NCBI GenBank assembly: GCA_016840095.1
Contig: JAEOSZ010000050.1
Span: 1-45,474 of the forward strand
From: Candidatus Heimdallarchaeota archaeon
GTDB lineage: Archaea; Asgardarchaeota; Heimdallarchaeia; Heimdallarchaeales; Heimdallarchaeaceae
Direction of reading: 5' to 3'
Length of the DNA stretch: 45,474 nucleotides
This document shows positions 1-45,474 of the stretch, one piece after another; position 1 is the first letter of the stretch, and every line of letters begins with the position of its first letter. The notes beneath the pieces are model-generated. The model was not told where the DNA came from, searched no databases, and saw only the letters and a program-made list of their open reading frames with translations. The position numbers were made by a program, and so were the translations under genes.

Positions 1-1
1 A

Positions 2-1708
2 GAAGAATATGATGCAGTTGTTGTAGGAGCTGGTTTAAGTGGATTGCGTGCAGCTCTTGAGCTTTCAGAACACTGGAAGGTTGCTGTAGTAAGTAAAGTT
101 CATCCTGTTCGCAGTCACTCAGGGGCAGCTCAAGGAGGAATTAATGCTTCCTTAGGTAACACTGAAGCTGGTCAGGAAGATTCTCCTGAGAAACATGCTT
201 ATGATACAGTCTATGGATCTGATTATCTTGCTGATCAAGATGCTGTGCTCTTAATGTGTGAAGAAGCGCCAAAAATTGTTGTTGAATTTGAGAGTATGGG
301 GGCACCGTTTTCACGTTTAGATTCAGGTTTAATTGCCCAAAGACCCTTTGGAGGTGCTGGTTTTCCACGAACATGTTATGCAGCTGATAGAACTGGTCAC
401 GTTTTATTACACACATTGTACGAACAATGTGTTCACAAGAATGTACAATTCTTTGACGAATTCTTCTTAGTTGATCTGATAAAAGTTGAAGAACAGATTA
501 CAGGGGTTCTAACTCTTGATATGACATCAGGAGAATTTGTGATTTTTAGAACAGGTTATGTCATCTTAGCGACTGGAGGTTTTGGAAGAACCTATAAGCG
601 TTCAACTAATGCCATCATCAATACTGGTGATGGAGTAGGAGCAGCTTTCAGAGCAGGTGTTCCAATGCAAGATTGTGAATTTGTTCAGTTCCATCCTACA
701 ACCCTGTATGGAACAAATATACTTATCACTGAAGGAGCAAGAGGAGAAGGAGGTTTACTCTATAACAATCTTGGTGAAAGATTTATGTTAGATGTTGCTC
801 CAGGTGCAAAAGAACTAGCTCCACGAGATATTGTTGCTCGAGCAATTGAAACAGAAGTCCGAGAAGGACGTGGATTTGAGGATGCTTATGTTCATTTAGA
901 CCTCACTCATCTTGGAGCTGAAAGAATAAAAGAAAGATTACCAGGTATTAGAGAAATATCTATGTATTTTGCTGGAGTTGACCCTATAAAAGAACCTATT
1001 CCTGTTCAACCAGGACAGCATTATTCTATGGGGGGAATAGGCACTAAATTTGACGGTGACGTTTGTGAAACAATCCTTTCTGGCTTATATGTTATTGGAG
1101 AGACTGCTTGTATCTCTGTCCATGGTGCTAACCGTCTTGGAGGAAATTCTCTCTTAGAAACAGCTGTTTTCGGAAGACATGTTGGAAGACTATTGTTAGA
1201 GAAAGGTTTACCAAATCTTCCTGAAGATATCAGTATAATGAATGCAGAAGAAAACGCCATTCAAACAATAGAACAGTTGCTAGATAAGTGGGAAAACAGC
1301 TTAGGTAAGCTTCCAATAAAAATTCAAAAAGCCATGGGTGAAGCACTAGATACTAAAGTAGGTGTTTTTCGAACAGAAGAAGAGCTAAAGGAAGCTTATG
1401 ATGAAATCTGTCAATTACAGATTGAATTTAGAAATGTGAAAGTTTCAACGAAAAAGAGAAGATTCAATTATGGATTAATTCGAACTCTCGAACTCAGAAA
1501 CATGCTTGATATAGCAGAAGTTACAGCTTTTGCAGCATTATGGAGAAAGGAGAGTAGAGGGGCTCATTCTAGGATAGACTTTCCAACAAGGAATGATGAA
1601 GAATTCCTTGTTCACTCAATGGTTAAAAGAGATGAAGAAGGGAATTTAACACTAGAAACTAAACCGGTGAAACTTGGTCAGTTTGAAGTAAAGGAGCGTG
1701 TGTATTAA
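2..1708 (+). CDS. sdhA: Succinate dehydrogenase/fumarate reductase flavoprotein subunit (5'-truncated by window edge)
   Basis: The frame is open from base 2 ([18 protein letters not shown], GxGxxG FAD motif), so the true start lies upstream of the window. Motifs: [10 protein letters not shown] (covalent FAD His), [44 protein letters not shown]. Confidence 0.97.
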
Positions 1709-2484
1709 TGGAAAATTTACAAAAATTTCTGATATTTAGGAAAGATTCTGAAACTCAAGAAATTAAGTATGATAGATTCGAAGTTCCGAGAAGAAAAGGT
1801 ATGACTATTCTGGAAGCATTGTTCTATATTCAAGATAACTTAGATTCTTCTCTTGCTTTTCGTTATTCTTGTCGAGGAGCAATTTGTGGTAGTTGCGGGA
1901 TGACAGTAGATAAAGTACCTGATCTTGCTTGCAGAACACAAGTTTCAGCTGTTAAAACTCAAAAGAAACCCGTAAAACTACCAGAGTTTTATTTTGGTAA
2001 AAATCCAAATTGGGATCAAGAAAATGAAATATTAATCGAACCATTGCCTAACATGAACATCATTCAGGATCTTGTAGTTAATATGGAACCTTTCTGGACT
2101 TTTTATAAAAAAATAGAACCTTATTTCATACGTGAGTGGAATGATGAAGCTCCTGAATCTCATCAGAGCTCTGATGCTGCAAGATCAATTGAACATCTAG
2201 TGAATTGCATTGCTTGTGGTCTTTGTTGGTCATGTCCTGTTAATGCAACTAACAAGAATTATTTTGGTCCAACAGCTCTAGCTAAAGCTGATAGATTTAT
2301 TGCAGATAATAGGTTATCAGAAGAGCATAGACAAAAAATCCTTACCAAAGTATGGCAAGGAAATGCTGTCCCAGCTTGTGAGAAATATTTTGTTTGTAAC
2401 AGGGTTTGTCCAAAAGGAGTAAGACCTGGTACAGCAATCAAAGATATTAGAGATAAGTGGTCACCACATGAACAAGAAAACTAG
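1708..2484 (+). CDS. sdhB: Succinate dehydrogenase/fumarate reductase iron-sulfur subunit
   Basis: FRYSCRGAICGSC...LACRT (2Fe-2S), CIACGLCWSCP and CEKYFVCNRVCP cluster motifs, IEPLPN..IIQDLVV. TAATG overlap with sdhA. Confidence 0.95.
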   Translation: MENLQKFLIFRKDSETQEIKYDRFEVPRRKGMTILEALFYIQDNLDSSLAFRYSCRGAICGSCGMTVDKVPDLACRTQVSAVKTQKKPVKLPEFYFGKNPNWDQENEILIEPLPNMNIIQDLVVNMEPFWTFYKKIEPYFIREWNDEAPESHQSSDAARSIEHLVNCIACGLCWSCPVNATNKNYFGPTALAKADRFIADNRLSEEHRQKILTKVWQGNAVPACEKYFVCNRVCPKGVRPGTAIKDIRDKWSPHEQEN

Positions 2485-3856
2485 ATTAGAGAAAGACATC
2501 TTAGGAGTGGTGGAAGTTCCATCAGATGTTTACTGGGGAATCAACACCCAAAGAGCTCTTACGGATTTTAGAATCAGTGGAGAAAAGTTTCCAAATTCCT
2601 TCGTAATAGCTTTAGCTCAAATTAAAAAAGCATGTCTACAAGCTAATTTGGAACTTAACTTGATTGACCAGATAATAGTTAAAGCACTTATTCAATCTAT
2701 AGACGAAATTGTAATTGAAAATAAGTTGTTAGATCAATTTCCAGTTGATATATATCAAACAGGATCTGGAACTCAGACAAACATGAACATGAATGAGGTT
2801 TTAGCAAATAGAGCTAATGAAATCATGGGTCATGAATTAGGGAAAAAAACTCCAGTACATCCTAATGATCATGTGAATCAAGGACAATCATCTAACGATG
2901 TCATTCCTACAACTATGCATCTTGTTTCGATTGAAGAAATTCAGAATAAATTACTTCCAGCTTTACATAGAACTATATCAGTTCTTAATGATAAAATAGT
3001 TGAATTCAAAGACATCATCAAAGTAGGAAGAACACACCTTCAAGATGCAGTTCCTATTCCATTATCCATGGAATTTTTAGTTTATCAAAAACAACTTACT
3101 TCTGAGGAACAAAAACTAATCGAAATAGTTGAAGAATTAAAAGCAATACCTCTTGGTGGAACTGCATTAGGCACTGGAATTAACACTCATGAGGAATTTG
3201 GTGAGCTTGCAATTCAGAAGCTATCTTTGATAACAAATATCGACTTTCGATCAAATCCAGTTAAAGCTGAAGGAATAGCTTCCCATAGTCTCTTTGTCAA
3301 ACTAGGTAGTGCAATGAAATCTCTCTCTTTAGCTCTTCTAAAAATGGCTAATGACATCAGATGGATGAGTAGTGGACCTAGAGCTGGTTTAGGGGAATTA
3401 CTTATTCCTCAAGAAGAACCTGGTTCTTCAATAATGCCTGGAAAAATAAATCCTACTCAAGCAGAAATGTTAATACAAGTATGTCTTAGAATAATAGGAA
3501 ACGATACAACACTAACATTTGCTGAAGGATTTGGGAGTACTTTAGATCTCAATGTAACAAAACCATTGATTATCAAAACAATACTTGAATCTATCTTGCT
3601 TCTTTCAAATGGAATGATTTCTTTCACAAATAATTGTCTAAAAGAGCTTAAAGCTAATCATGTAGGAATAAAAAAACACTTGGAGGAAAACTTGATGATA
3701 GTAACAAAGCTTGTTCCAGAGATTGGATATGACACAGCAGCTGAAATTGCTAAGGAAGCACATGAAACAGGAAAAACTATCAAGGAAATAATCCAAGAAA
3801 AACAAATAAAAATTAACAACTTAGATGAAATTCTTGATCCTAAGAAAATGGTTTAG
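2468..3856 (+). CDS. fumC: Fumarate hydratase class II
   Basis: QTGSGTQTNMNMNEV, VHPNDHVN, GRTHLQDA and the GSSIMPGKINP signature. Overlaps the end of sdhB. Confidence 0.93.
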   Translation: MNKKTRLEKDILGVVEVPSDVYWGINTQRALTDFRISGEKFPNSFVIALAQIKKACLQANLELNLIDQIIVKALIQSIDEIVIENKLLDQFPVDIYQTGSGTQTNMNMNEVLANRANEIMGHELGKKTPVHPNDHVNQGQSSNDVIPTTMHLVSIEEIQNKLLPALHRTISVLNDKIVEFKDIIKVGRTHLQDAVPIPLSMEFLVYQKQLTSEEQKLIEIVEELKAIPLGGTALGTGINTHEEFGELAIQKLSLITNIDFRSNPVKAEGIASHSLFVKLGSAMKSLSLALLKMANDIRWMSSGPRAGLGELLIPQEEPGSSIMPGKINPTQAEMLIQVCLRIIGNDTTLTFAEGFGSTLDLNVTKPLIIKTILESILLLSNGMISFTNNCLKELKANHVGIKKHLEENLMIVTKLVPEIGYDTAAEIAKEAHETGKTIKEIIQEKQIKINNLDEILDPKKMV

Positions 3857-5486
3857 ATTCAACTTCTCTTTCTAATTTTCTACGTAAGAATTTAGTTATT
3901 AAAATAGAGAAGAAAGAGATAAAAATTGGAAATGAGGTCTTTAGTGGATAATCTTCATCTGGTAGAACTATAGGATCTTTTAATGGATAGAGATCAAAGC
4001 TACCAGCACTCCCTTCAATGGCATATTTTCTTTTCATACCCTTATTAGACCAAAAATTACCAATAAACAAATCTGGGTGATACCAGTAATTTCCTATTCC
4101 TTCATCCAATGCTTGACTATCAGTTCCAGGTGGGCATATATTGTTAATAAAACTATTATGATGAATAATAATATCTCTACATTCTTGCTGTAGAGCTAAT
4201 GCAAACCATTCATTTTCTAAAAATAAGTTGTTACTTATAACCACATCTTGTCCTGATACAACAATAACCCCTCCACCTATTCCATTCCTGCATAAAGTGT
4301 TATTATACATCATGCAATCTTGAATATCATCTAAAAATATCCCCATCTCGTTATAATTACAGATGTTATTTATGATAGTTATATTTTCTCCAGAGAGATA
4401 GATTCCAAAACCATTTTTATTCAAAGAACAGACATTGTTTTCTACTATCATGTTAGATGAAGATTCAACAACTATTGCTTCTCCTCTAGTAGTATTTGAG
4501 CATTTATTTTCACTTAATTCTGATAAATCACATTTTTCTATATGTATCCCCATATAGTTTTCATCGCAATAATTTTTTTCAATTAGTAGATTATTAGAAT
4601 CACTACATTTTATTCCACAATCCCCTTCACTAAACTCATTGTTTGAGAATTTGCAGTTTGTACTGAATAAACAGTGAATACCTCTGAATGCTTCTATAAA
4701 CTGTAAATCTTCAATTATAATGTTAGTGCAATTAAAGAGTATTATTTGAGAATAATTAGAATCCTGGATAATTAAATCATTTAAGTTAAAGAAATAACCT
4801 ATCTCCAATCCTTTCATGATATTGTTTGATGCTGTGAATTGTTGAAGTTGATTGAAGGTTAAGTCTATATCAAATCCACCCTTATTGAAAATGTTATCAT
4901 TTGCAGTACAATTGAGTGTTTCTCTCAAGGATATCCCAGAAAAACTGATACCCAGATTATCAATATCAGATCTTCCATTAATATTGTTTTCAGTGATACT
5001 TACATTTGAAGCGTAACTAACATCGACTCCTCTGTAGTTTGATTCTATATTATTTTGTGAAATAATGATATTATCACAATTACTAATCCTTATACCAGTA
5101 AGCATATCGACTTGATAAAAAGTACCAAATTGAAGAATTATATTATTAGTTATATTAATATTAACACCAGGAAGATTCTCTATAACTACCCCATATATTG
5201 ATAAAATCCTACAATGTTCAATTGTAAAGTGTTTTGTAACATTTGCTATAATAATTCCATAAGTCACTCCAAGTCCATAAACAGAGTAATCTTTTATCAT
5301 ATAGGGATCTTCTATAGATCCTGATCCATCTGTAGCAAAACTCAGAAGATCTTCATCTGAAGTTATAACAATTTGATCAATTGCAATATAATTTATAGAA
5401 ATATCTTCAGCTTCATAAAGTAGTTTTGAATCATCAACAATTGAAATAGTATCAGAACTCAATCCAGATATAACGGCAAACATCAA
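3840..5486 (-). CDS. Membrane-anchored right-handed beta-helix (NosD/CASH-like) surface protein; true start probably further upstream
   Basis: GSGSIEDPYMI N-cap, repeated Asn/Ile/Gly beta-helix turns (ISQNNIESNYRGVDV, IENNVCSLNKNGFGIYL), GNYW...GNFWS...DLYPL end motif, then a hydrophobic helix and basic tail. The frame stays open upstream to 5543 and encodes a signal-peptide-like segment. Confidence 0.8.
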   Translation of the reverse strand: MMFAVISGLSSDTISIVDDSKLLYEAEDISINYIAIDQIVITSDEDLLSFATDGSGSIEDPYMIKDYSVYGLGVTYGIIIANVTKHFTIEHCRILSIYGVVIENLPGVNINITNNIILQFGTFYQVDMLTGIRISNCDNIIISQNNIESNYRGVDVSYASNVSITENNINGRSDIDNLGISFSGISLRETLNCTANDNIFNKGGFDIDLTFNQLQQFTASNNIMKGLEIGYFFNLNDLIIQDSNYSQIILFNCTNIIIEDLQFIEAFRGIHCLFSTNCKFSNNEFSEGDCGIKCSDSNNLLIEKNYCDENYMGIHIEKCDLSELSENKCSNTTRGEAIVVESSSNMIVENNVCSLNKNGFGIYLSGENITIINNICNYNEMGIFLDDIQDCMMYNNTLCRNGIGGGVIVVSGQDVVISNNLFLENEWFALALQQECRDIIIHHNSFINNICPPGTDSQALDEGIGNYWYHPDLFIGNFWSNKGMKRKYAIEGSAGSFDLYPLKDPIVLPDEDYPLKTSFPIFISFFSILITKFLRRKLEREVESKPFS

Positions 5487-5590
5487 TAAAACACTAAAAG
5501 ATAAAATGAGTACAAGTCTACTTTTTTTGCTTAACAGATTGCATCACTACTTGGAATTAACGTGCGAGATACACTTACATCTTTATTAAT

Positions 5591-7006
5591 TTAGTCCTTC
5601 TCACTTAGTTTCCTTTTGATGTAGTATATACAGGCTTCTTCGGAGTTTACAATTTCCTCATTCATTATAGCATCTATTAGTTGTAATTTTATTATCTTAA
5701 TTTGGTCGCCTTCAACCTTAAAAATCTCTTTTATTCTATGTCCATTCAGTTTTGGTTCAAAGAAAATCAGATTCTCTCTTTGATATAAATCATTAATTCT
5801 ATCCAGTAAAGGAGTAAGTTTGATATCTGCAGTTTTAACAGATACTTCAGCTTTTGTAAGCAGAATGATATTGCTCAAATACTCTCCAAGTTCTCTTAAA
5901 ATCCTTCGTATATCATAATCACTTGGATTTGTTTTTGTTAAATCTAGCAGAGAGTGTCGGTATTTTATGTAAAACAAAATATCTGATTTTTCTTTATTTG
6001 AAAATTTGTAGAATTGTAAAATCCCTTCTACAACTTGAATAAGGCTTGAATCTCTGCTAAAGTTGATTTCCTCTAAAAGAACAGCTAAGAAGAGATTAAC
6101 ATCCTTAGAATCATTAGATTCTAGAAAGTTTAGTTTTGATGCAATTTTCAACAATGTATTTTTTTCACTATACTCCTCAGGATTAAGTACTATATTTTGC
6201 ACTTCTGGAAACATAACTTCTAGTATACCTAAATCCCTCATCAATTCGAAAGTTTTGCTTGGAGAAAAACTTAAAGATACTTTTAATTCATGAATGATTC
6301 TTTCTTTAGGTATATCAAGTATATTCGAAGCATTTATCCTAATACCTTCTTTAACTTCAGAGCTAATTCTAAATCCAAGTTTACATGCGAATCTTATCGC
6401 TCTAAACATTCTTAGGTAGTCCTCATGGAAAACTATCTCAGGTTCTCTTGTTGTTTGAATTAATTGATTTGAGAGATCCTCTACTCCATCAAATAAATCA
6501 ATAAAATGGTTTTCAAACATTATTAAGGCGTTAACAGTGAAATCTCTTCTTTGTAAGTCTTCAACAATGGAAGCTTTTTCGACAATTGGAACACGGGAAG
6601 GATACTCATATCGCTCTTTTCTTGTAGAGTTAAACTCAAACACTATACCATCAGGAAATCTTATTTGAGTTGTCAAGGTTTTATTACTCATTTTACCTAC
6701 TTTTCCTCCCATCTTTTCAGCAATTGCTTGTGTTAATTGATGAAGATCTCCTTTGAAGACTATAAAGTCAACATCTTCAGATTTTTTACCTAGAAGTAAA
6801 TCTCTCACAAAACCCCCTACAATGCCTATAGAGCAGTTCAAATTACCAGAAATCTCACGTATAGAGTTTATTTTTGATTGAATATTGTATCCAATAAGAG
6901 CTAATGTTTCTCTACTAATTTTATGAGACTTAAAATTAACTCCAGATTCTATTAGTTCTTTCAAACAAATTTCAAAATCTTGGTTAATTGGCAATTCAAT
7001 CAGCAA
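5591..7006 (-). CDS. cca: Class II tRNA nucleotidyltransferase (CCA-adding enzyme, PcnB/CCA family)
   Basis: Motif A VGGFVRDLLLG..DVDF, motif B RRDFTVNAL, templating motif EDYLRMFRAIRFA, ERIIHEL. The HD-like region is degenerate (LAVLLEEI). Confidence 0.9.
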   Translation of the reverse strand: MLIELPINQDFEICLKELIESGVNFKSHKISRETLALIGYNIQSKINSIREISGNLNCSIGIVGGFVRDLLLGKKSEDVDFIVFKGDLHQLTQAIAEKMGGKVGKMSNKTLTTQIRFPDGIVFEFNSTRKERYEYPSRVPIVEKASIVEDLQRRDFTVNALIMFENHFIDLFDGVEDLSNQLIQTTREPEIVFHEDYLRMFRAIRFACKLGFRISSEVKEGIRINASNILDIPKERIIHELKVSLSFSPSKTFELMRDLGILEVMFPEVQNIVLNPEEYSEKNTLLKIASKLNFLESNDSKDVNLFLAVLLEEINFSRDSSLIQVVEGILQFYKFSNKEKSDILFYIKYRHSLLDLTKTNPSDYDIRRILRELGEYLSNIILLTKAEVSVKTADIKLTPLLDRINDLYQRENLIFFEPKLNGHRIKEIFKVEGDQIKIIKLQLIDAIMNEEIVNSEEACIYYIKRKLSEKD

Positions 7007-7118
7007 TTATCATGTACATACATTAAATATAAGAATTATTTTGCATTTGATTTCTATAGGTTTTTATTGTGGAATGTACAGAATGTACTTGATTGAAGAA
7101 TAGAGAGTAGGGGACCGA

Positions 7119-7931
7119 ATGACAGCAGAAACCTTCATAACAGGATTTGAAAATGTCTTATTTTATCTAGCTATTGGTCTTTTAATTGCAGGAGGAATCT
7201 TTGTTTTTCTATCATTTGTATTCAATTTCCAAAGCTTAATGCATGCCTTGGGAATCGGAGATCACGATATTTCAGCAGATCATGACATTTCTTCGGATCA
7301 TGATATATCTACAGACCACGATGTTTCTGTTGATCATGATGTTTCATTAGATCATGATGTTTCTATTGACCACGATATCTCTGTAGATCATGATATCTCG
7401 ATAGACCATGATATTTCAGTTGACCATGAACTCACTCTAGATAAAGATGTAGTGCTCGATAAGGAAGTAGTATCAGATATTTCAACAATTCAAGCGGATG
7501 GGATAAAAGATATTACTCATTCATCAGCACCAATATTTCTATTACTATCAACATATACAGTAATGTTTGGAATATTGGGATTATCTACACTTAAGATACC
7601 TTCATCAAGTATTGGATTGCGAATTTTCAGAATTGTTGTTATCTTTGTTTCACCATATCTTTTAGCTCTAATTATAACAAACATATGGAAAAGAATCTCA
7701 GCAACAACTGTCAAACCAATTGTCAGAGGAGTTCAATTAATTGGTAAAGAAGGCGAAGTTTTTGTTCCAGTTGACTCAAAAGGCGGAATGATTTATGTAG
7801 ATCTAGGGGAAGGATTAGGTGAACAAAAATTACCTGCGAAAAGCTTTGATTATTACAAGAGATACGAGAGAGAAGAAAAGGTAAGAATAATTGCAGTAAA
7901 AAATGGAATTTATCTGGTAGATAACATATGA
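7119..7931 (+). CDS. NfeD/YqiJ-like membrane protein with Asp-His hexapeptide repeats
   Basis: N-terminal TM helix, DH repeat insert, two further TM helices, C-terminal OB-like NfeD domain (LIGKEGEVFVPV...GMIYV...KVRIIAVKNGIYLV). Lies directly upstream of an SPFH gene. Confidence 0.8.
   Translation: MTAETFITGFENVLFYLAIGLLIAGGIFVFLSFVFNFQSLMHALGIGDHDISADHDISSDHDISTDHDVSVDHDVSLDHDVSIDHDISVDHDISIDHDISVDHELTLDKDVVLDKEVVSDISTIQADGIKDITHSSAPIFLLLSTYTVMFGILGLSTLKIPSSSIGLRIFRIVVIFVSPYLLALIITNIWKRISATTVKPIVRGVQLIGKEGEVFVPVDSKGGMIYVDLGEGLGEQKLPAKSFDYYKRYEREEKVRIIAVKNGIYLVDNI
7260..7475 (+). repeat. Coding tandem repeat, 12 x 18 bp, encoding D-H-D-(I/V)-S-x (last units DHELTL, DKDVVL, DKEVVS)
   Basis: Units such as gatcacgatatttcagca, gatcatgacatttcttcg, gatcatgatatatctaca and gaccacgatgtttctgtt are read directly. 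They are in frame and vary at synonymous sites. Confidence 0.95.
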
Positions 7932-7935
7932 AATT

Positions 7936-7956
7936 CCTCTTTTTTTCTTTTTATTT
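7936..7956 (+). terminator. T-rich tract after the NfeD-like gene (archaeal oligo-T terminator candidate)
   Basis: cctctttttttctttttattt immediately follows the stop codon. Confidence 0.45.
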
Positions 7957-8067
7957 ACGATTAAAACCTGATAATTTTTTGCTCTTCTTTGCGAAATTTT
8001 TATTTAGATAGATTAAAAAGCCCCCATGCGAGTAATTTAAACACCTAAGAATGAGGGTCAGAAAGCA

Positions 8068-9207
8068 ATGATATGGTGGATATGGATACCAGTAGGATTA
8101 GCGATAGTTTTAGTACTATTTGTATTATTTTATGCATCTCGATACAGGAAATTTACTTCAGATACTTACATGATCCATTTTAGGAATGGGAGAGTAATCA
8201 AAGCTGGAATCGGAGGGAAAGCTGTAACCATACCTTTGATCGATGAGGTTAGAGTTGTACCTGTTACAACACAATCTACCTTTTTAGAAGCCAAAGAAAA
8301 AGTGTTATCAAGAGAATTCCAAGAGATATCAGTAACAGCTTTTGTGTTCTGGCGTGTGATAGAACCAGAAGTAGCATTCTCAAGAACATCTTGGGATAAA
8401 TCTTCTGAAGCATATATTGAAAACATCATCAGAAATGCAGCTGAAAGTATTATTCGAACAACCTGTGCAAATATGGCACTTGAAAAAATAATCAGAGATA
8501 GACAAGCAATTATTGAAGCAGTCACTAAGGAATTATACTCATTAACCAAAGATTGGGGAATGCTTGTTGAGAGCTGTGAAATCAGAGATATTGAAATCAT
8601 AGATCCTAATCTGAAATCCAACGTAAGTGCTATAATGAAAATAGAACAAGAAAAACTTGCACGCTTGAAAAATGCTGAAATGGAAGAGATTACCAAACTT
8701 AGAGACTTAGAAGTTAGTAGAAAAGTGGGTATTGAACAACAAGAAGTTGGATTGGAAGTTGAATCCAAGGAGAAAGATAAGGAAATTGCCGTTCAAGAAT
8801 TAGAATGGAAACGAACAGAAGTTGAAGCAAAAACATATCAGACTAAGATAGAAATTGAAGCACAAGCTGAAGCTCAAAAAATCAAACAGTTAGCTGAAGC
8901 TAAGCAGTTTGATATGGAATCTAGAGCAAGAGGTGATGCTGCAGCTATTAGAGAAGCTAAAATGGCTGAAGCTGAAGGTATACTGAAAAGAATTGAAGCT
9001 CTAGCTAAAGCTGATGCACGTCTATTCCAAGAAATGATAATTGAAAAACTTCCAGAAATATACCAGAATTTGGAAATAGACAGAATGATTATAACAGGGA
9101 ACAAGGAAGATGCCTTTTCTTCAATTGCTAATGCAATTATGCCGTTCTTACAAATCGTTCCTGAATTAGCCAAAAAATCTGAACTTCCTGTAGAGAAGAA
9201 AAAATAA
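8068..9207 (+). CDS. SPFH/band-7 flotillin-like protein
   Basis: N-terminal TM helix, SPFH core (ISVTAFVFWRVIEP...IIRTTCANMALEKIIRDR...DWGMLVESCEIRDI), then coiled coil with flotillin-type AEA repeats (EAQAEAQKI, AKMAEAEGI). Confidence 0.9.
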   Translation: MIWWIWIPVGLAIVLVLFVLFYASRYRKFTSDTYMIHFRNGRVIKAGIGGKAVTIPLIDEVRVVPVTTQSTFLEAKEKVLSREFQEISVTAFVFWRVIEPEVAFSRTSWDKSSEAYIENIIRNAAESIIRTTCANMALEKIIRDRQAIIEAVTKELYSLTKDWGMLVESCEIRDIEIIDPNLKSNVSAIMKIEQEKLARLKNAEMEEITKLRDLEVSRKVGIEQQEVGLEVESKEKDKEIAVQELEWKRTEVEAKTYQTKIEIEAQAEAQKIKQLAEAKQFDMESRARGDAAAIREAKMAEAEGILKRIEALAKADARLFQEMIIEKLPEIYQNLEIDRMIITGNKEDAFSSIANAIMPFLQIVPELAKKSELPVEKKK

Positions 9208-9221
9208 TACTTCTCTTTTTT

Positions 9222-10235
9222 TTATACTTTTTGCATTATTACAAAACTGTTATTCAGTCCAATGTACTTTTCTCTAGAAATTCCATGATGTTTTAGATTT
9301 GCCATATGTGATACCTTATCTAAGTTAAAGATGAAGGGATCATAGATGCTTAAAACCCAATCCAATGTATAAGAAAGTTCAGGTATTATTGCAAATGCAA
9401 AATAGCCATTGGTATGAAGTGTTGATTGGAGTGTTTGAATATAGTCTTTCAAGTCATTTTTGAAAAGGAATTTTGAGCCTACAAACAGATCAATTGAACC
9501 CAGAATTTCATTTATTTGTAAATCTTCTCTTTCAATAAATTTGACATTATAAATCTCGTATAAATCTTGAAGAACATTGCATCTGTAGAGAGAATTTGCT
9601 GGTTCAACACTTAGAACATTTACACTGTCACCAAAGAAATCAGCAAGATGGAGAGAATCATATCCTGAGCCACTTCCCCAGTTTAGAACCTGTAAAGTTT
9701 CTTTCATATCAAACAAAGACAAACGTTGTTTTAAACTCTTAAAAAACAACTCTCTGATGAGGAAGAAAAGTTCTGTTCCATACAGAGAATCTAATGTTAA
9801 AACATAGTCTTTTTCTGATAATCTACCTTGTTCTCCTTTCAATATCGCTTTGTACTTAATTACTGACTTGTCAAAAAAGCTAATAAATGGAGAAAGAAGT
9901 TTACTATTAAGTGCTTTAATATCTTCTTTAAATGACATTTCCAGATATTCTCTTCTTGGACTGTCACCATAGAATTCACCTTGTTTTATTAAGAATTCTT
10001 GGTGTGCTAGTAAATCAAAAATCTTGAAAAATTCTTCATCCAGAGTATTGAAGTTTAACATATGAAAGATTTCTTCAGGTGATCTAGGACGATTCAAAAT
10101 ATCGTATACGCCTATTTCTTTCAACAAATCGGATGCCTTGTATGCTGATAGTTTCAGTAAATTGTTGATGCTTTTTTGAACATCTTCTTCAGTAGATTCA
10201 AGAGTAAGAGGGAACTTGTTAATCCTAATCACCAT
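9222..10235 (-). CDS. Class I SAM-dependent methyltransferase-like protein with N-terminal winged helix (divergent)
   Basis: VLNWGSGSGYDSLHLA motif I variant followed by VLSVEP. N-terminal LKEIGVYDILNRPRSPEEI resembles O-methyltransferase dimerisation wHTH domains. Confidence 0.6.
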   Translation of the reverse strand: MVIRINKFPLTLESTEEDVQKSINNLLKLSAYKASDLLKEIGVYDILNRPRSPEEIFHMLNFNTLDEEFFKIFDLLAHQEFLIKQGEFYGDSPRREYLEMSFKEDIKALNSKLLSPFISFFDKSVIKYKAILKGEQGRLSEKDYVLTLDSLYGTELFFLIRELFFKSLKQRLSLFDMKETLQVLNWGSGSGYDSLHLADFFGDSVNVLSVEPANSLYRCNVLQDLYEIYNVKFIEREDLQINEILGSIDLFVGSKFLFKNDLKDYIQTLQSTLHTNGYFAFAIIPELSYTLDWVLSIYDPFIFNLDKVSHMANLKHHGISREKYIGLNNSFVIMQKV

Positions 10236-10324
10236 TCTTTCAATGTAATTGTTTATACTATTAAGATGAAGTAATCATTTTAATTTCTATCGTTACTCTC
10301 ACTCTAAGATTTAGTAACTAAATA

Positions 10325-11509
10325 CTATTTTCTTCGGTAAATATCTACAAATCCTCTTGATTTCAGGAAAATGACAAATTCTATTACAGAGGAAATTGGA
10401 ACTGATAAATCTTCACTGATTGAGTGAATTGAATTATTACCTTTAAGAAGAGATAGATTCTCTAAGAACAGTTGAAATTTTTGATCTAGTGTGATCCACC
10501 CTTTTTCTTGAAGATTCTTAGGTGATTCTGAGAGCTCAGGGTAATCATCTTCGGAATTAATTATTAGATCCATTATTTCAGTTACAATAAATTTCTTGGG
10601 TTGTTTTGAGATATTTTTATCTAGATATGAAATTGCTTCTAGAGTAGACTGTACTTTGCTCTCTCCAGGTATGTTGATGTAAGAATTAAAGAGAATTGTA
10701 AACCAATCATCCAGATAAGAGTAGTTAATCTTACTTTGGGGTTTTTTCGCACCAACCATCAGTGCATCTTTCTTTTGATGTCTATAAACTAGAAGTTCTA
10801 AACCTTTATAATAAAGGCTAATCAAATCCCCCTCCCTTAGATCTGCTTCATTCTTCTGAATATCAATGAATTTGAATAGATGAGAAAATTCAATCTTCTT
10901 TCCATCTATCATTTTAGGGAAAAATCTTCCATCCATGATTCCTTTATGATAAGGGATAAAAAGAAATCCATGAAAGTTATTAAGCTCATTACCTGTAACT
11001 TCTGAATTATCATTAATTACCAGTCCTTTCATTGTACTTCCATCTTGGACAGATATTGGTATTTTATGTGCTGCAGATTTTTCAGCATCAATAAGTTGGG
11101 TTAGAGCATCATCAAATAATTGAGGTCTTCCCTGAGTTCTTTCAGAAAGTGATCTGGCATATTTAGCTAATTTGTCAAGATCTGCGGTTGGAACACAAAC
11201 AAATAGTAAAACTACTATCTGTTCAACTTCTTCTTGTATAGTTACATAGCGACCGATAACTACTCTTTCTTCAAGACTAGTAATTACATCAGCATTAGTC
11301 CTTGCAAAACCAGTATAAACTTCAGCAAGCGAACTTACATCTTTTAGTTTATCTCCAAAATTTGACCTTGATAGTTCTTTGAAATAGCACACAGGACCAA
11401 AAATAATATCAAATTGTATCATTGAAACAGTTTTGATTCCTAAATCGCGCAGAAAAGGTACATGAAATGGAGATATTTTCAAATCCTTGTACTTATCTAC
11501 TTCACTCAT
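10325..11509 (-). CDS. Longin/uDENN + winged-helix protein, NPRL2/DENN-like
   Basis: N-terminal SMIQFDIIFGP (F-D-x3-GP hairpin typical of uDENN/NPRL2-type longins). C-terminal LLKGNNSIHSISEDLSVPISSVIEFVIFLKSRGFV wHTH. GGTGAG SD upstream. Confidence 0.55.
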   Translation of the reverse strand: MSEVDKYKDLKISPFHVPFLRDLGIKTVSMIQFDIIFGPVCYFKELSRSNFGDKLKDVSSLAEVYTGFARTNADVITSLEERVVIGRYVTIQEEVEQIVVLLFVCVPTADLDKLAKYARSLSERTQGRPQLFDDALTQLIDAEKSAAHKIPISVQDGSTMKGLVINDNSEVTGNELNNFHGFLFIPYHKGIMDGRFFPKMIDGKKIEFSHLFKFIDIQKNEADLREGDLISLYYKGLELLVYRHQKKDALMVGAKKPQSKINYSYLDDWFTILFNSYINIPGESKVQSTLEAISYLDKNISKQPKKFIVTEIMDLIINSEDDYPELSESPKNLQEKGWITLDQKFQLFLENLSLLKGNNSIHSISEDLSVPISSVIEFVIFLKSRGFVDIYRRK

Positions 11510-11662
11510 CTGCTCACCATATGAATGTGTTTCCCTTGCTGATAGAACCCACTAATGACTGTAATCAAATCTTATTTCTATAATATAGTTTACCATTTAA
11601 TAAACTGATTGATAGTCCTATATGAATTACAACATTAAAGAGAAAAATTACAATTTTAAGTT

Positions 11663-12304
11663 TTATTCACTCAATCGAGATCTTTCTTCTTCTAAAATGG
11701 GTAAAAGATCATTTATAACGCTGAAAGGACAATCCTCAAGATATTTACTAGAAGTTTCCCAGAAGCTATCAAATAATGAAGATTGGTAACCAAGTGATTC
11801 ATATGAAATAGCTTGAACTAATAATTCTATTTTATCTATATAAGAGACAAACATTGCTTCTTTCGACTCTCTATTCTGTAATTCAGCAAAGGATTCTTTC
11901 CATTGTCTCTTAACCTCTTCATTAAGAATTAAAGAGAGAAGCTCAGTACTTGCTGTTGTTAAAAGTTGACTCTTGAATTGTTGGTATTTATCCTGACCAA
12001 GAAGAATTTCAACTTGTTTGTCAAAATCTTGATACTGGCATTCAGGTAAATCATGAATAATAGCAATCCTCATAACTACTTCTGTATTTAGAGGATTTTC
12101 AGGTTGAATTGCATTGTGTAAATCGCAAAGAAGTAATGACAACATTGTTGTATTATAAGCATGGTCGGCGATACTTTCTACATCACTAAGAGAAACCCCG
12201 ACTCTAATCCACCCTTGCCTCGGTAATCTCTTCAGTTGAATAGCACTTTCTATGAATCCGTAAATCAACTGGTATAACTCATCCAACGTATTCGTCTCTG
12301 TCAA
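11663..12304 (-). CDS. HD-domain 5'-deoxynucleotidase (YfbR/HDDC2 family)
   Basis: LKRLPRQGW, ESIADH, IIHDLPE, DKIELLVQA. Confidence 0.9.
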   Translation of the reverse strand: MTETNTLDELYQLIYGFIESAIQLKRLPRQGWIRVGVSLSDVESIADHAYNTTMLSLLLCDLHNAIQPENPLNTEVVMRIAIIHDLPECQYQDFDKQVEILLGQDKYQQFKSQLLTTASTELLSLILNEEVKRQWKESFAELQNRESKEAMFVSYIDKIELLVQAISYESLGYQSSLFDSFWETSSKYLEDCPFSVINDLLPILEEERSRLSE

Positions 12305-12384
12305 GTCTGTCAGTAAAAAAGACGAAATATAGTTATTAAAACAATCGTTGGAGGTAATGGGAGTAAGAAAGAAGAGATTCTGTC

Positions 12385-13296
12385 TTACATAAATTTCCTA
12401 ATAAAGTTCCACTGTCTTTCAGTATCTTCTTCAAGAAGTTTTAATTCAGTTTCAGTGATTCCTCTGAACCTTCCTTGAAGACTTGTCCAATCAGTAATTG
12501 GTTTTCTGTTCTCTTTATCATTGAATTTCTTGCCTGGACGACTAAGTACAACAGTATTAGTTTCACGATCCCACTCGAATAGTGGCCAGATTCCTGTTTG
12601 AACGCCTAATCTAGATATTTTAACAGAATGAGCTGGATCAGATCCCCAGTTAGATGGACAGCTGATATCTATTTGGATAAATTTGAATCCATCAAGAGAT
12701 AGAGCTTTTTGGAACTTTTCTACGAAATCTTCAAGAAAGGCTCCACTAGCTGTGGCTACGTATCTGGCATTATTAGCCATCATGATGAACGGTACCATTT
12801 TACGCGGGGTTGTATTTCCTTTTGGAGTTGTTCTGGTTCGAGCCCCGATCATTGTATCTCCACTTCTCTGTCCTCCTGTATTACCATATACATTATTGGA
12901 ATACATCACATGAAGGATATTTTCTTGACGGTCACAAGCACCTATTTCAGTAGCGATACCGATATCTGCAGCAGAACCATCTCCACCCCATACAATTACT
13001 TTGAGGTTGTCCTTACCCTTCTTTTTCATCGCTCGTGATATTCCAGAAGCAACGGCATCACTGGCAGCAAAAGCTGTGTTAACAGTTGGGACGTTGAAGG
13101 CTATACCTTTACCTGAACCCTGATAAACACTTGCACAACTTGCTGGAACTACTAGAATAGCTTCATCTGCTACTGACCCAATTGCGTGTCTAAAAGCTAG
13201 AGTTGATCCACATCCTGCACATGCGAAATGTCCTTTCAATAATGCTTTCTTTGGTTTATTCATTAGATCTTTTTGTGTTACTGGCATAATTTTCAC
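12385..13296 (-). CDS. porB: 2-oxoacid (pyruvate/ketoisovalerate):ferredoxin oxidoreductase beta subunit
   Basis: GHFACAGCG, TPP motif GGDG...NNVYGNTGGQRS, CPSNWG. Probable real start is the ATG at 13287 behind a GGTGA SD. Confidence 0.93.
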   Translation of the reverse strand: MKIMPVTQKDLMNKPKKALLKGHFACAGCGSTLAFRHAIGSVADEAILVVPASCASVYQGSGKGIAFNVPTVNTAFAASDAVASGISRAMKKKGKDNLKVIVWGGDGSAADIGIATEIGACDRQENILHVMYSNNVYGNTGGQRSGDTMIGARTRTTPKGNTTPRKMVPFIMMANNARYVATASGAFLEDFVEKFQKALSLDGFKFIQIDISCPSNWGSDPAHSVKISRLGVQTGIWPLFEWDRETNTVVLSRPGKKFNDKENRKPITDWTSLQGRFRGITETELKLLEEDTERQWNFIRKFM

Positions 13297-13297
13297 C

Positions 13298-14449
13298 TTA
13301 CTCCTTTAATGCCTCCTTAGCATCTTTCATAATCTTCGTATATGGTACATCTTCGCCACCTATTCCTCGCAAAAGCTTCTTGACGGGAGTATCAATATTA
13401 TGACGTTTTAGAACAGCTTCTACTTCTATACCAAGTTGACCTGCGTGTCCAAAACTAACGGATCTATCGATTACAAGTAGCTTATGATTCTTCTTAGCAA
13501 ATTCAACAATATCCTCTTCAGGGAAGGGTCGAAATGTTCTGACTCTAAGAGCATTGACACTTAATCCTTCAGCTACCAATCTATCAATTGCTTCATGGGT
13601 TTCATCACCAATGGTTCCTAGAGAGATTATAGTTAAGTCAGCTACATCATCACCATAAGGTTCAACTAAACCGTTTCCATAGGATCGTCCAAAAACCTCA
13701 GCAAATTCGTTATGAACATCAACAATTTTCTTCTTTGCGCGATCCATTGCAGCCATTAAATCTCTTCTATTCTGACTATATTGCTCAGGTACTGTCATAG
13801 CACCAAATCCCCAAGGTTTGTTGACATCTATTTCAATAATAGGATCGTCATAGGAACCTACAAATTCATAAGCATCTTCTGCACTTGGAAGCTGGACTTG
13901 ACCAGTTGTATGACTAATAATAAAACCATCCCAACAAGGCATGGAGGGTAGTGCTATATCTTTGCTTTCGGATATTCTGAAAGACTGGAGGACTGTATCG
14001 AACACTTCTTGGTTGTTTTTAGTATACATCTGTATCCAACCAGCATCACGAAAAGCCATACTATCTTGAAAATCAGGCCAGATATTCCATCCAGGTGCCA
14101 AACATCGGTTTACACAAGGCATGACTATAGGTAATCTACCATATCCTGACCAGAAGACATTTTCAGCCATATATAATAGTCCTTGAGAAGAAGTTGCAGT
14201 GAAAGTTCTAACTCCACTCCAAGCTGCACCCATACATGCTGCCAAAGCAGAATGCTCACTTTCAACAATAACGAATTCAGCATCTAGTAGTCCATCATCA
14301 ACGTATTGCTTAATATTCTCTAGAATCGCTGTTTGAGGAGTAATTGGGTATGCTGCGATTACTTCTGGTTTTGCAAATAATACTGCATAGGATGCCGCGT
14401 CGTTTCCAGTCATCGATTTTAATTCTTGTTTTACTACCATTCTACTCAC
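13298..14449 (-). CDS. porA: 2-oxoacid:ferredoxin oxidoreductase alpha subunit
   Basis: GNDAA, AAYPITPQT, VESEHSA, FTATSSQGL, DGFIISH, FRPFP. Probable start is the ATG at 14440 behind GGTGAG. Confidence 0.95.
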   Translation of the reverse strand: MSRMVVKQELKSMTGNDAASYAVLFAKPEVIAAYPITPQTAILENIKQYVDDGLLDAEFVIVESEHSALAACMGAAWSGVRTFTATSSQGLLYMAENVFWSGYGRLPIVMPCVNRCLAPGWNIWPDFQDSMAFRDAGWIQMYTKNNQEVFDTVLQSFRISESKDIALPSMPCWDGFIISHTTGQVQLPSAEDAYEFVGSYDDPIIEIDVNKPWGFGAMTVPEQYSQNRRDLMAAMDRAKKKIVDVHNEFAEVFGRSYGNGLVEPYGDDVADLTIISLGTIGDETHEAIDRLVAEGLSVNALRVRTFRPFPEEDIVEFAKKNHKLLVIDRSVSFGHAGQLGIEVEAVLKRHNIDTPVKKLLRGIGGEDVPYTKIMKDAKEALKE

Positions 14450-14714
14450 CTTGGGGTACCATTTTTATTGCCTCTTTTGGGCATTCTTCTGCACATATTC
14501 CGCATCCTTTACAGTAATCGTAATCATGTTTTATAGGCTGATCTTTTTCTCTATCAGCTGGGTAAATTGCATTATCTGGGCAGAACTTCCAACAGATATT
14601 ACATTTGATACAGAGATCAGGATTTACTACAGGATAAAAGGTCCTCCATTCTCCTGTTTTACCAGCTGCACCTTCTATTGGGTATAAAATTGGTTGGCTT
14701 GGTTCTTTTGTCAT
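14442..14714 (-). CDS. porD: 2-oxoacid:ferredoxin oxidoreductase delta subunit (2x[4Fe-4S])
   Basis: KTGEWRTFYP, CIKCNICWKFCP, DYDYCKGCGICAEECP. Confidence 0.95.
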   Translation of the reverse strand: MTKEPSQPILYPIEGAAGKTGEWRTFYPVVNPDLCIKCNICWKFCPDNAIYPADREKDQPIKHDYDYCKGCGICAEECPKEAIKMVPQGE

Positions 14715-15265
14715 GCTTCTATCACCTTTGTTGCTTCAAAAGCTCTCTTCGCTGCTTCAACATTCTTTGGCGCTATTCTTTCGTTCAATTGATCTGTGAT
14801 AGCTTTCACAAGATTATCAAGATCTATAATCTCAGTTCCTTTAGCAAACGCACCTAATATAGCTGTAGCAGCCATGGTAAATCCACTTAGAACTAGTCCT
14901 AGTTCTTGCGAAATTCCTGTAGCATCTACTAAAGCAATCTTTCGTCCTGAGCCCTTGAGAGATTCTGGGATCTCTTTAGCATTGAGCACAATTATTCCGT
15001 CTTTATCCACATTTTCAATATCTATATTGCCAAGCATAGTTTCTTCAAAGACTATAGCATGTTTTGCTTTATAGACAGGACTGTGGATTCGTATAGGTTT
15101 AGTATCAAAACGAATGTATGCTTCAACTACTGCACCTCTTCGTTCAGAACCATATTTTGGGATTGCCTGAGAGTCCAATCCTTGTAACATAGCTGCTTTA
15201 GCTAGGATTTTCGCTCCAGTTACCCCTCCACTTCCACCACGGCTAACTTGTATGACTTCTATCAT
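14711..15265 (-). CDS. porG: 2-oxoacid:ferredoxin oxidoreductase gamma subunit
   Basis: RGGSGGVTGAKILA, YGSERRGA, VDATGIS, ILGAF. ATGA overlap with porD. Confidence 0.93.
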   Translation of the reverse strand: MIEVIQVSRGGSGGVTGAKILAKAAMLQGLDSQAIPKYGSERRGAVVEAYIRFDTKPIRIHSPVYKAKHAIVFEETMLGNIDIENVDKDGIIVLNAKEIPESLKGSGRKIALVDATGISQELGLVLSGFTMAATAILGAFAKGTEIIDLDNLVKAITDQLNERIAPKNVEAAKRAFEATKVIEA

Positions 15266-15363
15266 TACCTCTAACCTTAATAATTCTATTTTGAATTTTT
15301 TTTCATTTATTATAATATTTTAGGTTTCAACAGAAAAATTAATAGAGAATATTTATAGGCCTT

Positions 15364-16227
15364 CTAACCTGCCTTTATTGTGTTCATGAGTGAATTAAGA
15401 CCTTCGTAAGTTCTAATTTGAATACCTTTTCCACAAACTAATCTAATAGAATCTGATTCAATTTCTGTAAACGGCCCAACTCTTGTAATGACATCAACAT
15501 TTGCATCATGCCTTCGTTTTAAACCAGATAAACCTAACATCACATTTGGTCCTTTAAACTCAATAACATCTAAACCTGCAAAACCAGCTATTTCCTGTGG
15601 GGTTGATATTCCTAGTTTAGTTATGGTCTCTTGAGTGGCATACTTTCTTAGTAAGAGAGCATTGACTTTGATAACATCAGTTTTAGTAAAAGATGATTTT
15701 AGTAAGTCTACAATAAACTTGAATGTTGGATTTTTTTCCATAACAAAAAAGGAAGCTATTCCCAATTCAGGTAAAATTGAAAGGAAAACTATTGAATCAA
15801 GAGGTAGTTTCATAAGATCATTTTGATCATTAACTTCCTTAGATGCAAACATATACACATAATGCAAAGGAGTCGAGTTTAGCTTTATTATGAAACTAGT
15901 ACTGAAATTCAAACCACTATCCTCAATTAATTTCTTAGTTCTCTTATTGAGCTCATTTTTCAGTTTAGTTGAAGTATCGTACTTCTTTACTGGAGTAAAA
16001 GTATAAAGATTCTGAAAGTCACCAAAAAAGAGGTTTTTTAGAGCTTTAATCCAGAAATTTCTTATTTTTGTAGTTGAAATTTTCTTGGCTTTTATCTCTT
16101 GAAAAAGTAACTTCTGAAGTTCAGTTTTTGATTTCTTCTGAATAGTTTTGCTAGTGGTTGAGAGAACAGAAATTATTTCTTTTTCAGTAAGATACTTGAA
16201 GATAGTTTCCTGTGTCACATCTACCAC
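15364..16227 (-). CDS. Hypothetical basic protein; candidate CENP-L/CENP-N-like (TBP-like fold) protein
   Basis: Clean 287-aa ORF with a Lys-rich helical N-terminus and a conserved-looking C-terminus (AGLDVIEFKGPNVMLGLSGLKRRH...). The CDS is well supported; the family call is by-eye inference. Confidence 0.45.
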   Translation of the reverse strand: MVDVTQETIFKYLTEKEIISVLSTTSKTIQKKSKTELQKLLFQEIKAKKISTTKIRNFWIKALKNLFFGDFQNLYTFTPVKKYDTSTKLKNELNKRTKKLIEDSGLNFSTSFIIKLNSTPLHYVYMFASKEVNDQNDLMKLPLDSIVFLSILPELGIASFFVMEKNPTFKFIVDLLKSSFTKTDVIKVNALLLRKYATQETITKLGISTPQEIAGFAGLDVIEFKGPNVMLGLSGLKRRHDANVDVITRVGPFTEIESDSIRLVCGKGIQIRTYEGLNSLMNTIKAG

Positions 16228-16367
16228 TCTTGAAAAGTATTTGTACTTATAGTTCGTCTTGTTGATTAACGGTTAACTGATTATTTAACTTTTTCATCGT
16301 TTCTGGAAAGACAAATTGTAGAAGTGCAATATTAAAGAGAAATGAAAAGTAAATAAAGGGGATTTCG

Positions 16368-16592
16368 TCAAAAAACTATATTTGCTTTAAGAAGAATTAA
16401 TTGTATTTCAAAAGCTGTCAATAAAGCACAAATAACTACTATGACAATAACCATTTTCCAATTCTTTCTTTGAGACATTTCAACATAAAAGATGAACCAT
16501 GTAATTGCAGCTACAGATAAAATAGCAAATAACACTAGTACAAAAGTTAGCCATCCACCGGTTAAGAGTCCGTTATACGCTTCGTAAGCCAT
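16368..16592 (-). CDS. OST5/TMEM258-like two-TM oligosaccharyltransferase subunit
   Basis: 74 aa, two TM helices, ITWFIFYVEMS loop and terminal LILLKANIVF. This parallels the recalled TMEM258 pattern (TAWFFVYEVTS...LLLWVGIYV) in length and spacing. Confidence 0.7.
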   Translation of the reverse strand: MAYEAYNGLLTGGWLTFVLVLFAILSVAAITWFIFYVEMSQRKNWKMVIVIVVICALLTAFEIQLILLKANIVF

Positions 16593-16688
16593 TTTTATTC
16601 CCTTTTTATTCTTCTGTGCGTGATTTTTTTAAACGTTTAAAAACCTTTGCCATTTGGACAGATTAAACAAATATCATATGAGAAAAAT

Positions 16689-17075
16689 CTAACCTGGGAT
16701 GAAGAAATCTCCATCAATTTTTCCTTTAAGATTTTTCTTTTTAATATACATTGGTATAATCTTCTTGATATTTTCAATATCAAACCCTGTTTCCTCAGCT
16801 AATTCTGAAATATTGAATTTTTCACCAGAAGAAATTGCATACTCAATTTTGTACTTAGGGGTATCTTCTTCCTTAAATTCACCTTTGGTTTTGCCTTTGG
16901 CACCAGTTTTACTTTTTCCACATTCAGGGCAGGTCCATGAAGCCATTCTAGTAATTGTAACATTTCCATCCTTGTCAGGCATGGGGCTTACAAAATTCCA
17001 TTCCTTGTTCGTTGGAACATCTAGAGGCATCCATGTGTTTCCACATTTACACTTAATAGGTTTGGTCTTAGCCAT
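16689..17075 (-). CDS. Cren7-like zinc-binding domain fused to a C-terminal winged helix (PCI-like)
   Basis: ATG at 17075 is preceded by GGTGAG. N-terminal CKCG...P-x2-KEWNFVSPMPDKDGNVTITRMASWTCPECG. C-terminal FNISELAEETGFDIENIKKII...LKGKID. Confidence 0.6.
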   Translation of the reverse strand: MAKTKPIKCKCGNTWMPLDVPTNKEWNFVSPMPDKDGNVTITRMASWTCPECGKSKTGAKGKTKGEFKEEDTPKYKIEYAISSGEKFNISELAEETGFDIENIKKIIPMYIKKKNLKGKIDGDFFIPG

Positions 17076-17225
17076 AATTCTCACCTTTTGTTTTTCTCTC
17101 AAAGTTAAAATCTTTTCGATGTTGAAACTCTTCTCATCTATTTTGTTTCTGAAGAATAATTACTTTTATAAGATTATAAGCTTAATGAAAAACAGTTTAG
17201 TGGATATAATATCTTAATTCGTAGA

Positions 17226-17792
17226 GTGAAACTGATGAAACAATGTCTAGCTTGCTGGGAAGAAATTGAAGACCAAGAGAAGATTTGCAATCATTGCGGT
17301 TCAGACCAAAATGATGTAAAAGACTATCTAGCTTTAGTACTTCTCAAACAAAGAAAGAAAAAGATTACTATTCCTGAACAAACAGCTGTTCTAGATTATG
17401 TTATCGATGTCGATCCTACTACTGCTGAATCAATTACAATCTCTTTATCTGAAGCTGAACCTGGATACCAAGAAGCTAAACCCACTCCAGCTACAACATA
17501 CAAACCTGAAAGTCCTTCTTGGTTGGGTAAACCCTCAAGTCAGCAAGTTTCACAACAAGCTCCACGTTCGCAACCAACAGCTGTTAAACAAGAACCTTCA
17601 GCTCCAGTAGTTCGGAGTAAGAAATTAATAAAGTGTCCAAATTGCTCAGAAGAGGTCTCATTTCTAAAGTATTGTAAAATTTGTGGATACCAATTACAAA
17701 AAGAATGTCCTCAGTGCGAGAAAATTAACTCAATCACTTCAAAATTCTGTACCATATGTGGTAAACCATTCAAACCACTGGAAGAGAAATAG
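17226..17792 (+). CDS. Zinc-ribbon / double-zinc-ribbon protein with Pro/Ser/Gln-rich linker
   Basis: Six CxxC pairs (CLAC, CNHC; CPNC, CKIC, CPQC, CTIC) flank a low-complexity linker. Confidence 0.8.
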   Translation: MKLMKQCLACWEEIEDQEKICNHCGSDQNDVKDYLALVLLKQRKKKITIPEQTAVLDYVIDVDPTTAESITISLSEAEPGYQEAKPTPATTYKPESPSWLGKPSSQQVSQQAPRSQPTAVKQEPSAPVVRSKKLIKCPNCSEEVSFLKYCKICGYQLQKECPQCEKINSITSKFCTICGKPFKPLEEK

Positions 17793-17806
17793 TTTAGATA
17801 ATGTGA

Positions 17807-20410
17807 TTGAAAATGAAACTTCCAAAGCCTTATGTTGCAATTCTTTTTAATTGGAACAAACAAAAGCGTTCTGTTGATATTATTTATTTTAGTCTTGGCT
17901 CAAGTAAGGACAGGAAATCCTTGATTCATACCCGACTGCAATTTGTCTATGAGAAAGAAAGGATAAGGGTCTACAAATATCTCAAAATTGGTAGAAGTTC
18001 GAATATTTACATCCGACCTAGATTCGCAACCGAAAATTTGAGAGATGCTCAATATCTACTAATTCCTGACACTGACCTTCCCTGGGATAATCCAGGATTA
18101 ATGGAATATTGTAGAACATTCAAAATATCTAAACCCAAAGTTGCCCCTCTTTGTTTCTACTGTTTGTCCAAAAGAACAAAATGGACAGCTGTAGAAGAAG
18201 ATTCAATTAAGTTTAAAGATCAACGAATTTGTGATTATTGTAGTAAAAACCAGCTAACTGGAGAATTACAAAAAAGTAATTTAGTTGTAACAGGAGGGAT
18301 TACAAAATTCTTTCATCAACAAGCTCAAAGAGAAGGCAAGCTTGATGAGGTTCTTGAGAACATCTCTTTTGGTGCAGACCAAGATCCAATAAATCGACCA
18401 AATTCTACTCTCTTTGACATAATTCCTGCTAAGAAAATTGGAGAAAGAATGAAGGTTAATCAGATTGATGGATTACCCTCAAAATTCAAGAAATTATTGA
18501 CTGATGATGGTATTAAGACTCTTTTACCTATTCAAAAGAAGACACTAGATAAGGGATTACTACAAAACAAAGATCTCTTGATTGTTGCAGGTACTACTTC
18601 AGGAAAAACACTTATTGGAGAATTAGCAGGTATTAATGCTGCATTGAAAGGCAAAAAATTCATCTACCTATCTCCACTTGTTGCTCTTACCAACCAAAAA
18701 TATGAACAATTCAAAAAACGTTACAGAAAATTGGACTTGAAAACATCTATCAGAGTTGGTATGAGTCGAATTCAAGTAGAAGGGGAACATAAACCCATAA
18801 TCGATGAAGATTTCAAAACAGCAGACATAATTGTTGCCACTTATGAAGCGTTTGATTTTCTCTTAAGAGATAGTAAAGCCAGGGATCTAGGTGACATAGG
18901 AGTCATTGTAGTTGATGAAGTTCAAATGCTTGTTGCAAAGGAAAGAGGTTTTAGATTAAATGGTTTAATATCAAGATTGAAAGCGTTATTTCCCAAAGCA
19001 CAGTTTATCTATCTTTCTGCAACTATTGGTAATCCAATTGCATTGGGAGAGGATCTTGATGCAGATGTTGTTGAATATCTTGATAGACCAATTCCACTTG
19101 AAAGACATTCTGTTCTAACAGAGAATGAGCATGAAAGATTTGAACATTTATTCAAAATTGTTCAACATGAAAGCAAAATAACATCAAGAACTGGTTTCAA
19201 AGGTCAATCATTAGTCTTTACCAACTCAAGAAGAAATTGTGAAAATATTGCTAAGAAATTGAAGAAAAAAGGTGTAGCAGCAACATTCTATCACGCGGGT
19301 TTAACCTATCGTCAAAGAAAGGTTGTCGAGAGAGGTTTTGAAAAAGGTAGATTTACAACTGTTGTTACAACAATCGCTTTAGGAGCGGGAGTAGATTTTC
19401 CTGCGTCAACAGTTATTTTTGAAAATCTAGCCATGGGTATAGAATGGCTATCAGTGGCAGAATTCCATCAGATGTTGGGAAGAGCAGGGAGATTAGGTTT
19501 TCATGATAAAGGTAAAGTCTATCTTCTGGTTGAACCTGGAAGAAAGATATATGCTAGTCAGAAGGAGACTGAAGAACAAGTGGCTTTTGATCTTCTAACT
19601 AAACCTATAGAAGATGTCGACCCAGTATTAGATGTTATTGAAGAAGAGGAAGAAATTTTAGCTACTATTGTAGCATTCCAAAATGTAAGTATTTCAGATG
19701 ATAAGATGATTTTTGCAAACATCATCGGTAGGTCTAGTCCACTTCCGGATAATATGAGAGCTCTTCGCAAAATGAAAATGATAGAAGTTGAAGATAAGAT
19801 CATTAAGCCTACTCAACTAGGAAAAGCGATTTCACTATCGTTCTTGTCTCCAGCTTATGCAATCAGGTTAGTTCAAGAAATAGAAAGGAAAAGAAGTTTT
19901 GAAGAAGATTTTGCTCTAACACTAGCAATTAAAATTCAGCCTTTCAGATCTGCTCATTTAGCACCTAGAGTACATGGTGACATTGAAAGAACATTGAAAA
20001 CAAATGTTTCAACAAATATATTTTCTGGAGCAATTCTAGACCTATATTCAGGTCATGGATGGGGAAGGAGGAATCCTACAAAAATGATCATAGATACTTT
20101 TGCTATTTGGACTAAAGAATTTTTCACTTGCAAATGTGCAGATAAACCATTTTGTATTTGTGGTGAGATTAGTCTTTCAAAAAAATTAGTTGAATTAAGA
20201 CAACAGGGTTATTCGCCAATCAGAATAACTGATGAGTTTAGGAAGTACTATAATATTCAAATCTATCCAGGAGACTTGTATTCATGGCTAGATGCTTTAG
20301 TTCACAACCTGAATGCAATTGAACGTTTAGCCAAAGTTCTTGATGAGATTCATTTACAGAAAAGTGCAAAAAGTTATACTAAGGATATTGAAAAACCCAA
20401 AATTCAATAA
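17807..20410 (+). CDS. Archaea-specific SF2 Ski2-like helicase (COG1202 / ASH-Ski2 type)
   Basis: AGTTSGKT, PLVALTNQKY, DEVQ, LSAT, YHAGL, GAGVDFPA, QMLGRAGR. N-terminal CFYC/CDYC and C-terminal CKCADKPFCICG...YPGD cysteine motifs are characteristic of this family. Confidence 0.9.
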   Translation: MKMKLPKPYVAILFNWNKQKRSVDIIYFSLGSSKDRKSLIHTRLQFVYEKERIRVYKYLKIGRSSNIYIRPRFATENLRDAQYLLIPDTDLPWDNPGLMEYCRTFKISKPKVAPLCFYCLSKRTKWTAVEEDSIKFKDQRICDYCSKNQLTGELQKSNLVVTGGITKFFHQQAQREGKLDEVLENISFGADQDPINRPNSTLFDIIPAKKIGERMKVNQIDGLPSKFKKLLTDDGIKTLLPIQKKTLDKGLLQNKDLLIVAGTTSGKTLIGELAGINAALKGKKFIYLSPLVALTNQKYEQFKKRYRKLDLKTSIRVGMSRIQVEGEHKPIIDEDFKTADIIVATYEAFDFLLRDSKARDLGDIGVIVVDEVQMLVAKERGFRLNGLISRLKALFPKAQFIYLSATIGNPIALGEDLDADVVEYLDRPIPLERHSVLTENEHERFEHLFKIVQHESKITSRTGFKGQSLVFTNSRRNCENIAKKLKKKGVAATFYHAGLTYRQRKVVERGFEKGRFTTVVTTIALGAGVDFPASTVIFENLAMGIEWLSVAEFHQMLGRAGRLGFHDKGKVYLLVEPGRKIYASQKETEEQVAFDLLTKPIEDVDPVLDVIEEEEEILATIVAFQNVSISDDKMIFANIIGRSSPLPDNMRALRKMKMIEVEDKIIKPTQLGKAISLSFLSPAYAIRLVQEIERKRSFEEDFALTLAIKIQPFRSAHLAPRVHGDIERTLKTNVSTNIFSGAILDLYSGHGWGRRNPTKMIIDTFAIWTKEFFTCKCADKPFCICGEISLSKKLVELRQQGYSPIRITDEFRKYYNIQIYPGDLYSWLDALVHNLNAIERLAKVLDEIHLQKSAKSYTKDIEKPKIQ

Positions 20411-20477
20411 TTTCTGTCGATGCGTCAAATTTATGAATACATAAACTTGTTATTCATATCCAGAGGTTTGTGTAATA

Positions 20478-21542
20478 ATGTTTGAAAAAGATAAAGAAAT
20501 GTCTCTTTCTCCTGAAGATCTATTTATGACTATATTATGTTTAGTTGTATTAATTTTAGCATTTTCAGATACACGTGGAGGAAATTCAGTGGCTTTTGCT
20601 TCTTTTCCTGCAATGGGTATTTTGTTTGTATGCTGGGGAATAGTAAGATTTAGACGAAGACCTCTTCCAAAACAAGTTCATTTCAAAAGAATGATTTATT
20701 TATCTACTGTAAAAGTACTAAGAAACTTTCATCTGATTTCTGCTGGTTTTAGTTACTTATACATCCTTTTTAGATATTCAAATTATCAACAGGAGGACTT
20801 TCTTATTGCACTTATCTTCAATTTTGTGGGAGTTTTCGCCATTTCTATTGTAGAAATTGGCGGGCATATTCTAGTTAATGATGATTTCGTAGAAATGATC
20901 AAATTAGAAGATGAAGATGAAAAATTGCTTAAAAAGAAACGATTCGATCTACTTTTTGGAACCAGATTTTACATTCTAATATCAATATTCTCAGTGATCA
21001 GCTTAGGCGTTACTTATTTCTCTGTTGCTTCACTTATAACATCAAAAGATCTATTTCTAATTCTTATGCAATTTGTATATCTGATTATTGCAATAGGTTT
21101 GTATTTGTATACGTTTAACAAAACAATGAGATTTGGAAGGATTACAAACGCTAGCCTTCTATTACAAGCAGTTGATTACTATGAAACTGTTGACCTATTA
21201 GATGAAGGATTCAAAATAATAGAGGAGTACATAGAGGAAGATCCGGATAATATTGCTTTACTCTCTAAACTTGCATTATTACATACCAAAAAAGGTAACT
21301 ACGATGAAACAATGAAATATGCAGGGAAAGTGTTAGCTGAAATTGAGGAGAAAAATTATGATGCACCTCACATGACTGCAAGAGCTCATATGCTTAGAGC
21401 AGTATGTTTGAATGCAAAGGAAAGATATGAAGAAGCATACAAAGAAGTTACTCAAACACTGAAATACACTCCTGAAAATAATGCAGCACGAAAATTAAGA
21501 AGAGATTTAAGAAGAAACCTAAAGCAAACAGATAGTAAATAA
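20478..21542 (+). CDS. Polytopic membrane protein with C-terminal TPR repeats
   Basis: About six hydrophobic segments, then TPR-like units (EEDPDNIALLSKLALLHTKKGNYDETMKY; LKYTPENNAA). Confidence 0.75.
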   Translation: MFEKDKEMSLSPEDLFMTILCLVVLILAFSDTRGGNSVAFASFPAMGILFVCWGIVRFRRRPLPKQVHFKRMIYLSTVKVLRNFHLISAGFSYLYILFRYSNYQQEDFLIALIFNFVGVFAISIVEIGGHILVNDDFVEMIKLEDEDEKLLKKKRFDLLFGTRFYILISIFSVISLGVTYFSVASLITSKDLFLILMQFVYLIIAIGLYLYTFNKTMRFGRITNASLLLQAVDYYETVDLLDEGFKIIEEYIEEDPDNIALLSKLALLHTKKGNYDETMKYAGKVLAEIEEKNYDAPHMTARAHMLRAVCLNAKERYEEAYKEVTQTLKYTPENNAARKLRRDLRRNLKQTDSK

Positions 21543-21599
21543 GTCTCCATATTTCAACTACCACAATACTTTATATTATTTTTATTCAAATATTACAAG

Positions 21600-22478
21600 A
21601 TGAGACTTTGTTCAATCGATTATTCTCTTAATGAAGAAATTCACCCTAAAGAGATAATAAGTTCCATTGATCCAGTAAAAGCCAATGTTAAGTTCAACAT
21701 TGTTAAAAAAAGAAGCCCTGGATTAGATAGGAATACTTTGGAGAAGTCTCATGTCTTATTCATCAGCCTCCCACGCAAGAAACTCACTCAAGAACAATAT
21801 ATAGAATTAATCTCTTATATTGATATAGGTGGATGTTTGATTCTTACTTTACCCTCACCTCCGTGGACAGACTTAGGCAGATTTTTTGAAGAATTTAGAA
21901 AAGAAATTGGTATATCTTTTCAATCAAATTTTGTTTATGGGATGCCAAATATACCTAACAATGTTCGATTAATAGGTTCCAAATTGACCATAACTAAAGC
22001 ACATGTTATCAACTCAAACATGAATGAAGATTTTATGAAAGAAACTGGAATCAAAAGATACATTCCTATTGCTTTAATGGATGACCAACCGGTAGTTTTA
22101 GCAGCTCTTAAGCGAAGAGGGAGATTTATAGTTTTTAGCACTCCAGAGATTTTTACTAAACAAAATTCAGATTTCTTAAGTAGATTGATTCTACTCTCAG
22201 CTGCAAAGAAGGAGTATTTATTGTCAAAAACAATTCAAAAGTTCCAGGTAGGTGATTCAAATTTCTCATTACTTCTACAACATGCTTGTTTGGATAGTTA
22301 TTTATTATCCCTTTATCATTATGAATTTGTCTTTCATCAAGAGACTATCAATCTTGCTGAAGAGAACGAATTACCTCAAAGAATCTATTCAATAATAACC
22401 AAACAGAAAGTATTAAGTGAAAGACCAAATATTGAACAAATTCTTGAAGCAATTGAACATTTCAGAAACGGAAGTTGA
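21600..22478 (+). CDS. GIFT/IFT52-like (class I glutamine amidotransferase-like fold, non-catalytic) protein
   Basis: LEKSHVLFISLPRKKLTQEQYIELISYIDIGGCLIL and PVVLAALKRRGRFIVFSTPEIF...NSDFL match the GIFT/DUF4350 pattern. No signal peptide. Confidence 0.6.
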   Translation: MRLCSIDYSLNEEIHPKEIISSIDPVKANVKFNIVKKRSPGLDRNTLEKSHVLFISLPRKKLTQEQYIELISYIDIGGCLILTLPSPPWTDLGRFFEEFRKEIGISFQSNFVYGMPNIPNNVRLIGSKLTITKAHVINSNMNEDFMKETGIKRYIPIALMDDQPVVLAALKRRGRFIVFSTPEIFTKQNSDFLSRLILLSAAKKEYLLSKTIQKFQVGDSNFSLLLQHACLDSYLLSLYHYEFVFHQETINLAEENELPQRIYSIITKQKVLSERPNIEQILEAIEHFRNGS

Positions 22479-23548
22479 AGCTTGTGTTAATTAAACGAAT
22501 CTTAATCATAACCGAACATGGAGTACCTATTTTTGATTATGAAGAATATGGTAGAGATGATGAAGTACTTGTTGGAGGACTATTAACAGCAATTCTAAAA
22601 TTCGTTGAAGAAACAGAACAAGAAAAGCTGTCAAGACTTCTTCTTGAAGAAAGTCAATTTCTTGTAATTTCTAAGGAGTCTCTCATTTTTATTTTCCAGA
22701 TTTCTGATGAAATGCCTGGTGATTATGCAGAATATGTGAGTAGTTGCATTTTTGAAAGGTTTATGCAAAAATATAAAGATCAAATTAAAGAGTTCACAGG
22801 TAATGTTAGTACATTTTACGATTTTCAAGATGGATGCAAAGAAATTCTTCTTGAGTGTGGTGCCAACTTAACTGACATTTTAATCAATGAAAAAGAGAGT
22901 GAAAACCTTCATGCATGGTGCTTATTTTCAATGGATTATGAGCCACTAATTGTTATGGCTAACGCACCTAAATACAATGTAGATAGTTTCACTATTTTTC
23001 AAGTTCTAGGTAAAAGTGTAAAAAAAGTCTCTTCAAATTTAGGAGAAAATTCTAAAGGTACATGCTTCCACATTACTCATAATGGAAATATAGTACAAAC
23101 CATTCTTCTCCCTCAATCTATTATAGTAACTGAATCACAAATAGATAGTTTAAAAGCAAAGGGCTTGAAGCAATTTAAAACTAAATCTGCCCAACAATTA
23201 ATCAGTATTTTTACTAAATTATACAAACCAGATTCAATTGATATTTATAACAAAAGCATGATTTCAACAACTGATCAAAGTGAGTTGAATGAGAATCAAA
23301 AAGTTATTTTAGACTTATTCAAGGCAGCTGAAAAAGGATTCCAATATTTATTTGATACTCCTACACATATCCAAATACTGAGCTTTGAACAAAAAAGCTA
23401 CATCTATGTTAAATTAGTGAATAGGTCAATCATGATGGAGTTCAATAGAAAAGTTTCTGTATCAAATATAATTGAGAAAACAAAGAAAGCTTTTGAAGAA
23501 ATAGTTGTTACTAAGGTCGATACCCCTGCAACAGTGCTAGAAAGATAG
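22475..23548 (+). CDS. Longin-domain protein with two additional longin/roadblock-like domains
   Basis: IKRILIITEHGVPIF...DDEVLVGGLLTAILKFVEE...F...Y...FTGNVSTF is a typical Asgard longin. Two more alpha/beta units of about 100 aa follow. 4-bp overlap with the upstream gene. Confidence 0.75.
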   Translation: MKLVLIKRILIITEHGVPIFDYEEYGRDDEVLVGGLLTAILKFVEETEQEKLSRLLLEESQFLVISKESLIFIFQISDEMPGDYAEYVSSCIFERFMQKYKDQIKEFTGNVSTFYDFQDGCKEILLECGANLTDILINEKESENLHAWCLFSMDYEPLIVMANAPKYNVDSFTIFQVLGKSVKKVSSNLGENSKGTCFHITHNGNIVQTILLPQSIIVTESQIDSLKAKGLKQFKTKSAQQLISIFTKLYKPDSIDIYNKSMISTTDQSELNENQKVILDLFKAAEKGFQYLFDTPTHIQILSFEQKSYIYVKLVNRSIMMEFNRKVSVSNIIEKTKKAFEEIVVTKVDTPATVLER

Positions 23549-24515
23549 TTGTGGCAGTTATATCAGCTGTAGTTCCCGGATTAATCTGAGTATCTTGAGA
23601 TGTTCTTAGATATTTATCTAGTTCTTTAATTTTAGTTCGACCTTCTTCTGTAAATACTCCACCTGCTTGTACAACTTTCTTTGCAGTTTTGTTTACATAT
23701 GAAGCAATTTCGTTTCCAAATCTTTTTGCAATATGAGTGTCTTTCTTCTCTGAAAGTAAAGTAATATAGGTTTGAGTTATAGCATTTAAGAAATTCTGAT
23801 CCTCTTCAAAGACTCTCATAAAGGTTGTATATCCAAATTTCAAAGTAATTTGGTATTTATGTGCCAATTCATAGAATATTAAATCTCTATTTTTATAGTA
23901 GTTAGTAAATTCATGTAGATTTGTTCTCTCATGTTTGTGTATTTCGAGAAATGAATTGAAATCATCTTCTTCTTTATTTGATGGGAGTAAATTATCAGAA
24001 ACAGACTTGCTTAGAGCTTCAGTTAGATAAATACAATCTTCTGTTGTGGAATTCTTCAAAAATTGATCAGAGATATAAACTACATTATCAAGATTCAACT
24101 TAGTATTAATTTTCATACCTTCATGTGCAAAACTATGAGCTGCTCCTAATGTGATGGGTGCAAACATTATCAAAGTTCCCAGAATAGTATTTCCTGTATC
24201 ACTGTACCATGTTAGTGACCTTTCCAGAGCTCTTTCTATAAAGAATCCAATTTCTGCATCTTCATACCACAAGTGATTTTCTGCTACTAAGATTCCTCTT
24301 TTAGATAATCCAAAAATTGGGGCGAACAAATTGCTACCTCCTGCTAGAAAATGTTCTGTTTTTGTATCTACAAACTCATTTCTAAAAGAAGCTCCTCCTG
24401 GTTTTGAATCAGTAGCGTATAAAAGATTATGAGCAAGAACAGCGCATTGAGAGATGTATATTTGTACATCAAGTACCTTTCCTTTTACATCATTAGAAAA
24501 CTTCGTGAAAGGCAT
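23511..24515 (-). CDS. citG: Triphosphoribosyl-dephospho-CoA synthase family protein (archaeal CitG-like)
   Basis: SKPG, GNTILGTLIMFAP, DTHIAKRFG, INPGTTADITA. Confidence 0.85.
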   Translation of the reverse strand: MPFTKFSNDVKGKVLDVQIYISQCAVLAHNLLYATDSKPGGASFRNEFVDTKTEHFLAGGSNLFAPIFGLSKRGILVAENHLWYEDAEIGFFIERALERSLTWYSDTGNTILGTLIMFAPITLGAAHSFAHEGMKINTKLNLDNVVYISDQFLKNSTTEDCIYLTEALSKSVSDNLLPSNKEEDDFNSFLEIHKHERTNLHEFTNYYKNRDLIFYELAHKYQITLKFGYTTFMRVFEEDQNFLNAITQTYITLLSEKKDTHIAKRFGNEIASYVNKTAKKVVQAGGVFTEEGRTKIKELDKYLRTSQDTQINPGTTADITATTIFLALLQGYRP

Positions 24516-24738
24516 TCAAGAAAATAAACTAATATTCTATTTTGAATGCATCGGTATTTGAGAAAGTATACTCAACTCTCTTCTAAGTGCTATTGGGATA
24601 TCATGTCGAACTAACGTTAAGTTTAATTATGTTTATGTATTAATGTTATTGTAATGTTTCCGCAAGGGAATAGTTCAATTTTTGATTTTAGATTTTCAAT
24701 AGATATAGTATTATCTTTCATTATATAGGTGAATAAAA

Positions 24739-25308
24739 GTGAACAAAAATCTTAGAAAAACTGACACACTTGCACATACAACAGGATCTTTTATTAATAG
24801 CTTAAAAGATGTTAATGGTACCTGGGATGAAAAAACACAGGAGATTCTTTCTTTGACTCCTGAGGTCATTAGAGATGTTAACGAAGTAATTTCTTCAAAA
24901 GGTAAAACAATTTCGAAGAAAGACACAATTATCACTAACCTTTCAACATTGGGAATGCTTTACAATGAACTAGAGCTGATAAATGGTGAAAGAGTCGATT
25001 TATTGATTGAAATGGAAGGTTTAGATTTCCCAATCAAAACACCGAAAAAATTGCTTGATCTATGCAAGAGAGAAGTTGAAACCAACAAATTACTAAAAAC
25101 AATAGCTCACAATATAAGCAAAACTATGGCCTTCGTAGATCAAAGTATAACGGATATGGAATTGCTAATAAATTCCTCAAGCTCGTTTGAATCAACATCT
25201 ACGGAGTATAATGAAATCATAGATGTTGGAAGATTCCACACTGCTAATCTTGAAAAAGAACTAGACAAAGAATTCAAAAAAGCACTCAAATATGGAGATA
25301 TTGTTTAA
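24739..25308 (+). CDS. Hypothetical alpha-helical protein
   Basis: 189-aa ORF with a GGTGA SD upstream of the GTG and a T-tract after the stop. No family recognised. Confidence 0.7.
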   Translation: MNKNLRKTDTLAHTTGSFINSLKDVNGTWDEKTQEILSLTPEVIRDVNEVISSKGKTISKKDTIITNLSTLGMLYNELELINGERVDLLIEMEGLDFPIKTPKKLLDLCKREVETNKLLKTIAHNISKTMAFVDQSITDMELLINSSSSFESTSTEYNEIIDVGRFHTANLEKELDKEFKKALKYGDIV

Positions 25309-25331
25309 TTATCTCCTTTTTTCCTTAATTT

Positions 25332-25345
25332 GAAAAAAGTTATTA
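25332..25345 (+). promoter_or_regulatory. BRE + TATA-like element, probably leaderless nnr transcript
   Basis: gaaaaaagttatta lies about 25-35 nt upstream of ATG 25369, and there is no SD. Confidence 0.45.
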
Positions 25346-25368
25346 GATGACAGATTTAATTTTATTTA

Positions 25369-26913
25369 ATGAATATTGATTCAGAAGAAGTTTTTACAAA
25401 TAGAATGACAAGAGCTTTAGAAGACAATGTTTTCGTTACTGGAATAACAATTTTTGAGATGATGGAAACTGCAGGATTAGTTATTGCTGAAGAGATAGAA
25501 AGTTTTGTTATCTCAAATCCTTCAAGTGAGATAGTGTTTTTGGTTGGTTTTGGGAATAATGGAGGAGATGGTTTAGTAGCCTCAAGATATCTTCTCGAAA
25601 AGGATCATAATTGTAAAATTGTTGTTGTTGGTAACAAAACCAAATTCAATTCTTTAGCATCACAAGAAAATTACATCAAACTAAAAGAGATTTTACCTTC
25701 AGAAAATTGGTATCAGATAAGAGAATCAGAGGAAATTGAAAGTATTTTTGAGGAATTAGGAAAGGAAATTCTTCTAATAGACTGTATTTTTGGAATTGGA
25801 ATTCAAGGTGAGATGCGTGAACCTTACTTTTCATTAGTTAACTTCTTGAATACTAAATTCAAATCAAATATAATTTCAGCTGATTTACCTTCAGGATACG
25901 ATTCTGAGATAGAAAATGAAGTCTATATTAAGAATCCTAAGAAGATAATTTGTCTTGGAAGAAACAAAATTGCACCAGATGCTTTTCCTAATTCTGAAAT
26001 TGTTGTCAGAAACATAGGAATATCTGCAGATGCAGAGAAGTTCATCGGATTGGGTGATTTAAAGTGGAATTACCCAATAAGGAGAAAGAATAGTCATAAG
26101 AGAGAAAATGGAGTAGTTACAATAATCGGTGGTTCAAAAGATTACATTGGTGCTCCAGCTCTAGCTGGAATGGGGGCATTCAGAACTGGTACTGATTTAA
26201 TTTTCATTCTAACCCCTTCGAATATTAGGGATACTGTAGCAAGCTATATGCCAGATTTTATTACAATACCTGCAGATGATGATGAGATTATTCCAACTGA
26301 CATTCAGGATCTATTTTCTCATCCAAGAATTGAAGAAACTAGTTTTGTTATTGGACCAGGTATGATGAATACAGAAGTTACCAGTAGAACACTGTTAGAG
26401 TTCTTAAAAAATCAAGAAAGAAGAGAAGTAGTAATAGATGCAAGTGCCCTTAGTATGATGAATGGAGAGCATCTTAAACTACTAAAGAATCACAATGCGA
26501 TTTTAACACCTCATCGAGGAGAATTCAAAAGTATTTTTGGAATCAAATTAAGTGGAAATTTTGACAAAGACGCAAATATAATTACAGAGACAGCTTTGAA
26601 ATGGCAAACTACAATATTAGTAAAGGGCAAAGTAGATATTATCTCTAATGGAAAGAAAACAAAATTCAATTCCACTGGACATCCTGGAATGACTGTTGGA
26701 GGAACAGGAGACGTATTAACTGGAATAATTGCTTCACTTCTAGCTATAAATAAAAATCCATTTCTTTCTGCGTGTTTAGGAGCTTTTATCTCAGGTTCAG
26801 CTGGTGAATTAGCTTCCAAGAGTTTCGGTGATGGTTTAATTGCTTCTGATATACCTAATTTCATCTATCCAATAATAGAAAAAGCTTTAAGTTTTAAAGC
26901 TAAAGAGGTTTGA
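25369..26913 (+). CDS. nnr: Bifunctional NAD(P)H-hydrate epimerase/dehydratase
   Basis: MMETAG, GFGNNGGDGLVASR, DCIFGIG, ADLPSG (YjeF-N domain); IGGSKDYIGAP, VIDA, LTPHRGEF, GGTGDVLTG (dehydratase domain). Confidence 0.95.
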   Translation: MNIDSEEVFTNRMTRALEDNVFVTGITIFEMMETAGLVIAEEIESFVISNPSSEIVFLVGFGNNGGDGLVASRYLLEKDHNCKIVVVGNKTKFNSLASQENYIKLKEILPSENWYQIRESEEIESIFEELGKEILLIDCIFGIGIQGEMREPYFSLVNFLNTKFKSNIISADLPSGYDSEIENEVYIKNPKKIICLGRNKIAPDAFPNSEIVVRNIGISADAEKFIGLGDLKWNYPIRRKNSHKRENGVVTIIGGSKDYIGAPALAGMGAFRTGTDLIFILTPSNIRDTVASYMPDFITIPADDDEIIPTDIQDLFSHPRIEETSFVIGPGMMNTEVTSRTLLEFLKNQERREVVIDASALSMMNGEHLKLLKNHNAILTPHRGEFKSIFGIKLSGNFDKDANIITETALKWQTTILVKGKVDIISNGKKTKFNSTGHPGMTVGGTGDVLTGIIASLLAINKNPFLSACLGAFISGSAGELASKSFGDGLIASDIPNFIYPIIEKALSFKAKEV

Positions 26914-26917
26914 AGAA

Positions 26918-27787
26918 TTAGGGACTTGGTGATAAAGAAACCACAATAGTTCCTATTCCTAGGTGAGTTGCTAGGGCTGGTGTCAAATAGTTAATGATTT
27001 TTTCTCCTAAAGATAATTTAGATTCCAATTTCTTCATTATATTTTCAGCTGCTTCAAAATCATCACCATGAGTTATCATTAGATCGTATTGTTTATCTTT
27101 CTTAATTCTTGAAAGAATTTCCTTAATGACTCTATGCTGAGCTTTTTCTTTGCCCTTAGCTTTATCTACAGCTTCTAAAATGCCATCTTTTATTTCTATG
27201 ATTGGTTTTGCTTTTAAGAGATTACCAACGAAGAATCGTAAATGAGAAATTCTTCCTGATTTTTTCAAATTGTCGAGATTTTCAACATAACCTACAAGAA
27301 CAGACTCATCTCTGATTTCTTCTGCTCTTTTAACAATTTCATCTTCTGGGACACCTCTTTTTGCTAATTTCGCAATGGCTAATGTAACAAAAGTTAAGAC
27401 TCCTGAACCAAATTTAGAATCGATTAGATGTATCTTCTTATCCTTAATTCTTTTTGCAACGATTCTTGCCGACTGATAAGTTGCTGATAATTTAGATGAT
27501 AATGTTGTTATGAATACAGTAGTGTAATTCTTCATAGCTTCATTAATTCTATCTAGAAAATCTTTGGGACTTGGAGCTGATGTTGTGGGTAATTCATCAA
27601 AATCTCTTAGCATTGTATAATAATCTTCAACTTTTAGATCAATTCCATCTGCATAAGTCTTATCCTCATGCTGTATGTAAACTGGAACTATATCTATATC
27701 ATATTTCTTTGCAAGTTCTTCAGGTAAATCTGAAGTGCTATCTACAATTATTTTAACTTTTTTTGTTTCCAATTTATTCATATCCAA
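26918..27787 (-). CDS. DegV/FakB family fatty-acid-binding protein
   Basis: IIVDSTSDLP, PTTSAPSP, LSSKLSATYQSA, IDSK, LKKSGRI, KPII, ATHLGIG. Confidence 0.93.
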   Translation of the reverse strand: MDMNKLETKKVKIIVDSTSDLPEELAKKYDIDIVPVYIQHEDKTYADGIDLKVEDYYTMLRDFDELPTTSAPSPKDFLDRINEAMKNYTTVFITTLSSKLSATYQSARIVAKRIKDKKIHLIDSKFGSGVLTFVTLAIAKLAKRGVPEDEIVKRAEEIRDESVLVGYVENLDNLKKSGRISHLRFFVGNLLKAKPIIEIKDGILEAVDKAKGKEKAQHRVIKEILSRIKKDKQYDLMITHGDDFEAAENIMKKLESKLSLGEKIINYLTPALATHLGIGTIVVSLSPSP

Positions 27788-27925
27788 TAGCTTTGTTCAA
27801 CGTATTATATAATAGACACAAATAGGCTTTATTGATGAAGAATCTTCATTCAGAAGTATATAAATTATTTCTTCATACATTCTCATATAATAAAATTGAA
27901 GAGAGGTAAGAATTATTTCTTTATG

Positions 27926-28834
27926 CTATCTTCTTGATTTTCTAATAGCTCTTTCTTCTTCTTTGGCACGTCTCTTAGCTCGTTTTTCTTCTTCGGCTCT
28001 TGCTTTTTCTCTTCGTTTTTCTCTTTCTTTCATTTGCTTTTCTTTTTCTTTCTCTTGCTTCTGTTTCTCCTTTTCAGACAGTTTCTTTACTTCCTTCTTA
28101 ATTACAGTTGGAATTGGTAAATCTTTAGTCTGAGTAGTAACTTTGGCAAAATACTTCAGAACAGTCATTGCAAATTTAGTAAGAACTAAAAGATCAGCAG
28201 GTTTCTTAGTCATGTTAAATTTGAGTTCGAAATGAGGTTCGTCTGTACGAACAGAGATCCATTGAAGTTCTTTTGGATACTCCCCTAAAGCCTTAATAAA
28301 GGACTTACTTCTAACAAGTTGATTAATAGCTCTACCTCTATTAGATTTAATTAGAAATGATTCATTCACTGTTTGATCAGGGCAGATAAGATCATCAATC
28401 TCAACAAGATAATCAAAATCTTTTCTAATTGCAGATTTCATCTTATAAGGTATTACTTCAAATAGTACTCGAGGTTTATGTGGAAAGTTTGCAGCTAAAC
28501 CAAAGGAATCTTTGTTTCTAAAGAACAAACCATCAACAAGCATAGTTGGAAATGATGTTCTTGGTAATAATATAATCCAAGCAGAAGCACTTGTAACTGA
28601 ATATTCTTCTGTCATTTGGCATCGAATTTCTATTTGACGATCATTTGGATCTTTTCTAGAATAATTCATAATATACGGATCAATTGCTGTTAGAACTTCA
28701 TCAATGTAGAATTCCTTCTTCTTCTTATTTGCGAATTTTCCCCAAATGTAGAATCCAACATAAAGGCCTATGAAAACAAGTACAGGTCCGAGCATTGCTA
28801 GAATTGATCCAAAGTTGAATAGTTCGCCAGCCAT
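27926..28834 (-). CDS. CCDC47 (PAT complex subunit / DUF1682)-like membrane protein
   Basis: Single N-terminal TM ending YIWGKFANKK (cf. recalled CCDC47 YIIGKNKN), an alpha/beta domain, and a highly charged K/E/R coiled-coil tail. Confidence 0.6.
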   Translation of the reverse strand: MAGELFNFGSILAMLGPVLVFIGLYVGFYIWGKFANKKKKEFYIDEVLTAIDPYIMNYSRKDPNDRQIEIRCQMTEEYSVTSASAWIILLPRTSFPTMLVDGLFFRNKDSFGLAANFPHKPRVLFEVIPYKMKSAIRKDFDYLVEIDDLICPDQTVNESFLIKSNRGRAINQLVRSKSFIKALGEYPKELQWISVRTDEPHFELKFNMTKKPADLLVLTKFAMTVLKYFAKVTTQTKDLPIPTVIKKEVKKLSEKEKQKQEKEKEKQMKEREKRREKARAEEEKRAKRRAKEEERAIRKSRR

Positions 28835-28895
28835 AATAATTACCAGTATATTCTAACTCTTCAGAGAATAACACCTATTTTAATTCTTGGTTTTG

Positions 28896-29459
28896 TTATA
28901 TCTTCATTTGGTCGCTCTTTTGTCTAATAATAATCCTACCTAAATCAGTAAAAGCTTCATTAACATTTATACCTGTTAATGCACAAGTAGAGTAGAAGTC
29001 AATCAAATCTATTTTTGAAAATTTATCACTAAATTCTTTCACAAAAGCTATAGCTTGGTCATTCCAGAGATTATTCTGTTCTTCTTCCATCAAATCTTCT
29101 TTATTCCCTAATACTAAAATTGGAATTCGTTCTTTTATTGAAGAATTGAGTTCCCTTAACCATTTTTCTAAATTTGCAAAAGTTTCAGGACGACTTTTAT
29201 CAAAAACTAATAGTCCTCCTTCAGAACCTACATACTGTTTTTTTCGAAGTTTAGCATATTCCTTCTGCCCTCCAAGATCCCATATTTGAAACATAATTTC
29301 AATATCTTCATCTATATGCTTATGAGAAGCTAAATCAACTCCAAGAGTACTCATATAAACTTCATCGAGATGTAATCCCATAAAACTCCGTTTTAATGTA
29401 GTTTTTCCGGTCGCATAATCGCCTAATAATACAATTTTGACGGTTCCGTAAACAGACAT
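28896..29459 (-). CDS. Rab/Ras-like small GTPase
   Basis: G1 GDYATGKT, G2 YMSTLG, G3 WDLGGQ, G4 NKED, G5 TCAL. No C-terminal prenylation cysteine. Confidence 0.93.
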   Translation of the reverse strand: MSVYGTVKIVLLGDYATGKTTLKRSFMGLHLDEVYMSTLGVDLASHKHIDEDIEIMFQIWDLGGQKEYAKLRKKQYVGSEGGLLVFDKSRPETFANLEKWLRELNSSIKERIPILVLGNKEDLMEEEQNNLWNDQAIAFVKEFSDKFSKIDLIDFYSTCALTGINVNEAFTDLGRIIIRQKSDQMKI

Positions 29460-29537
29460 AGCATTACTAACCTAATATCTTAAGTTTATTAGGTTTTCTA
29501 ATATTTTGATTATTTATAAAGAATCCATATCAACATT

Positions 29538-29549
29538 GAAAAGTTTAAC
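29538..29549 (+). promoter_or_regulatory. BRE + TATA-like element upstream of purA
   Basis: gaaaagtttaac lies about 27-38 nt upstream of ATG 29576, and there is no obvious SD. Confidence 0.4.
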
Positions 29550-29575
29550 AATAGGTAGAACATTAATAACGCTGT

Positions 29576-30586
29576 ATGCCATTTACTGTAGTTTGCGGAG
29601 GATTTTGGGGAGACGAAGGCAAGGGAAAAGTACTATCCTATTTAGCATTAAAAGATGATCCTTCAATAGTTGTTAGAGCTGGAGTTGGAACTAATGCAGG
29701 ACATACTATTGAATTCGAAAATAGAGAGTATAAACTTCGAATGATTCCTTCAGGTTTTGTGAACCCCAAAGTAAGAATGCTCATTGGTGCAGGAGTATTA
29801 GTTGACCCCAATGTTTTGTTTAAGGAGCTTAAAGAAACTAATACTTTAGAAAGAACAGGTGTTGATTATCAGTGTGGAATAATCGAACAAAAGCATATAG
29901 AAATGGATTCTACTAATGCTCATTTGAAGGGAAAGATTGGCTCAACTGGTAGTGGAACAGGTCCGGCAAACATGGACAGAGCAATGAGGTCTCTGAAACT
30001 TGCTAAAGAAATTCCTGAATTACAACCTTACTTAACAGATGTTAGTTTTGAAATCAATGAATCCTTGGATCAAGGAAATAATGTTATAGCTGAAGGGAGT
30101 CAAGCTATTCTACTATCACTCTTTCATGGATCATACCCTTATGTAACTTCAAAAGATACCTCTGCAGCTGCTATTTGTTCAGATGTAGGTGTTGGACCTA
30201 CAAGAGTTGATGATGTAATGGTTGTTATGAAAGCATTCCTTACTAGAGTAGGAACTGGAGAACTTCCAGGAGAGTTATCTGAAGAAGAAACTAAGAAACG
30301 TGGATGGACTGAATATGGTGCAGTTACTGGAAGACTACGAAGAGCTGCACCTTTCAATTATGAGTTGGCTAAGAAATCTGTTAGACTTAATGGAGCAACT
30401 CAAATTGCATTAACTAAGTTAGATATAGTCTTTCCAGAAATAGCTAAATCAAGTAATTCTGATGCCATCAAAGCTGAAGTTGCTGAATTCATTGATCAAA
30501 TTGAAGAGACTACTAAAGTCAAAGTGACAATTATTGGAACTGGACCTGGAGCAGAGGATATCATCGACTTGAGAGAATTGACCTAA
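29576..30586 (+). CDS. purA: Adenylosuccinate synthetase (short archaeal type)
   Basis: WGDEGKGK, NAGHT, IGSTGSGTGP, EGSQ, YPYVTS, TRVG, TKLD. 336 aa. Confidence 0.97.
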   Translation: MPFTVVCGGFWGDEGKGKVLSYLALKDDPSIVVRAGVGTNAGHTIEFENREYKLRMIPSGFVNPKVRMLIGAGVLVDPNVLFKELKETNTLERTGVDYQCGIIEQKHIEMDSTNAHLKGKIGSTGSGTGPANMDRAMRSLKLAKEIPELQPYLTDVSFEINESLDQGNNVIAEGSQAILLSLFHGSYPYVTSKDTSAAAICSDVGVGPTRVDDVMVVMKAFLTRVGTGELPGELSEEETKKRGWTEYGAVTGRLRRAAPFNYELAKKSVRLNGATQIALTKLDIVFPEIAKSSNSDAIKAEVAEFIDQIEETTKVKVTIIGTGPGAEDIIDLRELT

Positions 30587-30612
30587 AATCTTTGACATAA
30601 GGTTTATATTGG

Positions 30613-31521
30613 ATGAATTCAGTTTTTAAATCGAACAAAAGAATGAGTAAGTTATCCTCCAAATTCCATCCTGATTATCAAGATGAATTTTTCCTTAATC
30701 TGGATAAAATTTTAGTTCCTATTGGAGGGAAGAAGTTTGAGTGTACAGGTTTAGAATTAGCATTCTACATCTCACATGAATATGGGTCAAAACTAGATTT
30801 ATTACATATAGGTACAGATCCTGGTACTAACATTGATGGTTATCTCAAGAAGCTTCACAAGTTTGAGATTGAATACAATCTAGTAACGATAAAAAAACCT
30901 AACGTACCTAAGGCTATTATCGAATATTGGCAAGAACATAAACATGATCTTGTTATAATGTCAGGAAAAAGACGTCCTACTATTTTTGACAAAATGACAA
31001 TTCCAAGTATTTCCAGCTCAGTCATTCCTCACATTAATACAGAAGTTCTTCAGATCTTTCCACCAACAATGCAAAAAGTATCTGACAAACTCAAGAATAT
31101 TGCTGTATTACTTCCTTATTCGAAAAGAGATCCTTTTTTGCTTAGATGGGCTTCAGCTATTGCAGCTCCTCAGAAAGGAGCAAGAGTGAAAGTTTATCAT
31201 ATAGCTCAAGTTCCTGGAACGGTTCCATTAAGTGGTGCAGCTCAAGAAAAGGTGATTAGAAAAGAGAAGAGTAATTTTAAGAAATATATTGAAGAATATG
31301 AGCAAATTTTTGGACAATTAATCAAGCCTAGTTTCATTTTAGGCCATGGAGTTTTACCTGCCTTGAAATCAATTTTCAAGAAAGATGAACCAGATTTAGT
31401 TATTATTGGTAAATCAAGAGAGAGTAATTTTTGGCAAAAACTAAGTAAACCTCTATCAAGTAAAATAAGGGACAAGCTCCTACATCCAGGTGTATGTATT
31501 CACCACATGCTTGAAGAATAG
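30613..31521 (+). CDS. Tandem universal stress protein (USP) domain protein
   Basis: DKILVP...DLVIMSG and KNIAVLL...DLVIIG define two USP folds. Confidence 0.8.
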   Translation: MNSVFKSNKRMSKLSSKFHPDYQDEFFLNLDKILVPIGGKKFECTGLELAFYISHEYGSKLDLLHIGTDPGTNIDGYLKKLHKFEIEYNLVTIKKPNVPKAIIEYWQEHKHDLVIMSGKRRPTIFDKMTIPSISSSVIPHINTEVLQIFPPTMQKVSDKLKNIAVLLPYSKRDPFLLRWASAIAAPQKGARVKVYHIAQVPGTVPLSGAAQEKVIRKEKSNFKKYIEEYEQIFGQLIKPSFILGHGVLPALKSIFKKDEPDLVIIGKSRESNFWQKLSKPLSSKIRDKLLHPGVCIHHMLEE

Positions 31522-31533
31522 GAGTGAATATCT

Positions 31534-32463
31534 TTGAAATCCTGTAATTTTGATGGTTGTCAAGAAAAAGATTCTCTTCCTTTTAAGTGCAAACTCTGTG
31601 ATCAAACATATTGTGCCAAGCACAGATTACCAGAACAACATGATTGTTTACGTATTGGAATTTATCAGACCGATGAATACAGATTAGCAAAAAAAGCTAA
31701 GACAAGAGAGAAGGCACAGAAACCAATTTACTATGGAGAAAAGATTTACGGTCCTTCAGATATTGATAAGAATTCAATGTATATTGCTCCAGAAAACAGA
31801 TTCTTACTTAGATCTTCAATGTATTCGATCTACTCTTTTCGTAAAGATATTATAAATATTGCATTAATAACATTGTATATCATATCAATTATTTTCTTAA
31901 GAAATCTCTCTGTTAATGCTCTTTGGAATAGACCTTATTTTGCTACATTGCTACCTCTCTATGGCTATTTTGCTGCATGTAGTTCAGTTGCTGTAATTTT
32001 AGTATTCGGTGGCCATATGCTTATAGAGAACTATGTTGGTCGAAGATACAAAGTAAGAACTAAACATGTAATCTGGTTGCAAGGATTATTAATAGGACTG
32101 GTTGCACTAATTTTTCCCTTCTTTATACTTCCAGGAAATCTAGTATTTACAGATTCTAGTTCAACAGGAGAACAGCGAGGGAGAATAGCATTAAGTGGAA
32201 TAATCTGGATGTTCTTTTGGAGAATCTCTGCATTAATAATCTCTATTCTTCTTTATACAAATGTAATAGTTACAAGTATTTCTGTCATTTTAATTGTTAA
32301 TGCTGCATTTTCTTTGTTTAGCTTTTATCTAGTTTCAACTCTTATTCCAATAGGAATGAGTCATGGAGTTTATATCTCTGCATGGAAAAGAAGATTGAAC
32401 ATATATCTATTGATATTTGCTGCCATTTTGCTAATCATAGATCTTGTTCTTCCTTTTGCTTAA
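31534..32463 (+). CDS. AN1-type zinc finger fused to a degenerate peptidase M50-like membrane domain
   Basis: C-x4-C...LPFKCKLCDQTYCAKHRLPEQHDC. Membrane part has GRIALSG and TLIPIGMSHG but lacks HExxH (reads HMLIE). Confidence 0.75.
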   Translation: MKSCNFDGCQEKDSLPFKCKLCDQTYCAKHRLPEQHDCLRIGIYQTDEYRLAKKAKTREKAQKPIYYGEKIYGPSDIDKNSMYIAPENRFLLRSSMYSIYSFRKDIINIALITLYIISIIFLRNLSVNALWNRPYFATLLPLYGYFAACSSVAVILVFGGHMLIENYVGRRYKVRTKHVIWLQGLLIGLVALIFPFFILPGNLVFTDSSSTGEQRGRIALSGIIWMFFWRISALIISILLYTNVIVTSISVILIVNAAFSLFSFYLVSTLIPIGMSHGVYISAWKRRLNIYLLIFAAILLIIDLVLPFA

Positions 32464-32563
32464 TGATTATCAATCTCGTAAATATGAAAAAAAACTATAT
32501 AATAGAATACCCAAAGATTATTAAATTTCTTTAAAAAAAAATCTACATTCAGCTGGGGTACAA

Positions 32564-33856
32564 ATGGCAGACGACCAAACCACTGACAATAACGATGTAA
32601 AAGTCGAATTATCTAGAGAACTCGGTTTAAAAGAGGCTTTAGGCATTGCAGTAGGTGCGCTCATCGGTGGTGGTGTTTTTAGTGTTCTTGGAATTGTTAT
32701 TCATAATACAGGTCCTATGGCATTCTTGTCATTTATTCTTGCTGGTGTAGTAAGTACCTTTACAGCTTATAGTTATGTAAACTTAGCTTTGAAATACCCA
32801 AAAGCAGGAGGGGCTTTTATCTATGCTCAAGAAGCTTTCAAAAAGAAATGGTTTTCAGGTTTCTTAGGAATTATCTTATGGTTTGGATATACTTTTTCTG
32901 TTAGTCTTTATGCAATGACTTTTGGTAGATATTTGGGTGAGGTTTTACCTATTTTTGGAGATCAAATTCTCTGGGAGTTTCATCCTCTTTTTGGTGGAGC
33001 AGGATATACTGTAACTCCCTCAGCACTTGTTTATCAATTAATTAGTATTCTATTGTTTATTGGACTAAATATGTTGGGTGTAAAAGAATCCAGTAGAGCA
33101 CAGAACATAATGGTTTTGCTGAAGGTTTCTATCCTTATCTTTTATGTCATAACAGGAATTTTTGCTGCCCAAAAGGCAAACTTTGCTTTATCAGGAAGTT
33201 TTGGTCAAACCATATTACCTGTGATTACGAGTTCTGTACTTATTTTTGTTTCAATGGAGGGATTTGAGATACTTTCCAATTCTGTTGAAGAGATGAAAAA
33301 TCCTGAAAGGGATCTACCTATAGGTATGTATCTTTCAATCATCATTGTTCTAATTCTCTATGTATCTGTAGCTGTTGTTACTGTTGGTATTTTGGGATCT
33401 GATGTAGGGGAGATGGGAGAAGTTATTCTATCTCATTCTGCTCGACAGTCTTTTCTGAAAGAAACAGGAGCTATTATTATGGCAATAGCAGCTATCATAT
33501 CAGCAGCTTCTGCAATAAATGCTACTTTATTAGGATCTTCTAGATTATCCTACATGCTTTCACATGAGCGTATAATTCCAAAGGGAATAGCAAAAATCAA
33601 CCCTAAAACGAGAGTTCCTATGAGAGCAATAATTATTTCAGGAATTTTAAGTATGATATTTGTTCTTCTATTTAGCCTGGAAGTCGTAGCAATGGCAGCA
33701 AGTGTTATTTTCATGGTTATCTTCGGGGCTGTAAATTCATCCGGGATTAAACTTCTGGAGGGGAAGAAAAAAATTGTAAGTGGAATTGGTGTATTCCTAA
33801 TTTTGTGTTATTGGATAATTTGGATTATAACATTAATTAATCCAAATCTGGTTTAG
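32564..33856 (+). CDS. APC-family amino acid permease
   Basis: LSRELGL...GALIGGGVF, YPKAGGAFIY, EGFE...EEMKNPERDLP, SSRLSY. About 12 TM helices. Confidence 0.93.
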   Translation: MADDQTTDNNDVKVELSRELGLKEALGIAVGALIGGGVFSVLGIVIHNTGPMAFLSFILAGVVSTFTAYSYVNLALKYPKAGGAFIYAQEAFKKKWFSGFLGIILWFGYTFSVSLYAMTFGRYLGEVLPIFGDQILWEFHPLFGGAGYTVTPSALVYQLISILLFIGLNMLGVKESSRAQNIMVLLKVSILIFYVITGIFAAQKANFALSGSFGQTILPVITSSVLIFVSMEGFEILSNSVEEMKNPERDLPIGMYLSIIIVLILYVSVAVVTVGILGSDVGEMGEVILSHSARQSFLKETGAIIMAIAAIISAASAINATLLGSSRLSYMLSHERIIPKGIAKINPKTRVPMRAIIISGILSMIFVLLFSLEVVAMAASVIFMVIFGAVNSSGIKLLEGKKKIVSGIGVFLILCYWIIWIITLINPNLV

Positions 33857-33865
33857 TCTCTCTTT

Positions 33866-35146
33866 CTATTTCTTTTTTTTCTTGTAAATTGCTAAACCAA
33901 TTGATGTAATAATTGGTAAAATTACTAGAACTGAAATGGTTGTGAACTCATTTATCACTAATGGAAAATCATTGTAATAATCAGTCATAATCTCAAAAAC
34001 ATCAATATTGTTTATTAAAGTATTATTTTCCATATCTGAGAAGAAATCTCCATATCCGAAAAAGGGAATATCTACAGATGTGTGATAGTCATCACTCCAT
34101 GTAGCGGTAATATTGCTTGCTCGAGCAATTCTTAGAGCTCTTTTCTCACTTTCAGTTATTCTTTCTGCAGGAAGAGTTTCATTCAGTGTGTTACCTGTTA
34201 GAGTTAATCCTCCAGTTTCATGATCAGCTGTAACTATCACAATTGTATCTGAATCATTTTTAGCATAGTCAAGAGCATAGTTGACTGCTTCAAAAAATGC
34301 TATCGCTTCTAGCGCTGTATTAGTTAAAGCCCAATCGTGTGATTCTAAATCAATTTGTCCAGCTTCTATCATTAGGAAAAAACCATCTGGATCATTATCC
34401 AAAGCATCTATTGCTTTAGAAGTCATCTCAGCTATTGATGGAGTTTGTAAATAGTCCCTATCAATTTCTAAGTCCATATATCCTGGAGCGAACAAACCAA
34501 AAATCTTGTTTGAGCTATCAGCAACTAGTTCATTTCTATTGTATAAAACTGAATAACCATTGGATTCTATTGTAGTTATCTGACCACTAGTAAAGTAACT
34601 GCTTCCACCTCCCATAAGAACATCAACACCTGAATCTATCACTTGACTTTCTATTATATCATAATCATATCTGTTTTCCACATGAGCATAGAAACTAGCT
34701 GGAGTGGCGTGTGTAACTCCAACAGTACTGATTAAACCGGTTGATTTACCGAAACTTTTAGCTATATCTACAATATTTTCTAGTGGGTTAAGATCTGGAT
34801 CTAATCCCACATATCCATTGTTTGTTTTTGTTCCCGAAGCTATTGCTGTTGCAGCTGCTGCAGAATCAGTCACAATATTGTCAGCACTATAAGTAGTAAC
34901 ATTAGCTGTAACTGTTAAATTCTGTGCTTCAATAACACCATCTATTCCCATTTCAACCCATTGAGCCAGTTTAACATGTTCATAGCCCATTCCATCACCG
35001 ATGAACAAAATGATATTCTTCACAGGTTCAGCTGATATACTCTCTGCAGTTGTTGGTATAGACAATATAGGAGTTATCAATAAAACAGACACAAAAGATA
35101 GTACAACGAAGATAGTCTTTGATTTTTTGAGAACATTTGAAAACAT
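33866..35146 (-). CDS. phoA: Alkaline phosphatase, secreted and C-terminally anchored
   Basis: KNIILFIGDGMG, TDSAAAAT (catalytic Ser), THATPA, EAGQID..H, TADHETGG. Signal peptide and C-terminal TM + KKKK. Confidence 0.93.
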   Translation of the reverse strand: MFSNVLKKSKTIFVVLSFVSVLLITPILSIPTTAESISAEPVKNIILFIGDGMGYEHVKLAQWVEMGIDGVIEAQNLTVTANVTTYSADNIVTDSAAAATAIASGTKTNNGYVGLDPDLNPLENIVDIAKSFGKSTGLISTVGVTHATPASFYAHVENRYDYDIIESQVIDSGVDVLMGGGSSYFTSGQITTIESNGYSVLYNRNELVADSSNKIFGLFAPGYMDLEIDRDYLQTPSIAEMTSKAIDALDNDPDGFFLMIEAGQIDLESHDWALTNTALEAIAFFEAVNYALDYAKNDSDTIVIVTADHETGGLTLTGNTLNETLPAERITESEKRALRIARASNITATWSDDYHTSVDIPFFGYGDFFSDMENNTLINNIDVFEIMTDYYNDFPLVINEFTTISVLVILPIITSIGLAIYKKKKK

Positions 35147-35217
35147 TATCCACCAACACAGACTTTTACTTAAAAAGTATACTCTACAACCAAAACAACA
35201 TTTCTATGAGCATGATT

Positions 35218-35224
35218 TTTATAT
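35218..35224 (+). promoter_or_regulatory. TATA box, probably leaderless dinB-like transcript
   Basis: tttatat begins 28 nt upstream of ATG 35246, and there is no SD. Confidence 0.45.
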
Positions 35225-35245
35225 GAAAATATTTTCTCTTACATA

Positions 35246-35761
35246 ATGTACAGATTAATTGATTTATTCAATACAACTCAAAGAGAAAGAAATAACTTCT
35301 TTATTCTCTTTGAACAACTTCCAGAAGACATATGGTATGGCAAGCTTGAAGAAGAACTATGGTCCCCAGAAAACACTTTCAGACACTTACTTTCTTCTAT
35401 CACTTGGTTGAAGAATTACTTCCCTGATTTTGATATTGAAGAAAGTCCTTATGCACTCAAATATGGTACAAAACCTGAAGGGAAAGTTCCTCTTGAGGAG
35501 ATGAAAAAGGAATTTGATAGAATAACTTCTGGGTTGAAAAAGGAAATAGAAAAACTTACACCAGAGCAAGAAGATGAGGAAATTGATACTGGATATGGTA
35601 TTAATACAAGAGCTAAACTAATAGCTGGTATGTTATTACATGATCATTCTCATTTTGGCCAAATTACATCTACAATTAAGAGAGTGGGAAATTATACAGA
35701 TCAAGATTTACGTGAAAAGCTGTTTGATGCTTTAAAGAAACAGAAGAAAAAAGAGGAATAA
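35246..35761 (+). CDS. DinB/YfiT family protein
   Basis: WSPENTFRHL...HDHSHFGQI His triad pattern on a four-helix bundle. Confidence 0.85.
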   Translation: MYRLIDLFNTTQRERNNFFILFEQLPEDIWYGKLEEELWSPENTFRHLLSSITWLKNYFPDFDIEESPYALKYGTKPEGKVPLEEMKKEFDRITSGLKKEIEKLTPEQEDEEIDTGYGINTRAKLIAGMLLHDHSHFGQITSTIKRVGNYTDQDLREKLFDALKKQKKKEE

Positions 35762-35763
35762 TA

Positions 35764-36027
35764 ATGTCTGAAGAGAAAAAAACAATAATTGAGATTGTAG
35801 ATATTCTAGAAGCTGGTCATTGTCCCTATGGACATGAAATAGGGGACAAATTCGAATATCCTGAAGAAAGAGGAAAGATATGTGCTGCAGCATTTAATTC
35901 CATCTATCCTTATGCTCTAGGAATCAATATTGGTGCAAGTTTCCCTTGGGAAGAAGATCCAGAATCAGTAACAATTTGTTGTCCTGATTACAAGAATCCA
36001 GTAGTATTCAAGATATCAAGAGAGTAA
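35764..36027 (+). CDS. TIGR04076 family small Cys-containing protein
   Basis: GHCPYGHEIGDKF, ICAAAFNSIYP, CCPDYKNPVVFKI. Confidence 0.85.
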   Translation: MSEEKKTIIEIVDILEAGHCPYGHEIGDKFEYPEERGKICAAAFNSIYPYALGINIGASFPWEEDPESVTICCPDYKNPVVFKISRE

Positions 36028-36032
36028 GGATT

Positions 36033-36371
36033 TCAAATTGAAACCAACTCATATCCTTTACTTACCCATTTCTCTAGTGGAGTGTGTCCATACAAATCGT
36101 CATGGACTGGGAGATTCTGTCTTTCTGCAGATTCTAAAGCTCCCATAGATTTCGCACAAACCTTACAAACCGAAGCGATTAAATTCAACTCTTTTATCTT
36201 TTCGAATTTGTCATTTTTATTTTCTTCATAGTCAGAAACGAGTTTGCAACCTTCGCTCTCAAAAACTATCCCTACTTCGTATCCTTTTTCTTTGAAATCA
36301 AGCACATTCATCATCACATGAGTAAAGATTCCTTTGTTTGCTGTCCATATCACAAAAAGTATTTTCCTCAA
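36033..36371 (-). CDS. DsrE-like family protein
   Basis: HVMMNVLD...VGIVFESEG...VCKVCAKSMG...GH...GYELV. Confidence 0.75.
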   Translation of the reverse strand: MRKILFVIWTANKGIFTHVMMNVLDFKEKGYEVGIVFESEGCKLVSDYEENKNDKFEKIKELNLIASVCKVCAKSMGALESAERQNLPVHDDLYGHTPLEKWVSKGYELVSI

Positions 36372-36440
36372 TCAATCACCTTGATAGATTCTCAATTGAA
36401 GTATAAATTAATTTCTAAAAAAATAGAAGAAGATAAGAGA

Positions 36441-39400
36441 TTAGAATCGTACTGTAGCAATTTTATATGCATCAAAAATAGGGGTCAATATTCCTTGTTC
36501 TATAAATTCAAAGATTATAGGAAGTCCTTTTTCAATCCTAATATCATCAAGTTCATCGAATATTCTGCTAATTGTTACATTTTCATTGTTGGTAATGAAA
36601 TCAATTAACCTCTTCTGTAAACCATTGAATTCTTCAATTTCAAGTGCTTTGTAAGGAGATACAGTAAATGGATAGAAAATCCAAAGGTGTATTTCTTTCA
36701 TAATTTTCTCTGTTATCCCTTGAAGATTGATTCTAAAGACTTCTGTTGATCCATCCCAGTCTTCTGTTATATTGCTGAACATTTTAGCAAACCAAACACT
36801 GATAACAGTAAGCCTATCCTCAATTTCTGTGTTCAGTTCAGTTTCAGAGAAAGTATAAATTGTAAAATTACCAGATTCTGATCCAGTTACAAAGAAATTC
36901 TTATACTGTAATCGTTTTACAGCACCTGCTCTATCTCCTCTCAATTCAACACCCATAGAAGATATAGCTGTAAGAAAACCTGTGATAAGTGAAGGATCTA
37001 GAGTTATTTCTGAACCTAAATCCATCTCATAAACAGGTAACCCTGTAGCTCTGTGAACGATTATCAATTTAGTAATCGATAGAACACTTTCATATAAACC
37101 ATATATTCTTGCAAAGAGAGTTTTTTCTGCTTTTTTACTACTGTCAATTCTTCTACGAAGAACAATCACAGTTGGAGCAATAATTGCAGCTAAGGAAAAA
37201 ATCCCAATAATAACAAAAATATAAATTGGAATACCTACATCAGGAGGGATAATTGATATTGTTTTTAATAGAAAATCAGTCTGTTCTTCATAACCAGGTT
37301 TGCTAATTGTTAGAAAAACATTTACAGTTGTTTCCTGAGGTTCATATATTCTCAATGTTACCGAATAGAGACCTTGATCTTCTGAAGGAGTTCCTATTAT
37401 TTCTGCTTTATCTGAATCTAAATCTAGTGTGATTTCAAAAGTTGCCCCTTCTATATTTTCCGGATTAATTGTGTCAACATAATAAAAGGTAATTGTTGTT
37501 TCATTACCATGGAAAACTTCATCGTCTGAAGAAACAAGGTCTATAGTAGTTGGTGTAGTTAGAATCTCTAAATTAACAGTAGATGTTGCATTTTCTTGTC
37601 CATAGTCAACAATGAAGTCTTGTTTTGCGACAGAAATTCTAATGGAATAGGTATCTGGTAACAAATTGAGACCATCAATATCGCTATACAATTCAAATTG
37701 AATCAGATTTGTTACTGCAAATTCTCTAATACCGTACTGTAGTGTTTCAATCAATAATACATCATTAATATAGAAAGCCATATCATCAACAAGAACTGCT
37801 GTGCTTGAATTTGAAGTATCCTCCACATAGAACTGAATAATTGATTCATCATCGTTGTAATAAGCTTGGAAGCTACCACCTGAAGTTGGAGAAATAGCAA
37901 AAGTATGATAAACATAGACATAGAATGAAATTGAATGCTCTTCTAAAGAAATTCCAGTAGCTGTAAGAGTTATTGAATAATTACCAACTACTGTATCAAT
38001 CGCGATATTTCCTTCATAGTAGGGGCCTATATAATTTAAAACTCCAGATGTTCCCCAAGAAGTATTAAATGCTACTGGTGCTGCAGTTATTGGAGTACCA
38101 TCTCCAACAAGGAAAGGGTCACTGATATTATTATATGTGATTCGTACGGTGACAGATTCTTCATTTATCCTATTGATTGAAGTTGTAGTGTTAGTATAAT
38201 CATTTATTCCATAGTTTTCTTCCCAATTAAAGGAAGCAGTTGTTGATTTTCCAACAGATATTGTTAAACTAAAGAATCCTATTTCAGTATCATTGCTCCA
38301 AAAGCATGTAGCAGTCCACTGTCCTTCTATATCTGTTCCATTAAAAGAAGGATCAAATACTGTACTTACTGTATATTGTCCTGCACTTTCTTGAGTACTA
38401 TCCAGAATAGTATAAGGAGTTAAATCATTGAATATAAGAGTAGGATAAAGGCTGTCATTTTTGACAGGAACAATGTTTCCATTTGGATCATATAGTGTGA
38501 AATTTAGATTTCCCGTCAATTCATCGTTCAACGAAGAATCTTTAATATAGATGTTTGCTGTCACTATAGATCCATTATAACCTATTGCATGGGAAGTATT
38601 AGTTGTCCAATAACCTAGATTGAATGAGTTAGAATTAAGTGTCACATCGTATAGATAATTTAAACTCGTGGTTGTAAAAGAAAAATCACCTGATTCATAT
38701 TTATCAACTAATAAAAGAGAATCTATATCAAACACATATCCTAATAGTGTCCTAGTTCCAGGAATAGACATAGATTCATTAACCTCTAAATTGAAAGTAA
38801 TATCGTTCCAATCATCTGCAGTATACAATTCTTGAAACCTTGAAGGATTTGTATAAGGCAGCAAATTCAAAGCTCCACATGTCCAATTAACTGTCCAGTA
38901 TACACTTTCTGTTAAATGAGATGAATTTGATACAATATATGTAGAGGAAGCTGTCACAATTCGACTGAATGTATAAGAATTATTCATAGAAATTTCTACA
39001 GTTGTATTTGAACTAAGTGAGTGATCTCCATCTCCTACAATTTCTTGAGTGAGTGAAGTTATAGGTACAGCATTATCTGTTAGAGCTATTAATGAAGGAT
39101 CTGTAATTTCAATAGCATTGCCTTCTGAATCTGATCGCAATAGCTCTACATTTAGTCCTCTAGTTTCATCTGTTACAAGAGTCCAGGATGCACCATCATG
39201 GTAATAAAATGGATAACCAGAAGTTCCACCTTGTTTACCTAACCAATCATATGCATCACCTGCATCATCTATAACTGTTAATTCAATAACAACAAAATAG
39301 GTTCCCATTTCTAAAATAGTTTCACCCGTTAATGTAGTATTTAGAAAATCATAATCACCATAATCTGTTAATATACTTGTTGGGATAGTGTTAGATGAAT

Positions 39401-40022
39401 TGTAAGGTCCATTTATTTCATAAGCTCGAACATCAGTTAAGTTTGGCTGATTTAATCCATCTGCTTTTACAACATAAAGCTCTATTTCATCATTACCCAA
39501 TGTTGGTCCATCCTCTACTAGATTCAGTTCAGCTCCGTAGAATACTGCATAATCCCAAACTACTTGGAATGCTTGAGCTAAACGAATTTTACCAGAATCA
39601 AGGATATAATGTTTATTCTGAGAAGTAACTGGAAGTTCATAAATGTCAGAAGTACTAGCTATAGTTAGATTATAAGTAAGAATATCAGCAGTGAAATTTG
39701 AAGGTGGTTGTATGTTAAAACTATCACTCTGACCATTGCTTTCATTTAAAGACAGACTAGTAGAATGAGATACATTAAGTTCATCCATCACTGAAAATGT
39801 GCTTCCTATTCCTGATAGTGAATCAACAGGATTATAGTTTAACTTAATAGCTTGGTGAATATCATGTGAATTTAGATAATTTATATTTTCAACAGTTTCA
39901 TTAAAATCATAGATTTGTTCTGTATTTTCAAACAACTTAGAATCAGCATCTAATCCTAAACTTGCGAAATTAATAATCATCATACAAAGTAACAAGTAGC
40001 ATATTGATCTTCTATTGAACAT
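36441..40022 (-). CDS. Large single-pass membrane protein: beta-rich ectodomain, TM, cytoplasmic longin + winged helix (paralogue 1)
   Basis: Signal peptide; about 900 aa Ser/Thr/Asn-rich ectodomain with more than 20 N-x-S/T sequons; TM IPIYIFVIIGIFSLAAIIAPTVIVL followed by RRR; ITKLIIVHRATGLPVY...DPSLITGFLTAISSMG longin; terminal wHTH. Confidence 0.85.
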   Translation of the reverse strand: MFNRRSICYLLLCMMIINFASLGLDADSKLFENTEQIYDFNETVENINYLNSHDIHQAIKLNYNPVDSLSGIGSTFSVMDELNVSHSTSLSLNESNGQSDSFNIQPPSNFTADILTYNLTIASTSDIYELPVTSQNKHYILDSGKIRLAQAFQVVWDYAVFYGAELNLVEDGPTLGNDEIELYVVKADGLNQPNLTDVRAYEINGPYNSSNTIPTSILTDYGDYDFLNTTLTGETILEMGTYFVVIELTVIDDAGDAYDWLGKQGGTSGYPFYYHDGASWTLVTDETRGLNVELLRSDSEGNAIEITDPSLIALTDNAVPITSLTQEIVGDGDHSLSSNTTVEISMNNSYTFSRIVTASSTYIVSNSSHLTESVYWTVNWTCGALNLLPYTNPSRFQELYTADDWNDITFNLEVNESMSIPGTRTLLGYVFDIDSLLLVDKYESGDFSFTTTSLNYLYDVTLNSNSFNLGYWTTNTSHAIGYNGSIVTANIYIKDSSLNDELTGNLNFTLYDPNGNIVPVKNDSLYPTLIFNDLTPYTILDSTQESAGQYTVSTVFDPSFNGTDIEGQWTATCFWSNDTEIGFFSLTISVGKSTTASFNWEENYGINDYTNTTTSINRINEESVTVRITYNNISDPFLVGDGTPITAAPVAFNTSWGTSGVLNYIGPYYEGNIAIDTVVGNYSITLTATGISLEEHSISFYVYVYHTFAISPTSGGSFQAYYNDDESIIQFYVEDTSNSSTAVLVDDMAFYINDVLLIETLQYGIREFAVTNLIQFELYSDIDGLNLLPDTYSIRISVAKQDFIVDYGQENATSTVNLEILTTPTTIDLVSSDDEVFHGNETTITFYYVDTINPENIEGATFEITLDLDSDKAEIIGTPSEDQGLYSVTLRIYEPQETTVNVFLTISKPGYEEQTDFLLKTISIIPPDVGIPIYIFVIIGIFSLAAIIAPTVIVLRRRIDSSKKAEKTLFARIYGLYESVLSITKLIIVHRATGLPVYEMDLGSEITLDPSLITGFLTAISSMGVELRGDRAGAVKRLQYKNFFVTGSESGNFTIYTFSETELNTEIEDRLTVISVWFAKMFSNITEDWDGSTEVFRINLQGITEKIMKEIHLWIFYPFTVSPYKALEIEEFNGLQKRLIDFITNNENVTISRIFDELDDIRIEKGLPIIFEFIEQGILTPIFDAYKIATVRF

Positions 40023-40128
40023 AATTTGAAACCCCTTTACTTATAGAATTATTCTTTATTTTACAAAACAGTTTTGGTTTATAAATTATTAGTTATTTTT
40101 TCATTATCTTTAAACACAATAAAATAAT

Positions 40129-43100
40129 CTAAAATCTGACAGTAGCTATCTTATAAGCGTCAAATTCAGGTTCTAAGATATTAGTTTCGATTAATTCAAA
40201 GATAATAGGTAAACCTTGCTCTATTTTTACATCATCAAAATCTTCAAAAAGACGACTGATTGTAATAGATTCACTTTCTAGAACATAGTTTACCATTCTT
40301 TTTCTAATTCCTGACATCTCTTCAATTTCTTGACTCTTGTAGGGGGAAACTCTAAATGGATAAAAAATCCACAGATGAATCTCTTTCATTATTTTTTCAG
40401 TAATTCCTTGTAGATTCATTCTAAAGGGTTCTGTTGAGCCATCCCAATCAGCATCTATCTGAGGGAACATCATAGCAAACCAGTCACTTATGACTGTAAG
40501 TTTTTTCTCAATTTCCTCATTTAATTCGGTTTCAGAAAAAGTATACAGTGTAAAAAATCCTGATTGTGAGGCAATTACCTGGAATTCTTTATATTGCACT
40601 CTTCTCACACCTCCTGACCTTTCTCCCCTCATTTCAGTTCCTACAGAAGATACAGCTGAAAGGAACCCTGATATCAATGATGGATCTGCTTGAATTTCTG
40701 AACCTAAATCCATTTCATAAATAGGTAAACTAGTTACATTTTGCACAACAATTAGTTTTGTAATTGATAGCACACCTTCATAGAATTGATAAGTCTTAGT
40801 GAATATATCCCGCTGATTTCTTTTTTCTCTATTCCTTCTTCTTCGAAGAAGTAAAATGGAAGGTACAATTAAAGCCCCAGCACCTAAAATGCCAATTATG
40901 ACAAACAAATAGAAAGGCAGCTTAGAAACAGGTTCTGTTGGTAATGTGATCTGAACTGAAGCTAGTCTAAAGTCAATAGGTTCATGGTTTGAAATTGAAA
41001 TAGAAACATAAACATTCAAAGATAAAATAGTAGGTTGCAGAACTTTTACTATTACTGTATATATTCCTGCTGTTTCTGAATCAAACCAAACTTCTACATC
41101 TTCAATGTCAACACTTAGTTCTATATCTGCTCCTAATAATCCAGTAATTCTTGTAGATTTATTTGCATCCATTAAACTAAATTTAATCTCGGCTTGACTG
41201 TTTGTTTCCATTTCTTCAATACCTTGTTCAACGACTATTGCAATTGGTATTAGTACTATTTCAAATTGAGGGAAAACAAATGTTGCACTATTCTGGTGGG
41301 ATTCATCAACAAAGTCAGTTTTCGTAGCTACAACTTCAAGAGTATGGCTTCCTATAGTCAGTTCTAAATCATCTGTATCTAATACTACTTCAATGACTCC
41401 TCCTAATAATACAATGGAATACTCTTCACTTGTAAGATTGGAGGAATCTAATATAATAGTAAGTTCATCAGGATATATCTGAACACTTGCATTAGATAAA
41501 TCTACTAATTCTAATCTGAAGTTTGCTGGATTAGTATAGGTAACTTCACCTATAGTTTGGATAGAATTAATTCTAAATACATGTAGAATTCTTAAGGAAA
41601 ATTGTGTTGTATGATTTTGCAGATAATTACCAGAAGCAAAAATCTGAATCGTTGATAATCCCTCTGGAGCGTTTGTAGCAATAGTTGTTTCATAAGAAGA
41701 AACATTATAATCGATTGACCCAGAATCTAACCAGCTTGTTGTGAATGTAACTGTAGCGGCTGTTATTGGTGTTCCATTTCCTACAAAATACGGATCACTG
41801 ATATTGAGATAATTTACTCGTACTCTTATATTTTCACCACTAATACGAGAAATTTCAGAACTAGAATTGTTTATCCAAATATCACTACCTACACTTTCCT
41901 CCCATTCTAATTCAAGAAATGTAGGTTTAACTACTGTAATAGTTTTAGCAAAAAATCCAACTGCTGTTCCATTAGACCATTCGTAACTAACTGTCCATAA
42001 TCCTTCTAAATCACTACCATAAACTGAAGGATCAAATGACGTCACTGTAGAGTAAACTCCTGGGCTTGATTGAGACGATATCAATTGAGAATAACTTGTT
42101 GTATCTACAAAAGAGATATTTGAATCTAGGTTTGTTTTCATAGGGACTATCTGTCCATTGGGAGAATAGATTGTGAAGTTTAGTTCTCCAGTTAAAATGT
42201 CTGTTATTATATCCTCCCTTACTGTAATGGATGAATCTATATCGGAACCATAGTGACCAATAGCATGACTTGTATTAGTTGTCCAGTATCCTAGATTGAA
42301 AATTTCAGCTGAAATACTCGAATCAAAGATATGATTCCGACTTGTTGAATAGAACACAAAATCACTTTCAAAATAATTATTCCCGTTCAGTAAAATATCT
42401 AAATCTAGAGTGTGAGTACTTGATTGAATAGAACTACTAATTGGTACTGAATCATTGATGAAAAATGAATGACTCAAATTATTCCACCCTTCTGGAATTG
42501 TTATTGTTTGCGTTCTAGTATGACCACTATATTGCATGATATCTACTAAAGGAGTAAACCAGTTAATACTCCAAGATACACTATAATCATAAAAAGATGA
42601 ATTGAGTACAGAATAGGTTGACTGACCAACCAATGTTCTACTAAACGAATAATCATTGTTCATTTGAATATTAACAGAAGTGTTTGAAGTAATGTCATGA
42701 ACACCTATTCCACTTATCATCTGATTAAACGAAGTAATATCTATTCCATTGTCTCTTAATTGTATTTCTGCAGGATCTGTAAATCTCATTACTGTCCCAT
42801 TTTCATATGCAGGTGTTAGTTCTGGAGCCAAGACATAGTCTTTGTTTACAATAGAAGACCAAGCTGTTCCATCATGTGTATAAGAATCACCATAAACTGA
42901 GCCTTGTTGCCCTCTCCAGTTAAACCCATCTCCATCATTTGCATCATAACTAGAAGCATTTGCAACAAGATAGTATTTACCAGTTGAAAGTGTGACGTCA
43001 CTAAAGGAATAATAAACAACGTTTCCTGTAGTACTTTCTGTAATAGGATTTGAGGAGTTGAAAGGACCGTCTATTGCACTACTCAAAACAGAAGACATAT

Positions 43101-43710
43101 CTGGTTTTCCATCAGAGATACTTGAATTCACAAGAAACAAATCTAGTTCATCACCACCTATGGCAGTTTTAATAATAAGATATATTTTTGCTCCTGAGAA
43201 TATCGCCGCAGGCCAAGTAACATCAAAGCTCTGTGCAATTCTGATGACAGATGATGAAGGAATTTCATCTTTATTGTGAATAGTCTGTTGATAATCAAAA
43301 TAGCTGGTTGCCGAAAGAGATGAGATATTGTATTGCGATGAATCAACAGTATAATCGGTTATCTCCGATATTGTGTATGAATCAGTATAGCTATTGTCAG
43401 AATTTAGTGACAAATTAATTCCATGTTTCACTTGAAGATCATCTGAAACAAAAAAGTCATCCCCAGTCCCATTTGAAGTAAGAACAGGAGTATAGGAATA
43501 CTTCAACATTTGATCAAATGGAGAACTTATTTGTTCATTCAGCATATTGTTTAATGATACTTTATAGCTGTCTACATTATTTTCATTGACAATTAAATCA
43601 GTAGTTGTTCTATTCAACACTCCACTAATCGTGATAGGTAAAGCAGAGAGAATAATAGTATAAACTATAAATAGAGAAAAAAACTTCCTATATTTGAAAC
43701 TACAAAGCAA
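40129..43710 (-). CDS. Large single-pass membrane protein with cytoplasmic longin + winged helix (paralogue 2)
   Basis: Colinear with paralogue 1 (FNLGYWTTNTSHAIG, LNFTIYSPNG, FDPSVYGSD, DPSLISGFLSAVSS). Same FDAYKIATVRF C-terminus. Confidence 0.85.
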   Translation of the reverse strand: MLCSFKYRKFFSLFIVYTIILSALPITISGVLNRTTTDLIVNENNVDSYKVSLNNMLNEQISSPFDQMLKYSYTPVLTSNGTGDDFFVSDDLQVKHGINLSLNSDNSYTDSYTISEITDYTVDSSQYNISSLSATSYFDYQQTIHNKDEIPSSSVIRIAQSFDVTWPAAIFSGAKIYLIIKTAIGGDELDLFLVNSSISDGKPDMSSVLSSAIDGPFNSSNPITESTTGNVVYYSFSDVTLSTGKYYLVANASSYDANDGDGFNWRGQQGSVYGDSYTHDGTAWSSIVNKDYVLAPELTPAYENGTVMRFTDPAEIQLRDNGIDITSFNQMISGIGVHDITSNTSVNIQMNNDYSFSRTLVGQSTYSVLNSSFYDYSVSWSINWFTPLVDIMQYSGHTRTQTITIPEGWNNLSHSFFINDSVPISSSIQSSTHTLDLDILLNGNNYFESDFVFYSTSRNHIFDSSISAEIFNLGYWTTNTSHAIGHYGSDIDSSITVREDIITDILTGELNFTIYSPNGQIVPMKTNLDSNISFVDTTSYSQLISSQSSPGVYSTVTSFDPSVYGSDLEGLWTVSYEWSNGTAVGFFAKTITVVKPTFLELEWEESVGSDIWINNSSSEISRISGENIRVRVNYLNISDPYFVGNGTPITAATVTFTTSWLDSGSIDYNVSSYETTIATNAPEGLSTIQIFASGNYLQNHTTQFSLRILHVFRINSIQTIGEVTYTNPANFRLELVDLSNASVQIYPDELTIILDSSNLTSEEYSIVLLGGVIEVVLDTDDLELTIGSHTLEVVATKTDFVDESHQNSATFVFPQFEIVLIPIAIVVEQGIEEMETNSQAEIKFSLMDANKSTRITGLLGADIELSVDIEDVEVWFDSETAGIYTVIVKVLQPTILSLNVYVSISISNHEPIDFRLASVQITLPTEPVSKLPFYLFVIIGILGAGALIVPSILLLRRRRNREKRNQRDIFTKTYQFYEGVLSITKLIVVQNVTSLPIYEMDLGSEIQADPSLISGFLSAVSSVGTEMRGERSGGVRRVQYKEFQVIASQSGFFTLYTFSETELNEEIEKKLTVISDWFAMMFPQIDADWDGSTEPFRMNLQGITEKIMKEIHLWIFYPFRVSPYKSQEIEEMSGIRKRMVNYVLESESITISRLFEDFDDVKIEQGLPIIFELIETNILEPEFDAYKIATVRF

Positions 43711-43812
43711 TTTAGCTCATCTCTCTTATTCTAATAGATAAATAATAACTTATGACTTAAATTCTTTTTCTATTTTACAATAGTTTGGAAGAATAAAAGG
43801 GAATTATGGGGA

Positions 43813-45474
43813 TTAGCCATTAAATGATGAAAATTGACTTCGATGTAAAAATCCTTTATTTACCAGACTGAAAACAGCTGTAAGTGTGTCTTCCATTTCA
43901 TAATCACTGTATTTCTTCAGCAAAACACTAATCGTTACTTCTTCTCTTTTCTTTGCAAATTCTGCTATTCTAATCTCCATTTTATCCAGTTTCTTAATCT
44001 CTTTTAACTTTTGTTTATTAAACTTTAGAGGGAAGTAAATCCAGAAGTACAAAGATTCAGCTACCTTATCTTCTATAAGCTTCTTTCTAGTATTGAACAT
44101 TTCTTTTTTGCCATCCCATATCTTATCTTTGATCTTAAAGCTGTATTCAAACCACATTATTAAATCATAAAGTCTGTTTTGGAATTCTTTTATCAGTTCA
44201 TCTGAAGAGAATAGGAAAACTGTATAAGTTTCTGAACTGGCTCCTGTAACTACGAAATTTCTATATTCAAGTCTTCTAATTTCACCTGTGTTACTTCCAC
44301 CCAAGGTTTTACCCATTGTATCGACAACACTCAAGAAACCTGAAACTAATGCAGAGTCAATTGCATGTGCTCCACCAATATCCAATTCAAATACAGGTAA
44401 ACTAGTTTCAGTGTGAATAAATAGAATCTTTCTCATTGCTAAAACACTATCTAGTAGTCCTACAACTGCAGATTTGCTTCTAATATCAACAATTGTTTCA
44501 GCAGATTTTCTTGTTCTTGACAGTGCAATAATTCCGATTAAAAGAGTTAAAAGTAATATTCCTCCTACAATTATTATTACTATCAAGTATGGGGGGAAGG
44601 CATCGGAAGGCGATACTTTTACAGTAAAATCAAATCCAATTGTATCATCTTGATAAGTCGCTCTAAAACCTGTTTTAGTAACTTCTACAGTCACTGTATG
44701 AGTACCTGAGGCTTGCATATTGATAGTTAAAACAACCCAATCTCCATCTATTGACTGTTCATAAAATCCTTCAGCTAATAGTTCACCATTAATATACACT
44801 GTAATGTCATCAGGTAAAATATTACCTTGGAGAGGATCTGTCATATTAATTAACTGGAATCTTAATACAGCTTCATCAGTATTGTTTATCTCTATTGATG
44901 CTTCGTCTGGAACAATCTGAAATTGATTAACTACTTCTAGATTTAGAACTGCATCCTGAAGTCTGCATTGAGAACTATTAGCTTCCAATGTAATTGAGTA
45001 CAAACCAGCATTGATGTCTGCTGGAATTGTTGTGTTGAAAACAACACCATTTTGACTGAAGTCACCAGAAAGTCCCCAGCTAGTATGGAATGAAACTGTA
45101 GAATTTGGAAGAAGAATCCCTTTAGCTGTTAGGAAAGCCTCACTGATGGAATAAAAATCTGAACGTAATCTTAATGAATCTCCATTTATCCTTAAGGCTG
45201 TAACAGCTAATGTAGTTGTCCAGGCATCACTGTTAGGAACAGTTTCCCAAGAAGGCTCAAAAATAACTGCAGGTTCCACACAAATTGTTTTTGTGAATAA
45301 TCCAACTTGAGATCCGTTAGACCAATAAACAAAAGCAGTCCAATCACCTGCTTCATCAGACCCGTAAACTGAAGGATCGAAGATGAGATCAGAGATAAAT
45401 ATACCAGAACCACCTGAAAGAATTCCACTTTTTGTATAATCAGTTAGGTCGGTATATGAGAGGTTAGTATCAAG
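43813..45474 (-). CDS. Third paralogue of the ectodomain-TM-longin-wHTH family (5'-truncated by window edge)
   Basis: The frame is open to base 45474 (LDTNLSYTD...FDPSVYGSDEAGDWTAFVYWSNGSQVGLF). TM, then MRKILFIHTETSLPVF...DSALVSGFLSVV longin and a wHTH. Confidence 0.85.
   Translation of the reverse strand, partial: LDTNLSYTDLTDYTKSGILSGGSGIFISDLIFDPSVYGSDEAGDWTAFVYWSNGSQVGLFTKTICVEPAVIFEPSWETVPNSDAWTTTLAVTALRINGDSLRLRSDFYSISEAFLTAKGILLPNSTVSFHTSWGLSGDFSQNGVVFNTTIPADINAGLYSITLEANSSQCRLQDAVLNLEVVNQFQIVPDEASIEINNTDEAVLRFQLINMTDPLQGNILPDDITVYINGELLAEGFYEQSIDGDWVVLTINMQASGTHTVTVEVTKTGFRATYQDDTIGFDFTVKVSPSDAFPPYLIVIIIVGGILLLTLLIGIIALSRTRKSAETIVDIRSKSAVVGLLDSVLAMRKILFIHTETSLPVFELDIGGAHAIDSALVSGFLSVVDTMGKTLGGSNTGEIRRLEYRNFVVTGASSETYTVFLFSSDELIKEFQNRLYDLIMWFEYSFKIKDKIWDGKKEMFNTRKKLIEDKVAESLYFWIYFPLKFNKQKLKEIKKLDKMEIRIAEFAKKREEVTISVLLKKYSDYEMEDTLTAVFSLVNKGFLHRSQFSSFNG

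Follow-up and report, generated by a model that had tools for sequence, protein, structure and literature searches.

The window, by which we mean the whole stretch of 45,474 nt analysed here (Candidatus Heimdallarchaeota archaeon, GCA_016840095.1, contig JAEOSZ010000050.1), carries on its reverse strand an ORF of 287 aa that we refer to as the CENP-L/N-like gene (Table 1). Every block of residues that the original prediction had listed for this ORF and that was searched for is present, and in the order given. Translation probably begins at the GTG of codon 4, because the protein in the database is 284 aa long and the alignment has Met at this position almost without exception. At E ≤ 0.001, a homology search with the protein returned 70 proteins, one of which is the copy in the window; the named homologues are from Heimdallarchaeota or Asgard, and none of the 70 has a Pfam domain on it. 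The ORF is a real gene. Its product is basic (pI 9.6, net charge +13), with a charge per residue in the top 4% of the genome's ORFs, and the pI lies above 8 in 82% of 74 family representatives. Basic residues are kept in the family alignment at positions 56, 90, 187, 194, 195, 204, 239, 270 and 272.

Table 1. Features of the CENP-L/N-like gene and its upstream neighbour (window coordinates)
Feature	Coordinates	Strand	Remarks
CENP-L/N-like gene	15364..16227	-	ORF of 287 aa; 284 aa with probable GTG start at 16218
N-terminal helical bundle (residues 8-69)	16021..16206	-	Model; superposes on the CENP-N 'pyrin' domain; likeness also to Rho_N/SAP-type helical domains
TBP-like curved beta-sheet domain (residues 71-187)	15667..16017	-	Model; equivalent of the CENP-L/N homology domain and the RdgC/YejK core
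Dimerisation domain (residues about 200-271)	15415..15630	-	Second alpha/beta domain of the model; inside the CENP-L alignment
Predicted homodimer interface (residues 209, 214-250)	15478..15603	-	Complex prediction, conservation and weak CENP-N profile match in orthologues
C-terminal closing helix (residues 274-285)	15373..15408	-	Model; final aligned residues land on CENP-L 342 and CENP-N 212
Zinc/winged-helix gene, upstream	16689..17075	-	Two Cys pairs and a C-terminal winged helix; neighbour kept in five Asgard families

Judging from the translations, the gene sits upstream of what appears to be a 2-oxoacid:ferredoxin oxidoreductase-like operon; on its other side are two small genes, and it lies downstream of both. 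Between it and the zinc/winged-helix gene, positions 16368-16592 (-) encode a 74-aa hydrophobic protein that is kept in the query's family (f1) and has no significant Pfam match. The zinc/winged-helix protein may resemble Cren7; the Pfam Cren7 model gave no match on it. Elsewhere in the window we observed a poly(A) polymerase/class II CCA-type nucleotidyltransferase head domain (PF01743, PF12627; 5591-7006, -), here in an archaeon, a weak IFT52 GIFT-domain match (21600-23548, +; E 5e-4) that overlaps a 357-aa gene with no Pfam family, and tandem ORFs, two of 1193 aa and a third of 488 aa, with no Pfam match (36441-45279, -).

The original prediction had compared the protein by eye with CENP-N and, toward its C-terminus, with CENP-L. 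As sequence, this likeness is not significant: neither the protein nor three alignments gave anything credible in Pfam, NCBIfam, PADLOC or PDB sequence searches, and neither sequence nor profile searches linked it significantly to CENP-L or CENP-N. The CENP-L Pfam model (PF13092) had no match on the gene, and its cut-off was not reached. The RdgC Pfam model (PF04381) likewise had no match in five Asgard genomes. For a CENP-N/Chl4 motif that had also been claimed, there is one weak trace. When the CENP-N profile (PF05238) was run at a relaxed threshold against 40 genomes, five matches were obtained, two of them inside orthologues that belong to a single genus (per-genome E 0.031 and 0.21), and hmmscan of an orthologue gave CENP-N at E 0.055 over model positions 366-395. 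The matched stretch corresponds to query residues 221-253, at the dimer motif described below, and this trace hints at agreement with the motif claimed earlier. A chance match is improbable for a gene of ~0.9 kb in a genome of 2-4 Mb; yet the two orthologue matches are not independent, the profile also matched in three control genomes, and the best orthologue (13.7 bits) is far below the cut-off of 25 bits, which is exceeded in 0 of the 40 genomes. The top match of this search (G128, E 0.005) falls in a gene beside primase subunits and outside the CENP-L/N-like family, and was taken as chance. The protein is not CENP-L or CENP-N as these are defined, because profile scores stay below the cut-offs and because each genome carries one copy where the definition has a pair of paralogues forming a heterodimer.

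The structural claim is borne out by prediction. The AlphaFold2 model (pLDDT 89, pTM 0.85) consists of a helical bundle, a curved sheet domain, an alpha/beta domain and a closing helix, and in a Foldseek search with it the first 11 matches were all CENP-L or CENP-N chains (best E 4.7e-6), followed by RdgC (6.2e-5) and Iml3. VIA-align gave the same picture, with CENP-L at Z 10.5-11.8 (rmsd 4.5-5.3, 203-211 residues aligned, model 54/57-287; for the best match, Z 11.8, rmsd 4.5 and 204 aligned), CENP-N (6EQT) at Z 10.1 (rmsd 4.1, 182 of 207 residues, model 8-287), Iml3 at Z 8.7-9.3 (one match with Z 9.1, rmsd 4.6, 173 aligned) and RdgC at Z 8.1-8.4 (rmsd 5.6 and 183 aligned at Z 8.4). The CENP-L order of homology domain, dimerisation domain and C-terminal helix is present, with model 56-287 lying on CENP-L 56-342. 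A Foldseek-free structure search agrees and placed YejK at Z 9.0 (rmsd 3.1, 128 residues), RdgC at 7.5 and TBP at 4.8; the YejK score is level with those of Iml3 and some CENP-N chains. Structural identity to CENP-L/N is 8-15% and RMSDs are 4-5 Å. Other matches were a Rho N-domain (Z 4.3 over model 8-50) and trafficking appendage domains (Z 6-7, in alignments under 100 residues), while Med18/Med20 were not among the top 50 structural matches and viral structures gave RdgC-like or poor matches with TM up to 0.36.

Thus the TBP-like, CENP-L/N-type fold that had been proposed is supported by the model and its top matches, and the alternative that the protein is closer to RdgC is not borne out: CENP-L is ahead of RdgC by about 3 Z units. 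[quoted passage not shown] The N-terminal domain was assessed within the whole-protein model; GAPS4b and Rho_N/SAP proteins have helical domains of a similar kind. With a TBP-like curved-sheet domain and a dimerisation domain in the model, as in the CENP-LN/RdgC/YejK superfamily, membership in the CENP-LN/RdgC fold superfamily is very probable. At the level of the model, the protein looks like a body of CENP-L type that carries a head of CENP-N type.

A homodimer, which had been suggested, is likewise predicted. Complex prediction with two copies scored 0.54 versus 0.00 for the best of three controls. Among proteins of solved structure, this mark was attained by 20 of the 30 that are pairs and by 1 of the 23 that are single chains; the score may in part reflect the predictor's memory of solved complexes of this kind. 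The complex runs share at least 82% of contacts, with pLDDT of at least 86. The single confident interface, outside which residues are uncertain, comprises residue 209 and residues 214-250, and in it strand 221-225 of one copy runs antiparallel to that of the other; the RdgC ring has two interfaces. The prediction therefore gives a two-fold dimer through an intermolecular sheet, as in the superfamily, and Chl4-Iml3 pair via an extended sheet of equivalent domains (PMC6407923). The interface coincides with a conserved Gly/Arg motif: G215, G218, G226, G232 and R239 are invariant or nearly so, with G251 just after, and the most conserved part of the family is this predicted interface, not the N-terminal domain.

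The family profile matched in 107 of 400 Asgard genomes, nearly always in one copy. In the seven families of the query's own class the gene is nearly universal (28/30, 1/1, 3/3, 11/12, 21/22, 1/2 and 11/12 genomes), and it is also present in most genomes of families f13, f14, f17 and f25-f28. The same profile found none in f20 (135 genomes), f12 or f19 and a single positive genome among 89 others; the gene was not found in the two largest Asgard groups searched. We take f20 to be Lokiarchaeia and f5 to be Hodarchaeales. Weak N-terminal matches in f20 (E about 1e-3 per genome) were considered as distant orthologues and rejected as Rho_N/SAP-domain proteins with a different C-terminal part. These f20 proteins (L051:4027-4953 (+) and relatives) are conserved and have 300-320 aa; besides the Rho_N/SAP domain they contain a CxC..CxH motif that looks SWIM-like by eye, and their C-terminal part is rich in beta structure. 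When 1.84 billion representatives were searched with a profile, 55 proteins were obtained, the named ones being from Helarchaeota, Jordarchaeales, Freyarchaeota, Promethearchaeota and Heimdallarchaeota plus one labelled Deferrimicrobium. The last (P0104, NCBI label Candidatus Deferrimicrobium) is identical to an Asgard orthologue (G123) over the columns of the tree and is probably a mislabelled or misbinned record. No credible match was found in 401 genomes of one bacterial phylum, where one chance match contained stops, and tblastn of plasmids gave no match.

The claim of a single gene copy holds for nearly all Asgard genomes that have the gene, and an unfiltered six-frame search of the host genome found no paralogue. 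A quick tree of the family for the most part separates the sampled GTDB families from one another, and joins the query's class to f32 with support of 84. The gene is single-copy, near-universal in its class and grouped by family in the tree, and this pattern fits vertical inheritance of a housekeeping gene rather than a mobile defence gene.

No universal neighbour of the gene was found across the loci examined. The zinc/winged-helix gene is upstream of it in f1-f4 and f24, mainly in the histone-poor families f1-f4, and its product is a possible partner. Three homologues of the CENP-L/N-like protein (P0077, P0080 and P0088) have a fused C-terminal PCI-like winged helix, and these fused helices score against the profile of the upstream gene (E 5e-5 to 0.009, small set), which may be generic winged-helix likeness. 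A Rab-like GTPase gene adjoins the orthologue, in either orientation, in f5, f6, f15, f17, f26, f27 and f32 (loci L035, L036, L042, L043, L046-L048, L050, L060, L068, L069, L076, L079, L081, L087 and L090). A PDCD5-like gene is nearby in f15, f17, f26 and f27, and in f26-f27 an E2F/DP winged-helix gene (L069:4902-5360 (+), also L046-L048 and L079-L081; 39.5 bits, above the cut-off) lies one or two genes from the orthologue, clustered with the PDCD5-like gene and the Rab-like GTPase gene.

A search with PF00808, by which very divergent histones could be missed, detected HMf-type histones in 3 of 30 genomes of f1, 1 of 3 of f3 and 2 of 12 of f4, families in which 28, 3 and 11 genomes have the CENP-L/N-like gene. 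None was found in the host genome (89% complete) nor in two single-contig relatives. All genomes of f5-f7, families which also carry the gene, contain histones, with up to 12 matches per genome in f5.

As a control for the structural ranking, a bacterial GAPS4b, from loci retrieved by means of a short seed out of a paper's supplement, was aligned and folded; the prokaryotic comparison by folding thus consists of one control protein. GAPS4b is a defence protein predicted to form a dimer ringing DNA (PMC13748975); in the GAPS4 paper, the searched passages mention neither RdgC nor CENP. The control (L093:3923-5032 (+), 369 aa, pLDDT 81) folded as a SAP-like domain and an RdgC-like body. It ranked RdgC at Z 9.7 (rmsd 5.2, 229 residues), CENP-L at 8.2 (5.2, 210) and CENP-N at 5.7 (3.9, 122), and its N-domain, whose position in the model is uncertain because of a weak linker at 68-71, was left out of the CENP-N alignment and matches SAP domains instead. 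By structure scores the Asgard family is closer to CENP-L/N than GAPS4b is, and since GAPS4b prefers RdgC, a CENP-first ranking is not automatic for such an architecture. A profile comparison of GAPS4b and the family was in register but not significant (E 0.22).

Searches of the Atlas bear on how specific the likeness is. By structure, a mostly bacterial cluster of 297-aa proteins matched model 8-284 at TM 0.58 and a cluster of 836-aa proteins reached 0.59, where CENP-L has 0.56 and CENP-N 0.49 on the same scale. By features, with recognition below the reliable range throughout, Bacillota and Methanobacteriota clusters of 294-310 aa scored 0.92-0.95, and a cluster with 21% GAPS4b_N scored 0.90-0.92. 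The claimed likeness of fold to CENP-L/N is supported; a kinship with CENP-L/N in particular, as against the wider prokaryotic superfamily, is less secure, as unannotated prokaryotic clusters are equal by shape and the sequence evidence is marginal. These clusters are the main threat to any claim of ancestry.

We consider the protein to be, with good probability, a housekeeping homodimeric clamp of double-stranded DNA from the CENP-LN/RdgC/YejK superfamily, with CENP-L and CENP-N as its nearest solved structures. DNA binding is suggested by analogy, because CENP-LN, RdgC and YejK clamp DNA with such a fold and GAPS4b is predicted to do so; that the protein acts as a homodimeric DNA clamp we hold to be probable. 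Two copies would pair through strand 221-225, antiparallel to its mate, so as to form one sheet, and the TBP-like domains of the dimer would then arch, with two-fold symmetry, around a single DNA duplex. The helical N-terminal domains would be located at the tips of the arch, in contact with DNA or with another protein. Such a clamp would probably serve to organise the chromosome or to anchor other factors on DNA; neither a kinetochore-like role nor one in segregation is supported.

Three other functions could be assigned to such a protein. It could read archaeal histone chromatin, as the original prediction had allowed, with the N-terminal bundle contacting histones in the way that the CENP-N pyrin domain reads the L1 loop of CENP-A (PMC9235857). 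The superposition of the two domains and the presence of both gene and histones in f5-f7 would be in line with this idea, but histones are mostly undetected where the gene is near-universal, the host genome and the two single-contig relatives included, and conservation is concentrated in the dimer motif rather than the N-terminal domain. Histone binding is weakened by these observations, since most family genomes have the gene with no detectable histone, and histone reading is unlikely as the core function. It could also be a protein scaffold that does not clamp DNA at all and whose partner is a small GTPase or the upstream zinc/winged-helix protein. A Rab-like GTPase gene is adjacent in seven Asgard families, TBP-like folds occur in the trafficking appendage domains, and the pseudo-GTPase CENP-M binds near the dimerisation domains of CENP-LN (PMC9235857). 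Asgard genomes, however, have many GTPases, the CENP-L/N-like gene has none beside it in f7, f13, f14, f28 or the query's own order, the orientation varies, the appendage matches are short, and the basic charge and all full-length structural matches point to DNA, which makes a scaffold very unlikely. The least probable of these functions, which we regard as highly improbable, is that of a DNA-damage sensor in a GAPS4-like defence system: GAPS4b shares the architecture and the predicted dimer ring on DNA (PMC13748975), but about 75 loci show no conserved nuclease-like partner, and no PD-(D/E)xK nuclease gene is adjacent as in GAPS4. The distribution is not patchy; the gene is a near-universal single copy among housekeeping genes. 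PADLOC gave no convincing match, and four Asgard genomes searched with the GAPS4b profile contained no match.

A separate question, compatible with the DNA clamp, is that of ancestry. We lean, by a little, toward the reading in which CENP-L and CENP-N together have their archaeal sister in this Asgard family, a living, unduplicated homodimer. To the same slight degree we favour that it combines a CENP-N N-terminal domain with a CENP-L-type body and clamps DNA with no need for histones. It is also possible, though we think it the less likely course, that a generic prokaryotic member of the RdgC/YejK/GAPS4b superfamily became an Asgard core gene while CENP-L/N arose from another member, in which case the closeness to CENP-L/N would reflect a compact ancestral architecture common to many prokaryotic proteins. 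The Atlas clusters, at or above CENP-L by structure and scoring 0.90-0.95 by features (below the range of reliable recognition), speak for such an origin, and so does GAPS4b with its helical N-domain on an RdgC-like body, the N-domains being in register though not significantly. Against it, the folded GAPS4b prefers RdgC while the Asgard protein prefers CENP-L/N and has its N-terminal domain in the CENP-N position, the weak CENP-N profile match lands on the dimer motif, the gene is present vertically and as a single copy in the class closest to eukaryotes, and 401 genomes of one bacterial phylum gave no credible match.

If true, the sister reading would show a pre-eukaryotic core of the inner kinetochore. 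A homodimeric DNA-binding singleton has been inferred as the ancestor of CENP-LN (PMC9235857), and the standard account of kinetochore origins names only distant TBP-like relatives of CENP-L/N in prokaryotes and credits Asgard genomes with no eukaryote-like segregation system (PMC6601020). A single-copy Asgard gene with CENP-N/CENP-L architecture is a concrete and expressible candidate, with which the inferred ancestor becomes testable in vitro. Because the gene persists in lineages with no detectable histones, its distribution suggests that nucleosome reading was a later addition to an earlier DNA clamp. It also offers a way into the question of how Asgard chromosomes are organised and segregated, on which there is next to no knowledge (PMC12188315). 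We found no paper describing an archaeal relative of CENP-L/N, in agreement with the original prediction and within an incomplete coverage of the literature; within the same coverage, a structure-based Asgard survey contains no mention of one.

Among known systems, GAPS4b (PF26110) has a helical N-domain followed by an RdgC-like body and is predicted to form a dimeric ring around DNA. It differs from the Asgard protein in being 369 aa long, in lying beside a nuclease gene and behind an integrase gene, and in having a SAP-like N-domain that does not co-superpose with CENP-N in the model; the two profiles do not match. YejK/NdpA (9BE2) has the TBP-like DNA-clamp domain in common with the Asgard protein, over only 128 residues; its likeness to CENP-N and RdgC is published, and its C-domain had no structural match there (PMC11229321). 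RdgC (PF04381; 2OWL, 2OWY) is a homodimeric DNA-binding ring with the same two-domain body (Z 7.5-8.4, rmsd 5.6). RdgC has no N-terminal helical bundle and its ring is fully closed, whereas the Asgard model has one confident interface.

The relation to CENP-N/Chl4/Mis15 (PF05238; 6EQT, 6C0W, 8OVW_N) is that the bundle and the TBP-like domain superpose together, at 8% identity. Unlike CENP-N, the Asgard protein has no long linker, the helix that matches up to CENP-N 212 comes after the dimerisation domain, and most relatives in the family occur with no detectable histone, let alone CENP-A. Compared with CENP-L/Iml3/Fta1 (PF13092; 7R5V_L, 7PKN_L, 4IT3), the Asgard protein has an extra N-terminal helical bundle and no sequence-profile match, and it is the product of a single gene and a predicted homodimer, whereas CENP-L is part of a heterodimer inside the CCAN. 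From residue 56 onward, the domain order is the same as in CENP-L (Z 10.5-11.8, 15% identity), and CENP-L/Iml3 pair through an extended sheet, as is predicted for the Asgard protein.
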